Positions 1 through 64,000 of a stretch of 64,000 nucleotides of DNA are shown piece by piece (positions within the stretch are counted from its first letter, which is position 1; every line of letters starts with the position of its first letter). Both the position numbers and the translations under genes were made by a program. This DNA comes from Patescibacteria group bacterium (GTDB lineage: Bacteria; Patescibacteriota; Patescibacteriia; Patescibacteriales; UBA12465). Location: assembly GCA_038323715.1 (NCBI GenBank), contig JBBQHF010000003.1:22489-86488 (forward strand), given 5' to 3'. The notes below the pieces were generated by a model. That model was not told where the DNA came from, did no database searches, and saw only the letters and a list, made by a program, of their open reading frames with translations.

Positions 1-190
1 TTACTACAACTGCTTTTACAACATCACTTTTCTTAACAGCGGCATGAGGAGTGGCGCTTTTAACAGCGGCAATTATAATATTACCGACGTGAGCGTAACG
101 TCTGCCTGTTCCACCTAAAACTCTGATGCACATTACTTCCTTGGCACCGGAATTATCAGCTACTTTTAAACGAGTTTGCACTTGTATCAT
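1..190 (-). CDS. rplN: 50S ribosomal protein L14 (5' part; gene runs off left edge)
   Basis: Not in ORF track. Minus-strand translation from ATG at 190-188 reads [63 protein letters not shown], a canonical L14 N-terminus. It follows rpsQ in S10/spc gene order. Confidence 0.9.
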
Positions 191-212
191 ATTTTTAGAA
201 CTTCTTGATTAC

Positions 213-476
213 TTATAAAACTCTCCATCTTTTATCGCGACTAAGAGGGCGACATTGAATGAAGGAAACCTTATCACCAGTTTTGTGTTCATTCTTTTCA
301 TCATGAACTTTATATTTACGACTAATGGTGTATCTTTTTTTATACTTGGGATGGACTTTAACAGTTTCAACTTTAACAACAATAGTTTTGTCGCTTTTGT
401 CGCTGACAACTACGCCATTGAACTTTCTGCGAATAACTTCCGGCTTGGTTGTTTTGTTTTCAGAACTTGCGGTCAT
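213..476 (-). CDS. rpsQ: 30S ribosomal protein S17
   Basis: 87 aa; RRKFNGVVVSDKSDKTIVVKVETVKVHPKYKKRY... is a typical S17 OB fold. Operon position L29-S17-L14. Confidence 0.93.
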   Translation of the reverse strand: MTASSENKTTKPEVIRRKFNGVVVSDKSDKTIVVKVETVKVHPKYKKRYTISRKYKVHDEKNEHKTGDKVSFIQCRPLSRDKRWRVL

Positions 477-477
477 A

Positions 478-663
478 TTATTTTTTCTTATTTGTTATCG
501 TTAAAATCTGGGCGATAAGCTTTTTAATAACTCTAATTTCCCTGATATTTTTTAATTGTTTGTTTGAATCCTTAAAACGTAGGTCACGTAATTTATCTTG
601 ATTTAATTCAAGATCTTTCTTTAATTCAACCGCGTCCTTAGTCTCTAATTCTTTGATATCCAT
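478..663 (-). CDS. rpmC: 50S ribosomal protein L29
   Basis: 61 aa helical Lys/Glu-rich protein between L16 and S17; KELRxL...LRFK pattern. Confidence 0.88.
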   Translation of the reverse strand: MDIKELETKDAVELKKDLELNQDKLRDLRFKDSNKQLKNIREIRVIKKLIAQILTITNKKK

Positions 664-683
664 ATTATTTTATAACTGTTTAT

Positions 684-1091
684 TTATTCTTTGGTAATAA
701 ACTGACATTTAATAGGCAATTTATGAGCCGCTGATTCCATCGCTAGTTTAGCCGTTTCTCGGTCAATACCTTCCATTTCAAATAAAACCATGCCCGGTTT
801 GATGATGGCGACGTAGTAGTCAACCGCACCTTTACCTTTACCCATCGGAATCTCTCCGCCATGAGCCGTAACTGGTTTATCGGGGAAAATTCTAATCCAG
901 ATTTTACCAGTCTTCTTAACATATTTAGTCATAACACGACGAGCGGATTCAATCTGACGAGCAGTAACCCAGCAAGCAGTTAAACTTTTTAGACCATAAC
1001 TTCCAAAACTGATATTTAAATTACGAGTGGCTTTGCCGCCGCGTCGTCTTTTCTGGTCTTTTCTCCATTTAGTTTTCTTTGGCATTAACAT
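684..1091 (-). CDS. rplP: 50S ribosomal protein L16
   Basis: Starts MLMPKKTKWRK..., the canonical L16 N-terminus; 135 aa. Confidence 0.95.
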   Translation of the reverse strand: MLMPKKTKWRKDQKRRRGGKATRNLNISFGSYGLKSLTACWVTARQIESARRVMTKYVKKTGKIWIRIFPDKPVTAHGGEIPMGKGKGAVDYYVAIIKPGMVLFEMEGIDRETAKLAMESAAHKLPIKCQFITKE

Positions 1092-1121
1092 ATTTTTGTA
1101 AACTTGAGTACTTCAAAAAAT

Positions 1122-1805
1122 TTATTTATTTTCAATCACTTCTCCGGCTACTGGTTTATCTTTTTCAAAAACTTCACCTTTATAAACCCAAACTTTAATT
1201 CCAATCGCGCCATAGGTTGTTCTAGCAACTCCACGAGCATAATCAATATCAGCTCTTAAAGTTTGCAATGGGACTTTGCCCCAAACAAGTTTTTCAGTAC
1301 GAGCAATTTCAGCACCATTTAAACGTCCGGCAACCACTGTTTTAGCGCCCAGGGCGCCGCCTCTTTCAATCTTGGCAATCGCTTGTTTCATCACCTTTCT
1401 GAAAGGTAATCTTTTTTCAATATCTAAAATCATTGTCGACACTACGATTTGAGCGCTTAAATTTGGGCGATTAACTTCTTTAATATTTAAATTAATTTCC
1501 TGCATTCTAAAATTCTTTAAAAATTTATCATGCAATTTTTTCTTTAAATCTTCAACGCCATTTCCGCCACGACCGATAATAATACCTGGCTTGGCAGTGA
1601 AAACACTGATTTCAATCTTATTAATTCCACGGGAAATTTCTACTCTATCAACCCCAGCTTCTTTAAATTCTTTGATTAAATGTTTGCGAATATAAATATC
1701 TTGTTTGATATTTTTAATATATTGCTCACCAGTTTCAAACCAAAGAGAAGGCCAAGTTTTGGTGATCCCCATGCGTAGAATTTTTGGATTAACTTTTTTA
1801 CCCAT
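1122..1805 (-). CDS. rpsC: 30S ribosomal protein S3
   Basis: MGKKVNPKILRMGITKTWPSLWF... with KH and S3-C domains; 227 aa. Confidence 0.95.
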   Translation of the reverse strand: MGKKVNPKILRMGITKTWPSLWFETGEQYIKNIKQDIYIRKHLIKEFKEAGVDRVEISRGINKIEISVFTAKPGIIIGRGGNGVEDLKKKLHDKFLKNFRMQEINLNIKEVNRPNLSAQIVVSTMILDIEKRLPFRKVMKQAIAKIERGGALGAKTVVAGRLNGAEIARTEKLVWGKVPLQTLRADIDYARGVARTTYGAIGIKVWVYKGEVFEKDKPVAGEVIENK

Positions 1806-1832
1806 ATTTATTACGGTTACGTGTTTATTATA

Positions 1833-2342
1833 TTAACCAGCTTTTCTTCTCATAAAAACTTTAGCTTTCTCCGGTGCGGTCATTTTCTTTACATTATCTT
1901 TTTCCGGTTTAACGGCCATTTTAGCAGCCTTCTCACCATCTTTAGCTAATTTTTCTAATTTAACTGGATCGGCAGCTTTAACAATTTTCTTCTCCTTCTT
2001 GCCGCTTTCTTTAATTTCAGCCAAAGTTACGTCAATGTGACAACCTCTTTTTCTGATTGCGCTCGCTCTACCATGAGCTCTAGGCATCCAGCGTTTTAAG
2101 GTTACCCCTTCATCAGCTCGAATTTCTTTAATAAACAAATTAGATTTTTCCAAACTATAAGTATTTTCCGCATTAGCAATTGCTGATTTAATCAACTTTC
2201 TAACCGGTAAAGCCGCCTTCTTGTTGATAAACTTCAATTGATCTAAAGCAGCTACAACCGGCATCTTACGAACGACATCGATTATTAAGCGCACTTTTTG
2301 AGCGGACATTCTTAAATGTTTTAAACTGGCTTTTGCTTCCAT
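1833..2342 (-). CDS. rplV: 50S ribosomal protein L22 with Lys-rich C-terminal extension
   Basis: MEAKASLKHLRMSAQKVRLIIDVVR... is an L22 core. Start trimmed to the ATG at 2342, because the track start at 2354 is TTG. About 55 extra C-terminal residues. Confidence 0.9.
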   Translation of the reverse strand: MEAKASLKHLRMSAQKVRLIIDVVRKMPVVAALDQLKFINKKAALPVRKLIKSAIANAENTYSLEKSNLFIKEIRADEGVTLKRWMPRAHGRASAIRKRGCHIDVTLAEIKESGKKEKKIVKAADPVKLEKLAKDGEKAAKMAVKPEKDNVKKMTAPEKAKVFMRRKAG

Positions 2343-2354
2343 ATAGATTTTCAA

Positions 2355-2642
2355 TTATTTTTTAGCGGCCGCTTGTGTCTTAGCCATCTTTCCTCCGTGA
2401 CCAGGGAATTTTCTAGTTGCCGAAAATTCTCCTAAACGATGACCAACCATATTTTCAACAACGTAAACTGGAATATGAGTTTTTCCGTTATGGACACCCA
2501 AGGTAAAACCAACCATTTCTGGTGTAATTGTACAAGCTCTATCCCAAACCTTTAACACGGTTTTATCACCAGCGGGAAGATTTTTGATTTTATTTATCAG
2601 CCTGAGGTTGATGTATGGCCCTTTTTTTAGACTTCTGGACAT
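2355..2642 (-). CDS. rpsS: 30S ribosomal protein S19
   Basis: [11 protein letters not shown]...[17 protein letters not shown] is canonical S19. Confidence 0.95.
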
Positions 2643-2666
2643 AATTATTTAAAATTAATTACTTCT

Positions 2667-3503
2667 TTATTTGCGTTTAGCTCTTCTTTTAACAATCAAA
2701 CGGTCACTGTGACGTTTCTTTCTAGTCTTAACACCAAGAGCAGGTTTACCCCAAATAGTCTTCGGATGTTTCAAACCAATAGACTGTTTACCTTCACCAC
2801 CACCATGAGGGTGATCAACTGGATTCATAGCAGTACCACGGACAGTCGGTCTAATACCAAGGTGACGACTGCGACCAGCTTTTCCTAAAGAGATATGACG
2901 TTTATCTGGGTTACTTGCTTGACCAACAGTACATAAACATTCTTTCTTGATTAATCTGATTTCACCTGATGGCATTTTTACTTGAGCATACTTACCTTCA
3001 ACACCCATGACATAAACTACATTTCCAGCACCACGAGCGATTTTAGAACCCTGACCAGGCTCTAGCTCTACGGAACTAACTGGCATACCAGCGGGGATGA
3101 ATTTTAAAGGTAAAGCATTACCATTTTTTATTTCAATTAACTCTTTAGAACTAATTAATTTATCACCAACACCTACATTTATAGGAGCAACGATATATCT
3201 TTTTTCACCATCAGCGTAATGTAATAAAGCCAATCTAGCCCCTCTGTTTGGATCGTATTCAATCGCAGCGACAGTGGAAACAACATCAAACTTATCACGT
3301 CTAAAGTCAACTAAACGAGTATAACGCTTAGCGCCTCCTCCACGATGTCTAACAGTAATCTTACCGGTTGAATTACGGCCGCCTCTTCGTCTTCTAATTA
3401 CGACCAATCTTTTTTCCGGAGTAGACTTGGTAATATCTTTAAAATCGTCAAAAGTCGCTTCACGGCGTCCAGGGGTATTCGCTTTTACTTTTTTAATTCC
3501 CAT
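2667..3503 (-). CDS. rplB: 50S ribosomal protein L2
   Basis: 278 aa; ...GTAMNPVDHPHGGGEGK... is the L2 signature. Confidence 0.96.
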   Translation of the reverse strand: MGIKKVKANTPGRREATFDDFKDITKSTPEKRLVVIRRRRGGRNSTGKITVRHRGGGAKRYTRLVDFRRDKFDVVSTVAAIEYDPNRGARLALLHYADGEKRYIVAPINVGVGDKLISSKELIEIKNGNALPLKFIPAGMPVSSVELEPGQGSKIARGAGNVVYVMGVEGKYAQVKMPSGEIRLIKKECLCTVGQASNPDKRHISLGKAGRSRHLGIRPTVRGTAMNPVDHPHGGGEGKQSIGLKHPKTIWGKPALGVKTRKKRHSDRLIVKRRAKRK

Positions 3504-3540
3504 ATTGATGAATAAAATTTCTATTTATAAATGCTCTCGA

Positions 3541-3999
3541 TTATACGCCTTCGTAAATCTTGATGGTATCACCTTTAGCTAAAGTAATAATTGCTTTTTT
3601 CCAATTCTTTCTTTGGCCACGGATTTTTCCACGAGAGACTCTTTTGCCTTTCATGTTTACGATATTAACGTCAACTGGTTTTACACCATAAACAGCCTCA
3701 ATCGCTTTAGCCGCTTCAATTTTGTTAGCGGAGTTAGCGATAACAAATACATACTTATTTTCACTGGCTAAATGAGTAGCTTTTTCAGTAATCAGGGGTT
3801 TCACCAAACAACGACTAGAAGCAGAATGTCTGACGACCGCATTCTTTGATTTAGTAGCACTCTTAGAAGTTTCTGCATACAAATCTTTCATGCTAGGAGC
3901 TTCTGTGGCTTCAACTTTCTTAGCAACGGGAGCTTTTTTAACAGCCGCAGTTGTTTTCTTATCTTCAGTTTTAGTTGTCTTAGATCCGAATAACGCCAT
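3541..3999 (-). CDS. rplW: 50S ribosomal protein L23 with about 65-aa N-terminal Lys/Ala/Thr-rich extension
   Basis: C-terminal LVKPLITEKATHLASENKYVFVIANSANKIEAAKAIEAVYGVKPVDVNIVN is the L23 core. ATG at 3999 lies 4 nt after the rplD stop; the track start at 4035 overlaps rplD. Confidence 0.88.
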   Translation of the reverse strand: MALFGSKTTKTEDKKTTAAVKKAPVAKKVEATEAPSMKDLYAETSKSATKSKNAVVRHSASSRCLVKPLITEKATHLASENKYVFVIANSANKIEAAKAIEAVYGVKPVDVNIVNMKGKRVSRGKIRGQRKNWKKAIITLAKGDTIKIYEGV

Positions 4000-4003
4000 A
4001 TTT

Positions 4004-4654
4004 TTATTTATTATAGAGTTTGGTAAAAGCTTCAATTGCTTTTTCCGTTAGTAGTACATTCTTATAATTTAGCAAATCAACTAAATTGATATTTTCTAAA
4101 TTGATAATTTTTGTACCGGTCAAATTACGTCCAGAATATTTTAATTTTTCATCCTTAGAATCATTTATTACTAAAATATTACGACGTTCGTTGTTTAAAA
4201 TTTTCTTTTCAACGGCGGTGATAATTTCATTAAATTTCTTTGTTTTGTATTCTGCCAGTTCTAAATTATCAACCACAACCAATGAATTGTTTTTAACTCT
4301 ATCTGATAAAACCATAAAGATTGCCTTTTGCTTCATCTTTTGATTTATTTTCTTTTTAAAATTTCTATCTTTAGTAGGACCAAAAGTTACGCCACCACCA
4401 ATCCAAATAGGACTCCTACTTGAACCAACACGAGCACGTCCGGTTCCCTTTTGTTTCCAAGGTTTTTTACCACCACCGGAAACTTCACTTCTGTCTTTAG
4501 TATGAGCTAAAACCTGACGACAATTAGCCATTTGGGTAACCATCGCTTGATGAAGCAACTCATGGTTAGCTTCAATCGCGAAAATATTTTCGCTCAATTC
4601 TAAATCCTTAACAGGTTCAGCGGTTTGATTGTAGACTTTTATCTTTAATGACAT
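4004..4654 (-). CDS. rplD: 50S ribosomal protein L4
   Basis: 216 aa; ...TKDRSEVSGGGKKPWKQKGTGRARVGSSRSPIWIGGGVTFGP is the L4 signature. Confidence 0.95.
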   Translation of the reverse strand: MSLKIKVYNQTAEPVKDLELSENIFAIEANHELLHQAMVTQMANCRQVLAHTKDRSEVSGGGKKPWKQKGTGRARVGSSRSPIWIGGGVTFGPTKDRNFKKKINQKMKQKAIFMVLSDRVKNNSLVVVDNLELAEYKTKKFNEIITAVEKKILNNERRNILVINDSKDEKLKYSGRNLTGTKIINLENINLVDLLNYKNVLLTEKAIEAFTKLYNK

Positions 4655-4679
4655 ATGATCTCGATTTACTAATTACTAA

Positions 4680-5492
4680 TTATGAAACTACCTCTTCCGT
4701 CTTGGCTTCCTCGATCTTCTGTTCTGCAACCGCTTCAACCGGAGTTTCAACTTTCACTTCTTCAGTTTTTACTTCTTCAGTTTTTATTTCTTCAACCGGA
4801 GTTTCAACTGGAGTTTCTTCAGTTTTTATTTCTTCAACCGGAGTTTCAGCCTTTGTTGATTTCAAATTAACCTTCAATTCACCTTGAGCATTAATCATTA
4901 CTAAACCATTAATTGCTCCAGGAATTGCGCCTTTAATAAAAATGATATTATTTTCAGCGTCAACTTTTAATATTTCTAAATTTGTAGTGGTCACTCTTTC
5001 GCCGCCCATACGTCCACCCATTCTAGTACCTTTAAAAACGTGAGCTGGGCCTTTAGGTCCGATAGAACCAGGCATTCTTTCTTGATCTTTGTTACCATGA
5101 GTCTTTCTAAAACCGTGAAAACCATGACGTTTTACAACCCCCTGGAATCCTTTACCTTTGGAAATAGCAGTAACATTGATTGTATCCCCCGCTTCAAAAG
5201 TTTCAACACTAACGACATCGCCAACCTTGAAATTAGCCGCTTCAGTAGTTCTGAATTCTCTAACATGTTTAGGCATCTTTTCCATGCCTTTAAAATGTCC
5301 AAGCTGAGGTTTCTTAATATTTTTAGCTTTTCTTTCGCCGTATGCTAATTGTAAAGCTTCATAACCATCTTTAGTTTTGGTTTTAACCTGAGTTACTTGG
5401 CAAGGACCGGCTTGAACAGGAGTAATTGCAAATACTTTATCTCCTTCCCAAACTTGGGTCATGCTCATTTTTTTTCCGCTGATAAATTTCAT
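4680..5492 (-). CDS. rplC: 50S ribosomal protein L3 with repetitive Glu/Thr/Pro/Val C-terminal tail
   Basis: MKFISGKKMSMTQVWEGDK... is a canonical L3 start at ATG 5492. The track start at 5582 is TTG and adds an implausible hydrophobic leader. FKGxGFQGVVKRHGF motif present. The last ~55 aa are ETPVEEIKTEE-type repeats. Confidence 0.92.
   Translation of the reverse strand: MKFISGKKMSMTQVWEGDKVFAITPVQAGPCQVTQVKTKTKDGYEALQLAYGERKAKNIKKPQLGHFKGMEKMPKHVREFRTTEAANFKVGDVVSVETFEAGDTINVTAISKGKGFQGVVKRHGFHGFRKTHGNKDQERMPGSIGPKGPAHVFKGTRMGGRMGGERVTTTNLEILKVDAENNIIFIKGAIPGAINGLVMINAQGELKVNLKSTKAETPVEEIKTEETPVETPVEEIKTEEVKTEEVKVETPVEAVAEQKIEEAKTEEVVS
4775..4848 (-). repeat. 42-nt-period tandem duplication inside the rplC 3' end
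   Basis: The 32-mer cttcagtttttatttcttcaaccggagtttca occurs perfectly at 4775-4806 and 4817-4848. The core ttcaaccggagtttca occurs a third time at 4734. Confidence 0.9.
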
Positions 5493-5511
5493 ATGATTCT
5501 TCAAAATACAC

Positions 5512-5540
5512 AAAAAAACTGGTGCAGTAGACCAGCTTAA
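5512..5540 (-). terminator. Terminator/attenuator-like hairpin plus U7 in the rpsJ-rplC spacer
   Basis: Minus strand reads aagCTGGTctactgcACCAGttttttt, with stem 5519-5523/5531-5535. It ends about 20 nt upstream of the rplC ATG. Confidence 0.35.
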
Positions 5541-5699
5541 AAAACAAAAAATGAAAAATAAAACGTTTATCTTATTTGCCAATCTTAATTTGTTCGCTGA
5601 TTTACCTCCAAATTTTGCTGATTTTAGCCAAGATACTTTCTATTTCTAAGAGTTGTCCTAACCGCTATAAGCAAAGGTTATTATTACTTTTTTATATTA

Positions 5700-6035
5700 C
5701 TACATTTTTATTTCCACGTCAACCCCAGCTGGAAGATTTAAGTTCGTCAAATCTTCAATCGTTTTAGCGCTTGGGTCAATAATATCAATCATACGCTTGT
5801 GGATACGCATTTCATATTGGTCTCTAGCATCTTTATGAACAAAAGTAGATCTGTTAACAGTATACTTTCTTTTTTCAATCGGAAGCGGAATCGGCCCAAA
5901 GAACTGGGCGTCAGAACGCTCGATAGTTTCAATAATAGTCTTAGTGGACTGATCAATGATTTTATGGTCAAAAGCCTTAATCTTGATTCTGATCCTCTGT
6001 TTGAATTCTTTTTCGTCTTTTTTGTGTTCGGACAT
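5700..6035 (-). CDS. rpsJ: 30S ribosomal protein S10
   Basis: [71 protein letters not shown] is canonical S10. Confidence 0.95.
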
Positions 6036-6064
6036 AATTTAATTTTTTTAAAATGATCGCTACT

Positions 6065-6094
6065 GACTTGCCCTTCTTGTTAGAAGAGCAAGTC
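6065..6094 (-). promoter_or_regulatory. 13-bp hairpin between tuf and rpsJ (partial terminator or S10-operon leader structure)
   Basis: gacttgcccttct/tgtt/agaagagcaagtc has one mismatch. There is no immediately adjacent U-tract on the minus strand. Confidence 0.35.
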
Positions 6095-6101
6095 TAAGCA
6101 A

Positions 6102-7289
6102 TTACTTTAAGATTTTAGTAACAACACCAGCGCCAACAGTACGTCCGCCTTCACGGATGGTAAACTTTTGTTTATCTTCAAGAGCAATAGGAGAAATTAA
6201 TTTAATATTTAAATTAACAGTATCTCCAGGCATAACCATTTCAGTTCCGGCAGGTAAAGTAATATCGCCAGTAACATCAGTGGTCTTGAAATAAAATTGT
6301 GGCTTATAACCATTAAAAAATGGTTTATGGCGTCCGCCTTCATCCTTAGATAAGACGTAAACTTCAGCACTAAATTCAGTGTGTGGAGTAACAGTTCCTG
6401 GCTTACAAAGAACCTGGCCTCTTTCAACTTCATTTTTCTTGGTGCCACGAAGAAGTAATCCAGCATTATCTCCAGCTTGACCTTGATCTAATTGTTTATT
6501 GAACATTTCAACGCCAGTAACAGTAGTTTTTTTAGTATCCATCAAACCAACAATTTCAACTTCTTCGCCAATTTTGATGACACCTCTTTCAATACGTCCA
6601 GTAACAACTGTACCACGACCTTCAATTGAGAAGATATCTTCAATCGGCATTAAGAAAGGTAAATCAAGGTCTCTGGTTGGTTCTGGAATAAATTCATCAA
6701 GTTGCTTCATAAGTTCCATTAAAGGAGCAGCATCTGGTCCAGTTGGATTTTCTAAAGCCTTTAGAGCACTACCTCTGATAATCGGAGTAGTATCACCTGG
6801 GAATTCATATTTCTTTAATAAATCACGAATTTCTTCTTCAACAAGGTCAATTAATTCCTTGTCTTCAACCATATCGCACTTGTTTAAGAAAACAATGATA
6901 TAAGGTACGCCAACCTGACGGGCTAATAAGATGTGTTCTCTAGTTTGAGGCATAGGGCCATCAGTAGCAGCAACCACTAAAATTGCACCGTCCATTTGAG
7001 CAGCACCAGTGATCATGTTCTTAACATAATCAGCATGTCCTGGACAATCAACGTGAGCATAGTGACGTTTTTCTGACTCGTATTCTACGTGAGCTGTAGC
7101 AATCGTAATTCCTCTTTCTTTTTCTTCCGGAGCAGCATCAATTTCTCCAACACCTTTGTGAGAAGCTTTCAAACCGTTGGCACTAAAAACTGCCAACATC
7201 GCTGCGGTTAAAGTGGTTTTTCCATGATCAACGTGGCCAATAGTGCCGACGTTAACATGGGGCTTATTTCGTTCAAATTTGTCTGCCAT
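6102..7289 (-). CDS. tuf: Elongation factor Tu
   Basis: [30 protein letters not shown]... Start trimmed to the ATG at 7289; 395 aa. Confidence 0.97.
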
Positions 7290-7392
7290 GTTTTTGTTGT
7301 AAGGCCCTCGCTTATGCAAGGTTTCTTTCCCTTATTTAGGAAACCAGCCGAACTAAATTAATAATTATTTTTAATAAATTTTAAATAAAAAA

Positions 7393-7728
7393 CTACTCGA
7401 CATTATGCGCATTATTCTTAACGGCCGGTGGGATACTCCAGGTTTTTTTAACCTTATCTTCTTCTGATAATACGGGCGCATTTTCTTGATTCTTCCAATT
7501 CGAGATTTCGCGATTAATTTTATCAGTTAAATCTTCTTCTGTCAAATTTTCACTCTCCTCTTTTTTAGCTGTAATAACGGGCTTTTTTTCAGGTTCGCTG
7601 GCATTATTCACATAGCTATTAAAATCCATTACGACGTAGGAGCTGTCTGGGTTAGCGGCATCAAAAACGATTACCTTGTCTCCAGTTTTTTTTATTAATT
7701 CAATAATTTTTTTAAATTGATCTGACAT
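7393..7728 (-). CDS. Hypothetical small acidic protein inserted between fusA and tuf
   Basis: 111 aa from the ATG at 7728 (the track start at 7752 is TTG). No recognisable family. The N-terminal KKIIELIKKTGDKVIVFDAANPDSSYVVMDFNSY resembles a Phd/YefM-type fold by eye only. Confidence 0.55.
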   Translation of the reverse strand: MSDQFKKIIELIKKTGDKVIVFDAANPDSSYVVMDFNSYVNNASEPEKKPVITAKKEESENLTEEDLTDKINREISNWKNQENAPVLSEEDKVKKTWSIPPAVKNNAHNVE

Positions 7729-7770
7729 ATTTTTATTGATTAACTTTGGCAAAAATTTATCTTCTAAAAT

Positions 7771-9849
7771 TTACTTACCATTTTTTTCTTTCAACATCTC
7801 TAAAATACTCTTAGGGACTTCAGCGTAGTGGGAAAATTCCATCACATAATTTGCGCGACCCTGACTCATGGATCTTAAACCAGTTGAGTAACCAAACATT
7901 TCTGCTAGAGGAACTTTAGCCTTAACTAATTTAACATTTGCTCTATCAGACATCTCTTCAATTTGTCCACGCTTACTATTTAAATCACCCATTACATTCC
8001 CCATATATTCTTCCGGGGTAGTAACTTCAACTTTCATAATCGGTTCCAGCAAGGCTGGACCTGCCTTCTGACAAGCATCTTTAAAAGCAAAGATGGCTGC
8101 CATTTTAAAGGCGATTTCCGATGAATCAACTTCATGATATGAACCGTAGAAAACAGTCGCTTTAACATCAACCATTGGATATCCCGCTAAAACACCGCTT
8201 AATATTGCTTCCTTAACACCCTTTTCAATCGCTGGAATATATTCACGTGGAATAACACCACCCTTAACTTCATCAATAAATTCAAAACCTTTTCCTTGTT
8301 CATTTGGTTCAACCCGCAATGAACAATGACCATATTGACCACGTCCGCCTGATTGCTTAACGTATTTATTTTCGGCTTCTGCCATCCTGGTAATCGTTTC
8401 ACGATATGATACTTGAGGGTTACCGACGTTAGCTTCAACACCAAATTCTCTCTTCATACGATCAACAATAATTTCCAAATGGAGTTCTCCCATCCCAGAA
8501 ATTAAAACTTGATTTGTTTCCTCATCAGTCTCAACTCTAAAAGTTGGGTCTTCTTCGGCCAAACGTGACAAAGCAACGCCCATCTTTTCTTGATCAGCTT
8601 TAGTTTTAGGTTCAACTGCAATTTTAATAACTGGTTCAGGAAAGACAATTGATTCTAACAATAAATTACTATCCTCGGCACAAAGAGTATTTCCGGTGGT
8701 CGTATTTTTTAAACCAATAACCGCCGCAATATCACCAGCGCAAATTTCTTTAATTTCTTCACGGTGATTAGCGTGCATCCGTACTAAACGTCCAACTCTT
8801 TCTTTTGTTCCTTTAGAAGAATTAGAAATATATGAACCGGCTGTTAAAACGCCCTGATAAACACGGACAAAACAAAGTTTTCCAACAAAAGGGTCAGTCG
8901 CAATTTTGAAAGCTAAACCAACAAAAGGTTTGCCATCATCAGCCGAAATAACGATTTTTTTATCAACATGATCAGCGTCATCAACTTCTAACAATGGGAC
9001 ATCTAGTGGTGATGGTAAGTATTCATTAACCGCATCAAGCACTAATTGAACACCAATGTTTTGTAAAGCGGTGCCACATAAAACTGGGTAAATCGCATTA
9101 GCAATTACCCCCTTACGAATAGCGGCTTTAATTTCTGCTAAGGAAACCTCTTGACCATTTAAAAATTTTTCCATGGTGGCTTCGTCACATTCTACTGCTT
9201 TTTCAACTAATTCAGAATAAAACTCATCAACCTTAGCCTTCATGTCTTCTGGCATTGGAATTTCTTCAATATTAACCCCAAAATGACCAGAAAATTGATA
9301 AGCTTTTTTAGTTAATAAATCAATGACGCCAGTTAAATTATCCTCAGCTCCAATCGGTAATTGCATCGCAACGGCTTTCGGGTTTAATCTAGTTTTGATA
9401 GATTTTAAACTCATGTAAAAATCAGCCCCCATCTTGTCCATCTTATTAACGAAGCAAAGTCTTGGAACTTGATATTTATCAGCTTGGCGCCAAACAGTTT
9501 CAGATTGTGGTTCAACCCCAGCCTGACCATCAAAAACAGCGATAGCACCGTCTAAAACACGCAAAGAACGTTCTACTTCAACCGTAAAGTCAACGTGTCC
9601 AGGAGTATCAATAATATTAATTTTGTTATTCTTCCAGAAACAAGTGGTAGCGGCAGAAGTAATGGTAATCCCTCTTTCCTTTTCTTGTTCCATCCAGTCC
9701 ATTTCCGCAGCCCCTTCGTGCACTTCACCAATTTTATGCTTCTTTCCCGTATAGAAAAGAACGCGTTCGGTGAAAGTTGTTTTACCAGCATCAATGTGAG
9801 CCATGATACCGATGTTTCTAATATTTTCTAGAGAATAATCTCGGGCCAT
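7771..9849 (-). CDS. fusA: Elongation factor G
   Basis: 692 aa; [24 protein letters not shown]..., [13 protein letters not shown]. Confidence 0.97.
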
Positions 9850-9871
9850 ATTTTAGTTTTATTATTTTTAA

Positions 9872-10339
9872 TTAACGAGAAAAATGAGCGAAAGCCTTGT
9901 TAGCTTCAGCCATTTTATGAACCGCTTCACGTTTTTTAACAGCTGTTCCTTCTCCATTGGAGGCATCTAAAATTTCAGTAGCTAATTTTTCTGCAGTAGA
10001 ACGACCCTTGCGATCATTAGCAGCATTAATAATCCAGTTACAACCTAAGAAATATCTTCTTTCGCCACGAACTTGGAAAGGAACTTGGTAGTTAGCACCA
10101 CCAACTCTTTTACCTCTGACTTCAACCAGTGGAGAAACTTTCTTAATTGCTTTGTTAAAGATATGACGAGGGTCTTGTTTGGTCTTATCTTTTAAAATAT
10201 CAAAAGCGTGATAGACGATGCTCTCGGCTACACTCTTCTTCCCTCTTTCCATGACGTAATTGATAAATTTAGCGATATTCTTGTCGTTATACTTAGAATC
10301 GCCTTCAATTGTTCTTTTTGGAGCTGGTTTTCCTCTCAT
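9872..10339 (-). CDS. rpsG: 30S ribosomal protein S7
   Basis: 155 aa; ...VEVRGKRVGGANYQVPFQVRGERR... is the S7 signature. Confidence 0.95.
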   Translation of the reverse strand: MRGKPAPKRTIEGDSKYNDKNIAKFINYVMERGKKSVAESIVYHAFDILKDKTKQDPRHIFNKAIKKVSPLVEVRGKRVGGANYQVPFQVRGERRYFLGCNWIINAANDRKGRSTAEKLATEILDASNGEGTAVKKREAVHKMAEANKAFAHFSR

Positions 10340-10359
10340 ATATTTAAATTATTTGATAA

Positions 10360-10785
10360 TTATTTGGCCGCTTTTGGTCTTTTAGCGCCGTATGAACTTC
10401 TGCTCTTTCGTCTCGCTTCAACGCCTGACGCATCGTAAACACCACGAACAATTTTATAACGGACACCAGGAAGATCTTTAGTCTTCCCTCCTTTAATTAA
10501 AACGATTGAATGCTCCTGTAAATTATGCCCCATACCAGGGATATAAGCAGTTACTTCCATTCCATTAGACAAACGAACACGAGCAATTTTACGTAAAGCA
10601 GAGTTCGGTTTTTTTGGAGTAGTTGTGGTTACCTTCAAACAGACACCTTGTTTAAACGGGGCGCCTTTAGCAGTCTCTTTCTTCTTGCGATGCAAGGAGT
10701 CAAGGGTCGTGTGAAGAGCAATCGCATTCTTTCGGCTCTTGATTTTTGTCCTCCCTTGTCTGACTAATTGGTTTATAGTTGGCAT
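10360..10785 (-). CDS. rpsL: 30S ribosomal protein S12
   Basis: [12 protein letters not shown]...[22 protein letters not shown]... 141 aa with a ~15-aa insertion near the N-terminus. Confidence 0.95.
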
Positions 10786-10903
10786 AATTTTCTTGATTGT
10801 TCGCCCACTCGGAGTCCCGGTTACGAACTTTGCTTATTACTAAATTTTAAATATTAAAATAATCCTGAGCATTCAGGACCTGTCATTTTTTTTACACTAA
10901 TTT

Positions 10904-10932
10904 AATTTAACAAAATATAAAATATAAGTCAA
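10904..10932 (-). promoter_or_regulatory. Candidate str-operon promoter TTGACT-N17-(TGt)TAAATT
   Basis: Read on the minus strand: -35 at 10932-10927, -10 at 10909-10904, with an extended -10 TG. It would give a ~110-nt leader before the rpsL ATG. Confidence 0.45.
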
Positions 10933-10942
10933 GGAGGAATCA

Positions 10943-10987
10943 GTGTATTCTATGAAGTTATCAGCTCTTTTCGTAAATTGTGATTAG
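10943..10987 (+). CDS. Possible 14-codon mini-ORF (MYSMKLSALFVNCD) with strong SD
   Basis: AAGGAGG at 10931-10937, 5 nt before GTG 10943 (in-frame ATG at 10952); stop TAG at 10985-10987. There is no other support. The SD string overlaps the complementary -35 of the str promoter candidate. Confidence 0.2.
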   Translation: MYSMKLSALFVNCD

Positions 10988-11134
10988 CCAAAAATTACCG
11001 TTTGACTTTTTATCAATAAATTGTTAATTTGAAACGATAATTATTTGACGGAAACGCCATATGATTATTGTGTTTTAAAGAACATTAACAAAATAAATAT
11101 TTTAGTATTAACGTTTACCAAAAAAATTGAAATC

Positions 11135-14100
11135 ATGGTAGAAAATTTTTATCGTCTTAGCGACGGGGTTGAGGTTTGTTTCAATATTGAAGTGACTAAA
11201 CCTTTAACACCGACAGAAACGGAAATAATAACTTGGTTGTTATCCGAGACTTTTGAACCGCAAAATTTTGCGCGCACATCCCTGCTGGCTGTTCCCAAGA
11301 TTGAAGTTGGTCCTTTATTAAATTACGCCACTCCTTGGAACACCAATGCTCTCTCTATTTGTCATGCTTGCGGGCTGACAAAAATTACGAGAATTGAGAA
11401 ATCAATTCGCACTCCATTTAACACCCAGGCGGAAGCTGATTTAGCAGCACCCAAACTTGTTGACCGTATGACTCAGGGAATTTATCCTGAGCCCCTCAAA
11501 AGTTTTGATACTGGCCGAAAACCAGAAGCAGTAAAAATTGTCCAAATGATTAATGGCGGACCGGATGAATTATTAAAAATCCCGGGGCTCTCAATGGACG
11601 CGGCGGATCGTGAATTCTACTTCCACTATTTTGTGGAACTAGAAAAAAGAAATCCCACAATTGTAGAGATTATGGATTTAAACAATGCGAACTCCGAACA
11701 TTGCCGGCACGGTTATTTCAAGGGTCAGCAAATTATTGACGGCAAAACTATGCCAGAAACGCTGATGGAAATCGTGAAATCAACGCTGGATGCTAATCCA
11801 AATAATTCTATTTTAGCATTCTGTGACAACTCCTCGGGACTTGAGGGCTTCACAAGCAGATTTTTAGTGCCTAAACACCCCGGGCAAAGATCAGCCTTTG
11901 AAATGCAAAAGAAATCGATGCACTTCATATTCACGGCCGAGACGCACAATTTCCCGACTACAATCTCTCCTTACGCCGGAGCCGAAACCGGAACTGGCGG
12001 ACGCATTAGAGATATTCAGGCAACCGGACGCGGTGGTTTAACCGTGGCTGGTTCAACGGGATATTACGTAGGTAATCTTTACATCCCAGGCTATAAACTG
12101 CCTTGGGAACAAGAAGGTTGGGACTATCCGAGTAATGTTGCTAATGGATTAAAAATCATGATTGAGGGCTCTAATGGGGCTTCTGATTATGGTAATAAGT
12201 TTGGTGAACCAGTAATTAACGGAACAGCGGCTTCAGTGGGCATTATGCTTCCTGACGGCGAAAGACAAGAATACATTAAGGCTATTCTTGAAACTGGCGG
12301 CTTAGGGATGCTGGATGACAGGCATATTGAAAAAGATGAAGCGCAGCCAGGGATGCTAATTGTTCAAGTTGGTGGTCCGGCTTATCGAATTGGTTTTGGC
12401 GGTGGCTCTGCCTCTTCCTTAAGCCAAGGCGATCAAGCTGAGAGTCTTGACTTCAATGCTGTTCAACGCGGCGATGGTGAAATGGGCCAAAAGGTCAATC
12501 GCGTTATTCGCGCTTGCGTGGAAATGGGAAGCGACAATCCAATTGTCATTGTCCATGACCAAGGTGCTGGTGGTCCCGCTAATGTCCTAAAAGAATTGGT
12601 AGAAAAGTATGGCGGCGAAATTGATATTAGAAAAATCAAAGTCGGCGACCCAACGTTATCAGTTCTGGAAATTTGGATTTGCGAGTATCAAGAACGCAAC
12701 GGCTTTATTATCGCCGAACATCGTCTTGAAGAATTCCAAACTATTTGCAAGCGTGAAAAAGTAAATTGTGAGGTGCTCGGTGAAGTAACTTTTGATGGCT
12801 ATTTTACAGTCAAAGATAGTAACGACGGGAGCACGCCAGTTGAGTTAGATTTAAATCAAGTTTTAGGGGGTTTGCCTCAAAAGATTTTTAGAGATGAACA
12901 TATTTCCAGAAAACTGATTGAATTAGAACTACCACAAGACTTTACGATTGAAGATGGTCTGGAAAGAATCTTAAAACTGGTCTCAGTTGGTTCCAAAGAT
13001 CATCTGACCGCCAAGGTTGATAGAAGTGTTACTGGTTTAATCGCGCAACAGCAATGTTGCGGTTCGGTTCAAATTCCAGTCGCTGATTTTGGGATTATTT
13101 CTCAAAGTCATTTCTTTGACTACTGCGGTAACTACCCAGGAGCAGTCACGGCCATCGGAGAAAAGCATCTGGAAATGATGCTTAACCCTCAAGCGGCGGC
13201 GCGAATGACAATTGCGGAAATGTTAACCAATATGGCTCCGGCAGTAATTTACAGCGGGCTGGAAAGCATTAAAATTTCTGCTAATTGGATGTGGGCCCCT
13301 AAGCTTCCAGGCGAGGGCGCGCGTTTATATGATGCGGCTGTCGCCTTGCGCGATATGATGGTGAAGCTAGAAATTGCGATTGATGGCGGTAAAGACAGCT
13401 TGTCTATGGCTACCAGAGTTACCCATTCTGACGGGACAACCGAGATTGTAAAATCTCCTAGTCAATTAATTTTATCCGGCTATGCGCCAATGGATGACAT
13501 TACTAAAAAAGTAACGCCCGATATTAAGCACCCTGGAAAAAGTTATTTAATCAGAGTAGACCTCGCTCAAGGACAGCGTCGTTTAGGCGGCTCGGCTTTA
13601 GCTCAAGCTTACAGCCAAATTGGGAATAACTACCCTGATATTAAGGCTGATATTCTCAAGCATGGCTTTAATGCCATTCAGGAATTAGTGATTAACGATT
13701 TAATTTCTGCCTGTCATGACATTAGTAAGGGCGGCTTAATCACTACCGTTTTGGAAATGGCGTTTGCTGGCAACTGCGGTTTCAATATTAATTTTGAAAC
13801 AACCGTGCCTTTAATTGCTGAACTGTTTGCAGAAGAAGCCGGCTGGGTAATTGAATGTCCAGTTGATGATTGGGATGAGGCCGCTAAAATTTTGAAGAGC
13901 TATCAAATTCCCTATCAAAAACTGGGGTCAACTATGGTTCTCAAAGAAATTGTGGTCGCAAAAGATCAGGAAGTTATTTTCTTTAATGGTATGGAAATTC
14001 TCCGAGAAAAATGGGGAGAAACCAGCCATCAACTGGAAAAACTACAAATTACTGAAGGTTTGGCTAAGACTAAAAAAGTTAACATTAATTATCGCGCTGG

Positions 14101-14971
14101 TGCTAAATACAAATTAAATTTCGCACCCAAGAGCACTGGAAAATGGTTATTCAAAGTTACTCAACCTAAAGTAGCCATCATCCGTGAAGAGGGGTCTAAT
14201 GGTGACCGAGAAATGACCGCCGCTTTTTATCTCGCTGGTTTTGATGTCTATGACATTACGATGAGCGATTTATTATTAGGCGTGGCCGACTTGGATGAAT
14301 TCCAAATGGTAGCGTTTGTTGGTGGCTTTAGTTATGCCGACGTTTTAGATTCCGCTAAGGGTTGGGCCGGGGTAGTAAAGTTCAACGAAACGTTGAAACA
14401 AATGTTTGAAGATTTCTTTCTTCGTCCCAACACACTTTCGCTCGGAATTTGCAACGGCTGTCAGTTCGTTGCTTTGACTGGTCTTATGTTCCCAGAACTG
14501 CCCCCAGAAGAACAACCACGATTCATTAAAAACGATTCCGGTCGTTTTGAAAGCCACTTTTTGACTGTCAAAATTGCGGAAAGTCCCGCGGTTATGCTTC
14601 AAGGAATGGAAGGCTCAACTTTAGGGGTTTGGTCAGCACACGGAGAAGGTAAAGTTTTCTTTCCTGACAGAAAAATGTTGGTGAATGGAATTGATATCTT
14701 CGGTAATAATTTAGCTCCAATTCGTTACGCGCTGGATGATGGAGAAATTGCTAACTATAACAATTATCCCTTCAACCCTAACGGCTCTCCCGATGGCATT
14801 GCCGGACTCTGTAGCAAAGATGGTCGTCATTTAATTATGATGCCTCACCCAGAAAGGGCTTTCCTTCCCTGGCAATGGGCTTATTGGCCAAAAGAATGGT
14901 CAGAGCTTGAAACCTCTCCTTGGTTACAAATGTTCCAAAACGCCAGAGCGTGGTGCGAAGAATATAAATAA
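11135..14971 (+). CDS. purL: Phosphoribosylformylglycinamidine (FGAM) synthase, large single-chain type
   Basis: 1278 aa from the ATG at 11135 (the track TTG start at 11045 is rejected). FGAM synthetase repeats are present (SEHCRHGYF, TAETHNFPT, GGRIRD). The C-terminal glutaminase carries GICNGCQ and MMPHPER. Confidence 0.93.
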   Translation: MVENFYRLSDGVEVCFNIEVTKPLTPTETEIITWLLSETFEPQNFARTSLLAVPKIEVGPLLNYATPWNTNALSICHACGLTKITRIEKSIRTPFNTQAEADLAAPKLVDRMTQGIYPEPLKSFDTGRKPEAVKIVQMINGGPDELLKIPGLSMDAADREFYFHYFVELEKRNPTIVEIMDLNNANSEHCRHGYFKGQQIIDGKTMPETLMEIVKSTLDANPNNSILAFCDNSSGLEGFTSRFLVPKHPGQRSAFEMQKKSMHFIFTAETHNFPTTISPYAGAETGTGGRIRDIQATGRGGLTVAGSTGYYVGNLYIPGYKLPWEQEGWDYPSNVANGLKIMIEGSNGASDYGNKFGEPVINGTAASVGIMLPDGERQEYIKAILETGGLGMLDDRHIEKDEAQPGMLIVQVGGPAYRIGFGGGSASSLSQGDQAESLDFNAVQRGDGEMGQKVNRVIRACVEMGSDNPIVIVHDQGAGGPANVLKELVEKYGGEIDIRKIKVGDPTLSVLEIWICEYQERNGFIIAEHRLEEFQTICKREKVNCEVLGEVTFDGYFTVKDSNDGSTPVELDLNQVLGGLPQKIFRDEHISRKLIELELPQDFTIEDGLERILKLVSVGSKDHLTAKVDRSVTGLIAQQQCCGSVQIPVADFGIISQSHFFDYCGNYPGAVTAIGEKHLEMMLNPQAAARMTIAEMLTNMAPAVIYSGLESIKISANWMWAPKLPGEGARLYDAAVALRDMMVKLEIAIDGGKDSLSMATRVTHSDGTTEIVKSPSQLILSGYAPMDDITKKVTPDIKHPGKSYLIRVDLAQGQRRLGGSALAQAYSQIGNNYPDIKADILKHGFNAIQELVINDLISACHDISKGGLITTVLEMAFAGNCGFNINFETTVPLIAELFAEEAGWVIECPVDDWDEAAKILKSYQIPYQKLGSTMVLKEIVVAKDQEVIFFNGMEILREKWGETSHQLEKLQITEGLAKTKKVNINYRAGAKYKLNFAPKSTGKWLFKVTQPKVAIIREEGSNGDREMTAAFYLAGFDVYDITMSDLLLGVADLDEFQMVAFVGGFSYADVLDSAKGWAGVVKFNETLKQMFEDFFLRPNTLSLGICNGCQFVALTGLMFPELPPEEQPRFIKNDSGRFESHFLTVKIAESPAVMLQGMEGSTLGVWSAHGEGKVFFPDRKMLVNGIDIFGNNLAPIRYALDDGEIANYNNYPFNPNGSPDGIAGLCSKDGRHLIMMPHPERAFLPWQWAYWPKEWSELETSPWLQMFQNARAWCEEYK

Positions 14972-14990
14972 TCAATAATTATTTAAGCAC

Positions 14991-15027
14991 AGCCCCTATT
15001 GTCTAACGACGATAGGGGCTTTTTATT
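14991..15027 (+). terminator. Rho-independent terminator of purL
   Basis: agcccctat (14991-14999) pairs with ataggggct (15012-15020) and is followed by ttttt. Confidence 0.8.
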
Positions 15028-15043
15028 TAAATATTGCCCTATC

Positions 15044-15072
15044 TTGACAAAATAATATAAATATGATATAAT
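15044..15072 (+). promoter_or_regulatory. Consensus sigma70-type promoter TTGACA-N17-(TGa)TATAAT
   Basis: TTGACA at 15044-15049, a 17-nt spacer ending in TGa, and TATAAT at 15067-15072. It lies 66 nt upstream of the lipoprotein ATG. Confidence 0.75.
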
Positions 15073-15137
15073 AATCACACAAAAATGAACTTTTACAAAT
15101 AATAGATACTAGTATTCACCAAAAAAAATCATTAAAA

Positions 15138-16064
15138 ATGAAAACACATTTTTTCAGGAATTTCTCAGTTACCGCAATTACCTTAATAGGTTTAATTGCC
15201 TGTTTATTTAATTTTGCCTCTTGTAGCAAAACGGAAGACGAACTTCCAGCTCCAAGCGAAAAGTTAAAAATTTTTATGTCCGTGCCGACTCAAAATGTCA
15301 ACGGACTGAAATCCGCTACAACAAGTGGCGAGCACCTGGAGATTGCCGATGGCGACACCGTAAAACTTAAAAATGTTACAAATCTCAACATTATCCTGGA
15401 GGTATTAAATTATCGCGGCGATAAAGTTGATGGTTCGTGGAGCATGAGAATGGAAGACTCTGATCATGGATATGCCTACAGAGACTTTAACAGTGTGTCT
15501 GACGAAGGGTCACTCGCAACTTTAAGGATAAAAAACTTAGGGCTATTCTTAATTATCTTTGTTCCAAAAATTGGAGAGAGGATAACTATTTATGTTGAAA
15601 ATTCAGGTATCCCCGGAGGAACTGGTGATGATGGCGAAAACAATTATGCGTTTCGCTTAGACAAGGGTCAATATTTTATTGATAATGATGGACCATTTAA
15701 TGGCTATACTTTGTATGTGAGGCTCACCGAAAATGAGTTCCCTCACCAACCAGGAAGTCAAAATTTCGACCCTTCAGCCATTTCTAGTTACTTCGCCTTA
15801 CTGTTTACCAGCAACACCAATCTTTACACCTTGGGCCCTAATACTTGGTATGGAGTTACAAAGTTTAATTTGACACCATGCAAATATTCTCTCGGGTATG
15901 TTTACTTTACGTTTATTAGTAAAGACATGCCGCCTATGAGTGATGGTCGTTACCAAATCATTTATGGTTCTGGTATTTACGGAGTTGACTGGTACGGATT
16001 TACCTCCGTAAGGGAGTCGAGCTTTAGTAAGCATGGAACATTGATTAGTTTTATGCCTATTTAA
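15138..16064 (+). CDS. Hypothetical lipoprotein
   Basis: 308 aa. Signal peptide with lipobox ...IACLFNFAS-C-SKTEDE. No recognisable domain. The gene has its own promoter and flanking terminators. Confidence 0.7.
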   Translation: MKTHFFRNFSVTAITLIGLIACLFNFASCSKTEDELPAPSEKLKIFMSVPTQNVNGLKSATTSGEHLEIADGDTVKLKNVTNLNIILEVLNYRGDKVDGSWSMRMEDSDHGYAYRDFNSVSDEGSLATLRIKNLGLFLIIFVPKIGERITIYVENSGIPGGTGDDGENNYAFRLDKGQYFIDNDGPFNGYTLYVRLTENEFPHQPGSQNFDPSAISSYFALLFTSNTNLYTLGPNTWYGVTKFNLTPCKYSLGYVYFTFISKDMPPMSDGRYQIIYGSGIYGVDWYGFTSVRESSFSKHGTLISFMPI

Positions 16065-16099
16065 TAGTAGGATAAAACAAAAAAACAAAACAACACAAA

Positions 16100-16133
16100 A
16101 GACCCGTCTCTTCCAAGATTCGGGTCTATTTTT
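16100..16133. terminator. Bidirectional terminator between convergent lipoprotein and M50 protease genes
   Basis: agacccg (16100-16106) pairs with cgggtct (16121-16127). T-runs follow on both strands (tattttt on plus; ttttgtgttgtttt on minus). Confidence 0.6.
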
Positions 16134-16153
16134 ATATAAAAATTATTTATTCC

Positions 16154-16750
16154 CTACCCTGCTATTAATTTAAACAAAAAATTAACTGGCCCGCTAATCA
16201 GTCCTCCAAAAAGCATGACCGCAATAATTACAAAAATAAAACCCATTCTCTCAGCGCTCAAATATTTAGCCCGAATATGAGGAGGCAAGAAAACCGCTAA
16301 AATTTTAGAGCCATCTAAAGGCGGGATGGGTAGTAAATTAAACACCATTAACAATAAATTAATATAAATAATTACTCCAATTAAACCCGAAAAGGTTAGG
16401 CTTATAAAGGGCATGATTTTAAGTATTAATCCAAAAACTAAAGCGATAGCTAGGTTGCCCATTGGCCCAGCCAAAGCAACTTTTGCTTCCCCGTATTTTT
16501 TATCAGACAAATTGTAAGGATTATATGGCACTGGTTTAGCCCAAGCAATTAAAAACGGCATATGAGATAAAACCATCATCAATGGTAAGAAAAAAGACCC
16601 AAACCACTCAAGGTGAGCCAAGGGATTTATAGTTAGGCGACCAGCGTCTTTAGCGGTATTATCGCCTAAACGATGAGCCATAAAACCATGCAAATATTCA
16701 TGGATTACAGCCGAAAAGATTAAGACTATTATTTGAAATATTTCTATCAT
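16154..16750 (-). CDS. Site-2 protease family (peptidase M50) membrane metalloprotease
   Basis: 198 aa; HEYLHG (HExxH) and NLLPIPPLDG motifs; multiple TM segments. Confidence 0.85.
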   Translation of the reverse strand: MIEIFQIIVLIFSAVIHEYLHGFMAHRLGDNTAKDAGRLTINPLAHLEWFGSFFLPLMMVLSHMPFLIAWAKPVPYNPYNLSDKKYGEAKVALAGPMGNLAIALVFGLILKIMPFISLTFSGLIGVIIYINLLLMVFNLLPIPPLDGSKILAVFLPPHIRAKYLSAERMGFIFVIIAVMLFGGLISGPVNFLFKLIAG

Positions 16751-16771
16751 ATTAAGATATCATAACATAAC

Positions 16772-16800
16772 TTGATTAATTTTAAAAATGCTGTTAGAAT
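16772..16800 (+). promoter_or_regulatory. Promoter TTGATT-N17-(TGt)TAGAAT for rpmB
   Basis: TTGATT at 16772-16777, a 17-nt spacer ending in TGt, and TAGAAT at 16795-16800. Confidence 0.55.
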
Positions 16801-16830
16801 AAAACCATTAAAATAAGCAAATAAACGAAT

Positions 16831-17130
16831 ATGGGAAAAAAATGTGATTTATGCGGACGAAGCTCAACTAAAGGGGCTAGCCGTTCTCATTCCAAAATTA
16901 AAACTCTAAAGAGACAAAATATCAACTTGCAAAGCAAGGTTATTGAAGGTGTGAAGGCCAAGGTCTGTACTTCTTGTATGAGAACGATGGCTAAGCCGGT
17001 CAGAGTCAAAACCAAAAGAAAACCAGCCTTAAAAGTTGGTGAAATCGCGACTATCAGAAAGACTGGTAAAAAAGTTGTTAAGGTAGCTAAGGTTGCTAAA
17101 GCGACGACCACCGCTAAAGCAAAAAAATAA
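16831..17130 (+). CDS. rpmB: 50S ribosomal protein L28 with Lys/Ala-rich C-terminal extension
   Basis: MGKKCDLCGRSSTKGASRSHSKIKTLKRQNINLQ... is an L28 core. At 99 aa it is about 35 aa longer than usual. Confidence 0.85.
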   Translation: MGKKCDLCGRSSTKGASRSHSKIKTLKRQNINLQSKVIEGVKAKVCTSCMRTMAKPVRVKTKRKPALKVGEIATIRKTGKKVVKVAKVAKATTTAKAKK

Positions 17131-17150
17131 AATCAAAATTTTTAAAATCT

Positions 17151-17181
17151 AAAATCCCGCTAACAGCGGGATTTTTGTTTT
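17151..17181. terminator. Bidirectional terminator between rpmB and comEC
   Basis: aaaatcccgc/taaca/gcgggatttt followed by tgtttt; A-run upstream and T-run downstream. Confidence 0.8.
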
Positions 17182-17184
17182 ACC

Positions 17185-18459
17185 CTAATTTATTGGAATC
17201 GCCGCCCAACTTGGGAGCGCAAAAAAATGAGCGGCCATAAAAATAAACTTCAACATAAAATAAGCTGGCGCAAAAAACCAAGGCCCTAAACTAGGAAAAA
17301 TAGCGGCGGGAATAATCGGAATAATTAAAGCGGCGAGCAAAAATGGAAATATCCAGATAACCGCCGGATTAGCAATAAAAGAAATAAGTGAAAACTGTTT
17401 AAAGTTGCTTAACATAATTGGCAAGACCGCTATTTGACAAGCAAGAGTTAAAGTAAATATTTCCCAAATAACTAAAAGCAACTTCCCCTTTGCGCCCGTG
17501 ATTTTCTTCTTTATTTTACGCGTTACCCCGCCAAATAAAGGATAAATATAAATGATTCCCAGCACGGCGGCAAAAGATAATTGAAAACCGACATCATCGC
17601 GCAATAATCTCGGATTAAAAATTAACATTAAAGCAGCCGAAAAAATGATTGCCCTCATAATTGAAGACAGGCGACCGTAATACAAAGCTAAAAACAACAG
17701 CCCGCCCATAATTGCCGAGCGGACTGCAGAAGCACTCAAACCAGTTACAAGCGGATAAATAAATAAAAATATAAATACTATTTTTAAAGCAAGCTGACGA
17801 CGCAAGCCAATAAATAAAGCAAAATTTAAAACCATGGCACTCATAATTGTAATATGCGAACCCGATATCGCAATTAAATGGCTAAGCCCGACGCGCGCAA
17901 ATAAATCAACATCTTCTCTAATTATCGTGCGCCGGTAACCAAGAAGTAAAGCGTCTGCCAGGCCCGCTTCCGGTTCCGGTAAAGCGCGGTCAATTGTTAA
18001 TTTAATTTTCCATTTTAATTTTAAAAGCTGTAAATAAAGTCTCTGTCCAAAAGTTAATTTACCGCCGACTCGTTCAATTTTTGGATAATACATCACCGAA
18101 TAAATATCATAGCGCGCTAAATAGCGATCGTAATCAAAACCATCAAACTCTCCAGGTGCTTGCAATAAACCGCTTACTTTTAAAAAATCGCCATAATTAT
18201 ATTCTGGATAAAGATTAGTGGTAATTAAAACACGGCCTGGGGTGCAAATCGTTAAGCGCCGACTTTTATAATCAACATCGGCTTCTTCGCAGACTTGACC
18301 CGAAAATTCTAACTTCTGACCGTTATAGTAAGCGACCTCGCCTTCTTGGGGCACATCTAAAAAAGCCCGCCTATCAAAACCGCGCCCAAAAATAAATAAA
18401 ATAAAAATTAGATTAATGACAAAAAATATCTTAGCGGGGCTGAAGTGCGTTTTAAACAT
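17185..18459 (-). CDS. comEC: ComEC/Rec2 family DNA-uptake channel protein (no C-terminal MBL domain)
   Basis: 424 aa polytopic protein; ...LLLGYRRTIIREDVDLFARVGLSHLIAISGSHITIM... is the competence-domain signature. Confidence 0.85.
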   Translation of the reverse strand: MFKTHFSPAKIFFVINLIFILFIFGRGFDRRAFLDVPQEGEVAYYNGQKLEFSGQVCEEADVDYKSRRLTICTPGRVLITTNLYPEYNYGDFLKVSGLLQAPGEFDGFDYDRYLARYDIYSVMYYPKIERVGGKLTFGQRLYLQLLKLKWKIKLTIDRALPEPEAGLADALLLGYRRTIIREDVDLFARVGLSHLIAISGSHITIMSAMVLNFALFIGLRRQLALKIVFIFLFIYPLVTGLSASAVRSAIMGGLLFLALYYGRLSSIMRAIIFSAALMLIFNPRLLRDDVGFQLSFAAVLGIIYIYPLFGGVTRKIKKKITGAKGKLLLVIWEIFTLTLACQIAVLPIMLSNFKQFSLISFIANPAVIWIFPFLLAALIIPIIPAAIFPSLGPWFFAPAYFMLKFIFMAAHFFALPSWAAIPIN

Positions 18460-18460
18460 A

Positions 18461-18488
18461 AAAATACCCTTATTTACAAGGGTATTTT
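18461..18488 (-). terminator. Terminator-like hairpin after prfB, abutting the comEC start codon
   Basis: The minus strand reads aaaataccctt/gtaaat/aagggtattttt and is followed immediately by the ATG at 18459. Confidence 0.5.
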
Positions 18489-18516
18489 AACTAACTATTT
18501 ATAAAGTAAAATTAAA

Positions 18517-19611
18517 TTATTTCTTTAAAAATCTTAAATAAGCTTCCATAAATAATTCTAAATCACCATCAAGTATCGCTTCAACATTAGAAGTTTCATA
18601 ATCACTGCGATGGTCCTTAACCAACTTATTTCCGTACATAAAATAAGAACGAATTTGTTTTCCCCATTCTGCCTTTTGAACATCACCTTTTAATTTTCTT
18701 TCTTCCGCTTCTCGTTCTTCTAAAAGACGCTGATTCAATTTAGCGCGTAAAATTTTAAAAGCATTTTCTTTATTTTGGTGTTGTGAGCGTTCGGTCTGAC
18801 AAGAAACCGTAATGCCAGTTGGTAAATGAACAATCCGCACGGCCGAGTCAGTTGTGTTTACACTTTGTCCGCCGGGACCGCTAGAGCGAAAAACATCAAT
18901 TCTAATTTCATCATCCTTAATCACCACTGCGCCCTCATCAGCAATTTCTGGAATAACTTCTACGAGCGCAAACGAAGTTTGACGAAGTCCATCAGCATTA
19001 AAAGGAGAATTCCTGAGTAAACGGTGAACGCCATTCTCACTTTTTAAATAACCATAAGCATATTGTCCAGCAACCCTAAAGTCCACACTTTTAATTCCCG
19101 CTTCATTACCATAATTTCTATCTAAAATTTCAGCCTTAAAATTTTGGCGTTCGCAGAAGCGAAAATACATTCTCTCCAACATCTGAGCCCAGTCCTGAGC
19201 GTCTACACCGCCCGTACCAGCATGAATAGATACAATCGCGTTAGATTTATCGTGTGGGCCTGAAAAGAGCGACAGAAACTCAGCTTGCGAAAATTTCTTT
19301 TCTAACTCTGTATATTTTTTTTCTAACTCTTCTGTTAAATCACCCTTGGCTTCTTGTTGAGCTAAAAGCGCCATTTCCTGAGCATCGTAAATTTCCCGCC
19401 CTAGCTCTTCCCAATATTTAACAGCGCCGGCCAACTCTTCGGCTTCCTGACTAATTTTGACAGCCTCCGTCTGATTATTCCAGAAATCAGGCGCGGACAT
19501 TTCTAAGCGCAGCGCCTTTTCCCGAATAATTTGAGCATCAATATTTAAAAGCGCCCTAATTTTTAAAAATCTGGCTTGTAGTTCTTTAAGTTTTTCCAAG
19601 AGAGTGTCCAT
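18517..19611 (-). CDS. prfB: Peptide chain release factor 2 (contiguous ORF, no programmed frameshift)
   Basis: 364 aa; SPF tripeptide (LLRNSPFNADG) and GGQ (SGPGGQSVNTTDSAVR). Confidence 0.93.
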   Translation of the reverse strand: MDTLLEKLKELQARFLKIRALLNIDAQIIREKALRLEMSAPDFWNNQTEAVKISQEAEELAGAVKYWEELGREIYDAQEMALLAQQEAKGDLTEELEKKYTELEKKFSQAEFLSLFSGPHDKSNAIVSIHAGTGGVDAQDWAQMLERMYFRFCERQNFKAEILDRNYGNEAGIKSVDFRVAGQYAYGYLKSENGVHRLLRNSPFNADGLRQTSFALVEVIPEIADEGAVVIKDDEIRIDVFRSSGPGGQSVNTTDSAVRIVHLPTGITVSCQTERSQHQNKENAFKILRAKLNQRLLEEREAEERKLKGDVQKAEWGKQIRSYFMYGNKLVKDHRSDYETSNVEAILDGDLELFMEAYLRFLKK

Positions 19612-19617
19612 ATATTG

Positions 19618-19645
19618 ATTATAACAAACAAGCGTTATAAAGCAA
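19618..19645 (-). promoter_or_regulatory. Promoter TTGCTT-N16-(TGt)TATAAT placed for a leaderless prfB mRNA
   Basis: -35 at 19645-19640 and -10 at 19623-19618. Only 6 nt (caatat) separate the -10 from the ATG at 19611. Confidence 0.5.
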
Positions 19646-19669
19646 AAAACCGATAAGAATCGGTTTTTT
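19644..19669 (-). terminator. Terminator of the rplM-rpsI operon
   Basis: aaaaaaccgat/aaga/atcggtttttt is symmetric, with A and T runs on both sides. Confidence 0.7.
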
Positions 19670-19698
19670 GAATATTTGAAATTTGTATTTTCTGATGT

Positions 19699-20199
19699 TT
19701 AACGTTTGCTCCATTGAGGGGCTTTTCTGGCTTTTCTCAAACCCGGTTTTTTTCTTTCAACTTGTCTAGGATCACGAGTCAAGAAACCATTAACCTTCAA
19801 AGCTTCTTTAGTATTAGGATCAATTGCAAACAGAGTACGCGCGATGCCTAATTTAACAGCATCAACTTGACCAAATTTACCACCACCACTAACGATAACT
19901 GAAAAATTATAATCACGATTATGGCCAGTAACTTTTAAAGGTTGAACAATAATATTAAAACCTTCACCTGGAAAATATTCAGCTGCCCGCTTGCCGTTAA
20001 TCATAATCACCCCTTTACCATTTTCGTATAAACGAACCTGAGCAGATGCTTGTTTACGACGTCCAACCGCTTTTGTATATTTACCAGAGAATTCAACTAC
20101 AGTTTCATTCTTAGCCCATTCTTTATCATCTTCAGTGATATCACTAACGACGGCTTCAAATTCGTCCTCCTTGATTTCTTTAATCTTTTTGTCTGCCAT
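19699..20199 (-). CDS. rpsI: 30S ribosomal protein S9 with ~35-aa acidic N-terminal extension
   Basis: ...KAVGRRKQASAQVRLYENGKG...; C-terminal KKPGLRKARKAPQWSKR. Confidence 0.93.
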   Translation of the reverse strand: MADKKIKEIKEDEFEAVVSDITEDDKEWAKNETVVEFSGKYTKAVGRRKQASAQVRLYENGKGVIMINGKRAAEYFPGEGFNIIVQPLKVTGHNRDYNFSVIVSGGGKFGQVDAVKLGIARTLFAIDPNTKEALKVNGFLTRDPRQVERKKPGLRKARKAPQWSKR

Positions 20200-20200
20200 A

Positions 20201-20557
20201 TTATTTTATTATTAATCTTTTGAGCATACCAACGCGTAATTTTGTTGGCGGAAGCATTTCCCTAACGGCGCGATATAAAATGTCACCAGGATTAAGTACA
20301 AAAATGGATGACATCTTTTTAGTTTTTAAACCACCGATATAACCAGAAAAATGATAATATTCTTTTTGTTCTAATTTCTTACCAGTAAATTTAAGCTTGG
20401 AGATATTTTTAACTTCAACAATATCACCCAAATCTAAATGAGGTTGATATTCAGGCTTATGTTTACCATGTAGAAGGTTAGCAATTTTAGAAGCTAAACG
20501 TCCGACAGTTTGACCTTCAGCGTCAAGTTGATGTATTTTTCTTTCAATATTTTTCAT
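20201..20557 (-). CDS. rplM: 50S ribosomal protein L13 (short, 118 aa)
   Basis: ...LDAEGQTVGRLASKIANLLHGKHKPEYQPHLDLGD... is the L13 signature; it precedes rpsI. Confidence 0.9.
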   Translation of the reverse strand: MKNIERKIHQLDAEGQTVGRLASKIANLLHGKHKPEYQPHLDLGDIVEVKNISKLKFTGKKLEQKEYYHFSGYIGGLKTKKMSSIFVLNPGDILYRAVREMLPPTKLRVGMLKRLIIK

Positions 20558-20561
20558 ATTT

Positions 20562-20912
20562 TTATACTAATTCAATCTGAACCATTTCGGCACCATCGCC
20601 TTGTCTAGTTCCTAACTTAACAACTCGAGTATATCCTCCTGGACGTTCTTTATAACGAACGCCTAAGACCTCAATTGTTTTCTTAATTGCATTCTTTTGT
20701 AATAAAATTTTAATAAGACCACGACGAGCAGTCAAATCTCCAGCTTTAGAAGAGGTAATCATTCTTTCTACAAGGGGGCGGACAGCTTGAGCTTTAGCTT
20801 TAGTTGTCTTTACTTTTTCATATAAAAGAATACTTGATGCTAAATTTCTTAGCATTAATTCACGCGGACTCTTCTCTCGGCCTAAAATTTTGTTTTTATT
20901 TCTATGACGCAT
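20562..20912 (-). CDS. rplQ: 50S ribosomal protein L17
   Basis: MRHRNKNKILGREKSPRELMLRNLA... from the ATG at 20912 (the track start at 20918 is TTG). Confidence 0.93.
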   Translation of the reverse strand: MRHRNKNKILGREKSPRELMLRNLASSILLYEKVKTTKAKAQAVRPLVERMITSSKAGDLTARRGLIKILLQKNAIKKTIEVLGVRYKERPGGYTRVVKLGTRQGDGAEMVQIELV

Positions 20913-20961
20913 AAACAATCACGATCAGCTTTCCGCTTAAAACGAAACAGCGTGCAAATTA

Positions 20962-21819
20962 TTATTTCTTGGATTTTTTAACTTTTTCTTTTTTTTCTTT
21001 CTTTGGGGCTTCTTCGGTTTCTTCTACAACTTCTTCAGCAACCTCAACTGCTGAGACCACTTCGTCTGCAATTTCTTCAGCTACTTCTTCAACTACCTCA
21101 ATTTCCTGAGCTGCTTCCATTTCTTTGCCAATATTTTCTGGCAAAAGAGCATTGAATTGATTGACTAATATTTTTACGGCCTCATTAAAAGCTTCTTCCG
21201 GAGTAACAGTGCCATCAGTTTTAACGTTAATCAATAATTTATCCCAGTTAGTCATTTTACCGACACGGGCATTATCAACTTGGATGCTAACGATGGTAAC
21301 GGGAGAAAAGATGGAATCAATTTCAATGAAACCGATTTCTTTATTTTCTTTCTTATTACCTTCAGACATCTTATAACCACGGCCACCTTTTACTAAAATT
21401 TCCATCTCCAAACTACCAGCCTCATCAGTTATATTTGCTAAAACAAAGTCGGGATTTTTGACTTCCACGTCACTATTTTTGGTTATATCACCGGCAGTCA
21501 CCGCTCTTTTACCTTTAACTTTTAATTCTAAGCGAATTTCTTCTTCAGTAAACACCTTGAATCTTACCTGTTTTAGATTTAAAATCATTTCCAAAACATC
21601 TTCCTTAACATGAGGCAAAGCCATAAATTCATGACTGGCTCCTTTGATTTTTACTCCAATAACCGCTGCACCTGGAAGAGATGACAACAGAACGCGGCGC
21701 AATGAATTGCCGAGAGTCATACCATAACCTGGAAACAAAGGTTCAATCGTAATAATTCCCTCATTGGAATCACCAACTGTTTTAAAATCAATTTTTTTAG
21801 GGTTAGCGATGTTTTGCAT
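20962..21819 (-). CDS. rpoA: RNA polymerase alpha subunit: N-terminal domain plus acidic/Lys tail, no recognisable alpha-CTD
   Basis: 285 aa; the alpha-NTD carries LGNSLRRVLLSSLPGAAV. The last ~58 aa are EMEAAQEIEVVEEVAEEIADEVV...EEAPKKEKKEKVKKSKK. Confidence 0.9.
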   Translation of the reverse strand: MQNIANPKKIDFKTVGDSNEGIITIEPLFPGYGMTLGNSLRRVLLSSLPGAAVIGVKIKGASHEFMALPHVKEDVLEMILNLKQVRFKVFTEEEIRLELKVKGKRAVTAGDITKNSDVEVKNPDFVLANITDEAGSLEMEILVKGGRGYKMSEGNKKENKEIGFIEIDSIFSPVTIVSIQVDNARVGKMTNWDKLLINVKTDGTVTPEEAFNEAVKILVNQFNALLPENIGKEMEAAQEIEVVEEVAEEIADEVVSAVEVAEEVVEETEEAPKKEKKEKVKKSKK

Positions 21820-21828
21820 ATTATTTTT

Positions 21829-22458
21829 TTATTTTGAATAATACTCAATAATCATTTGAACGTTGATACTCTGTGGGAGATCTTCGTCTTTTGGTTCATG
21901 TAGAACCTTAGCGGCCATTTCTGTATTGTTGAAATCAATCCAACTAGGTCTTTCCGCCTTTAATAACTTCTCACTGCTATTTCTGAAATATGGGGTGTTA
22001 CGGCTACTCTTTCTAATCTTAATAACTTGGCCCAATTTAACGCTGAAAGAAGCGATGTCAGTTTTTCTATCATTAACCGTAAAATGTCCATGATTGACTA
22101 ACTGTCTAGCTTGAGCGCGAGAGGTAGCAAATCCAGCCTTATAAACAAAGTTGTCTAAACGTGATTCTAATAATCTTAAGAAATTTTTACCAGCATCACC
22201 TTGTTTCTTGGCGGCCTTTTCAAAAGTTAAACGGAATTGCTTTTCTGCTAAACCATAATATCGCTTAGCCTTTTGCTTTTCAGTTAACTGAGTTCCGAAA
22301 TCGCTAGAACGTTTACGGCCCTTAGGACCATGGAAACCTGGAGCGTAGTTGCGTTTTACCATCGCACATTTAGGACCGAAACATCTTTCTCCCTTAAGAA
22401 AAAGTTTTTCGCCCGCACGACGGCATTGTTTGCATTTATTATCAATATTTCTTCCCAT
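21829..22458 (-). CDS. rpsD: 30S ribosomal protein S4
   Basis: 209 aa; CKQCRRAGEKLFLKGERC Zn-ribbon-like N-terminus and an S4 RNA-binding domain. Confidence 0.94.
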   Translation of the reverse strand: MGRNIDNKCKQCRRAGEKLFLKGERCFGPKCAMVKRNYAPGFHGPKGRKRSSDFGTQLTEKQKAKRYYGLAEKQFRLTFEKAAKKQGDAGKNFLRLLESRLDNFVYKAGFATSRAQARQLVNHGHFTVNDRKTDIASFSVKLGQVIKIRKSSRNTPYFRNSSEKLLKAERPSWIDFNNTEMAAKVLHEPKDEDLPQSINVQMIIEYYSK

Positions 22459-22473
22459 ATTATTTTAATTATT

Positions 22474-23055
22474 TTAAACTCTTCTTGGTTTCTTTGGACG
22501 GCAACCATTATGAGGAACCGGAGTTGTATCTTTAATTGAAGATACATCCAAACCATTAGCATTCAAAGCGCGAATAGCGGCTTCACGACCAGTACCAACA
22601 CCAGAAACAAAAACGCTAACTTCTTGCAATCCGTATTCTTCTTTAGCTTTTTGAGAGGCGATTTTGGTAATGATTTGAGCGGCATAAGGAGTCGCTTTTT
22701 TGGCACCCTTAAATCCAGCTAAACCAGCACTAGCCCAAGCAATAACATCACCATTATTATCAGTTAAGGTAATCATGGTATTGTTATAAGTAGCTTGAAT
22801 ATAAGCGCGACCAACTTTAACGATTCTGGCAACTTTTTTCTTTTTTTTCTTCACCAGTTTCTTTTTGGCTCTAGCGATTTTATTCTTTTCAAGCTTTTGC
22901 TTGATTTCTTCCGGCAGTTCTTCATCAGATGAATCAAAAGAGAAAGCGGCCATTTCGTCGCGTTCTTCTTTTTCTTCACTCTTTACCGGTTTTGACTCGG
23001 TTGGAGCTAAGACTTCATCTTTAGTTACTGCGTCTTTTTTTACTTCTTCAGACAT
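22474..23055 (-). CDS. rpsK: 30S ribosomal protein S11 with ~70-aa acidic N-terminal extension
   Basis: Core ...[30 protein letters not shown]...; 193 aa versus about 130 typical. Confidence 0.93.
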
Positions 23056-23077
23056 ATTTTAAGCTCTTAGAATTTAA

Positions 23078-23473
23078 TTAGGTTTTCTGCAAGCCGGCCT
23101 TGCTCTTGCCACTAGCTGCAGTTACGCGCTTATTGCCTCTTACAGTACGGCTATTAGTCTTTGTTCTTTGACCTCTAACCGGTAAGTGCTTGGTATGTCT
23201 CAAGCCGCGGTAGCAGCCGATTTCTCTCAAGCGCTTGATATTGCTTTGGACCTCACGACGCAAATCACCTTCAACTGTAAACTTTTTTTCAATAATTTCT
23301 CTTAAAAGATTTACATCTACTTCTTTTAAGTCTTTAACTCTGATATCTTTATCAACTTTAGCGGTTTCTAGAATCTTAACCGATCTAGTTCTGCCAATTC
23401 CGAAGATATAAGTCAAAGCTATTTCTACTCTTTTGTCATTAGGGATGTTTACCCCTGCTATTCTTACTGCCAT
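23078..23473 (-). CDS. rpsM: 30S ribosomal protein S13
   Basis: [31 protein letters not shown]... is canonical. Confidence 0.95.
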
Positions 23474-23485
23474 AGATATTAAAAA

Positions 23486-23599
23486 TTAGCCCTGTCTTTG
23501 TTTATGTTTAGGGTTTTTGCAAATTACGTGGACCCGACCTTTGCGTCTCACTACTTTACAATCTTTGCAAATTTTCTTAGCACTAGCTCTCACTTTCAT
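23486..23599 (-). CDS. rpmJ: 50S ribosomal protein L36
   Basis: Not in the ORF track (37 aa). The minus strand translates to [37 protein letters not shown], lying between infA and rpsM. Confidence 0.93.
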
Positions 23600-23698
23600 A
23601 TGGTATTTAGATACTTTTCTATTAATTAAACTGCGAGGTTTACTTGATATTAAAGCAATTCTCTAACTTTTTTAAATTTTTAATACTTACCATTATTA

Positions 23699-23956
23699 TT
23701 ACATACGATAAGTAATTCGGCCCTTGGTTAAATCATACGGACTAATCTGGAGTTTAACCTTGTCCCCAGGCAATAATCTAATACGATTCATTCTCATCTT
23801 ACCCGAAAGATGGGCGAGAATTTCATGGCCGTTTTCTAGGACAACCCGAAAACTGGCGGCCGGCATTAATTCCAACACTTCGCCTTGCATTTCAATAAAA
23901 TCCTTGGCGTTCAGATTGCTGGAAGTCTCGTTGTTATTATCCATGTCTTTTGACAT
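23699..23956 (-). CDS. infA: Translation initiation factor IF-1
   Basis: ...[67 protein letters not shown] at 23956 is preferred; the track start at 23983 is TTG. Confidence 0.9.
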
Positions 23957-23969
23957 TAACACAAAAAAA

Positions 23970-23998
23970 TTTGATAAAGACAAGTTAGCCTTATCAAA
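23970..23998 (-). promoter_or_regulatory. AT-rich hairpin plus U7 in the infA 5' leader
   Basis: tttgataa (23970-23977) pairs with ttatcaaa (23991-23998). On the minus strand it is followed by ttttttt and then the ATG region. Confidence 0.3.
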
Positions 23999-24048
23999 GT
24001 TTTTTAAAAATATTTTTGCTTATTTAATATAATATTCTTAATAAAAAC

Positions 24049-24077
24049 ATTATAGATAGAACTTTCAATGTTGTCAA
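24049..24077 (-). promoter_or_regulatory. Perfect consensus promoter TTGACA-N17-TATAAT for the infA/alpha operon
   Basis: Minus strand: TTGACA at 24077-24072, spacer acattgaaagttctatc, TATAAT at 24054-24049. Confidence 0.75.
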
Positions 24078-24087
24078 TAGTTAAACT

Positions 24088-25923
24088 TTAATTTTCCAAG
24101 ACAGCCTTAATGCGTCTAACCCCCGCGCTTGAGGATTCTTCTTTCTGGATTTTGAATTTACCTAAAACTCCAGTATTTAAGACATGGGGACCACCGCAAA
24201 TTTCCTGAGAAAAGGCTTCTTTTATATTCGGAGTACCATCTTCCTCAAGCTTGCTAGCCGTATAAACCTTAACCTTTTCCCCATATTTAGAGTCAAAGAC
24301 TCCCATTGCGCCTCTAATTTTAGCAGCCTCTAAAGGCAACTCTTCGCAGGTAACTGGTAAATTAGCTTCAATTGCGCTATTGACTAAATCTTCAACTTGT
24401 TTTATTTGCTCCGGCGCCATTTTCTCGGCCTGAGAAAAATCAAATCTTAATCTTTCGGGGGTGATATTACTTCCCCTTTGAGTTACATGATCGCCTAAAA
24501 CTTTTCTTAACGCAGCTAAGAGCAAATGAGCGGCCGTATGAAGCTTGGTTGTTTCCTCGCCCGAATCGGCCAGTCCTCCTTTGAACTTTCCTGCCGAAGC
24601 CGTGCGGGATAAGTCTTGATGTTTTTTAAATTCTTCCTCAAACGACTTAATATCAACTTCCTGGCCATTCTCTTTAGCCATTTCAATCGTCATCTCTAAG
24701 GGGTATCCATAAGATTGAAACAAATTAAAAGCCACGCTCCCAGGAATAATTCCCGTAGTGCCGTTTTCAACCGTGGTCCATTTCATAAACTCTTTTTCTC
24801 CTTGGACTAAAGTTTTACTAAATTTTTCCTCCTCCTTATCTAAATTATCTAAAATAAAATGACGATTATTTTCTAATTCGTTGTAAGTATCTTTATAAAT
24901 ATCAATCACAATCACGGCAATATCTTTAACCCACAAATTCTGTTTAATTCCCAGTTGTCTGCCGTGGCGGATAGCACGACGAATTAAACGACGTAAAACA
25001 TAGCCCTGATCAGTATTAGAAGGCGTGATGCCTTTATTATCACCAATAATAAAGGTGGCCGCTTTAATATGGTCGGCGATAATACGCATCGCCCTAGTCG
25101 TCTTCTCATCTAAACCATATTTTTGCCCGCTAAGCTCTTCTATCTTTTGAATCAAGCCGATAAACAATTCGGTTTGATAATTATCATCTAGACCATTTAA
25201 AACAGCGAGGACTCTTTCCAAACCTAAACCAGTATCAACATTTTTTTGTTTTAGTGGTTCAAATTTCCCATCAGCGTTTTTATTATATTGCAAGAAGACG
25301 TCATTCCAAATTTCAACCCATGAATCATTATCATCATTAAAGCTCTTAGGAATCTGACTAACATCTCCAGTCCAATAAAACATTTCTGAATCAGGCCCAC
25401 AAGGACCAGTTATTCCCGCTGGTCCCCACCAATTATTTTTCTTTGGTAATTTTGCAATCCGCTCCACTGGCAAATTATTGGCAACAAAAATTTCTTGCCA
25501 AATACTATAGGCTTCTTCGTCATAAGGTGCATCTTCGTCTCCCTTAAATACTGAAACCGCTAAACGATTTTTATCTAAATTCAAATAATCAACAGATGTT
25601 AAAAAATCCCAGCTAAACTGGATTGCTTCACGCTTAAAATAATTTCCCAAAGACCAATTACCCATCATTTCAAAAAAAGTGTGATGAGTTTTATCGCCAA
25701 CCTCATCTATATCTCCAGTCCTAATACATTTTTGGGCATCAACTAACCTATTTCCAGCGGGATGTTTTTCACCCAAAAGATAAGGCACGAGCGGGTGCAT
25801 ACCAGCGGTCGTAAATAGAACCGAGGGGTCATTTTCCGGAATCAAGCTCGCGCCGGAAATAATGGCATGCCCCTGTTTATTAAAAAAATCTAAATATGTT
25901 TGTCGCAGCTGATTAGCATTCAT
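24088..25923 (-). CDS. alaS: Alanyl-tRNA synthetase, short form (catalytic, tRNA-recognition and editing domains; no C-Ala domain)
   Basis: 611 aa; N-terminus LRQTYLDFFNKQGHAIISGASLIPENDPSVLFTTAGM. Editing motifs HTAAHLL and CGGPHV lie near the C-terminus. Confidence 0.92.
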   Translation of the reverse strand: MNANQLRQTYLDFFNKQGHAIISGASLIPENDPSVLFTTAGMHPLVPYLLGEKHPAGNRLVDAQKCIRTGDIDEVGDKTHHTFFEMMGNWSLGNYFKREAIQFSWDFLTSVDYLNLDKNRLAVSVFKGDEDAPYDEEAYSIWQEIFVANNLPVERIAKLPKKNNWWGPAGITGPCGPDSEMFYWTGDVSQIPKSFNDDNDSWVEIWNDVFLQYNKNADGKFEPLKQKNVDTGLGLERVLAVLNGLDDNYQTELFIGLIQKIEELSGQKYGLDEKTTRAMRIIADHIKAATFIIGDNKGITPSNTDQGYVLRRLIRRAIRHGRQLGIKQNLWVKDIAVIVIDIYKDTYNELENNRHFILDNLDKEEEKFSKTLVQGEKEFMKWTTVENGTTGIIPGSVAFNLFQSYGYPLEMTIEMAKENGQEVDIKSFEEEFKKHQDLSRTASAGKFKGGLADSGEETTKLHTAAHLLLAALRKVLGDHVTQRGSNITPERLRFDFSQAEKMAPEQIKQVEDLVNSAIEANLPVTCEELPLEAAKIRGAMGVFDSKYGEKVKVYTASKLEEDGTPNIKEAFSQEICGGPHVLNTGVLGKFKIQKEESSSAGVRRIKAVLEN

Positions 25924-25950
25924 ATGTTTATAAACTTAATTAGGCAACTA

Positions 25951-26970
25951 CTATATTACATTAACTTCCTCCCTTAAATCAAGACCAAATTTCTTTTTAA
26001 CGGCGGTTTTAACTTTTTTAATCAAGCCTAAAACTTGTTGGGCATTAGCCCCGCCCTCGTTCACTAAAATTAACGCTTGTTTTTCATACATCCTTACGGG
26101 CCCGAACTTTTTTCCTTTTAGACCAACTTGCTCAATCAACCAGCCGGCCGGAATCTTAATTTTAGTTTTACTAACTGGGAAAGAGGGCATGCTAGGATAT
26201 TTTTTGGCTAAATTTTTAAATAGCGCCAAACTTACTTCCGGATTCTTAAAAAAAGAACCCGCATTAGGTAAGACGTAGGGATTTGGCAATTTACTGTTTC
26301 TAATTTCAATAATTGTCTTAACAACATCTTGAGCGGTTGGTTTCTTGATTCCCTTAGCAAGTAGTGTCTCCCCCAGAGAACCATAATTCAATTTAAAGCT
26401 TGGTTTTTTATTTAATTTCGCCGTCACTGAATAAATAAAATATTGTCCTTTTAATTTATTTTTAAAGACACTATCGCGATAACCGAACTTACAATCAGAA
26501 GCGGAAAATATCTTCTCTTTTCCAGTTTTCAAATTAACCGCCAATAAATTATAAAAAGAATCTTTCAGCTCCACTCCATAAGCACCAATGTTTTGCATCG
26601 GAGCCGCTCCCACTGTGCCATATATTAAAAATAAATTTTCTAAACCAGATAATTTATTTTCTACCGTAAAAGCAACAAATTTAGTCCAAGACTCGCCCGA
26701 CAAAGCTTCCACCAAAGCATTAGTCTTGTTTTGTTTGATAATTTTTATTCCCTTAATTTCGTTCTTGATAACTAATCCTTTTATTTTGCCAGAGAATAAA
26801 GTATTAGAACCACCACCAATAACGGTAATAGCTTGTTTGTTGTGCTTAGCAAATTCAATCGCCTCTATTAGTTCTGACTTGTTTTTAACAACCACAAAAT
26901 AGTCGGCCGTTAAACCAACTTTTATGGTCGTGTATTGAGCTAAGGGATGATTTTTTTCTATATTTAACAT
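25951..26970 (-). CDS. murB: UDP-N-acetylenolpyruvoylglucosamine reductase
   Basis: MLNIEKNHPLAQYTTIKVG... with an FAD-binding domain and GGGSNTLF. Start at ATG 26970 (the track start is TTG). Confidence 0.9.
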   Translation of the reverse strand: MLNIEKNHPLAQYTTIKVGLTADYFVVVKNKSELIEAIEFAKHNKQAITVIGGGSNTLFSGKIKGLVIKNEIKGIKIIKQNKTNALVEALSGESWTKFVAFTVENKLSGLENLFLIYGTVGAAPMQNIGAYGVELKDSFYNLLAVNLKTGKEKIFSASDCKFGYRDSVFKNKLKGQYFIYSVTAKLNKKPSFKLNYGSLGETLLAKGIKKPTAQDVVKTIIEIRNSKLPNPYVLPNAGSFFKNPEVSLALFKNLAKKYPSMPSFPVSKTKIKIPAGWLIEQVGLKGKKFGPVRMYEKQALILVNEGGANAQQVLGLIKKVKTAVKKKFGLDLREEVNVI

Positions 26971-27005
26971 AATTTTATAATTAATTAGGTAATTGGGCAC
27001 CAATT

Positions 27006-28826
27006 TTAATCATCAATATCACCAATTTTTTGTAATTTTAAAAGTTTGGCGTATAAGCCACCAGATAAATGCGCGAGCTCGAGATGGCTCCCTTCTTCGG
27101 CGACCCTGCCTCTCTCCAAAACGACTATTTTATCCGCACTCTTAATTGTACTCAAGCGATGCGCAATAATAATCATCGTTCTCCCTTTACTAATTTTTTT
27201 CATGGCGTCGGAAATTAATCTCTCGCTTTCGCTATCAAGGCTAGAAGTTGCCTCATCAAAAATCAAGACCCGCGGATTAGATAATATTGCCCGAGCAATT
27301 CCTAAGCGCTGGCGCTGACCACCGGATAGTTTAATCCCGCGCTCCCCCACCATTGAATCATAGCCCTTATCAAGTTTTAAAATAAATTCTTCGGCATTAG
27401 CAATTCTCGCCGCCGCCTCTATCTCCCTTTGACTGGCCCCCGGTTTGGCATAAGCGATATTTTCCCGAACTGTTAAATCAAATAATTCAACTTCTTGTGG
27501 CACAATCGCTAAAAACTTACGAAAAGCTTTAACATCATAATCTCTTAAATCTCGACCATCAAGCAAAACTTGCCCTTTTTGCGGATCATAATGTCGATAT
27601 ACTAAACGAGCCACCGTAGTTTTGCCGCCACCAGATGGTCCAACTAGCGCCGTGACGCAACCTGAATTAATTTTAAAATTTAAATTAGCAACCGCCGTTT
27701 GTTTATTATCCGAATAAGCGAAAGAAACTTTTTTGAATACTACCTCGCCCGTTATTTTTCTTGGTTTATAACCGTCGGAGTTAGTTTGAATATCATCCTG
27801 AGTATTAAAAAGTAATAACAATCTGTTAACGCCCTCGCGGCCCTCTTCCATCTTATCGTAAAATCTGGTCAAACGATACAAAGAAGCATATGCTTTTTCG
27901 CTCAGCGTAAAGACAAAAATTAAACTCCCGACAGTCATAGAACCATTCGCTACCATATAAACTCCAATCAGTAGAACCGAGACACGACCAATATCGCCCA
28001 TAGAATTTCTAAACAAGCCAATCTTCATCATCCAGCTCCATTGTCTATTTTCGTTATCGCGTAAATTAGCTTTTACCTTACCAAACTCTTTGAGCTCCCT
28101 GCCTTCCTGAACAAATGACTGGACGGCATTAATATTAATAATCGTCTGCGTCATTTTACCTGACGCCGTTTCATAATCCCTATAAATTTGTTTTCTAATC
28201 GGATACATGCGGCGATTAGACCAATAAACAATAGCGATAAACAAAAGGGCAAAAAATAAAAAAGATGATCCGATTCGCCAATCCGACCAAAATAAAACGA
28301 CAACCGTAAAAGAAAGATTAATAACTGTTGGCAAAACTTCCCAAAAAACATTATTTAAAAATTCCGAAATTTTTTCAATGCCTTTTTCTATTTTAATTAT
28401 TTTCGCTCCCGTATTTTGTTTTTCATGGTACCCCAAACTCAAAGCCACCAACTTCTCTTGCGCCTTCATCCCTAGAGCGTACTCCACATCAACCAACAAG
28501 CGTAAAATTCGTCGGTCACTTAAATACTGGATGAAGGAACGAAATTCATCAGTCACTAAATATAAAGCAATTAATTTCAGTAAAAATATTATTTTTTCAG
28601 AATCAAAGGCCGATAAACTATCAATCACCACCTTCAAAAGATAAGGTTTTAACAAATCTAAAATACCAGCAAAAGCGATAATTAAACTAATTGATAAAAA
28701 AAGTTTGCGAAAAGGACGCAGTAAAACCCAAAACTCCAACCAAAAATGACGACGAGAAAGTTTTTCGCTTGCCTGTTTTTCTGTTCTACATCTTTCTGTC
28801 GATTTTACTTTTTTTTGTTTGGCCAT
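27006..28826 (-). CDS. ABC exporter, fused TMD-NBD (MsbA/ABCB-like)
   Basis: 606 aa; six predicted TM helices; Walker A GPSGGGKTT, signature LSGGQRQRL, Walker B LIFDEATSSLD. Confidence 0.9.
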   Translation of the reverse strand: MAKQKKVKSTERCRTEKQASEKLSRRHFWLEFWVLLRPFRKLFLSISLIIAFAGILDLLKPYLLKVVIDSLSAFDSEKIIFLLKLIALYLVTDEFRSFIQYLSDRRILRLLVDVEYALGMKAQEKLVALSLGYHEKQNTGAKIIKIEKGIEKISEFLNNVFWEVLPTVINLSFTVVVLFWSDWRIGSSFLFFALLFIAIVYWSNRRMYPIRKQIYRDYETASGKMTQTIININAVQSFVQEGRELKEFGKVKANLRDNENRQWSWMMKIGLFRNSMGDIGRVSVLLIGVYMVANGSMTVGSLIFVFTLSEKAYASLYRLTRFYDKMEEGREGVNRLLLLFNTQDDIQTNSDGYKPRKITGEVVFKKVSFAYSDNKQTAVANLNFKINSGCVTALVGPSGGGKTTVARLVYRHYDPQKGQVLLDGRDLRDYDVKAFRKFLAIVPQEVELFDLTVRENIAYAKPGASQREIEAAARIANAEEFILKLDKGYDSMVGERGIKLSGGQRQRLGIARAILSNPRVLIFDEATSSLDSESERLISDAMKKISKGRTMIIIAHRLSTIKSADKIVVLERGRVAEEGSHLELAHLSGGLYAKLLKLQKIGDIDD

Positions 28827-30223
28827 AATAATTTTTCACCGACACGAAACACATCACCGGCGCCCATAAGTAATATAATCTCATCCTTTTCTAAATTGGC
28901 ACGTACATAATGCACGGCCGCGTCTATATCTTTAAGATTAATAACCGCTTGTTTAATCTTATTTTGCTTGTTAAAAACTTGAACCGCTTTTACTAATTGA
29001 CTACTAGAAACACCGCCCTGTTTTTCTCTAGCCGAACCATAAATATCTAAAATAATTAAATTATCAGCGAGCGCAAAACTCTTGGCAAAATCAGAAAATA
29101 AAGCCTTGGTTCTAGTGTAAGTATGGGGATGAAAAATAACCTTGAGGCTACGATTTGGGTAATGAGCGCGCACCCCTTCTAGTGTTGCCTCGATTTCCGT
29201 GGGGTGATGAGCATAATCGTCAATAATTAAAGCGCCTTTATACTTGCCCATAATTTGCGCGCGCCTTTCGGTCCCGATAAAACCAAAAAGATGTTTTTTA
29301 ATAAGCGGGAGCGAAACTTTTAACTCTCTAGCGGCAGCGATGACTGCGAGCGCATTAAGAATATTGTGCTTACCCCAGAGCTTTATTTTGAACTCGCCCA
29401 AATTATTTACTAAAAAACTTTGAATACCATTTTTTACTTTTATATTATGGGCTAAATAGTTAACAGTCTCGCCACTATAATTTTCATCATCGATATCATA
29501 AGTCGCCACACGACCAGTGCAGTCCTTTTTTAAATCGCGACTATAAGCATCACGATTATTAGTTATCAGAAATCCGTTGTCTGGAATTTTTTTAATAAAA
29601 TCAGTAAAAACCTTAACATAGTCGGCTTCCGTTTTAAAAAAATCCGGGTGGTCATAATCAATATTATTTAAAACTACGCCAAAAGATTTCAAGTATTGTA
29701 ATTTATTGCCATATTCATCCGCCTCAGCCACGAATATTTTAGAATCTCCTTTTAGACCACAGCCTTTAAACTGAGGCACACTGGACCCCACTAAAACATT
29801 AGGTTTTTTACCGGCCTTCCATAACACATACCCTAACCAAGCGGAGGTGGTCGTTTTACCATGACTACCACAAACAGCAATCCCTTTCCCAGCGCTAAAA
29901 ACTTCCCCCAAAGCCTCTGAATAAGTAATCGTTCTGATATTTTTAAAATCTTTATTTTCAGACAAAGCCTTCATCTCAGGATTATTTTCCTTAGTATAAG
30001 CAATGGAGTGAATAATCAAATCAGCGTCAAGCGGGATATTTCTTTCCGAAAAAGGAGACTTAACTTTAACCTTCATTTTCTTCAAAACTTTATCGGTCAT
30101 AAAAGTTTCAGCAATATCAGAGCCAGAAATATGATTACCGTCCGCCACTAAAAATTGAGCCAAAGTCGTCATGCCGACCCCCTTAATACCAATCATATAA
30201 ATTTTCTTGCCTCTTTTATTCAT
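28805..30223 (-). CDS. murC: UDP-N-acetylmuramate--L-alanine ligase
   Basis: IYMIGIKGVGMTTLAQFL..., GSHGKTTTS; Mur ligase domains. Confidence 0.92.
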   Translation of the reverse strand: MNKRGKKIYMIGIKGVGMTTLAQFLVADGNHISGSDIAETFMTDKVLKKMKVKVKSPFSERNIPLDADLIIHSIAYTKENNPEMKALSENKDFKNIRTITYSEALGEVFSAGKGIAVCGSHGKTTTSAWLGYVLWKAGKKPNVLVGSSVPQFKGCGLKGDSKIFVAEADEYGNKLQYLKSFGVVLNNIDYDHPDFFKTEADYVKVFTDFIKKIPDNGFLITNNRDAYSRDLKKDCTGRVATYDIDDENYSGETVNYLAHNIKVKNGIQSFLVNNLGEFKIKLWGKHNILNALAVIAAARELKVSLPLIKKHLFGFIGTERRAQIMGKYKGALIIDDYAHHPTEIEATLEGVRAHYPNRSLKVIFHPHTYTRTKALFSDFAKSFALADNLIILDIYGSAREKQGGVSSSQLVKAVQVFNKQNKIKQAVINLKDIDAAVHYVRANLEKDEIILLMGAGDVFRVGEKLLWPNKKK

Positions 30224-31331
30224 GTTTTTTATGACTAGCTAAAATTTCTAAAATTAAACTAGCCATTGTTTCGGTGGCATTAGGCTTCATTATTTTAGAA
30301 ATATTGTTAGCTAAAGTCTTTCTTAATTCCCTATCCTCAAGACCACGTTTAATATTGGCAGTTAAAGATTCAACGGATAGTATTTTCTGATGTAAAACAA
30401 TTGCCGCGTTAGCGCGCTCAAAAATCACGACATTATCTTCCTGATGTGAATCCGGCATCGGAATCAGAATGGCTGGTTTTGCTAGTTCGCATAATTCGGT
30501 TAAAGTCCCTAACCCGCAACGAGAAACAATCAAATCAGCAATACTCATCAACGCGAAAACTTCATCGTTAGGGATAAGCTCAAAAGTTTGATAAAGCGTT
30601 GACTGAGTGTGACGCAAATCAAGCTTACCTTTTCCAGTTAAACTGATAACTTGAGCAAATTTATTTAGCTCAGGCGCCGCTGCTTTGATTAATTTATTAA
30701 TTGCGCTAGAACCAGTTCCACCACCAGTCACTAAAACAAGCGGCTTATCTTTGACAATATTATATTTTGACCTAATGGCTTCAATTGATAAATTATTGAT
30801 TGATAACCGATTAGCAGGATTTCCTATCCAAACGGCCTTGACTCCATAATCACGTAAAGATTTCTCAAAAGTAACGGTAATCACTCTAGCAAAAGGGGCC
30901 ATTAGCTTATTAGCGAGACCCGGCCTCACGTCTTGTTGATGGATAAAAATTGGAATATTTTTTAAAGAAGCGGCCCAAACTAAGGGAACGCTCGGGAAAC
31001 CGCCGGCGCTGATTATTAATCCTGGATTTTCTTTTTTTAAAATTGAAAATGAAATGATAAAAGCATAAAATATCTTAAAAAAATCAAGAAAATTATGAAC
31101 AGAAAAATAACGTCTGAATTTTCCAGATGGCAAGGAAATAAACTTAATTTTCTGACCCGCAACCTTAAAAGTTTCAACCATTAATTTTTCCGGCCCCGTC
31201 TTAGTGCCCACGAAGACTAAATCTAAATCCGATTGCTCCTTCATAAGCTCTCGCGCGACAACCAAAAGAGTCGTCACCGAACCACCGGAACCGCCACCGC
31301 TTAAAATAATTTTTTTAGACTTATCATTCAT
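30216..31331 (-). CDS. murG: Undecaprenyldiphospho-muramoylpentapeptide beta-N-acetylglucosaminyltransferase
   Basis: 371 aa; GGGSGGSV N-terminus, GT28 fold, dcw position. Confidence 0.9.
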   Translation of the reverse strand: MNDKSKKIILSGGGSGGSVTTLLVVARELMKEQSDLDLVFVGTKTGPEKLMVETFKVAGQKIKFISLPSGKFRRYFSVHNFLDFFKIFYAFIISFSILKKENPGLIISAGGFPSVPLVWAASLKNIPIFIHQQDVRPGLANKLMAPFARVITVTFEKSLRDYGVKAVWIGNPANRLSINNLSIEAIRSKYNIVKDKPLVLVTGGGTGSSAINKLIKAAAPELNKFAQVISLTGKGKLDLRHTQSTLYQTFELIPNDEVFALMSIADLIVSRCGLGTLTELCELAKPAILIPMPDSHQEDNVVIFERANAAIVLHQKILSVESLTANIKRGLEDRELRKTLANNISKIMKPNATETMASLILEILASHKKHE

Positions 31332-31340
31332 ATTTAATGC

Positions 31341-32495
31341 CTAACGTTTATGGAATCCCCCTTTAGACTGTTTACTAATATTAACCAATATTCCCATAGC
31401 AATCAAGGCTGAAAGCACCGCCGAACCGCCAGCAGAAATAAACGGCAAAGGAACCCCGGTCATCGGAATAAGATTAATCATCCCCCCGATATTTAAAAAT
31501 GTTTGCACTGTCAGCCAAATAACAATCCCAGTAGCTAGGGTTCGCCCATACAAATCGGGCGCGGCGCGCGCAATAATTAAACCACGATAAAAGATAAACA
31601 AAAACAAGAAAATAAGTAATGAGCTAAAGATAAAACCGATTTCTTCAGCAGCAATTGAAAATATTGAGTCCCCCCAAACTTCCGGCAGATACATAAATTT
31701 TTGACGACTTTGCCCTAAGCCTCGACCAAACCAACCACCAGAGCCAACCGCAATTAAAGATTGATTAATTTGATAACACTTGTCTTGCGCGCTGTAACTT
31801 GGGTCCTTTAAGCATTTAAACCTATCACTTTGATAAGAAGATTTCATGCTTAAGATTAAAAATAAAACTAAGCCAGCAAAAAGTACAACTAAAAAAATAT
31901 GTTTAAGCTTCCCACCGCCAACAAAAAAGACTAACATCGAAGTAAAGGAAATAATAAACAAAGTTCCCAAATCAGGCTGGGCCCACATTAATACACTAAT
32001 AATACCGAGAATAAATAAAAACGGTACAATTCCACTAGCAAAATTCCCCAAATCACCCTTTTTAGCCTCTAACCAGGTCGCTAAATAAATTAGAAAAGAT
32101 AATTTTACTAGTTCGGCCGGCTGAAAAGAATAACCAAAAACATTAATCCAGCTTCTAGCGGTCCCGTATTCCGATCTCAAACCAGGAATAAATACTAGAG
32201 TTAATAGAATGATAGATAAAATTAGGAGAAAAAAAGCATATTTTTTCCAAACACGGTAATCAATTTTAGAAGCCACAAAAAAAGCCACCAAACCAATCGC
32301 GACCGCCACTAATTGATGAGAAAAATAATATGAAGTATTGCCAAATCTAGCATAAGAAACGACTGAAGAGGCGCTAAATAATAAAACTAAACCCGAAATA
32401 ATCAAAACAAACATGGCCGAAATCAAACTTTTGTCCGGTTCGTGCTCCCCCGACCTAGGAGAAAATAACTTTTTAATTTTGAGGTTTAGCCTCAT
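31341..32495 (-). CDS. ftsW: SEDS family peptidoglycan polymerase FtsW/RodA
   Basis: 384 aa polytopic protein; ...PDLGT..., ...IPMTGVPLPFISAGGSA...; located between mraY and murG. Confidence 0.88.
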   Translation of the reverse strand: MRLNLKIKKLFSPRSGEHEPDKSLISAMFVLIISGLVLLFSASSVVSYARFGNTSYYFSHQLVAVAIGLVAFFVASKIDYRVWKKYAFFLLILSIILLTLVFIPGLRSEYGTARSWINVFGYSFQPAELVKLSFLIYLATWLEAKKGDLGNFASGIVPFLFILGIISVLMWAQPDLGTLFIISFTSMLVFFVGGGKLKHIFLVVLFAGLVLFLILSMKSSYQSDRFKCLKDPSYSAQDKCYQINQSLIAVGSGGWFGRGLGQSRQKFMYLPEVWGDSIFSIAAEEIGFIFSSLLIFLFLFIFYRGLIIARAAPDLYGRTLATGIVIWLTVQTFLNIGGMINLIPMTGVPLPFISAGGSAVLSALIAMGILVNISKQSKGGFHKR

Positions 32496-33538
32496 ATTCG
32501 CTTATCCAATAGGAAAATAATTAAACCAATTGTCGCTCCCACTCCGGCTATTACCCAAAAACGCATCACCACTTTAGCTTCAGGCCAGCCAATAGCTTGA
32601 AAATGGTGGTGGATGGGCGAAGAAAGAAAAATCTTTTTACCTCTAATTTTCTTTGATAAGGTTTGAATAATAACGGAAGCGGATTCTACTAAGAAAATAA
32701 AGCCAATAAAAATAAGCAACAGGGCGTTATTTGTTAACATGGCAATTATCCCCAGAGTCACTCCTAGACTCATCGCCCCCGTATCTCCCATATAGAACCG
32801 AGCGGGTTGAATGTTGAACCACAAAAAAGATAATAAGGCGCCGATAATCGCCGCGCAAAACGCCGCCAAATCATAGCGGCCTAAAGTAAAGGCGATAATA
32901 CCATAAGCAGCAAAGGCAATTAACAGTGTCCCGCCGGCTAAGCCGTCCAAACCATCGGTTTCATTTACCGAGAATGAAGTAGCAATAATAATAAAAATAA
33001 AGACAGGGATATACCAAGCGCCAATTTCAAAATTACCAAAAAATGGAACGTGCATTACCGTCCAATCTAATTTAAAATAGAACCAGATTGCCCCCATTAA
33101 AGCGATAAAGGCGTAAATCAATAAACGATGACGCAATTTAAGTCCACCGCCGCCGAAGACACCCTTTCCTCGAACATCTAACCAATCATCCACTAGTCCA
33201 ATCAAGGCTGTGACCACCAAAGCACCAAGCGGTAAAAGTGTCTCCGAACGAGAAAGAAAATTAAAATAAGTAAAAATATCGCTAGGAAATAATTGGGCTA
33301 ACAGATAAAAAAATAGAATCATTATTAACACTGTTCCCCAAATTAATATTCCTCCCATCGTCGGCGTTCCCGCCTTATGGGCATGTAATTCGGTAAAAAT
33401 TGGAGTGTCTCCACTATTTCTAATTTTTTTGCCTAGCTTGTATTTATATAAAAAATACGACAAAAGTGGCGTCGCGCCAAAAGCAAATATAAAAGCAAAA
33501 GTAGAAAAGAAAAGTATTCTGATAATTTGAAATTCCAT
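32492..33538 (-). CDS. mraY: Phospho-N-acetylmuramoyl-pentapeptide transferase
   Basis: 348 aa; HKAGTPTMGG, NETDGLDGLA, FYMGDTGAMSLG motifs. Its TGA stop overlaps the ftsW ATG (ATGA). Confidence 0.94.
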   Translation of the reverse strand: MEFQIIRILFFSTFAFIFAFGATPLLSYFLYKYKLGKKIRNSGDTPIFTELHAHKAGTPTMGGILIWGTVLIMILFFYLLAQLFPSDIFTYFNFLSRSETLLPLGALVVTALIGLVDDWLDVRGKGVFGGGGLKLRHRLLIYAFIALMGAIWFYFKLDWTVMHVPFFGNFEIGAWYIPVFIFIIIATSFSVNETDGLDGLAGGTLLIAFAAYGIIAFTLGRYDLAAFCAAIIGALLSFLWFNIQPARFYMGDTGAMSLGVTLGIIAMLTNNALLLIFIGFIFLVESASVIIQTLSKKIRGKKIFLSSPIHHHFQAIGWPEAKVVMRFWVIAGVGATIGLIIFLLDKRI

Positions 33539-33552
33539 ACGACAAAGGGTAG

Positions 33553-33966
33553 TTACCTAAAATTTATAAAATCGATGCTTAAAAGCGCTAAACTTAAGAA
33601 AGCGGCGCAAGCCAGAGCCGAACCTAAAAACATATGAATTATGAAATTAGATTCTTTACGGCGAGCTAAGCTAAAAACAATAATTATATTGATTAACATC
33701 GCTGCTAGCCCAAATACAGGATACAAAAATATTTTAGACGGGTTGCCGACTAAATCAACACCAAAATCTATATTGTAATGGAGAATTAAAAGATCGCCGC
33801 TTAGACGACGACGAATAAAAAAAGCCTGGGTCCATGCCAAAATTTGGAAGAGGGAGATTAAAACAAAGTAAATACGAGCCGGGATGAATTTAAATGTGGA
33901 ATTAATGGCTTCGCCCACCCTTTGAGAAACGTTGTAGAGCCTAGCGTAAAAATTTGAGTAAGTCAT
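33553..33966 (-). CDS. Hypothetical membrane protein (about 4 TM)
   Basis: 137 aa hydrophobic ORF directly upstream of mraY; no recognisable family. Confidence 0.55.
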   Translation of the reverse strand: MTYSNFYARLYNVSQRVGEAINSTFKFIPARIYFVLISLFQILAWTQAFFIRRRLSGDLLILHYNIDFGVDLVGNPSKIFLYPVFGLAAMLINIIIVFSLARRKESNFIIHMFLGSALACAAFLSLALLSIDFINFR

Positions 33967-34049
33967 AGAAAAAAAACGAGATTTCGTATCCTAGATACAA
34001 GCTTAACATATTTTTAAAATAATATAAAACGTGCTAAAATAATACTATT

Positions 34050-35057
34050 ATGACTAACAAAACCTGGCACGACCTTTTTGGCTATGCCGTCAAAGAACAA
34101 GCAAAAAGAGTGGTTATCGCTGGAAGCAAAAACGGCCTATCTTTTAGCTGTCATCTTCCCGGAGGAGAGGAGGCTGTTTTTAATTTACCAAAAAAATTTG
34201 AGACCGATCTTGTTCTTAGCCTCAAAAACTTACTCAACATAATCCCCGGAGAACTATCATACAATAAGCATGGGAAAATAAAGAACAAAAATTATCGTCT
34301 TAATTTTCGGCTCAATATTGTCCCCGATAAATTTGGCGAAAAGATAGTAATTAATGTGATTGACGAAGAAGACAAAATAATAAGTTTGAATAAATTAGGT
34401 TTCCAAAAAAAGGAGTTACAACTTGTTAAACAGAAGATTAAATCAAAGTCAGGATTAATTGTTATCACCTCCAAGGAGAGGCAGGGTAAAACCATCACCA
34501 TGCAGTCACTCTTAAAAGAGCTAAACCAAGAAAACAAAAATATATATTTATTAGATTCTGCTCCGGAGTTTACAATAGACGGCATTAATTGTTTAGACAA
34601 TAAACCAGAAAATTGGGAAAAAATATTAAATCACGACTCAGACATCATTGCTTTTGAAGCTCAAGATGATAAAGAAGACATCAAAAAAGCAATAGAAGTA
34701 GCCGGGACTGGACGTCTAGTGATTATAACTATTAAAGCTAACAATTCCCTGGAAGCCTTATATAAATTATTAACCAGCGGCGCGCCCTTGAAATTAACCC
34801 TTAATAACCTTAAACTGATAATCGGACAAGAATTAACTACTTTAAAAAGAGCCACTACTAAAAATAAAGGCCGAAAAAAAATTGGTCTATTTGAAGTTTT
34901 TACTTTCAATAAAGATATTCTTAATTTTATTACTAAAAATAAGACCATTCTAAAAACAGCAAATTTTTGGAAACAATTTTTTCAAGTGGTTGAAGAAAAT
35001 GGATATGAACCCTTAGTATTTGACTACCAACAAAAAAAGCGCGATAAAATGATTTAA
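34050..35057 (+). CDS. GspE/PilB/PilT-superfamily ATPase homologue with degenerate catalytic motifs
   Basis: 335 aa, alignable by eye to PilT/PilB cores. Walker A is TSKERQGKT (canonical GPTGSGKS/T). The Asp box is LLDSAPEF (canonical IEDPIE). Walker B is DIIAFEAQD (canonical DIILVGEMRD). The His box is GRLVIITIKAN (canonical GHLVxSTLHTN). Confidence 0.65.
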   Translation: MTNKTWHDLFGYAVKEQAKRVVIAGSKNGLSFSCHLPGGEEAVFNLPKKFETDLVLSLKNLLNIIPGELSYNKHGKIKNKNYRLNFRLNIVPDKFGEKIVINVIDEEDKIISLNKLGFQKKELQLVKQKIKSKSGLIVITSKERQGKTITMQSLLKELNQENKNIYLLDSAPEFTIDGINCLDNKPENWEKILNHDSDIIAFEAQDDKEDIKKAIEVAGTGRLVIITIKANNSLEALYKLLTSGAPLKLTLNNLKLIIGQELTTLKRATTKNKGRKKIGLFEVFTFNKDILNFITKNKTILKTANFWKQFFQVVEENGYEPLVFDYQQKKRDKMI

Positions 35058-35061
35058 AGAC

Positions 35062-35724
35062 ATGAAAAAAATTTGCGTTATCCCCGCCTACAATGAAGCT
35101 AGAAATATTGCTGAAGTTATTAACAAGGTTAGGCCTTTTGTTGATGAGATTGTAATTGTAGACGATGGCTCTAAGGATGAAACTGTCGCTCTAGCGAAAG
35201 CAACTGGAGTAACAGTTTTACAACACCCAATTAATCGCGGGCAAGGAGCGGCCCTCCAAACCGGAAATGATTATGCTCTCAGAAATGGGGCTGATATTAT
35301 CATCCATTTTGATGCCGATAATCAGTTTCAAGCCGTAGAAATTCCAGAGCTAGTGAGCCCCATTGAAAACGGCCTAGCAGAAGCCGTGCTCGGTTCAAGA
35401 TTTTTGTCCAAGAAATCAGACCTACCACCATTTAAAAAAAATGTTATTATGCCCCTAGCGCGATTAATTAATAAGCTATTTTTTCAAATTAATTTAAGCG
35501 ACCCCCAAAGTGGTTTTCGGGTATTAAGTAGAGGGGCGGCAGAAAAAATTAAAATTACCAATGATGGCATGGCCCATTGTAGTGAAATTCTCCAACAATT
35601 ATTTAAAAATAAAATAAAAACAATAGAAGTCCCCATTACCGTTGTTTATCATGAATTCGGGCAGAAGTTTTCTGGCGGGGTAAGAATAATTAAAGATATG
35701 GCCATTAAAAAATTAATAAAATAA
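35062..35724 (+). CDS. Family 2 glycosyltransferase (polyprenyl-phosphate sugar transferase-like)
   Basis: 220 aa; VIPAYNEARNI...IVIVDDGSKDET...DADNQ. Confidence 0.88.
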   Translation: MKKICVIPAYNEARNIAEVINKVRPFVDEIVIVDDGSKDETVALAKATGVTVLQHPINRGQGAALQTGNDYALRNGADIIIHFDADNQFQAVEIPELVSPIENGLAEAVLGSRFLSKKSDLPPFKKNVIMPLARLINKLFFQINLSDPQSGFRVLSRGAAEKIKITNDGMAHCSEILQQLFKNKIKTIEVPITVVYHEFGQKFSGGVRIIKDMAIKKLIK

Positions 35725-35728
35725 AAAA

Positions 35729-35755
35729 GGCCTCTTTAGTAGAGACCCTTTTTGA
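35729..35755. terminator. Hairpin plus T-run between convergent genes
   Basis: ggcctct/ttagt/agagacc has one mismatch and is followed by cttttt; A-run upstream. Confidence 0.4.
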
Positions 35756-35772
35756 TACCAACCAATCATTGA

Positions 35773-36270
35773 TTAGGTAACAATCGGCACGAGAAGTATT
35801 TCGATAAGTAAAATTCCGAATACCATCGCGGATGTTTTAGCAGCCAAGCCTTTATTGAAAAAGTCATGCAATTCTACAAGCTCATTCCCGTCTACAAGCG
35901 AAGGCCTATCAACTTTAAAAGATTTAAGAGCGGTTATTACCCCGGTTATAAGCAATAGTGCAAAAGTAAGCAGAACGCCAATTTCAATCTGTTGTTCCAC
36001 TCTTCCTAAATCCCACAGAAAATAGCCCATCAGCGCTAACAAAAAAACATCAAACGCAAAAGATATGCTATTTTTCAACTTTCCGGTTATATGAGTTAAA
36101 ACCATGAGAACAACGAGTGCTCCCGCCAACAGAATGGCGATTGTTTCATCATTAACATGGAAATTTCCACTCTGGCTAATTAAAACCAACCGAAATAAAC
36201 AAAACACAGCGAGGAATAAGAGGCTCATCAGAGCGTCTTTCAACCAGCTTAACTTTTTTTTCAGAATCAT
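35773..36270 (-). CDS. Hypothetical membrane protein (about 5 TM)
   Basis: 165 aa hydrophobic ORF with an ATG start; no family recognised. Confidence 0.55.
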   Translation of the reverse strand: MILKKKLSWLKDALMSLLFLAVFCLFRLVLISQSGNFHVNDETIAILLAGALVVLMVLTHITGKLKNSISFAFDVFLLALMGYFLWDLGRVEQQIEIGVLLTFALLLITGVITALKSFKVDRPSLVDGNELVELHDFFNKGLAAKTSAMVFGILLIEILLVPIVT

Positions 36271-36418
36271 GATTTAAAATTTTATTTGGTTATATATTGA
36301 AATGAACAATGATTGTGCTGTTTACTCTTACTAAGTAAGTGTTAGCAAATCATAAAAATTTAACATAAATAAATATTAGTGTCAACAAGACATAAACTTA
36401 AAAATAACCAAGCTTTAT

Positions 36419-36733
36419 ATGATACAACAAGCTATTGCTCTCGCCATCATCGCGATTTTTATCTGGAGTTTGAACACTCAAAGAAAGAAAAATAAAATTG
36501 GTAATAATGAATTTGTTTTTTGGTTAATTTTTTGGTGCTTAGGCGCTATTGCCGTCCTTCTTATCCGCCAAATTGATAAATTTACTAATTTTCTAGGGAT
36601 ATCGTCGGGAATTAATTTTTTATTATACATCGCCGCGATTGTTTTATTTTATTTAATTTTTAAGTTACGACTGACAATCGCCAAGCTTGATGCGAACCTA
36701 ACCGAGCTTACTAGAAAAATTACCCTTTCGTAA
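36419..36733 (+). CDS. Small membrane protein, DUF2304-like (glycosyltransferase-associated)
   Basis: 104 aa, 3 TM plus a C-terminal amphipathic helix. Its pattern and its context next to GT genes resemble DUF2304; by-eye call only. Confidence 0.5.
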   Translation: MIQQAIALAIIAIFIWSLNTQRKKNKIGNNEFVFWLIFWCLGAIAVLLIRQIDKFTNFLGISSGINFLLYIAAIVLFYLIFKLRLTIAKLDANLTELTRKITLS

Positions 36734-36777
36734 AATTTAAATCAGACCAAAAACGACTGGGAAAATAAAAAATAAAT

Positions 36778-37917
36778 ATGAAAATTGCCCAAATAGTTTG
36801 CGCCTTCCCTCCTTATGCTGGTGGCATCGGCAACAGTGCTTACCAACTTTATGAGTTATTATCAGATAACCATGAGGTGGTAAATTTTACCCCCGATAAT
36901 ACTCGGCCGCTTATTAGACGCGGGCATGGGGCTTTTATCCCTCAGCTATTATTTAAACTACATCGTTTTGACATCATTTATTTGCATTATCCATTTTTTG
37001 GGACCGCAGAAATCGTTTGGCTATTTAAAATATTTTTTAAAAAACCAAGGCTTATTATCCATTATCACATGGATGTAAAAAATATATCCCTAGCCACTAG
37101 AATCTTAAGCTTACCGAGCTTGGCAATCAGAAAATCTTTACTCAAACAAGCTGATGTGATTGTCACTGCTAGTTTAGATTATATTAAGCACAGTCAAATA
37201 AAAGATTTTTATTTTTCTCATCCCGAAAAATTTAAAGAGATTCCTTTTGGCGTTGACACGGAAAAATTTCAACCAAAGTCGGTTAACTTGCCCAGTGAAA
37301 ATAAAATGGTCGCCAAGACAAAAACTTTAGTTAAAAGAATAACGGAATTATTTATTAAAAAAAATAAAATAAATCTGATATTTATTGGTGGACTAGATAA
37401 GGCCCACTACTTTAAGGGGGTTAGTGTTTTACTTAATGCTCTGCCCAGACTAGAATTGCACCGCCTTAATTTGAAAATAGTCGGCAGTGGGGATTTACAA
37501 TCGGAATACGAAAATTTAGCCGCCAGACTTAATTTAAATAAACACGTGGAGTTCACGGGAAAATTAAATGATAAAGAATTAACGCGCGCTTTACAAAATT
37601 CAGACTTATTAATTTTACCATCCATAAATAATAACGAGGCCTTCGGACTAGTATTAATAGAGGCTTTGGCCTGCGGTGTGCCGGTGATTGCCTCCGATTT
37701 ACCAGGAGTAAGAAGCGTTTTTGAAGACGGAAAAGAGGGCTTGCTTGTTAAGCCCGGTAGTATTGAAGACTTAAATCGTAAATTAGAATATATTCTGAAG
37801 CACGAGAGTGTTAGGAAAAATATGTGTGTCTCCGCCAGAAGATTAGCACTTAGGAAATATGATAAAAAACTGATGAAACAAAAATATGAAGATTTGCTTT
37901 CTGAACAATCTATATAA
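36778..37917 (+). CDS. Family 4 glycosyltransferase
   Basis: 379 aa; C-terminal EAFGLVLIEALACGVPVIASDLPG...G..V is the GT4 signature. Confidence 0.88.
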   Translation: MKIAQIVCAFPPYAGGIGNSAYQLYELLSDNHEVVNFTPDNTRPLIRRGHGAFIPQLLFKLHRFDIIYLHYPFFGTAEIVWLFKIFFKKPRLIIHYHMDVKNISLATRILSLPSLAIRKSLLKQADVIVTASLDYIKHSQIKDFYFSHPEKFKEIPFGVDTEKFQPKSVNLPSENKMVAKTKTLVKRITELFIKKNKINLIFIGGLDKAHYFKGVSVLLNALPRLELHRLNLKIVGSGDLQSEYENLAARLNLNKHVEFTGKLNDKELTRALQNSDLLILPSINNNEAFGLVLIEALACGVPVIASDLPGVRSVFEDGKEGLLVKPGSIEDLNRKLEYILKHESVRKNMCVSARRLALRKYDKKLMKQKYEDLLSEQSI

Positions 37918-38947
37918 ACCATACAATCACGGCGGCGCAGAGAAGGTCGTGGAGGCGATGATGAAAACTCAGCAAAAGGCGGGTAACGAAGTTTTTTTAA
38001 TTACCACCAAACCGAAGGCGCCAGATCTCGGGGTAAATACTGATTATAAAACATTTTATATTACTTCCAATTTTTATAACCTCGGAGAAAAATGGATAAT
38101 CTTTCGTCTTTTCTGGCATATAAATAATTTGTTGTTTTTCAAAAAATATAGAGTCATTCGGGAAATATTAAAAAAAGAAAATCCAGATTTAATAATAACT
38201 CATAATTTAATGGGGCTAGGGATGGAGACTATGCGCGCTATCCGGAAAACTAGTATCTTACATCATCACTTTTTGCATGACATCCAGCTTCTTCACCCTT
38301 CAGGGCTAATGATGTTTGGACAAGAAAAAAAAGTTAATTCAAGCGTTGCTAAAATATATCAAGCAATTACCAGATTTATAATTAGCTCTCCCTATCTAGT
38401 AATTTCGCCATCGCGCTGGCTTTTAGACGAACATCTAAAAAGAAATTTCTTTAGCAAATCAAAATATAAAATCCAAACTCTGGATGAAATTTTTAGCAAT
38501 TTAAAATCAGCCAGTATTAAGCGTGTGCCTAAAAACCAGGCCGCCTCCAATAAACTACTGTTCGTGGGCCAAATAGAAAAACATAAAGGAATTCTTTTTT
38601 TAATAAAAGCCTTTATGAAAAAGGCAACGCCTGAGATGAGCTTAACAATTGCGGGAGACGGCAGTCTCATCTCGGAAATAAAAAAAATCTCTCAAAATGA
38701 CAAGCGCCTTAAAATTCTCGGACGCGTCACAACAGAAAAAGTTAAGAGTCTGATGCTAGAAGCCGATAAATTAATTATGCCCTCTTTATGTTATGAAAAC
38801 TATCCGACCGTTATCGTGGAGGCGAAGGCCTGCGGACTAGAGGTTATCGCCTCTAATATCGGCGGAATACCGGAAATGATAAGTGATAAGCATAAATTAT
38901 TCCAACCAGGAGATGGTGATGATTTGTTTAAAAAAATTAATACATAA
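37886..38947 (+). CDS. Family 4 glycosyltransferase
   Basis: 353 aa; MKICFLNNLYKPYNHGGAEKVV...; ENYPTVIVEAKACGLEVIASNIGG. It overlaps the upstream GT4 by 32 nt. Confidence 0.85.
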   Translation: MKICFLNNLYKPYNHGGAEKVVEAMMKTQQKAGNEVFLITTKPKAPDLGVNTDYKTFYITSNFYNLGEKWIIFRLFWHINNLLFFKKYRVIREILKKENPDLIITHNLMGLGMETMRAIRKTSILHHHFLHDIQLLHPSGLMMFGQEKKVNSSVAKIYQAITRFIISSPYLVISPSRWLLDEHLKRNFFSKSKYKIQTLDEIFSNLKSASIKRVPKNQAASNKLLFVGQIEKHKGILFLIKAFMKKATPEMSLTIAGDGSLISEIKKISQNDKRLKILGRVTTEKVKSLMLEADKLIMPSLCYENYPTVIVEAKACGLEVIASNIGGIPEMISDKHKLFQPGDGDDLFKKINT

Positions 38948-38964
38948 ATACTAGACTAAACACT

Positions 38965-38998
38965 AAAAAAATCGAACCACCAAGGGTTCGATTTTTTA
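38965..38998. terminator. Bidirectional terminator
   Basis: aaaaaa-atcgaacc/accaag/ggttcgat-tttttt between convergent genes. Confidence 0.8.
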
Positions 38999-39017
38999 TT
39001 TTCTAAATAATATTTAT

Positions 39018-40043
39018 TTAATACGAACTAAATGTATGTAATTTCTTTTGGGCTTTAATATCAAAGATAGTTTTTTTAAGACCATTCTCCAAAGTCACAA
39101 CCGGCATCCAGCTTAATTCATTACGCGCTAAATGAATATCCGGCAAAACTAATTCAGTCATAAACACCAAGTTATCAGTATGCATTATTTTTGATGTTGA
39201 CCCGGTCTCTTGAATAATAATATTAACTAAATCAATCATTTTAGCATCAACATCAGAACCAATATTAATCGGACCGGCTAATTCCGATCCCATTACTTTA
39301 AACACACCATCTAAGATGTCCTCAATATAGCAAAAAGAGGAAGAAAAATTTTCATCACCGCTAATAACAATATCTTTATCTTCCAGGGCGTTATTAATAA
39401 AATCAGGAATCATTTGGCCATCGCCCGATTGCATTCTGGGCCCATAGACACGAAACACCCTGATTATTTTAGTGTCTAAATTATAAATTGAACGATAAGT
39501 GGAAACAATCGTTTCTGCAAAACGTTTACCCTCATCATAAGCTGCTCGCACAGAAAGATTATCAACTAAACCGATATCCGACTCCCTGGCCTTAAAATTA
39601 GGATTATCTGAACGGCGAGGGCCATAAATAACCGATGAAGAAAAATGCAAAAATTTCGCATTATATGTAACCGCTATATCAAGCAGGTTTTTAACTACAT
39701 AGGTATTTGATTCTATAATAGAAATCAAATTATCCAAAAAATGAAGGGGCGACATCGGACAAGCTAAATTATATATTTCCTGAATTCCCTGAAATTCTAT
39801 TTTAAATTTCTTCAGTTCGGGCAATAAAGAAAAATCAATCGGCTTAGCTAAATCGTGATGGATAAACACAAAATCCGGGTTAGCTAACAAGTGGTCAATA
39901 TTGCGTTCATTGCCGGAAACAAAATTATCAACGCAAATAACCTTACAGGTTTTTACCAACTCATCACAAAGATGAGATCCAATAAAGCCTGCGCCGCCAG
40001 CAACCAAAACGTTCTTCTTATCAAAAATTATTTTCTTTGGCAT
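39018..40043 (-). CDS. NAD-dependent sugar-nucleotide epimerase/dehydratase (UDP-glucuronate decarboxylase-like)
   Basis: 341 aa; VLVAGGAGFIGSHLCDEL, YDEGKR, YGPRM motifs. Confidence 0.85.
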   Translation of the reverse strand: MPKKIIFDKKNVLVAGGAGFIGSHLCDELVKTCKVICVDNFVSGNERNIDHLLANPDFVFIHHDLAKPIDFSLLPELKKFKIEFQGIQEIYNLACPMSPLHFLDNLISIIESNTYVVKNLLDIAVTYNAKFLHFSSSVIYGPRRSDNPNFKARESDIGLVDNLSVRAAYDEGKRFAETIVSTYRSIYNLDTKIIRVFRVYGPRMQSGDGQMIPDFINNALEDKDIVISGDENFSSSFCYIEDILDGVFKVMGSELAGPINIGSDVDAKMIDLVNIIIQETGSTSKIMHTDNLVFMTELVLPDIHLARNELSWMPVVTLENGLKKTIFDIKAQKKLHTFSSY

Positions 40044-40047
40044 ATGT

Positions 40048-42072
40048 TTAATTATTTATTCTTATTATACCAGCATTCACGCCACCATTAAAGCTTTCTT
40101 CGTAAGCATAAAATGATTCCAGGATAATTCCATTGCCATCAAAAATTCTAACATGAGGCGCGCCCCCACTATTAGCCCCTAAAATTATTTCATTTATTCC
40201 ATCACCATTTATATCTCCGGCCGCTAAACTGGCTCCACTTTGCCAATTTTTGCCATACGCCAAAAACTTGGCTTTCAATTCTGCGTGGTTATTAAATATT
40301 TTAACTTGTGATTCTCTCCCTAGCCCAGGGGAGGTTATGATTTCAGCTTTATTGTGGTCCAAGCGACCATCTATATTTGAAACGACTACGTTAACTCCAC
40401 CTCTAAATTTCTTTTCATAGGCTAAAAAAATGCCAATCATTTTACCATCCATATTAAAAATTCTCACTTGCGGTTCACTTCCAGCGCCAAAGCCAACCAC
40501 TATTTCTGAGTCTCCCTTACCGTCAATATCACCAGCGGACACGCTTAGCCCCCCAGACCATTCTTTAGCCGTTGCAAAAAATTTAGTCTTTAAAGTACCG
40601 CGAGCATCGAAAATTTGAACTAAACCGCTACCCTTAGAGGCGGCGGTGACAATTATTTTTTTAGAACCACTGTTATCTAAACTAGCTAACGCGACATTTA
40701 GCCCGCCTTTAAAATTTTTGTCATAAGCGAGAAATTCAGTTATTAATTTCCCTTGCTTATTAATAATTTTAATTTTTGGTTCTTCACCACTAGCCGCGCC
40801 AATAACAATTTCTTCCTCTCCGTCGTCATTTATATCACCAGATGCAAAGCTGGAACCGCTCTTAATTGTCCCGGCGGGTAAAGAAAAAGTTTCGTTACCA
40901 CTCGCCGATGTAACCTTAATTTTCTTATTATTTGATCCGGGAACAATGATAATCCGACCTAAAGAACTATATAATTTTTCTTTAGCCAACTCTACCGCCC
41001 GATTAACATTTAAACGTCCATTACCTAGTTGCCCCAAATAATCAGGATTTAAGCGACTAATATTATCAGTTGAGGCAAATAAAATATCCACCGTTTCGCG
41101 ACGAGTTAAAGCTGGATTGGCTCTTTGAATTAAAGCTAAGGTCGCCGAAACTAAAGGAGCAGCCATAGAGGTTCCTGACCAATAACCATCATAATCCAAA
41201 GAAGCGCCAGGACGGTTCCCGTTAGTAACGGTATTAAAAAAACTTATTCCGGGAGCAGAAATATCAACACAACTAAAACCATAACTAGAAAATCTGGTTT
41301 TTTGATCAAGCGCATCAGTGGCCGCTACCCCAATCACCATATTTTCTCCGATAAGCTTACCATCATAGCAAGCGGGATATATTTTAGTTTTATCAATGTT
41401 GTAACCTTCTCCGGCCGCCTGTTCATTACCAGCCGCCGCCACAATCATTATGCCCGCTTGATGCGCTCTATAGATTGCTTCTTGAAGACCAGCACTATAA
41501 TTAAAACTAACAAAACTTAAATTAATAATATCAGCACCGTTATTAACCGCGTAATCAATCGCTTTAATAACATCGCTAACTCTTCCCTCTCCTTTATCAT
41601 TTAGGGCCTTAAGAGGCATAATCTTCGCGCGCCAAGTTACGCCAGCGACTCCCTGATTATTATTGCCACGAGCGGCAATAATTCCGGCCACCATTGTGCC
41701 GTGTGAAACTCCAGCCTCCGTCCAATCAGTGGCAAATTTTGGCGATGGGTCAGGAACGTTGGTAGCAAAATCCCAACCATTAATATCATCAATAAAACCA
41801 TTTTTATCATTATCAATTCCGTCTCCTTTTATTTCATCATTATTAACCCAGATATTTTCCGCTAAATCAGGGTGGCTAATCTGGACGCCAGAATCAATCA
41901 CCGCAATCACTGTTTCTGGGCTCTCAGAAACCTTTTCCCAGGCGCTATCTGCTTTAATCTTAGAGAGATACCACTGGTTACTAAAAAACGGATCATTAGG
42001 GGTCATCCCAGCTGAAACCGGCGCGGCAAGCGCGAAAAATATTATAAAAAAAGATGTTATGATTTTTCTCAT
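40048..42072 (-). CDS. Secreted subtilisin-like (S8) serine protease with C-terminal FG-GAP/VCBS-type repeat propeller
   Basis: Signal peptide MRKIITSFFIIFFALAAPVSAG, starting at ATG 42072. Catalytic triad motifs are VIDSGV, SHGTMVAG and GTSMAAP. The C-terminal ~270 aa (40051-40870) hold at least 5 repeats of GDI(N/D)xDGxxEI...P.V(R/K)IF...G......F.AY...F.GG. Confidence 0.88.
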   Translation of the reverse strand: MRKIITSFFIIFFALAAPVSAGMTPNDPFFSNQWYLSKIKADSAWEKVSESPETVIAVIDSGVQISHPDLAENIWVNNDEIKGDGIDNDKNGFIDDINGWDFATNVPDPSPKFATDWTEAGVSHGTMVAGIIAARGNNNQGVAGVTWRAKIMPLKALNDKGEGRVSDVIKAIDYAVNNGADIINLSFVSFNYSAGLQEAIYRAHQAGIMIVAAAGNEQAAGEGYNIDKTKIYPACYDGKLIGENMVIGVAATDALDQKTRFSSYGFSCVDISAPGISFFNTVTNGNRPGASLDYDGYWSGTSMAAPLVSATLALIQRANPALTRRETVDILFASTDNISRLNPDYLGQLGNGRLNVNRAVELAKEKLYSSLGRIIIVPGSNNKKIKVTSASGNETFSLPAGTIKSGSSFASGDINDDGEEEIVIGAASGEEPKIKIINKQGKLITEFLAYDKNFKGGLNVALASLDNSGSKKIIVTAASKGSGLVQIFDARGTLKTKFFATAKEWSGGLSVSAGDIDGKGDSEIVVGFGAGSEPQVRIFNMDGKMIGIFLAYEKKFRGGVNVVVSNIDGRLDHNKAEIITSPGLGRESQVKIFNNHAELKAKFLAYGKNWQSGASLAAGDINGDGINEIILGANSGGAPHVRIFDGNGIILESFYAYEESFNGGVNAGIIRINN

Positions 42073-42130
42073 ATAACACCTATATAATAACACACTATCT
42101 CTTTTTTACAAACCAAATAAATAACTAAAT

Positions 42131-43342
42131 TTAAGTGCTTAAAATCTCTTTTAAAGTTTCGCGAGCACATTTTTCCCAATTAAAATTTTTTACTCTTTCT
42201 GTGCCGGCGGCTGATAATCGCTGGCTTAACTCGGTGTCAGATATTAAACGGGCCATGGCATCAGCAATTGCTCTTTTGTCATTATGATTAAAATATAAAG
42301 ACGCCTCTCCAGCAACTTCTTTAAAGACTGAAATATCGGAAATAGCGGTCGGGACACCACAAGCCATAGCTTGTAGAATTGGGATACCAAATCCTTCATG
42401 TTTTGAAGGAAATATAAAAGCGCTCGCTCCATTAAAGATAAACGGCATATCAGCTTCTGCTACCCAACCAGGCATCAGCACGTCTCTGTTTAAATTAAAC
42501 TCTTCAATTACATATTTAACTTCATCATAACCAAAACTGGCGTCACCAATTAAAACCAGCTTTTGTTTTATCTCTGGATGATTATCGTGTAATATCGCTA
42601 AAGCTTCAATTAAAGCCGGGGTATTCTTTTTCTTTTCCAGGCGGCCGACATAAAGAAAGTATGGGGACTCTAAACCATATTTATCCAAAACCTCTTTTAT
42701 TTTTTCTTGGTCTCTATCTACCTTATACAAATCATTATTGTAACCATTGTGAACAACGGCAATCTTTTCCGGCTTAACTTTAGGATAAACATTAACTATT
42801 TCTTGTTTCGTAAAATTAGAAACAGTAATTATCTTAGCCGCTTTGCGAAGTGCAAAATCAGTAGACCAATAGAGATAATCTAAGGATTCCGAATGATATT
42901 TCCCAAGGGTAATAAGCCTGACAAGTAGTTCAATAATTTTTTTAGCCAAAAGTCTATCAGTTTTAACCGAAGCCGAACGATAAAGATGGCTGTCGCGAGC
43001 AAAGGCAATATCATGAATGGTGTTGATAGTCTTTTTAGGAAAGAATAAAGGCATGGTATGCGCTGGGATAAAAAGAACATCTGGACGATTGAAAATCATT
43101 TCTAAACTCAGTCTTCCTAGAGTCCAGAAAGACAGAAATGGCCAACGTAAAAATTTAAACGAAAAGTTTGGACTATCTTTGATGATTTCCTGCAACTCAA
43201 GCGAGGGCAAATCATTTAAATAAAGGAGATACTTATTTTCTTTATCTAGTTGGACTAAATTTTTTATTAAGTAAAAAGAGTACCATTCGGTACCAGTTTT
43301 TCTTTTTAAATTAGCTCTGGAGGCATCTATTCCAATAGTCAT
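42131..43342 (-). CDS. Family 4 glycosyltransferase
   Basis: 403 aa; EGFGIPILQAMACGVPTAISDISV. Confidence 0.88.
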   Translation of the reverse strand: MTIGIDASRANLKRKTGTEWYSFYLIKNLVQLDKENKYLLYLNDLPSLELQEIIKDSPNFSFKFLRWPFLSFWTLGRLSLEMIFNRPDVLFIPAHTMPLFFPKKTINTIHDIAFARDSHLYRSASVKTDRLLAKKIIELLVRLITLGKYHSESLDYLYWSTDFALRKAAKIITVSNFTKQEIVNVYPKVKPEKIAVVHNGYNNDLYKVDRDQEKIKEVLDKYGLESPYFLYVGRLEKKKNTPALIEALAILHDNHPEIKQKLVLIGDASFGYDEVKYVIEEFNLNRDVLMPGWVAEADMPFIFNGASAFIFPSKHEGFGIPILQAMACGVPTAISDISVFKEVAGEASLYFNHNDKRAIADAMARLISDTELSQRLSAAGTERVKNFNWEKCARETLKEILST

Positions 43343-43377
43343 AAATAAAGAGCGGCAGCCTATGGTTAGACTAGCCG

Positions 43378-44385
43378 CTATTTAGTAGCTAAAATGCTTC
43401 GTTTATATGAATCTAAATTATCTAAAGCAATCCCCGTGCCTTTAGCAACACAGAGCATGGCATCATCAGCCACATAAGCGGGGACCCCAGTTGTCCGAGC
43501 TATTAATTGATCCATGTTTCTAAGCAAAGAGCTGCCACCAGTAAGAACAATTCCTTTATCCATTATATCAGCCGATAGCTCTGGTGGTGTTTTTTGTAAA
43601 ACTTTTTTGGCAGCTGAGATGATTGCTTCTAGTTCATGTTGAATTGCTTCAGTCACATCATCGCTAGAAACAGTTATGCTCCGAGGCAAGCCGGTCACGA
43701 TATCACGGCCACGTACTTCCATATGAAGCTTATCTTCCATATATAAAGCCGAACCAATATTTATTTTAATTTCTTCAGCGGTTCTTTCACCAATTGCTAA
43801 ATTATATTTTTTTCTAACATATTCCAAAACCGCCGCATCAAATTTATTACCACCAACTCTAACCGAAGTTGAAGCAACGACACCGCCCAAAGAGATAACC
43901 GCCATCTCAGCAGTTCCTCCTCCGATATCAATTACCATGTGACCGGTGGCTGAGCCAATCGGAATATCAGCGCCAATCGCCGCGGCCACTGGCTCTTTAA
44001 TAATATAAGCGGCTTTAGCACCAGCAGCGATAGTCGCTTCAATTACGGCCCTTCGTTCGGTTGAGGAAATTCCGGCCGGAACGGCCACCATAACTTCTGG
44101 TCTAAATAGTCTTAATCCGCCTAAAGTTTTATTAATAAAATATCTAATCATCGCTTCCGTTGCCCGATAATCAGCAATCACGCCGTCTTTTAAAGGTTTA
44201 ACCGCCATAATAGTATCGGGCGTTCTGCCCAACATATCCTTGGCCTCATTGCCAACCGCTAAAATTTTCTTATCAGCAATAGAAACAGCGACCACACTTG
44301 GCTCATTTACAACAATCCCTCGCCGAGGCAAGTATACAAGCGTGTAGGTTGTCCCTAAATCGATGCCGATTTGTTTAATAAACAT
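43378..44385 (-). CDS. mreB: Rod-shape determining actin homologue MreB (paralog 1, detached from mreCD)
   Basis: 335 aa; IGIDLGTTYTLVY..., DIGGGTAEMAVISLGG, LTGGSSLL. Confidence 0.92.
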   Translation of the reverse strand: MFIKQIGIDLGTTYTLVYLPRRGIVVNEPSVVAVSIADKKILAVGNEAKDMLGRTPDTIMAVKPLKDGVIADYRATEAMIRYFINKTLGGLRLFRPEVMVAVPAGISSTERRAVIEATIAAGAKAAYIIKEPVAAAIGADIPIGSATGHMVIDIGGGTAEMAVISLGGVVASTSVRVGGNKFDAAVLEYVRKKYNLAIGERTAEEIKINIGSALYMEDKLHMEVRGRDIVTGLPRSITVSSDDVTEAIQHELEAIISAAKKVLQKTPPELSADIMDKGIVLTGGSSLLRNMDQLIARTTGVPAYVADDAMLCVAKGTGIALDNLDSYKRSILATK

Positions 44386-44448
44386 AAGGTATATACAGTA
44401 TTCTAACCCCTTAGAGGGCTGAAGTCAATTAAGGCCGGTTAAGTAATG

Positions 44449-44886
44449 TTAGTCCAGCATTTGGTCATCATTGTCTTCGTCGTCGTCATCATGATTTTTT
44501 TCACTATTATGAATAATTTTAATAACTTTTTCAGAAAATTCAAAAGTATCAAAATCATTTTTGAAGAAAACATAATCAGCGCCCATCTCTAAACTTCTTT
44601 GACGGCTATCTTCATCGCTTAAATCAGTAAAAATAAAAATTTCTTTATCATTTAATTCATCATCGGCTTTAATTTTTTTAATAATATCAAAACCATCAAC
44701 CTTAGGTAAAATTAAATCTAAAACAATATAATCGGGCTGGAACTCTCTCAAGTTATCCATTAGCTCTTCCGAATCTTCTTCCGCTTCACTGACCTCTACA
44801 TTCAAACCGGCGGCGGAAAATTGTGCTTCCAGGCCATATAAGATGTTGGCATCGTCTTCAACGATGAATATTTTTTTATCCGTCAT
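44449..44886 (-). CDS. Stand-alone response-regulator receiver (CheY-like) protein with poly-acidic tail
   Basis: 145 aa; IFIVEDD..., DYIVLDLILPKVDG (phospho-acceptor Asp), IFIFTDL; ends DDDDEDNDDQMLD. Confidence 0.85.
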   Translation of the reverse strand: MTDKKIFIVEDDANILYGLEAQFSAAGLNVEVSEAEEDSEELMDNLREFQPDYIVLDLILPKVDGFDIIKKIKADDELNDKEIFIFTDLSDEDSRQRSLEMGADYVFFKNDFDTFEFSEKVIKIIHNSEKNHDDDDEDNDDQMLD

Positions 44887-44908
44887 AATTTTAAATTAAT
44901 TATATCAT

Positions 44909-45874
44909 TTAACTTTTTATTTTTTTCCACCAATCAGTATTATTTTTATACCAATCAACTGTCGCCTTAAGTCCAGTAGAAAAAGAGTGGCGCGGGCTAA
45001 ATCCCAACTCTTCTTTAGCCTTAGAAAAATCAATAGCATATCTTAAATCATGTCCGAGACGATCAGTAACATATTCAATCATTTCCTCTCCTTTTCCCAT
45101 TAGGCTTAGTATTTCGTTCGTAATTTCTAAATTATTTTTTTCGCTATCACCACCCAAACAATAAGTTTCACCGATTCTTCCCTTCTTAATAATTAAATCT
45201 ACCCCGTAATTATGATCATCAACATGAATCCAATCACGAATATTTTTTCCGCTTCCATAAACTGGGACTTTTTTGCCCTCAATTAAATTAGTTACAAATA
45301 AAGGGATTAGTTTTTCTGGATGTTGATATGGTCCGTAATTATTAGAACAATTGGAAATAGTAATCGGTAATTTATGAGTATGGAAATATGCTCTAACTAA
45401 ATGGTCACTCGCTGCTTTGGAAGCGCTATAAGGAGAACGAGGATCGTAAGGAGTGGTCTCCTTAAATTTAGGACTAGCAAAATCTAAAGCGCCAAAGACT
45501 TCATCAGTGGAAACATGATGGAATCTAATTCCACCAGCCTTACGGGCCGCATCAAGTAAAACTCTGGTGCCCTCAACATTGGTTCTCACAAAGTCAAAGC
45601 TATCACTGATAGAACGGTCAACATGACTTTCGGCCGCGAAATGAACAATTAATTCTATTCCCTTGACCGCGTCAGCGACAACCGCGCGATCACATATATC
45701 GCCATGAACAAGCTCATAATTAGAATGATTTTCTAACCCCTTGAGATTATCCAAATTTCCAGCATATGTCAAAAGATCAAGATTTTTAATATTATCTTCA
45801 GGGTATTTTTCTAACCAATAACGAATAAAATTAGAACCGATAAAACCAGCGCCCCCAGTAACAAGGATATTCAT
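44909..45874 (-). CDS. rfbB: dTDP-glucose 4,6-dehydratase
   Basis: 321 aa; MNILVTGGAGFIGSNF..., STDEVFG, YSASKAASDHL. Confidence 0.92.
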   Translation of the reverse strand: MNILVTGGAGFIGSNFIRYWLEKYPEDNIKNLDLLTYAGNLDNLKGLENHSNYELVHGDICDRAVVADAVKGIELIVHFAAESHVDRSISDSFDFVRTNVEGTRVLLDAARKAGGIRFHHVSTDEVFGALDFASPKFKETTPYDPRSPYSASKAASDHLVRAYFHTHKLPITISNCSNNYGPYQHPEKLIPLFVTNLIEGKKVPVYGSGKNIRDWIHVDDHNYGVDLIIKKGRIGETYCLGGDSEKNNLEITNEILSLMGKGEEMIEYVTDRLGHDLRYAIDFSKAKEELGFSPRHSFSTGLKATVDWYKNNTDWWKKIKS

Positions 45875-45875
45875 A

Positions 45876-46271
45876 TTAATTTTGTATTTTACTTATTATC
45901 TCTTTTATATCCTCAGGGCCATATTTAATTTTTGGCCAAGGCTGGAGGTTATCCCCTGCTTGGCGAGGAATAATATGAAAATGAATATGAGGGATTTCTT
46001 GGCCAGCGACGGGGTCATTATTCTCAATAACATTATAACCAGAAATCTTTAATTTTTCTTTAAGTAAAGCGCCAACTTTTTTAACAGAACTTATAAGCGC
46101 ACTTAAATCTGTTTCGTCTATTGCTTCCAGGTTGGCATAATGCGCCTTAGAAATAACTAGCGTGTGGCCATAACTAACTGGTTGAATATCCAAAAAGGCC
46201 AAGGTCTTATCATCTTCGTAAATCTTATAACTAGGAATTTCGCCGGCAACAATTTTACAGAATATACACAT
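45876..46271 (-). CDS. HIT family (Hint-like) nucleotide hydrolase/transferase
   Basis: 131 aa; CIFCKI..., histidine triad HIHFHIIP. Confidence 0.9.
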   Translation of the reverse strand: MCIFCKIVAGEIPSYKIYEDDKTLAFLDIQPVSYGHTLVISKAHYANLEAIDETDLSALISSVKKVGALLKEKLKISGYNVIENNDPVAGQEIPHIHFHIIPRQAGDNLQPWPKIKYGPEDIKEIISKIQN

Positions 46272-46283
46272 ATAATTAATATA

Positions 46284-46388
46284 GCCTAACTTAGGTTCTT
46301 TGAACGCATAGAATTTCGTAAAGTAAAAATTAATGTTAATTAATTTTTACCACAGAAATTCGCTAAGTGAAAAGAATATCAGTTAGGC
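46284..46388. repeat. ~105-nt imperfect inverted repeat / long rod hairpin in the rfbC-like/HIT spacer
   Basis: Four nested helices: 46284-46291/46381-46388 (8 bp), 46295-46301/46371-46377 (7 bp), 46311-46317/46355-46361 (7 bp), and 46323-46333/46340-46350 (11 bp). The apical loop is 46334-46339. Confidence 0.7.
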
Positions 46389-46402
46389 AAGGTTGCTTTG
46401 TA

Positions 46403-46855
46403 TTAATCTATTTTATACGGACTCTGGGGGTCTTTTTCCCACCTGATTTCATCTACCTCTTCTTGTTTTTTTACGCCACGATAAAGTTTATCGGGAAAAT
46501 TTAAACTTAAAGCGGGAATTTCAGAGATACATTTATAACCATGGACTACACCTGGAGGGACGACAACCAAGCAAGCATTACTTTCCCCAACTTCTATTTC
46601 CATTTTTTCATCCTTAGTTTCAGAGTCAGCTCTTCGGTCCCAAAGATAAAGCTTAAAGCTTCCTGGTCCAAAAAAAACAAAACAGTCTGACTGATGGACG
46701 TGTTCATGAGGGCCACGGATTACGCCAGGATTAGTGAAGCTAGCATAGGCCATTGCGCCTTTAAAATCAAGCTCGTCATCTCTGAATAATTCCGCCAAAA
46801 AGCCACGCTCATCATGATTTTTAGTTATTTCTTTGATTATTACGTCTTTTATCAT
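46403..46855 (-). CDS. dTDP-4-dehydrorhamnose 3,5-epimerase-like cupin (short)
   Basis: 150 aa; HDERGFLAELFR, HEHVHQSD, VPPGVVHGY are RmlC-like motifs. Confidence 0.75.
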   Translation of the reverse strand: MIKDVIIKEITKNHDERGFLAELFRDDELDFKGAMAYASFTNPGVIRGPHEHVHQSDCFVFFGPGSFKLYLWDRRADSETKDEKMEIEVGESNACLVVVPPGVVHGYKCISEIPALSLNFPDKLYRGVKKQEEVDEIRWEKDPQSPYKID

Positions 46856-46856
46856 A

Positions 46857-47846
46857 TTATAATTTTTTTATTAATCCATTTTGAGCCCCTAAATGCTCTA
46901 TTTTAGAAGCGGTATTTTTAGCACTTAACAGTAATGCTTTTTTTATATCACCCCGATAAAGTTCTAAGCCAGCGGCAAAAGTTGAACTAAACACATCGCC
47001 TACCCCGGTCGTATCAACCCGCTTTTTTTCTTTAATGATTGGTTGAAAATAAAAATTTAAACCATCGTAAGCATAAGCGCCTTCTGAGCCGGAAGTGACA
47101 ATCACAATTTCTGGGCCGAAACCTTTAATTATTTTTAATAAATTCTTTTCATCGTTAAAAAATGCATGTCCTAATCTTTGGCCACCAGAGCCAGAAGATA
47201 CTAGCGCTAACTCAATCGCCTCGTCTTTATTAATTGAAAAAACAAAAGTATCTTGCAAGAATGGAGATAACTTATCAAGCCCGGCCGAATACTGGGCTTC
47301 ACTCGGATTCCAAGTTATTCTAATGCCATATTTTTTAGCAATCGGGAAAACTTTATCTAAAATTTTTATCCAATCTCCTGATAAAGATGAAATATAAATA
47401 TTTTTTGTATTACGGAGTAGCTTTATTTCCTTGGGCCCAATTTTTAACAAACTATTAGCTCCTCGTTCTGTAAAAATTATTCGTTCTCCAGTTTTGGAAA
47501 TAAGAATAAAAGAAAAACCACTATTTTGCCCAGGAATTTTCTCAATCAAACTTTTATCAACCCCTCTGGTTTGCAGATTCTTAATTATTGATACGCCGTT
47601 TTCATCACTGCCTATCGCCGCCAAACAAGCCGTCTTAAATCCAAAGTTGGCGAAATTAACCGCGGCATTATTTGCCCCGCCTCCGAAAGTAAAATTAAAT
47701 TTATCTATCTTAATCTTCGCGCCATACTCAAACGCTAACAACTGTTGACGTAAGATATCACGCGGATTTTCAATTAACACTCCCTGGTCGGTGAAAAAAC
47801 TAATATCTTTAGTCGCTCCCCCGATAGTTATAAAGTCGTAAATCAT
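46857..47846 (-). CDS. PfkB-family carbohydrate kinase
   Basis: 329 aa; GGGANNAAV and DTTGVGDVF motifs. Confidence 0.88.
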   Translation of the reverse strand: MIYDFITIGGATKDISFFTDQGVLIENPRDILRQQLLAFEYGAKIKIDKFNFTFGGGANNAAVNFANFGFKTACLAAIGSDENGVSIIKNLQTRGVDKSLIEKIPGQNSGFSFILISKTGERIIFTERGANSLLKIGPKEIKLLRNTKNIYISSLSGDWIKILDKVFPIAKKYGIRITWNPSEAQYSAGLDKLSPFLQDTFVFSINKDEAIELALVSSGSGGQRLGHAFFNDEKNLLKIIKGFGPEIVIVTSGSEGAYAYDGLNFYFQPIIKEKKRVDTTGVGDVFSSTFAAGLELYRGDIKKALLLSAKNTASKIEHLGAQNGLIKKL

Positions 47847-47873
47847 ATTTTTATTAATAATATTTTTATCATA

Positions 47874-48416
47874 TCATATCACCCTCTTATTTTCCAGAAA
47901 AAATGGCTTCAATCTTCTTGCGAGAGAAACGGTAATATTAAAAAATAAAATTGCCGCTAACACGCCCCAGGCTAATTGATAAAATAATGATATCCAAAAA
48001 GAAGAATGAAAAGGGCCGAAAGAACCATTAAAGCCAACGGCGATAAAGGCTAAGCTCGCCGCCAAGAGATTATAAGTAAATAAAGTAATGATGAGAACCA
48101 CCACCAAGGAGTACAGTGATTTATTAGTCAGCCAATTCTCGGAGATGAGATATGAGGTCATAACGGCGATTGCCAAGGAAATTATATAAAAACCAAAAAA
48201 CTGAAAAGAAAAAATATCCAAGAAAAACCCTAAGACAAAAATAAAAAGTAAAGCTGAGCGGATACCGAAAAAAAACATGACAAATATAACCAACATCAAA
48301 ACAAGATTAATCTGATTAAATGCCCCAGGCAAAGAACTAATCAAAGAAAATTGAATCACTGCCAAAAATAGACAAGCCAGAATTATCGCCACTAATTGTA
48401 AAATGCGAGATATCAT
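47874..48416 (-). CDS. mreD: Probable rod-shape protein MreD
   Basis: Polytopic ~180-aa membrane protein immediately after mreC, with its ATG at 48416. The call is positional. Confidence 0.55.
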   Translation of the reverse strand: MISRILQLVAIILACLFLAVIQFSLISSLPGAFNQINLVLMLVIFVMFFFGIRSALLFIFVLGFFLDIFSFQFFGFYIISLAIAVMTSYLISENWLTNKSLYSLVVVLIITLFTYNLLAASLAFIAVGFNGSFGPFHSSFWISLFYQLAWGVLAAILFFNITVSLARRLKPFFLENKRVI

Positions 48417-48417
48417 A

Positions 48418-49230
48418 TTAAGGGATGACAACCGACACAACCGTCAAATCATTAAAATTAATTAGGGGCTCTATGGTGGCATCTTGCCAAACCTCATTAC
48501 TCTCGCTTCTGACGTCCGAAACCTTACCAATCACTAGTCCCCGAGGAATATCGCTACCAAGGCCAGAGGTAATAATAGTATCACCAGGAGAAACTTTTTC
48601 TAGCTGAGGAATATAACTCATTTCAATAGTGAGCCCCAAACTGCCATCGGTTATCCCCTTGGTTTTATTTTCATTTTGAAGCGAAGCGGCTAACTGACAG
48701 CCAGGCGTGGTAATCAGACATATTCTAGAACTAGTGTCTCTGGCTTCTAGGATTTTCCCAATTATAATTCCATTATCACTCAAAACTCCCAAATCTTTAC
48801 GCAAACCATCTTTCGTTCCTTTATCAATGACTAAATCGCGACTGCCCTCAGTCACATAAAAAGACTCTTCTTTAGAGACAATGTTAGCTAAGACAGCTTT
48901 AAAATTATTAGAAGAAATAAAACCAATTTGATCTCTTAATTTTTTATTTTCATCTTCAACTTCTTTCCAATGCGAATCGGTAATCGTATTTTTTGCAACT
49001 TCTAACTTTAATTTTTCTATTTCGGCCAACAGTTCGTCCGGTGTTCTTTTTTCGCTATAAGAAGTATTAGCTTGTGTTCCTAAAAAATAAAATTTTTCGC
49101 TTACCGGCCCAATTAAATATGATAAAAAATTTTCTAGTGGTCTGATTATGCCTGTCCAGTGTAAAAAAACCAGTAGTCCGAGAACTACCGTAAAAATAAA
49201 AAGCGGATTGTTTTTTTTAATAAAAGCCAT
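48418..49230 (-). CDS. mreC: Rod-shape determining protein MreC
   Basis: 270 aa; N-terminal TM, a coiled coil (EIEKLKLEV...), then beta domains ...GIIIGKILE...GDTIITSGLGSDIPRGLVIGKV. Confidence 0.88.
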   Translation of the reverse strand: MAFIKKNNPLFIFTVVLGLLVFLHWTGIIRPLENFLSYLIGPVSEKFYFLGTQANTSYSEKRTPDELLAEIEKLKLEVAKNTITDSHWKEVEDENKKLRDQIGFISSNNFKAVLANIVSKEESFYVTEGSRDLVIDKGTKDGLRKDLGVLSDNGIIIGKILEARDTSSRICLITTPGCQLAASLQNENKTKGITDGSLGLTIEMSYIPQLEKVSPGDTIITSGLGSDIPRGLVIGKVSDVRSESNEVWQDATIEPLINFNDLTVVSVVIP

Positions 49231-49261
49231 AAAGGAAAAACGTAATTAACGTAATTATAGT

Positions 49262-50302
49262 TTAATCTGAGCTAGTCGGCAAAACTACTTTAGCTAGTAA
49301 ATCTTTATTAGTTAACAGTAGTCCGGTTCCTCTCGCGACACAAGTCAAAGGATCATCAACTATTTTAACTGGGATTTTAGAAGCAGCCGAGATTGCTTTA
49401 TCTAAGCCACGAAGCAAAGCGCCACCACCAGATAAATAAAGACCACGCTCATATATATCGGAAACTAGTTCCGGAGGAGTCGTTTCTAAAATAGTTTTTA
49501 TGTTATCGATTATTTTACCAATTGTGCGACTAATAGCTTCTCTTATTTGTTTATCATTTACCATGATTGCTTTTGGCAAGCCAGTAAGCAGGTCGCGTCC
49601 GCGTACTTCCATTTCCTTCGGTTCGTCAAGCGGAACAGCCGAGCCAATTCCAATTTTAATACCTTCAGCTAATTGTTCGCCAATAAGAATATTAAATTCT
49701 TCTCTAATATAGTCAATTATATTACTATCAAATTCATTTCCGGCGGCCTTAAGGGATTTCCAGGTAACCACGCCCCCTAAAGAAATAACGGCAATTTCGG
49801 TAGTGCCGCCACCGATATCAACTATCATCGTAGCGGTCGCGTCAATCACTGGCAATCTAGCGCCAATAGCGGCGGCCATCGCCTCTTCAATCAAATAAAC
49901 CTTACGCGCGCCTGCTGATTTAGCCGCATCTTCAACCGCTTTTTTTTCTACTTCGGTTAAATCAAGCGGAATACCAATCACGACGCGAGGACGAGATATT
50001 AAAGCAAAATTATCATTATGAACTTTACCAATAAAATATTTAAGCATTTTTTCAGTTACTTCAAAATCAGAAATAACGCCATCAACCAAAGGCTTAATCG
50101 CTTCAATATGTCCTGGGGTTTTACCAACCATTTTTTTAGCCGCATCTCCGACTTCTAAAATTTCATTGGTTCTTTTATTAATCGCCACGACACTAGGTTC
50201 ATTAATCACCAAGCCTTTATCATTAAGATAAACCAGGGTATTTCTAGTACCTAAATCTATCCCTAAATCATGGCTGAATCTTCCGAGAAAGTTATTAAAC
50301 AT
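49262..50302 (-). CDS. mreB: Rod-shape determining actin homologue MreB (paralog 2, in mreBCD)
   Basis: MFNNFLGRFSHDLGIDLGTRNTLVY... from the ATG at 50302 (the track start is TTG); DIGGGTTEIAVISLGG. Confidence 0.92.
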   Translation of the reverse strand: MFNNFLGRFSHDLGIDLGTRNTLVYLNDKGLVINEPSVVAINKRTNEILEVGDAAKKMVGKTPGHIEAIKPLVDGVISDFEVTEKMLKYFIGKVHNDNFALISRPRVVIGIPLDLTEVEKKAVEDAAKSAGARKVYLIEEAMAAAIGARLPVIDATATMIVDIGGGTTEIAVISLGGVVTWKSLKAAGNEFDSNIIDYIREEFNILIGEQLAEGIKIGIGSAVPLDEPKEMEVRGRDLLTGLPKAIMVNDKQIREAISRTIGKIIDNIKTILETTPPELVSDIYERGLYLSGGGALLRGLDKAISAASKIPVKIVDDPLTCVARGTGLLLTNKDLLAKVVLPTSSD

Positions 50303-50348
50303 AAAACTAATTTTTAAAATTAACAAACTAACAATTTTCCGACTAATC

Positions 50349-51575
50349 TTATTTTAATTCGGAAACTATTGCATCACTTGAAATAATACGACTAACTGAC
50401 TCACTTCTTTTCTTTAACTCTAAACCACCGGCTTGTAGAGATTTCTTACTAACAACCAAACGATAGGGGCAGCCAATTAAGTCAGCATCGGCAAATTTTT
50501 CTCCGGCCGAAGCATCTCTATCATCATATAAAACTTCTACGCCCTGACTTTTCAAATCTAAATATATTTTATCAGCGATTTCATTTTCGTTAAGTGATAG
50601 TAAATGGATTTTAAAAGGAGCAACTTCTTCTGGCCAAATAATTCCCTTTTCATCATGACAAACTTCAACAATTGTTCCTAAGGAGCGACTAATCCCTAGC
50701 CCGTAGCAACCCATAATCACCAACTTCTTTTCACCGTCCTTATCTTGGTACTTCAAATCAAACGGTTCTGAATATTTCGTTCCTAATTTAAAAATATTAC
50801 CAGTCTCCACCGCCTTAACTTCTTTTAAGTCTTTATTGCCACATTTAGGACAAGAATCTTGGTCCGCGATAATTTCCTTATTAACCGCCATCTTACAACT
50901 TTCGCAAATATAAATAATATCTTCGCCTGCTTCGGTTAACGTTTGAAACTCATGAGAATATTTAGCAAAACTACCACCAGAAGCATAAGTTAGATAGGTT
51001 TTATCCCCCAAGCCAAAGCGTTGAAAAATATTATTATAAGCAACGATTGCTCTGTCATAATAAGTATCCAAATCTTCTTGGTTAGCATGAAAAGAATATA
51101 AATCTTTCATTAAAAATTCACGCCCACGCAATAATCCCGATTTTGCTCTTTTTTCATTACGAAATTTATTTTGAATTTGAAAAACCATCAGCGGTAGTTC
51201 ACGATAAGAATAAATAAACTTCTTAGCGAGTGGGGTAACCACTTCTTCATGGGTTGGATTAAGCGCATATTCCTTCTCGTCAGAGCCGGCCGTTTTAAAT
51301 AAAACATCAAGTGTATCCCAGCGTCCGGTTGCCTGCCAATTTTCCTTAGGAGCGAGTGAGGGCATATTTATTTCCTGGCCGTCGATTGCTTCCATTTCTT
51401 CGCGAATAATATCTTTGATTTTATTAACAACTTTCCAGCCTAGCGGTAAAAAAGAATAGACACCAGCGGCCGATTTATCAACAAACCCAGCTCTAATTAA
51501 TGCTTGAGCATTAAAGCTAGTTTCATCTTTTGGCAATTCTTTAATTGTTCTCGTAAAAAGTTGAGATTGTTTCAT
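50349..51575 (-). CDS. proS: Prolyl-tRNA synthetase, bacterial-like but lacking the INS editing domain; CxxC-x14-CxxC insert instead
   Basis: 408 aa; motif 2 FRNEKRAKSGLLRGREFLMKD, motif 3 GCYGLGISR, and a class II anticodon-binding C-terminus. Cys224/227/242/245 lie at 50841-50906. Confidence 0.88.
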   Translation of the reverse strand: MKQSQLFTRTIKELPKDETSFNAQALIRAGFVDKSAAGVYSFLPLGWKVVNKIKDIIREEMEAIDGQEINMPSLAPKENWQATGRWDTLDVLFKTAGSDEKEYALNPTHEEVVTPLAKKFIYSYRELPLMVFQIQNKFRNEKRAKSGLLRGREFLMKDLYSFHANQEDLDTYYDRAIVAYNNIFQRFGLGDKTYLTYASGGSFAKYSHEFQTLTEAGEDIIYICESCKMAVNKEIIADQDSCPKCGNKDLKEVKAVETGNIFKLGTKYSEPFDLKYQDKDGEKKLVIMGCYGLGISRSLGTIVEVCHDEKGIIWPEEVAPFKIHLLSLNENEIADKIYLDLKSQGVEVLYDDRDASAGEKFADADLIGCPYRLVVSKKSLQAGGLELKKRSESVSRIISSDAIVSELK

Positions 51576-51619
51576 ATATTTATTATTATCCTATCCAAAA
51601 AATGACCGCTTGTAAAGCG

Positions 51620-52198
51620 CTACTTTTTTATTATTTTTAAAGCTTGTTTTACTCTTTCACCCGTATCTTTTATATTTTGATCAACATTTAGCAGGGCGTT
51701 ACGAGCCTCGCTGAGCGAATATCCCAAAGACATCAGCGCATCTAGTTCATCGCTAGAGGCCAGACTGGAATCCGCCCCCAAGTTAGTCCCGGTTGTTAGT
51801 TTTAAGATTTTATTTTTAAGCTCTAACACTAAACGTTCCGCTGTCTTTTTTCCGATGCCCGAAACCTTAGTTAATAAATCAGCATCGCCTCTAATAATCG
51901 ACTCTTTAATATCGTCGGAAGAAGCAATCGCTAAAACTCCCAAGGCCGACTTTGGCCCAACTCCAGAAACGGAAATCAATAACTTAAATAAATCTAATTC
52001 TGATAAACTTTTAAATCCGTAAAGATCAGAAGAAACTTCACTAATGTGATGGTGAGTAAAGACCTCAAGTTCTAAACCAATTTTTATATCATTTAAAAAA
52101 TTATCACCGGAAAATATTTCATAACCGACGTTACTAACATCTAAAATAAAATAATTTAAAGATTTGGCGATTACTTTCCCGCGCAAAAAAGATATCAT
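51620..52198 (-). CDS. ruvA: Holliday junction DNA helicase subunit RuvA
   Basis: 192 aa; MISFLRGKV..., HhH motifs LISVSGVGPKSA and VSGIGKKTAERL. Confidence 0.92.
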   Translation of the reverse strand: MISFLRGKVIAKSLNYFILDVSNVGYEIFSGDNFLNDIKIGLELEVFTHHHISEVSSDLYGFKSLSELDLFKLLISVSGVGPKSALGVLAIASSDDIKESIIRGDADLLTKVSGIGKKTAERLVLELKNKILKLTTGTNLGADSSLASSDELDALMSLGYSLSEARNALLNVDQNIKDTGERVKQALKIIKK

Positions 52199-52213
52199 AC
52201 GATTAATTATTAA

Positions 52214-53524
52214 TTATTTTTTAAGCGGTGTTTTATTTTTTAAAAGTCTTCTCACCACGGCTAACTCGGGCAAATCAACTATTCCCTCAAGATAAATAAA
52301 ACATTTTTGTCCGCCGCCGCCACCGTGTGCTTCCTGTATTCTTTCGCCACTGGCTAAGTCAAAAAGTTCGCTCAATTTTAATTTTATTATATTATAGTCA
52401 GCTCCGATTATCTCAATTTCATCCTCAATGGCGATTGTGTTATGTACCTGAAAAATAAATTTAGTTTTTTTATCTTTTGGATATTCTATTTTTATTGCTT
52501 GACCACAAAATTCCCAAAGACTTTTGTTATGGGAGTCTTGAACATTTTGGTTGGCCTTAGTCCCAAGTAAAAATCCAGTAGTATAACCACGATGAACTAA
52601 TTTTGTTTCTAATTCTTGATAAAGATAATCTAGTTCTGATTTTAATTTGGTAGCTGAAACTTTAGCGGCTATTAAGCTCAGGGCACGGCGATAAACACCA
52701 CAGACAGTCGCTTGGTAATACACACTTTTAGCCCGACCTTCGATTTTAAAACTAGTAACGCCCGCCTTAATTAGTTCCGGCAAATGCTTTATTAAACACA
52801 GGTCATTAGAATTAAGTAGATAAGCGCCGTGTTGTTCTTCTACCAACTCCAGCTCCTCTTCATGCCCCTTGGCCTTTAAAGTATAGCGATTAACGTCATA
52901 TTGCCAACGACAAGGTTGTGCACAGTCCCCCAAATTACCGCTCCGGTCAACAAACAACTTAGATAAAAAACAACGCCCGGAATAGGCCATACACATCGCT
53001 CCGTGAATAAAATATTCTAATTCTAGTTTTGGCAAAGCGGAATGGATTTCTTTAATTTCTTTGAGGGTTACCTCACGCCCTAAAACAATCCGCCTTATTC
53101 CCTGCTTGGCCCAAAAACGAGCGGATTCAAGATTGGTGCAATTTGCTTGAGTAGAAAGATGAATTTCCGCTTGTGGCCAATGTTTTTTAATCAGACTAAA
53201 AATACCAGGGTCGGCCACTATCAACGCATCAATCTTTAATTCTTTTAATTTTTTTAGATAAACTACAAAACTCTGCAAGTGAGAATTATGAGCAAATATA
53301 TTAGCGGTTACATAAACTTTCTTGTTTAACTGATGAGCATAAATAACCGCCTCTTTAATACTTTTAAGATTAAAATCATTAATCCGAACGCGCAAAGAAA
53401 AATCGGGAATACCTAAATAAACTGCATCAGCCCCATAGGCAAAAGCAGTTTTCATTTTTAAAGTATTTCCCGCTGGAGCAAGAAGCTCCAAACTATTTTT
53501 GGTAATTTTATTTTTTATGTTCAC
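52214..53524 (-). CDS. Peptidase U32 family protein
   Basis: 436 aa with a GTG start; LELLAPAGN..., EYFIHGAMCMAYSGRCFLS is the U32 signature. Confidence 0.85.
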   Translation of the reverse strand: MNIKNKITKNSLELLAPAGNTLKMKTAFAYGADAVYLGIPDFSLRVRINDFNLKSIKEAVIYAHQLNKKVYVTANIFAHNSHLQSFVVYLKKLKELKIDALIVADPGIFSLIKKHWPQAEIHLSTQANCTNLESARFWAKQGIRRIVLGREVTLKEIKEIHSALPKLELEYFIHGAMCMAYSGRCFLSKLFVDRSGNLGDCAQPCRWQYDVNRYTLKAKGHEEELELVEEQHGAYLLNSNDLCLIKHLPELIKAGVTSFKIEGRAKSVYYQATVCGVYRRALSLIAAKVSATKLKSELDYLYQELETKLVHRGYTTGFLLGTKANQNVQDSHNKSLWEFCGQAIKIEYPKDKKTKFIFQVHNTIAIEDEIEIIGADYNIIKLKLSELFDLASGERIQEAHGGGGGQKCFIYLEGIVDLPELAVVRRLLKNKTPLKK

Positions 53525-53549
53525 GTTATTATAATTATCAATTGTACAA

Positions 53550-54497
53550 TTAAGATCTTTTTATTCTTGTTAGACCACTAATTGGAACGATTTCTATTCC
53601 CTGTTTTTCAATTTCATCAAGCAATAAATTCATCCCCAAAGAATCAGAGGCCATATGGCCAGCGATTACGACGTTAATATGAAATTTTTCTGCTTCTTTG
53701 CGGTGTTCTTCGGACATGTGCATCCCAATAACAGTGCCGATCCCGTATTGTGACATTTTTTCATAAATATCTTTAGAACCAGAAGTGCCGCCGGTAAATT
53801 CCGTCACGACAATCTTGCCACAAGAATTGTCTTCAGAACCAGAAAATATCATCGGACCATTTTTTTTCTTTTTTGCCTCAGCGTACTCTGGAATAGTTTC
53901 TAGGAGCTCAATAATATCGCCCACGGTATCTAATTCGGATTTTTTCTCAGTAAATAACTTATCCATAAAACTCGCACCCAAATTATCAGCCGGGGTATGA
54001 ATACACATAAAATTCAGATTCAACATTTTCGCGGCGTCAACTGACCGATCATGATTAATCGGTGAGATGCCACGATGAACTTCACTAATACGAGATTTAA
54101 TCACTGACTCGGCAATATTAATCGGGACACCATAACCGGCCAAAACCTGCGCCTGGAGTTTCATCACGTCGGACAAATCTGCTAAAGCAATTCCTTCGGG
54201 GTGATGTGCTAAAACTAAATCAATGTCGCCAATTTGCTTGGCTAATAATAATTCCGAGGTTTCCATATCAATCCCCACTAAAATCTTTTTAATCTCGCCC
54301 CCGTTATCAAATAAAACGCGCGCGTCAGAATAAGGATTACTTAGCTTTTCCATATCAAAGCTAGGCTTATCTTTGTCGGGCAGCGCTTCATATTTTTTAT
54401 TTACCCGCGCTAAATATTTTTTTACCTCATCCTCACCGCGCAAATCTGATTTAATGCCGAGCTGAATTGCTAAATCATAAATTTCTTTAGTCTTCAT
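53550..54497 (-). CDS. NIF3 (DUF34)-family dinuclear-metal-centre protein, probable
   Basis: 315 aa; ...DLVLAHHPEG... and the C-terminal ...IAGHMASDSLG... resemble NIF3 HHP and GHYxSE motifs. By-eye call. Confidence 0.55.
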   Translation of the reverse strand: MKTKEIYDLAIQLGIKSDLRGEDEVKKYLARVNKKYEALPDKDKPSFDMEKLSNPYSDARVLFDNGGEIKKILVGIDMETSELLLAKQIGDIDLVLAHHPEGIALADLSDVMKLQAQVLAGYGVPINIAESVIKSRISEVHRGISPINHDRSVDAAKMLNLNFMCIHTPADNLGASFMDKLFTEKKSELDTVGDIIELLETIPEYAEAKKKKNGPMIFSGSEDNSCGKIVVTEFTGGTSGSKDIYEKMSQYGIGTVIGMHMSEEHRKEAEKFHINVVIAGHMASDSLGMNLLLDEIEKQGIEIVPISGLTRIKRS

Positions 54498-54519
54498 ATA
54501 TATTCTATTAAATAATTAA

Positions 54520-55422
54520 CTAGGCTAAGCCTCGAAGTTTTTTAATTCTTTCTTCTACTGGCGGATGGGTCATAAACAAACCACTTAACCAGCCAATTTT
54601 ATTTTCTTCCTTAAAAGGAGAGGCAATATAAAGATGAGCGGTCGCGCGATTAGCAACTTCCAGCGGTTCTTGGTCGGCGGAAATCTTTTCCAGGGCTCTA
54701 GCTAAACCTTCTGGATATCTCGTTAACAGAGCACCATCAGCATCAGCCGCAAATTCACGCTTACGAGAAATTGCAAACTGTAAAGCATAGGCAAATATTG
54801 GCGCCAAAATAGAAAGCACAATCGCCGCGATTGTTATTATGAGTTGAATTTGGTTATTACCACTATCACTTTTACGACGACCACCGAAAAATGACCAACG
54901 CCTAAACCAGTCCGCCAGCAGTACGACTAAACCAACCAAAACCGTCACGACGGTTGCTAATAAAATGTCGCGATTTCCAATATGAGATAATTCATGAGCA
55001 ATCACCCCTTCAAGTTCAGACTTTTCTAATTTTTGTAATAAACCAGAGGTAACCGCAATCACGGCATGATTGGCATCGCGACCAGTTGCAAAAGCATTAG
55101 GGGCGCTATCATCAATTATATAAATTTTTGGTGTCGGCAAGCCGGCGGTAATACAAAGATTTTCTACTAAATGATAAAGTTCGCGATTAGAATCATGGTC
55201 TATCTCGTGTGCCTTACTCATCATAAGCACCATCTTGTCGCTATTATAATAAGCAAAAATATTAGAAAAAATACTAATAAAAACCGCAATATATAAAATA
55301 GTAGAATCATTCATCGCTAGACTAAAAATATAGCCGACGATAATTATAAAGACAAAAAACCCGGCCAAATAGGCCCAGGTTTTTCGCTTATTAGAATCGC
55401 TGTTGTTATATAAACTAGCCAT
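54520..55422 (-). CDS. htpX: Membrane zinc metalloprotease HtpX (M48)
   Basis: 300 aa; HELSHIGNRD (HExxH), TM segments, C-terminal ...THPPVEERI. Confidence 0.92.
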   Translation of the reverse strand: MASLYNNSDSNKRKTWAYLAGFFVFIIIVGYIFSLAMNDSTILYIAVFISIFSNIFAYYNSDKMVLMMSKAHEIDHDSNRELYHLVENLCITAGLPTPKIYIIDDSAPNAFATGRDANHAVIAVTSGLLQKLEKSELEGVIAHELSHIGNRDILLATVVTVLVGLVVLLADWFRRWSFFGGRRKSDSGNNQIQLIITIAAIVLSILAPIFAYALQFAISRKREFAADADGALLTRYPEGLARALEKISADQEPLEVANRATAHLYIASPFKEENKIGWLSGLFMTHPPVEERIKKLRGLA

Positions 55423-55427
55423 ATATG

Positions 55428-56180
55428 CTATTCTTGTTTCTTAGTAAAGCCATCAAAGGCGCGCAAAACTTCAATTGGAGTCATAAAGATTACCGTGTTT
55501 GATTGATCGGAAGAAATATCATTAATTGCTTGCAAGGTTCTAAGATGTAAAGCCCCTTTAGAAGCCGCCAAGGTATTGGCTGCTTCGGCAATATTAGCTG
55601 CGGCTGCTAATTCTCCTTCGGAATTGATAATAACCGCGCGTTTCTCACGTTCTGCCTCTGCTTGTTTGGCGATTGTTCTTTCCATTGATTCTGGTAAAGA
55701 AACATCTTTAAGCTCAACGTTATTTACTTTAATCCCCCATTCATCAGTTTCTTTATCAACAATATCTCTTATTCTATCGGCAATCTCATCGCGCTTACTT
55801 AAAAGTTCATCAAGAGTAACTGAGCCAACAATATTACGCATGGTAGTTTGCGCATATTGAGAAATGGCATAAAAGAAATTTTCTACCTCAATTATCGCCT
55901 TTTCAGCAAAGGCAACTTTATAATAGATAACGGCATTAACAGTTACGGAAACGTTATCGCGAGTAATTGCTTTTTGATCAGGGACATCAACTGCCTTAAC
56001 TCTAATATCAACTTTCTTAAAAGTCTGGAAAACCGGAATTAAAATACGCCAGCCTGGTTGCATAATTCCAGAAAATTTTCCCATCGTAAATCTAACCCCT
56101 CTTTCGTACTGGTTAATCTGTTTTAAACTGCTAAGAATTAAAATACCTACGATAATTATTACATAAACTGCAACTCCCAT
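55428..56180 (-). CDS. SPFH/band-7 (stomatin/prohibitin-like) membrane protein
   Basis: 250 aa; N-terminal TM, then ...INQYERGVRFTMGKF... and an Ala/Glu-rich coiled coil. Confidence 0.88.
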   Translation of the reverse strand: MGVAVYVIIIVGILILSSLKQINQYERGVRFTMGKFSGIMQPGWRILIPVFQTFKKVDIRVKAVDVPDQKAITRDNVSVTVNAVIYYKVAFAEKAIIEVENFFYAISQYAQTTMRNIVGSVTLDELLSKRDEIADRIRDIVDKETDEWGIKVNNVELKDVSLPESMERTIAKQAEAEREKRAVIINSEGELAAAANIAEAANTLAASKGALHLRTLQAINDISSDQSNTVIFMTPIEVLRAFDGFTKKQE

Positions 56181-56219
56181 ATGGTTATAATTAATTAATT
56201 AGAGCTCTTTCTGTATGTA

Positions 56220-56783
56220 CTAGAATTTAACTTCTATATTTTTTCTTTCCGCCTCATCTTCAATTTCAAAAAACTTACGAGCAGAAAATTTTAACCACCC
56301 AGCAATCATATTATTCGGAAAGACCTGAATCTTAGTATTGAAGTCACGAACGTTAGTATTATAGAAACGACGTGAAGCTTGAATTTTATCCTCCGTATCC
56401 GTCAACTCTCTCTGTAATTCTAAAAAGTTTTGGTTAGCTTTTAAATCGGGATAGCTTTCAGCAAGGGCAAAGATAGTTTTTAGAGTTCCGGTTAGAGCGT
56501 TTTCCGCTTTTGCCTGTGTCTCCGCGTCACCACCTTGCTGTGCTGCCATAGCAGCGTTACGAGCAGCCACTACTTTTTCAAAAGTTCCCTGTTCGTGAGC
56601 GGCATAACCCTTAACGGTTTCAATTAAATTTGGAATTAAATCGTATCTTCTTTTAAGTTGAACATCGATATCGCTCCAAGCTTCATCAACTCGATTTTTT
56701 AGACGAATTAGGCCGTTATACATAGAAACTACCAAAAGGGCAATTACTACGATAACACCTAAAACTACATAAAGAGTAGTCAT
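56220..56783 (-). CDS. lemA: LemA family protein
   Basis: 187 aa; N-terminal TM, ...YNGLIRLKNRVDEAWSDIDVQLKRRYDLIPNL..., ...RRFYNTNVRDFN.... Confidence 0.9.
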   Translation of the reverse strand: MTTLYVVLGVIVVIALLVVSMYNGLIRLKNRVDEAWSDIDVQLKRRYDLIPNLIETVKGYAAHEQGTFEKVVAARNAAMAAQQGGDAETQAKAENALTGTLKTIFALAESYPDLKANQNFLELQRELTDTEDKIQASRRFYNTNVRDFNTKIQVFPNNMIAGWLKFSARKFFEIEDEAERKNIEVKF

Positions 56784-56834
56784 AGATTTTTAATTATTTG
56801 GTTAATTAATTTTTAATATTATACCAGAAAATGC

Positions 56835-57185
56835 TTATTTTTTCAAGCTGTTATCTTGTTCTTTGTATTTAAGACCACCAATATTAATAGTTTTATATTC
56901 GGCGGTGTCAAACCGAATATTTTGCATATTTAACTTCAAATCGTTCAATATTTTTTTGCGAAAATAGAAATTATATAAAACCAAGGCCGATAATATCAAT
57001 AAAAAAAATACCCAAGAATATATAGATACTGGTCCCGGAGCAAATAGAATATCCACTAGAATCATTAAAGATATTATTGATAACAACCAGGCGAATTTAT
57101 TAATCATAAAATTGACAATTCCCATAATTATCTTTTGTGCGATTGGCGGAATTGATTCTAATTTATCTTTGTCTGCCTGCTCCAT
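56835..57185 (-). CDS. Hypothetical small membrane protein (2-3 TM)
   Basis: 116 aa; its ATG lies 3 nt after the ileS stop; no family recognised. Confidence 0.5.
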   Translation of the reverse strand: MEQADKDKLESIPPIAQKIIMGIVNFMINKFAWLLSIISLMILVDILFAPGPVSIYSWVFFLLILSALVLYNFYFRKKILNDLKLNMQNIRFDTAEYKTINIGGLKYKEQDNSLKK

Positions 57186-57187
57186 AT

Positions 57188-60136
57188 TTATTTAATTACC
57201 TGTAAGCTAATTACTACTTTTTGACCGTCAATCTTGATTTCTTTCAAATATTCGGATTCTGGCAAAGTTTTAACTTCTATTAATGAGCTACTTAAAGTTT
57301 CTCGGGAAATTTCTGCACCCAAAGTAGAAATCGCTTCAGAAACATCTTGAGACTCAGAGAAAATTTGGACAGCCACTTTATCTCCCAAGCTGAGGCCAGC
57401 ATCTTTACGCAACATATTAATAAATCGAATCAGTTCACGCTTAATCCCTTCTTGTTTTAATTCTGGAGTAATTTCAGTATCCAATTCAACTTCCAAATTT
57501 TCAAAACCAGATGCCAAATCAAAACTTTGAACATTAAGTTCGTCCCTAACTAATAATTGATAGTCTTCTTCTAAATCAATACTACCTTTAACAATAACCT
57601 GGTTCAACATTTGTCTAATTTTGATTCCAGCAGCATCCCGCTTAGCAAGACCGATTTCGACAATTTTTCTAACTTGAGACATTTTTCCTATTGTTTCATC
57701 CTTATCAATTTCTAAAGTTGTGGGCCAAGTTTCTAAATGAACTGATTTTGTCTCATCTTTAAAATTATAAGCATTTAATTTCTGCCATAAATTTTCGGCC
57801 ATAAACGGCATAAACGGCGCCATCACTTTGGCGAGTTCTGACATAATCAACTTAGTGGTTAACAGGGCGCTAGTTTTATCCACTTCATCATCAGACTTAA
57901 AGCGGTCACGCGAGCGACGTAAATACCAAGTAGAAAATTCATCAATAAAGTCTGTGATTGGGCGAACTGCTTTCGGGAGATTATAAGCTTCCATCCCGGC
58001 GGAGACTTCAGACAGCAAGGCATTAAACTTTAAAATTAACCATTTATCTAAAACATTATTACTGGTAATAACTTTGGCTTTTAATTCGATGTCGGTTAAG
58101 CTAATAAAAATATTTTCGTTTTCCGCGGCATAAAGCTCAAAAAATTTGAAAACATTATTTAAAAGCATCACGTTTTTGCGCAAAGACTCTTCAGTCCCCT
58201 TTTCCGAAAAATTTAAATTTTCAGCGGCCATCACTGGTGAAGACAATAATTGGATACGTAAAGCATCAGCGCCATATTTTTCCATCACTAAATAAGGGTC
58301 CGGGTAATTTTGCAAACGCTTAGCCATCTTTTTTCCATCTTCGGCTAATACAATCCCATTGGCAATTACATTTTCAAAAGCATGACTATTTTTTACCCCA
58401 CCGGAAATGACATGAAGATAATAAAACCAAGCACGCGCCTGATCAACGCCTTCGGCAATAAACTTGGCGGGAAAATTCCGCTCTACCTTTTCTTTATTTT
58501 CAAAAGGATAATGATGTTGAGCATAAGGCATAGAGCCCGACTCAAACCAACAATCCAAAACGTCAGGCACACGTTTCATAACTTCACCACACTTCTCACA
58601 CGCAAAAGTAATTGAGTCAACTTTATCTTTATGAATATCAGTAATTTTTTTGGCACTTAATATTTCTAATTCCGCGACGCTACCAATCACTTTCCGCTCA
58701 CCACAAGCACATTCCCAAATTGGAATCGCGCTCGCCCAAAAACGTTGACGAGAAATAGACCAATCACGCGCCCCTTCAAGCCAATTACCAAAACGGCCCT
58801 CTTTCATGTGTTCCGGAAACCAATGAATATTTTTAGCATTCTCTAATAAACTATCTTTAATTTTTGTGACCCCAACAAACCAAGAAGAAGTCGCGTAATT
58901 AATAAGCGGGGTGTCGCAACGCCAACAATGAGGATAACTGTGCTCGTATTTTTCTTTATGAAAAAGTAATCCGTTCTTAGCTAAATATTTAATAATTTCA
59001 ATATCGGTGGCGGTGTGGTCACCAAGGGGCTTAACGTGAAGCCCAGGAAAATCAGTCACTTCTGGTTTAAAATGACCATCCATCCCGACATGTTGCACAA
59101 AAGGTAAATTATTTATCTTAGCTAAATTCATATCGTCTTCTCCAAAAGCAGGTGCAATATGAACAATGCCGACGCCATCTTCAGTAGTTACAAAATCACC
59201 AGCATAAATTTTCCAACCGTTTTCATGGTTTTCTATTTTAGAATCACTAGCATAATAATTAAATAGTGGCTTGTAGGCTTTACCGATTAAATCAGCGCCT
59301 TTAAATTCAGAAACTATTTTATATTCCTTATCTTTCATCGTGTCTGCAACCCGCTCTTTAGCTAGAATATATTGAACATCTTCAGAACTAATTTTTACAT
59401 AATCAATATCGCCGCCAACTGCTAGCGCCACATTACCAACCAAAGTCCAAGGAGTTGTCGTCCAGGCCAAAACATATGTTCCTGGCTCAGCAACTAATTC
59501 AAATTTGGCAACTACGCTCAAATCCTTAATATCGCGATAGCCTTCGGTAACTTCTGATTGCGATAAAGTTGTCTCGCAACGCGGACAAACATGCATGGAA
59601 CGATAATCTTTATAAATTAAACCCTTATCCCACAACTCTTTAAAGACCCACCAAACCGATTCCATAAAACTTAAATCCATAGTTCTATACGGATTTCTCA
59701 TATCAACCCAGCGACCTAGTCGGGTAATCACTTTCTCCCATTCACCAGCATAAGTCATCACCTTAGAGCGACACAGATCATTAAATTTTTCCACGCCCAT
59801 TTCTTCAATATCTTTTTTTTGTTTAGTGCCTAATTCTTTTTCAACAATATTCTCAATCGGAAGACCATGGCAATCCCAGCCCCATTTACGTTCTACCCGA
59901 TAACCATTCATCGTAAAATATCGAGGAACAACGTCCTTCATAATACTAGAAACTAAATGGCCGTAATGAGGAGTTCCGGTCGCAAATGGTGGCCCATCGT
60001 AAAAAACATAGTCACCTTGAGGGGCGGGCTTAGAAATAGATTTAGCAAAAATGTCCGCTTTATCCCAAAACGCCAAAACATCCTCTTCGGTTTGGATAAA
60101 CGGGCTTTTAGTATTTATTTTTTCAGTATTATTCAT
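57188..60136 (-). CDS. ileS: Isoleucyl-tRNA synthetase, type 2 (archaeal/eukaryote-like)
   Basis: 982 aa; FYDGPPFATGTPHYGH (HIGH), a CP1 editing region, KMAKR (KMSKS). Confidence 0.9.
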   Translation of the reverse strand: MNNTEKINTKSPFIQTEEDVLAFWDKADIFAKSISKPAPQGDYVFYDGPPFATGTPHYGHLVSSIMKDVVPRYFTMNGYRVERKWGWDCHGLPIENIVEKELGTKQKKDIEEMGVEKFNDLCRSKVMTYAGEWEKVITRLGRWVDMRNPYRTMDLSFMESVWWVFKELWDKGLIYKDYRSMHVCPRCETTLSQSEVTEGYRDIKDLSVVAKFELVAEPGTYVLAWTTTPWTLVGNVALAVGGDIDYVKISSEDVQYILAKERVADTMKDKEYKIVSEFKGADLIGKAYKPLFNYYASDSKIENHENGWKIYAGDFVTTEDGVGIVHIAPAFGEDDMNLAKINNLPFVQHVGMDGHFKPEVTDFPGLHVKPLGDHTATDIEIIKYLAKNGLLFHKEKYEHSYPHCWRCDTPLINYATSSWFVGVTKIKDSLLENAKNIHWFPEHMKEGRFGNWLEGARDWSISRQRFWASAIPIWECACGERKVIGSVAELEILSAKKITDIHKDKVDSITFACEKCGEVMKRVPDVLDCWFESGSMPYAQHHYPFENKEKVERNFPAKFIAEGVDQARAWFYYLHVISGGVKNSHAFENVIANGIVLAEDGKKMAKRLQNYPDPYLVMEKYGADALRIQLLSSPVMAAENLNFSEKGTEESLRKNVMLLNNVFKFFELYAAENENIFISLTDIELKAKVITSNNVLDKWLILKFNALLSEVSAGMEAYNLPKAVRPITDFIDEFSTWYLRRSRDRFKSDDEVDKTSALLTTKLIMSELAKVMAPFMPFMAENLWQKLNAYNFKDETKSVHLETWPTTLEIDKDETIGKMSQVRKIVEIGLAKRDAAGIKIRQMLNQVIVKGSIDLEEDYQLLVRDELNVQSFDLASGFENLEVELDTEITPELKQEGIKRELIRFINMLRKDAGLSLGDKVAVQIFSESQDVSEAISTLGAEISRETLSSSLIEVKTLPESEYLKEIKIDGQKVVISLQVIK

Positions 60137-60162
60137 ACTTTTTATGAGCTTATTATAGCCTA

Positions 60163-60190
60163 ATTATACCTTTATAACGAGTTTTGTCAA
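60163..60190 (-). promoter_or_regulatory. Consensus promoter TTGACA-N16-TATAAT for ileS
   Basis: Minus strand: TTGACA at 60190-60185 and TATAAT at 60168-60163. A second TATAAT sits at 60157-60152. The leader is short (at most ~20 nt) with no SD and no room for a T-box. Confidence 0.55.
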
Positions 60191-60328
60191 TTAAAAACGG
60201 TAATAACTATGGTACTTTTAGTGCTTTTTTTAGCTAAATATTGCCTTTTCTTATCTTTTATGATAAACATAGATGTTAATCTAAATTAACACTAGTTATT
60301 TAAAAATTGAATTATTAAACAATTAAAA

Positions 60329-60336
60329 TAAGGAGG
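60329..60336 (+). promoter_or_regulatory. Strong Shine-Dalgarno (TAAGGAGG) of the fusion gene
   Basis: taaggagg lies 8 nt upstream of the ATG at 60345. It is the best SD noticed in the window. Confidence 0.7.
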
Positions 60337-60344
60337 ATTATACC

Positions 60345-62348
60345 ATGAAAACAAAAACATCATTTCCCGTTGAAATTGTTTGTGCTTCATTAAATTTTCA
60401 CAAATTAGATACTGAAGCCTTATCAATGCTGAAAACTGCCAGTTTCTCTGACGCCGCCAACATTAAAGAAAAATTCAAGCGCAAACTTGGATTTAACGTT
60501 AAACAAATGGCTATCATCCAGAAATGTAATGCGGTGATGATTATTTTCACTCATACCGAAAACATTTCTGAAGATTATGCGCATCACTGTGTTCTAGACA
60601 CTTGGAGTAAGCTCTCTAATCATGGAATTGTGGAATTTATTAATAAAATCCAATTTTTCCATAATGAACTAGCGATTCGCTACATTGGCGAAACCGCTCT
60701 TGGTCTTCACAGCGTCACACTTGGCGACTCACAAGTATTTTCTCAAGTAAACGACGCTATTAAAATTGAAAGTCGCCAAACTAAGAACGAGCCAATTTTT
60801 ACCATCCTTTCCAACTGGCTTCAGGAATTAGCCGAAGAAGTTAAAGAGAAGACAATTTTGTTTTCTGGAAATATTTCAATTGAAAGGATTGCGGTTAATC
60901 AACTCGTTGGCCGAGTTAACCCGGGTGTAAATATTCTTGTTGTTGGTGCCGGACAATCAGGTTCCTTAATTACCAAAATTTTGGTTGAAGAATACAAATA
61001 CAAAGTTTGGATAACCAACCGAAATCAAGAAAAAATTGAGGAAATTACCAGCAAAAAACCCAAGGTTAATGCCATCAAAATTGATGACTGGGATTCTTTG
61101 AAAAATATCCAGGCCGTTTTTTGGGCATTAGAACACAACAAGGAAACCGTCGCCCTGTTTTCTGAACTAGAAACTAAATTTGGCGACAATGTTCCCTTCC
61201 TCTTTGATTTATCAACCCCGTCGATGGCAAAAAATGGAGATTGGACTATTCTTGATATTCAAGATTTTTCCAAAGAAGCCCATAAAACAAAAACGGAAAG
61301 AGCGAGCGCTGTCAATCAAACCCGTCAAATTTTAGATAAAAATATTATCTTTTTCTTGACGAAAATGAAAACAGCGATTGGTAAAATCAGCGTTGATAAT
61401 CAAAAAACTTGCGCCTTATCACGCCTGCCAGCAAGCATGTTGGATACTATCAAAATCAGGAGCGAAGCTTTCAACGCCGTAAGAGCCTACTTGTTAAACG
61501 ATGGGTTTGATGAAATTAACACCCCTTATATCGTTGGTGTTTCCACTGATCCACCAAAAGTAGATAAGGGCGGGGCGATTGAAGTTTTGTGGCCAGGAGG
61601 AGAAAGAGCCTTCTTACGTCAAAGCAACCAATTGTACAAACAAATGGTAATTGCTTCCGGGATGAAAAAAATCTTTGAGATTGGACCATTCTGGCGGGCG
61701 GAAACAGAAAATAGCTTCAGGCATCTGCAAGAAACAATCGGTCTTGATGTTGAGATTGCTAATCCTAAAAATCTCAATACCATCATCGATTTAGCCTACG
61801 CTGTCGTCTGTAACAGCTACCAAAAATTGAAAGACCTGTCCTTGCCAGTCGCTGAACTTAATTTGTCCGCAGATAATCCCATTATCATTTCCTACAAAGA
61901 AGCCGTTGAGATGTTAAACACCAACGGTTTTGCCCATCAATACGGGGTTGACTTGGGAGTTGTCGGTGAGGCAAAGCTCGGCGAAATTATTAAAAAGAAA
62001 AAAGGCAGCGATATCTTTGTCATTAACAACTATCCCACTAATATCAAAAAGTTTTATACTAAACAAAAAGGTTTGTATTTAACTGAAACTTTTGACATTA
62101 TTATGTGCGGCTGGGAATTGGTTAGCGGCGCTATCAGGGAAAACAGCCGAAAAAAAATTGAATATTCAATGAAGCTTTCCGGCATTAACCCCGCTGATTA
62201 CTCTTTCTATCTTTCTATTATTGATGATTCAGTAGAACACGGAGGCTTTGGCATGGGACTTGACCGTCTCATTGCTAAGTTCCTGGATATTGAAGTCATT
62301 GATAATTGTGTTCCGTTCCCAAGAACTTTTGAAAAATTAATTCCTTAA
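60345..62348 (+). CDS. Fusion protein: glutamyl-tRNA reductase (HemA)-like module (aa 1-~345) plus class IIb AspRS-like catalytic core without anticodon-binding domain (aa ~360-667)
   Basis: N-terminal part: IIQK-C-N-AVM (compare STCNRxE), GETALGLHSVTLGDSQVFSQV (compare ASGLDSLVLGEPQILGQV), ILVVGAGQSGSLITKIL...ITNRNQEK (compare LLVGAGETIEL...ANRTRERA), and FLFDLSTP (compare LLVDIAVPRD). C-terminal part: FLRQSNQLYKQ, motif 2 GPFWRAETENSFRHLQE, motif 3 EHGGFGMGLDRLIAKFL..VPFPR. This closely parallels archaeal AspRS (AYLAQSPQLYKQ, PIFRAEEHNTTRHLNE, PHGGFGLGAERLI..LFPR). Confidence 0.8.
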   Translation: MKTKTSFPVEIVCASLNFHKLDTEALSMLKTASFSDAANIKEKFKRKLGFNVKQMAIIQKCNAVMIIFTHTENISEDYAHHCVLDTWSKLSNHGIVEFINKIQFFHNELAIRYIGETALGLHSVTLGDSQVFSQVNDAIKIESRQTKNEPIFTILSNWLQELAEEVKEKTILFSGNISIERIAVNQLVGRVNPGVNILVVGAGQSGSLITKILVEEYKYKVWITNRNQEKIEEITSKKPKVNAIKIDDWDSLKNIQAVFWALEHNKETVALFSELETKFGDNVPFLFDLSTPSMAKNGDWTILDIQDFSKEAHKTKTERASAVNQTRQILDKNIIFFLTKMKTAIGKISVDNQKTCALSRLPASMLDTIKIRSEAFNAVRAYLLNDGFDEINTPYIVGVSTDPPKVDKGGAIEVLWPGGERAFLRQSNQLYKQMVIASGMKKIFEIGPFWRAETENSFRHLQETIGLDVEIANPKNLNTIIDLAYAVVCNSYQKLKDLSLPVAELNLSADNPIIISYKEAVEMLNTNGFAHQYGVDLGVVGEAKLGEIIKKKKGSDIFVINNYPTNIKKFYTKQKGLYLTETFDIIMCGWELVSGAIRENSRKKIEYSMKLSGINPADYSFYLSIIDDSVEHGGFGMGLDRLIAKFLDIEVIDNCVPFPRTFEKLIP

Positions 62349-62383
62349 AAATTCCTTACAAAAAGTTAAGGAAAAGTGAAACC

Positions 62384-62415
62384 AAAAAGGAGGCCAAACA
62401 TCAGCCTCCTTTTTT
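62384..62415. terminator. Bidirectional terminator after the fusion gene
   Basis: aaaaaggaggc/caaacatca/gcctccttttt followed by t; GC core 62389-62394/62404-62409. Confidence 0.8.
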
Positions 62416-62434
62416 CTATATCTAAATTTAAGTA

Positions 62435-63238
62435 CTAAACCTTTAATTCTAAACCATCAACCGCGAAATCAAAATTTAAATCGGGATAATCTTTTTTAGC
62501 AGTTTTAAAATTATTTCCAAACAACCTTAATTCAACTTCTTCCAAATGAGTAAAAATTATTTTTTTCGGAGTATTTGCTCTCAGCCTGTCAACCAAATCA
62601 ACAAATTTTATTTCAGTCTTATGATCAAAAAACATGCCGCATTCATGAATCAGTAAATCAAGATTTCTAACTTTAGCAAAAGAATTGAATTCTAAAGTAT
62701 CGCAAGGAGCATAAAGGACTCGTTTTTGTTTTTCCTGAATTAAATAGGCATAATGATCAGAATTTTTGCCATTATAACCGATGGCCTGAATAACGATATT
62801 CCCTAATTTAATATTATCCCCATCTTCTATTAAATGTAATTTAGCGGTCTTTTGAAAATTAATAAAATAATCAATCACCGGAAATTTAATTTTTAAATCG
62901 GCAAAAACTCTTTTGGGAATATAAAGATTAATCACTTTATCAGCTTTATTCGCTCTAAAATTATATCCAGACTCTAAGATTACTCGCAAACCAAAAGTGT
63001 GGTCAGGGTGCCAATGAGTTATAAAAAGATTATCAACCTGTTTTATTTTATGACGGTTCAAAGAGTCGGCAATATCTTCTCCACAATCAATTAAGGTGTG
63101 GTTGTCTTTAATAAAAAAGGAGGAATTATTTCTTTTAAATTCACCACCCTTAAGCCTTCCCTGTTTACAAACCGGGCAATCACAGAAAGGACGAGGAACA
63201 GTCATCGCGCCGCCAGAACCTAAAATTTTTAACTTCAT
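62435..63238 (-). CDS. MBL-fold metallo-hydrolase, PhnP/PqqB-like
   Basis: 267 aa; an N-terminal CDCPVC Zn motif and THWHPDH (HxHxDH). Confidence 0.8.
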   Translation of the reverse strand: MKLKILGSGGAMTVPRPFCDCPVCKQGRLKGGEFKRNNSSFFIKDNHTLIDCGEDIADSLNRHKIKQVDNLFITHWHPDHTFGLRVILESGYNFRANKADKVINLYIPKRVFADLKIKFPVIDYFINFQKTAKLHLIEDGDNIKLGNIVIQAIGYNGKNSDHYAYLIQEKQKRVLYAPCDTLEFNSFAKVRNLDLLIHECGMFFDHKTEIKFVDLVDRLRANTPKKIIFTHLEEVELRLFGNNFKTAKKDYPDLNFDFAVDGLELKV

Positions 63239-63250
63239 ACTAATATAAAA

Positions 63251-63574
63251 TTAAACGAGCTTAAAATTTATTATTTTTACACTTGTCTCCCAAGTTACCT
63301 TATCGCCATAAAAAGATTTATAACTTAGAAGCATCTCATCACGACTGGCAAATTTTTCATGTCCAACAAAATCTTCATCTTTTATATCGCCCAATTTTTT
63401 TTCTTGCACAAGAATTATCTCAGCATCAGCAAATTTTTCTTTAGTCTCCCAAATAAGAAGGTCTAATTTGTCCCCAACTTGTAAATCCTTATCATCAAAT
63501 AAACGCCAAGTTGCCGTTTTTCTTCCCGCTAGTATTTCATTAGCCAAATTTTCTCTAAACTTAAGGGTTTTCAT
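63251..63574 (-). CDS. ASCH domain protein
   Basis: MKTLKFRENLANEILAGRKTATWRLFDDKDLQVGD... from the ATG at 63574; ~107 aa. Confidence 0.7.
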   Translation of the reverse strand: MKTLKFRENLANEILAGRKTATWRLFDDKDLQVGDKLDLLIWETKEKFADAEIILVQEKKLGDIKDEDFVGHEKFASRDEMLLSYKSFYGDKVTWETSVKIINFKLV

Positions 63575-63601
63575 AAATAATTCTAGACAAACCACCGATT
63601 A

Positions 63602-64000
63602 TTATTTCCCATGACACTTCTTATATTTTTTACCACTACCACAAGGACATAAATCATTCCGTCCGACTTTTTCTCCACTATCATCCTTAGCTTTTTCGGT
63701 CACTAAATCAAGCGTGTTACGCTCTTCCGCTTGTTTGTGCATTACTTTTTGAGCACCAGTAAATTCAAGTTTTGGCTGTGGTTTATTGGCAAATAATTTT
63801 ATGGCTTCGCTTTCCATCGCCCTTTCCGCCGACATGACAAAAGCCTCGCCCGTCTTAAAGATGGAATAAGCCACGTTCTTATTAATAAGCCCCATTAAAT
63901 CTTGATACATTAGGTAGGCTTCCTTTTTATATTCAACCAACGGGTCGCGTTGGCCATAACCACGCAAACCAATGCCCCGTCTTAAGTAATCAATCGTTTC
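63602..64000 (-). CDS. secA: Preprotein translocase ATPase SecA (3' end; gene runs off right edge)
   Basis: ...GIGLRGYGQRDPLVEYKKEAY... and the C-terminal Zn motif CPCGSGKKYKKCHG. The reading frame is open to position 64000. Confidence 0.92.
   Translation of the reverse strand, partial: ETIDYLRRGIGLRGYGQRDPLVEYKKEAYLMYQDLMGLINKNVAYSIFKTGEAFVMSAERAMESEAIKLFANKPQPKLEFTGAQKVMHKQAEERNTLDLVTEKAKDDSGEKVGRNDLCPCGSGKKYKKCHGK

Follow-up and report, generated by a model that had tools for sequence, protein, structure and literature searches.

A GluTR-like reductase fused to an AspRS-like catalytic core is conserved in Patescibacteria and may reduce activated aspartate

Glutamyl-tRNA reductase (GluTR; HemA, EC 1.2.1.70) starts haem synthesis. 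To our knowledge, no other enzyme reduces an aminoacyl-tRNA, and GluTR has been regarded as specific to tetrapyrrole synthesis. Its long spine helix holds the catalytic domain well away from the end through which it dimerises (1gpj). Archaeal/eukaryal aspartyl-tRNA synthetase (AspRS) has an OB-fold anticodon-binding domain and a hinge besides its catalytic domain, and the motif 2 loop of AspRS reads the acceptor end. Aminoacyl-tRNA synthetase (aaRS) paralogues that lack the anticodon domain (e.g. archaeal AsnA, EpmA, HisZ and amino acid:carrier-protein ligases) mostly do not charge tRNA; archaeal-type AsnA (AS-AR; 3p8t, 1nnh), an OB-less class IIb core, adenylates aspartate without tRNA.

Two further groups of enzymes offer partial parallels to the protein described here. 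LysX (LysRS-MprF), ErdS (an AspRS-DUF2156 fusion) and AspRS-GatC each make and divert an aminoacyl-tRNA in one polypeptide, as in the model that we favour below, but they keep a full aaRS with its anticodon domain and their partners are transferases, not reductases. CAR, Lys2, NRPS R domains, Asd, ProA and ArgC have in common with it a chemistry of carboxyl activation, thioester formation and NAD(P)H reduction to an aldehyde, but their folds are unrelated (ANL adenylation, carrier protein and SDR-type R domains, or GAPDH-like enzymes that act on acyl-phosphates); none of these domains has a Pfam match in the fusion. Full-text searches of the literature revealed no description of its architecture, and no curated family describing it came to light, in line with the first-pass annotation, which had recognised it in no characterised protein.

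The fusion of 667 aa is encoded by a single plus-strand ORF (ORF list and sequence), as had been claimed, in the window, i.e. the whole 64 kb stretch of DNA analysed. Its features, with the evidence for each, are:

60241–60269, plus strand: promoter-like site, TTGCCT (60241–60246), 17 nt spacer, TG-n-TAAACA (60261–60269); conserved upstream positions
60274–60291, plus strand: perfect palindrome TGTTAA-N6-TTAACA between the promoter-like site and the Shine-Dalgarno sequence; sequence and relatives
60330–60336, plus strand: Shine-Dalgarno sequence AAGGAGG, 8 nt before the ATG; read from the sequence, AGGAGG kept in relatives
60345–62348, plus strand: whole gene, GluTR-like reductase and AspRS-like catalytic core; ORF, Pfam, NCBIfam and relatives
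60369–60854, plus strand: GluTR N-terminal catalytic domain, aa 9–170; Pfam GlutR_N and GluTR fold
60522–60533, plus strand: K60-C61-N62-A63 in place of canonical T-C-N-R, nucleophile Cys codon tgt at 60525–60527; alignment of relatives
60927–61220, plus strand: NADPH-binding Rossmann domain, aa 195–292, with G201-x-G203-x-x-G206 (60945–60962) and N225-R226; Pfam
61257–61415, plus strand: spine helix, aa 305–357, joining the reductase to the aaRS core; DSSP on AlphaFold models and 1gpj alignment
61434–62327, plus strand: class IIb aaRS catalytic core, aa 364–661; Pfam tRNA-synt_2 and AspRS alignment
aa 401–410, within the aaRS core: remodelled flipping loop TDPPKVDKGG
aa 426–433, plus strand, within the aaRS core: QSNQLYKQ
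61689–61754, plus strand: motif 2, aa 449–470, FWRAE from 61689
R598, within the aaRS core: invariant among relatives
62238–62270, plus strand: motif 3, aa 632–642, GGFGMGLDRL at 62241–62270
62384–62414, no strand assigned (minus strand in the scan): hairpin GGAGGC...GCCTCC between A5 and T6; terminator scan and sequence
62435–63238, minus strand: convergent metallo-beta-lactamase (MBL)-fold hydrolase of 267 aa; Pfam Lactamase_B_2

The motifs quoted in the first-pass annotation lie where it had placed them (the tgt codon, GAGQSG at 60945–60962, FWRAE and the PFPR near the C-terminus), except that GGFGMGLDRL, given a start at 62244, begins one codon earlier.

Residues 1–357 resemble GluTR (1gpj, 4n7r) in fold through the catalytic N-domain, the NADPH domain and the spine helix. 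The Pfam GlutR_N (PF05201) model matches aa 25–170 with 43.8 bits (cut-off 27) and the Shikimate_DH-type NADP domain (PF01488) aa 195–292 with 43.4 bits (cut-off 24.3). Positions 2–335 of the 416 in NCBIfam hemA (TIGR01035) correspond to aa 12–343, with a score of 76.5 bits that falls under the equivalog cut-off of 209.55. For an AlphaFold model of aa 1–358 (pLDDT 90), all seven best PDB matches are GluTR structures; it superposes on 1gpj (M. kandleri GluTR) with a TM score of 0.74 and an rmsd of 3.7 Å over 350 columns, and generic Rossmann proteins trail the GluTR structures by at least 10 orders of magnitude in E value. The spine helix, which DSSP places at residues 305–321 and 323–357 in one AlphaFold model and at 317–356 in another, aligns with that of 1gpj. 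These results uphold the GluTR-like identity proposed earlier, as opposed to a generic Rossmann assignment. Among the four profiles that had been named for the whole protein, GlutR_N, Shikimate_DH and tRNA-synt_2 are found and GlutR_dimer has no Pfam match in the 667 aa; GluTR has this dimerisation domain and a hemL/tetrapyrrole context, whereas the fusion shows neither and has the aaRS core instead.

The likeness extends to the residues of catalysis. The Cys-Asn nucleophile motif, the S, G and Q residues of GL-x-S...LG-x-x-Q...Q, the GxGxxG motif and N-R are all present (C61, N62, S123, G127, Q130, Q134, GxGxxG and N225-R226 are invariant or common to canonical HemA, the GxGxxG glycines being invariant among relatives), and thioester and hydride chemistry are presumably common to both enzymes. 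All 92 full-length relatives have K60, C61 and N62, so that Cys61 is indeed conserved in orthologues. By contrast, the substrate pocket differs throughout the clade: GluTR T-C-N-R-x-E reads K-C-N-A-V-M, with T replaced by K60 and R by A63, a GluTR Glu by D128 and a Ser by a new invariant R181; the counterpart of 1gpj H84 is a Tyr in the subfamily of the window. The 19 canonical HemA sequences compared all keep T and R, whereas T is changed to K and R to A, C or S in 23 of 23 clade members, which bears out the statement that only C-N survives of this motif. The lost Arg is the one that we take to bind the glutamate carboxylate. A Lys before the Cys and R181 are gained, the Arg after C-N is gone, and Glu becomes D128; the remodelling is charge-conserving and fits a shorter acidic acyl group. 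We regard the reductase as a paralogous (sister) clade of GluTR with a rebuilt substrate pocket, and all the data fit the earlier idea that a reductase which forms a thioester has been redirected to a different acyl group.

The second module is closest to archaeal/eukaryal AspRS and has no OB domain, as had been suggested. Pfam tRNA-synt_2 covers aa 364–661 (E 5.6e-50), and tRNA_anti-codon (PF01336) has no Pfam match in the fusion, which lacks both the OB fold and the hinge. Positions 135–438 of 438 in the NCBIfam archaeal-type AspRS model correspond to aa 367–667, and the core aligns end to end with archaeal AspRS residues 130–429 and 133–438. The full-length structural model matches archaeal AspRS 3nel, 1b8a and 1wyd, and the catalytic domain is 30–33% identical to those of T. 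kodakarensis (3nel/1b8a) and S. tokodaii (1wyd) AspRS, with an rmsd of 2.1–2.7 Å. Core scores are 227 bits for AspRS, 132 for AsnRS and 99 for AsnA, and the equivalog cut-offs are missed for both AspRS (NF003483, 227.4 versus 353; TIGR00458, 182.3 versus 368.4) and AsnA (NF005052, 99.4 versus 368; NF005054, 85.9 versus 309). AsnA, a weak HMM match without a reductase partner, is also more distant in PDB searches (E 1e-9 to 9e-12 versus 1e-43 for AspRS). LysX and AspRS-GatC models give only partial HMM matches, to the core.

Motifs 1–3 and the Asp-binding residues of AspRS are conserved in the fusion. S190, Q192 and K195 of T. kodakarensis AspRS (3nel, solved with Asp) align with S427, Q429 and K432, and its flipping-loop Glu with D402. 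The Asp-binding Lys and Arg are invariant among the 92 full-length relatives, as are R451 and E453 (motif 2), R459-H460, E463, D468, E470, R598, G634 and R641 (motif 3). QSNQLYKQ is a variant that is also seen in archaeal-type AspRS from Clostridia, Saccharibacteria and Dojkabacteria. The core differs from AspRS in its flipping loop (TDPPKVDKGG versus TEGG), which has a conserved 5-residue insertion found also in a stand-alone OB-less core (L001), and the motif 2 loop (aa 454–456) varies within the family. Judged by these residues, both modules look catalytically intact. The reductase occupies the position of the OB domain, as had been pointed out; equally, the aaRS core occupies that of the GluTR dimerisation domain, at the end of the spine helix. 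Since class II cores form dimers, the structure is most simply read as a GluTR in which an aaRS dimer has taken the place of the dimerisation domain.

About 103 protein clusters, nearly all from Patescibacteria, share this architecture of 640–695 aa, as do 22 genome loci; such recurrence in independent clusters and loci excludes an assembly artefact, a frameshift or a chimeric join. Against about 100 fusion clusters stand at least 8000 hits (E ≤ 1e-60) for the GAD-less AspRS that is usual in this phylum, so that the fusion looks accessory rather than essential. In one locus (L045) a 328-aa reductase gene is followed by a separate core gene, and this split form shows that the two modules work together. 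Some distant fusions without the Asp-binding Lys are also without an adjacent aspS. Other variants were seen: in the L021/L022 pair of loci a one-base frame break splits the fusion gene; L044 has a stand-alone reductase with a 299-aa partner that has no match in Pfam, PADLOC or PDB; and the KCN-type reductase module turned out to have several other partners as well.

Gene neighbourhoods differ between the window's clade and the others. In 15 of 27 non-redundant loci a canonical aspS is no more than two genes away from the fusion, in four different arrangements and with fusions that are 30–48% identical to the window's protein. This aspS is of the bacterial housekeeping type with an OB domain (NF001750, 629–710 bits, cut-off 443). 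The proposal that it is an extra 'self-resistance' copy, by analogy with aaRS-inhibitor gene clusters, is not supported, because a GAD-less AspRS of 460–480 aa is what Paceibacterota ordinarily have (the at least 8000 hits given above). In 11 loci an alcohol dehydrogenase gene stands between aspS and the fusion, the genes abutting or overlapping: a YdfG-like SDR in 10 of them and, in one (L046), a non-homologous Fe-ADH that comes closest to the families of sulfoacetaldehyde, lactaldehyde and 4-hydroxybutyrate reductases. That an unrelated enzyme with the same function has displaced the SDR speaks for an aldehyde as the product. Neither a canonical aspS nor an alcohol dehydrogenase was found in the 64 kb window by tblastn. 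The description of the gene as monocistronic and without partners holds for the window's own clade, but not for other clades with their tight aspS–alcohol dehydrogenase–fusion operon. No hemL or other tetrapyrrole gene occurs among the window genes scanned, as reported before, or in the flanks of the approximately 27 related loci.

Positions 60241–60269 are kept upstream in an alignment of five related loci, and the TTGCCT/TAAACA pair, which is absent from the consensus-scan listing, may be the promoter. The palindrome, kept as TGTTAAGAT-AATTAAC in L005, L006 and L008, is a candidate operator or 5'-UTR hairpin; an Rfam search of the leader gave no family match, and no T-box or riboswitch. Downstream, the hairpin with its A-run and T-run is, to judge from its sequence, a bidirectional terminator, as the first-pass annotation had it, and is common to the fusion and the convergent MBL-fold gene. 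The MBL-fold protein, with weak RNase Z/PhnP-like matches in NCBIfam, adjoins the fusion in the window and in L004/L017, L005, L006, L007, L008 and L016; it is a conserved neighbour in the window's own clade only and a candidate functional link. A tRNA-Glu gene with its own terminator lies ∼230–300 bp upstream in only L006 and L008, which we treat as synteny and not as evidence. Neither the fusion nor its neighbours match PADLOC anti-phage defence models, and a defence-system reading was dropped.

We propose that the fusion probably turns activated aspartate into an amino-aldehyde. More specifically, it may be a bifunctional aspartate-activating and aspartate-reducing enzyme, a GluTR paralogue with an AspRS-type core in place of its dimerisation domain; we hold this reading tentatively, as plausible but short of probable. 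Beside the observed domains, conservation, pocket and linkage, we infer Asp as the substrate, the use of tRNA, activation of the alpha-carboxyl and the product. In this scheme (i) the core would bind L-Asp and ATP and form aspartyl-adenylate; (ii) the 3' end of tRNA(Asp), charged by the core or by the housekeeping AspRS whose gene adjoins the fusion in most lineages, would carry the aspartyl group; (iii) Cys61 would take it over as a thioester; (iv) NADPH on the Rossmann domain would reduce the thioester to aspartate 1-semialdehyde (3-amino-4-oxobutanoate); and (v) the partner SDR or Fe-ADH, where encoded, would convert the aldehyde into an amino-alcohol acid. With a helix of ∼50 residues between the active sites, a mobile carrier such as the tRNA 3' end would fit better than attack of Cys61 on the adenylate.

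Several observations count against this favoured reading: (i) the core has no anticodon-binding domain, which speaks against tRNA charging; (ii) an intact second core lacks a reason if the neighbouring AspRS supplies Asp-tRNA; (iii) the motif 2 loop is variable; (iv) aspS and the dehydrogenase are out of reach in the window's clade; (v) there is no dedicated tRNA gene in the 64 kb window; and (vi) we know of no metabolic role for aspartate 1-semialdehyde.

A rather unlikely alternative is a tRNA-independent enzyme similar to carboxylic acid reductases, in which the core makes aspartyl-AMP and the acyl group passes to Cys61 directly or by adenylate channelling before reduction by NADPH. In one version, the beta-carboxyl would be activated as in AsnA, and the resulting aspartate 4-semialdehyde would yield homoserine after the dehydrogenase, bypassing aspartokinase and Asd. 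The missing anticodon-binding domain, the weaker but real likeness to archaeal-type AsnA models and the conserved flipping-loop insertion agree with such a route; the invariant K60 beside the nucleophile could bind the adenylate phosphate, class II SerRS-like amino acid:carrier-protein ligases load thiols, and dehydrogenases of the semialdehyde-reductase type would suit the conversion to homoserine. However, the two sites are separated by the spine helix, the core is far closer to true AspRS than to AsnA and keeps the side-chain-binding Lys and Arg of AspRS, no dap, thr or met genes adjoin the fusion in the loci viewed, and the persistent linkage to a housekeeping aspS is left unaccounted for.

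It is more doubtful still that the reductase uses Asp-tRNA from the neighbouring AspRS and that the fused core does not charge, serving as a scaffold for dimerisation or tRNA docking or for a second adenylation, e.g. of the reduced product. The abutting genes of the aspS–dehydrogenase–fusion operon and a core that holds the place of the GluTR dimerisation domain are compatible with this role, class II cores being obligate dimers, but something that is only a scaffold would not be expected to keep all ATP- and Asp-binding residues invariant, no aspS adjoins the fusion in the window's clade, and the distant fusions that lack both the Asp-binding Lys and an adjacent aspS suggest that the core's own specificity matters.

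That the organism uses the fusion as its AspRS, the GluTR scaffold standing in for a tRNA-binding domain, is highly improbable: a canonical aspS is absent from the window, pipelines label relatives 'aspartate-tRNA ligase' and hisS, which lies near aspS in many bacteria, is two genes from the fusion in L004, but the fusion looks accessory, a pure tRNA-binding domain needs no invariant Cys61 or NADPH site, and this hypothesis of the first-pass annotation is refuted for most of the family, in the lineages where a canonical OB-bearing aspS adjoins the fusion (15 loci).

To return to the favoured reading, this conserved fusion combines an intact nucleophile and NADPH site with a rebuilt pocket and an AspRS core, and is genetically linked to aspS and to aldehyde reductases. 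It may be the first aminoacyl-tRNA reductase besides GluTR, which together with AspRS and the aldehyde reductase would give Patescibacteria a C4 analogue of the C5 pathway. Asp-tRNA(Asp) would be drawn away from translation and a small amino-aldehyde or an amino-alcohol acid (e.g. 3-amino-4-hydroxybutanoate) made from it; we consider this possible but lean against it, and it is more speculative that the reduced product is in turn a substrate of the intact AspRS-like core. If tRNA is used, the fusion would represent a second aminoacyl-tRNA-dependent reduction and a new role of aminoacyl-tRNA outside translation; if not, a class II aaRS adenylation core would here be coupled to a thioester reductase for the first time. 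In either case, an accessory pathway of such size in these tiny candidate-phyla bacteria with minimal metabolism should have a specific role.

The fusion in the window is a single open reading frame that joins a GluTR-like reductase to an AspRS-type catalytic core:

60345-62348, + strand, fusion ORF, 667 aa

Pfam searches of the window protein place GlutR_N at aa 25-170 (43.8 bits; gathering score 27), a NADP domain of the shikimate-dehydrogenase type at aa 195-292 and tRNA-synt_2 at aa 364-661 (E 5.6e-50), and detect neither an OB anticodon-binding domain nor a GluTR dimerisation domain. The motifs quoted in the first-pass annotation all lie where they were placed, except that motif 3 begins one codon earlier, at 62241. 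The OB domain, which that annotation had claimed to be missing, is indeed absent by Pfam, and the NCBIfam model for archaeal-type AspRS is covered only over positions 135-438 of 438, while the hemA model is covered over positions 2-335 of 416. All NCBIfam scores are below the curated cut-off, so no curated family covers the fusion. It is not a HemA, because the signature motif, dimerisation domain, curated cut-off and genomic context all fail; nor is it an AspRS, since the OB domain is missing and the score falls short of the cut-off.

The full-length AlphaFold model (pLDDT 86, pTM 0.67) best matches the archaeal AspRS structures 3nel, 1b8a and 1wyd in the PDB (E ~1e-25; rmsd 2.1-2.7 Å over ~313 columns). 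A separate model of aa 1-358 (pLDDT 90) has GluTR structures as its top seven PDB matches, aligning to M. kandleri 1gpj with a TM score of 0.74 and an rmsd of 3.7 Å over 350 columns, and generic Rossmann proteins come next only at E > 1e-5. According to these models, the N-terminal half is a GluTR that is complete through the spine helix (H305-357). Together with the GlutR_N match, this upholds the earlier assignment to GluTR rather than to a generic Rossmann protein. The aaRS core starts where the GluTR dimerisation domain would start, and its sequence aligns end to end with residues 130-429 of 1wyd and 133-438 of 3nel.

The fusion is a genuine family and not an accident. A word-indexed search found the same architecture in 103 clusters at 90% identity (640-676 aa, identity down to 33%), with generic source names only (e.g. 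"amino acid--tRNA ligase-related protein" and "aspartate-tRNA ligase"). A scan of species-representative genomes found the full fusion at 22 loci, nearly all labelled Patescibacteria (Falkow-, Kaiser-, Azam-, Moranii- and Saccharibacteria, Parcubacteria); the few with other taxon labels look mis-binned. OZ246397.1, the 953 kb ERZ27236897 contig and GCA_000999715.1 are among the complete chromosomes in which the fusion is encoded. A reductase-half profile run against 1.84 billion representatives placed 64 proteins at E <= 1e-30 ahead of ordinary HemA, including (i) more distant fusions of 617-695 aa, among them L047 on a 62% GC contig and L049 on a 22% GC human-gut contig; (ii) stand-alone reductases of 328-385 aa; and (iii) reductases fused or adjacent to a transmembrane protein without a recognised fold (protein P0118 and locus L044). 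The last are a sister group of reductases with the K-C-N motif, not joined to an aaRS core (L044:1802-3758, P0118); their ~300-aa partner, which has a transmembrane segment plus a C-terminal domain, is joined to or overlaps the reductase and has no Pfam, PADLOC or PDB match. Locus L045 is a true split form: the reductase (328 aa) has a gene of its own, and the gene after it opens with the core N-terminus. At L021:7639-9647 (L022 has the same sequence), a one-base frame shift at ~aa 383 breaks the fusion gene into ORFs of 383 and 274 aa; the cause could be pseudogenisation, an error in sequencing or programmed frameshifting.

Both active sites are conserved. Across 92 full-length members, the invariant residues in the reductase are K60-C61-N62, S123, G127, D128, Q130, V131 and Q134 of the N-domain, S178, E180 and R181, and G201 and G203; the expected conservation of Cys61 among orthologues thus holds. 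Those in the core are R425-Q426-S427, Q429, Y431-K432-Q433, W450-R451, H460, E463, D468 and E470, and, in its C-terminal part, R598, H632, G634, D640-R641 and F658-P659-R660.

We then compared the reductase pocket of 23 clade members with that of 19 canonical HemA sequences. Common to both are the Cys-Asn pair, the S, G and Q residues in the segment that binds substrate, T170, S178, GxGxxG, N225-R226, D288, P292 and R319. By contrast, all 23 clade members have Lys for Thr before the Cys, Ala, Cys or Ser for the Arg after Cys-Asn, D128 for Glu and R181 for Ser. At the position of 1gpj H84, the window's subfamily has Tyr or Phe, but distant members retain His. This pattern suggests that the carboxylate-binding Arg was relocated and the pocket shortened, which would fit an aspartyl instead of a glutamyl group.

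Aligned position for position with T. kodakarensis AspRS, the core keeps the QSxQxxK segment, motif 2, the G-x-x-R-E Arg and motif 3, and NCBIfam scores rank archaeal-type AspRS (227 bits) ahead of AsnRS (132), AsnA (99) and bacterial AspRS (77). The QSNQ variant is not special to the fusion: bona fide archaeal-type AspRS from Clostridia, Saccharibacteria, Dojkabacteria and Parachlamydiales have it too. Some archaeal-type AspRS (L030:9641-11437 and L035:847-2646, from Saccharibacteria and Parachlamydiales MAGs) carry a ~170-aa C-terminal extension, as do similar ~600-aa proteins in Dojkabacteria; in L030 a second class IIb synthetase of 430 aa follows. The distinctive feature of the fused core is a five-residue insertion in the flipping loop (T-D-P-P-K-V-D-K-G-G), which L001 also has in a 324-aa core that stands alone and lacks the OB domain. 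This AspRS-like core (4527-5501, - strand) is 36% identical to the fused one and lies 2.3 kb upstream of an operon of the aspS - SDR - fusion type. Next to the stand-alone core are a GT2 glycosyltransferase gene and an unknown gene, a pair that also adjoins the fusion in L026. Loss of the Asp-binding Lys in some distant fusions (P0130, P0137 and P0140) hints at a substrate shift.

Gene neighbourhood is the main new evidence. Outside the window's clade, a canonical aspS lies at most two genes from the fusion in 15 of 27 non-redundant loci, in operons whose genes abut or overlap:

aspS - SDR - fusion, 10 loci
aspS - Fe-ADH - fusion, L046
aspS - GNAT - fusion, L003
fusion - aspS, L023, L025 and L048

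The neighbouring aspS product (454-478 aa) combines an OB domain with a bacterial-type core that lacks the GAD insertion; its NF001750 score is 585-710 bits (cut-off 443). This AspRS type has at least 8000 matches at E <= 1e-60, the best 120 all GAD-less; being ordinary in the phylum, it is taken as the housekeeping enzyme and the rare fusion as accessory. The ordinary Paceibacterota AspRS is bacterial-type, 454-480 aa long and represented by thousands of clusters, with the GAD insertion domain cleanly absent and the HMM match in two stretches (e.g. L001:7856-9250, L046:4839-6203 and L048:9964-11346). The SDR is nearest to YdfG, a NADP-dependent 3-hydroxy-acid/malonic-semialdehyde reductase (233 bits, under the cut-off), and the closest families of the Fe-ADH are sulfoacetaldehyde, lactaldehyde and 4-hydroxybutyrate reductases. 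That two unrelated aldehyde-reducing enzymes occupy the same operon position argues for a small polar aldehyde as the product of the fusion. In L001 and L048, two distant lineages, an Amidohydro_2 protein is encoded after the cluster, and APH-type kinases occur near the fusion in L048 and L050. By these distant fusions (L048:4360-6981, L050:8818-10657), APH/choline-kinase-like kinases, a GT2 glycosyltransferase, a nucleotidyltransferase and a radical-SAM protein are encoded, and might process the product further if it is an amino-alcohol.

The gene had been described as monocistronic. This applies to the window's clade (the window locus, L004/L017, L005-L008 and L016), but not to the aspS-containing operons elsewhere. 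In that clade the fusion is the only gene between a promoter-like region of its own and a bidirectional terminator, and a convergent MBL-fold hydrolase comes next. Upstream lies a conserved region:

60241-60291, + strand, conserved upstream region, kept in L005, L006, L008 and L016

It has no Rfam match and contains a promoter-like site (TTGCMT, 17 nt spacer, TGnTAAAnA), 3' of which a perfect palindrome, TGTTAA-N6-TTAACA, could be an operator. In L006 and L008, the fusion is preceded by a tRNA-Glu gene in the same orientation, ~230-300 bp upstream (L006:9697-9769, UUC; L008:9709-9781, CUC); each tRNA gene has a terminator hairpin of its own behind it. In view of the GluTR ancestry this is curious, yet it is confined to two close relatives, and the whole window has no tRNA gene. 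Elsewhere in the window, an AlaRS of only 611 aa (24088-25923, - strand; tRNA-synt_2c and tRNA_SAD) is far below the usual bacterial length, and two MreB paralogues (43378-44385 and 49262-50326, - strand) lie <6 kb apart, with several GT4 glycosyltransferases, sugar-nucleotide epimerases/dehydratases and a subtilase with FG-GAP repeats between and around them.

The fusion protein has a GluTR-type and an AspRS-type active site, both intact. Fused genes, split genes and operon structure tie the two sites to one another as well as to aspS and an aldehyde reductase. In the reaction that we propose, (i) Asp would be activated as the adenylate; (ii) the aspartyl group would arrive at Cys61; (iii) NADPH would reduce the thioester to the aldehyde; and (iv) a partner dehydrogenase would convert the aldehyde to the alcohol. 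We favour tRNA(Asp) as carrier of the aspartyl group, because the reaction would then be an exact analogue of that of GluTR, because the aspS linkage would otherwise have no explanation and because a ~50-residue helix lies between the sites. Three points weaken this reading: the core lacks an anticodon domain, two AspRS-type active sites would be redundant for no evident reason, and partner genes are missing in the window's clade. A tRNA-free route to the Cys61 thioester and its reduction is a serious rival. In one variant, activation of the beta-carboxyl could lead to ordinary aspartate semialdehyde and hence homoserine.

GluTR is the known enzyme whose working the fusion most resembles, and the nearest design principle is that of LysX and ErdS-type fusions, in which an aaRS is joined to an aminoacyl-tRNA-consuming enzyme. 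We found no account of this architecture in the literature, the coverage of which was incomplete, so that this is absence of evidence only. The hypothesis of an aspartyl-reducing enzyme can be tested with one recombinant protein. If borne out, aminoacyl-tRNA-dependent (or aaRS-coupled) reduction would extend beyond haem synthesis.
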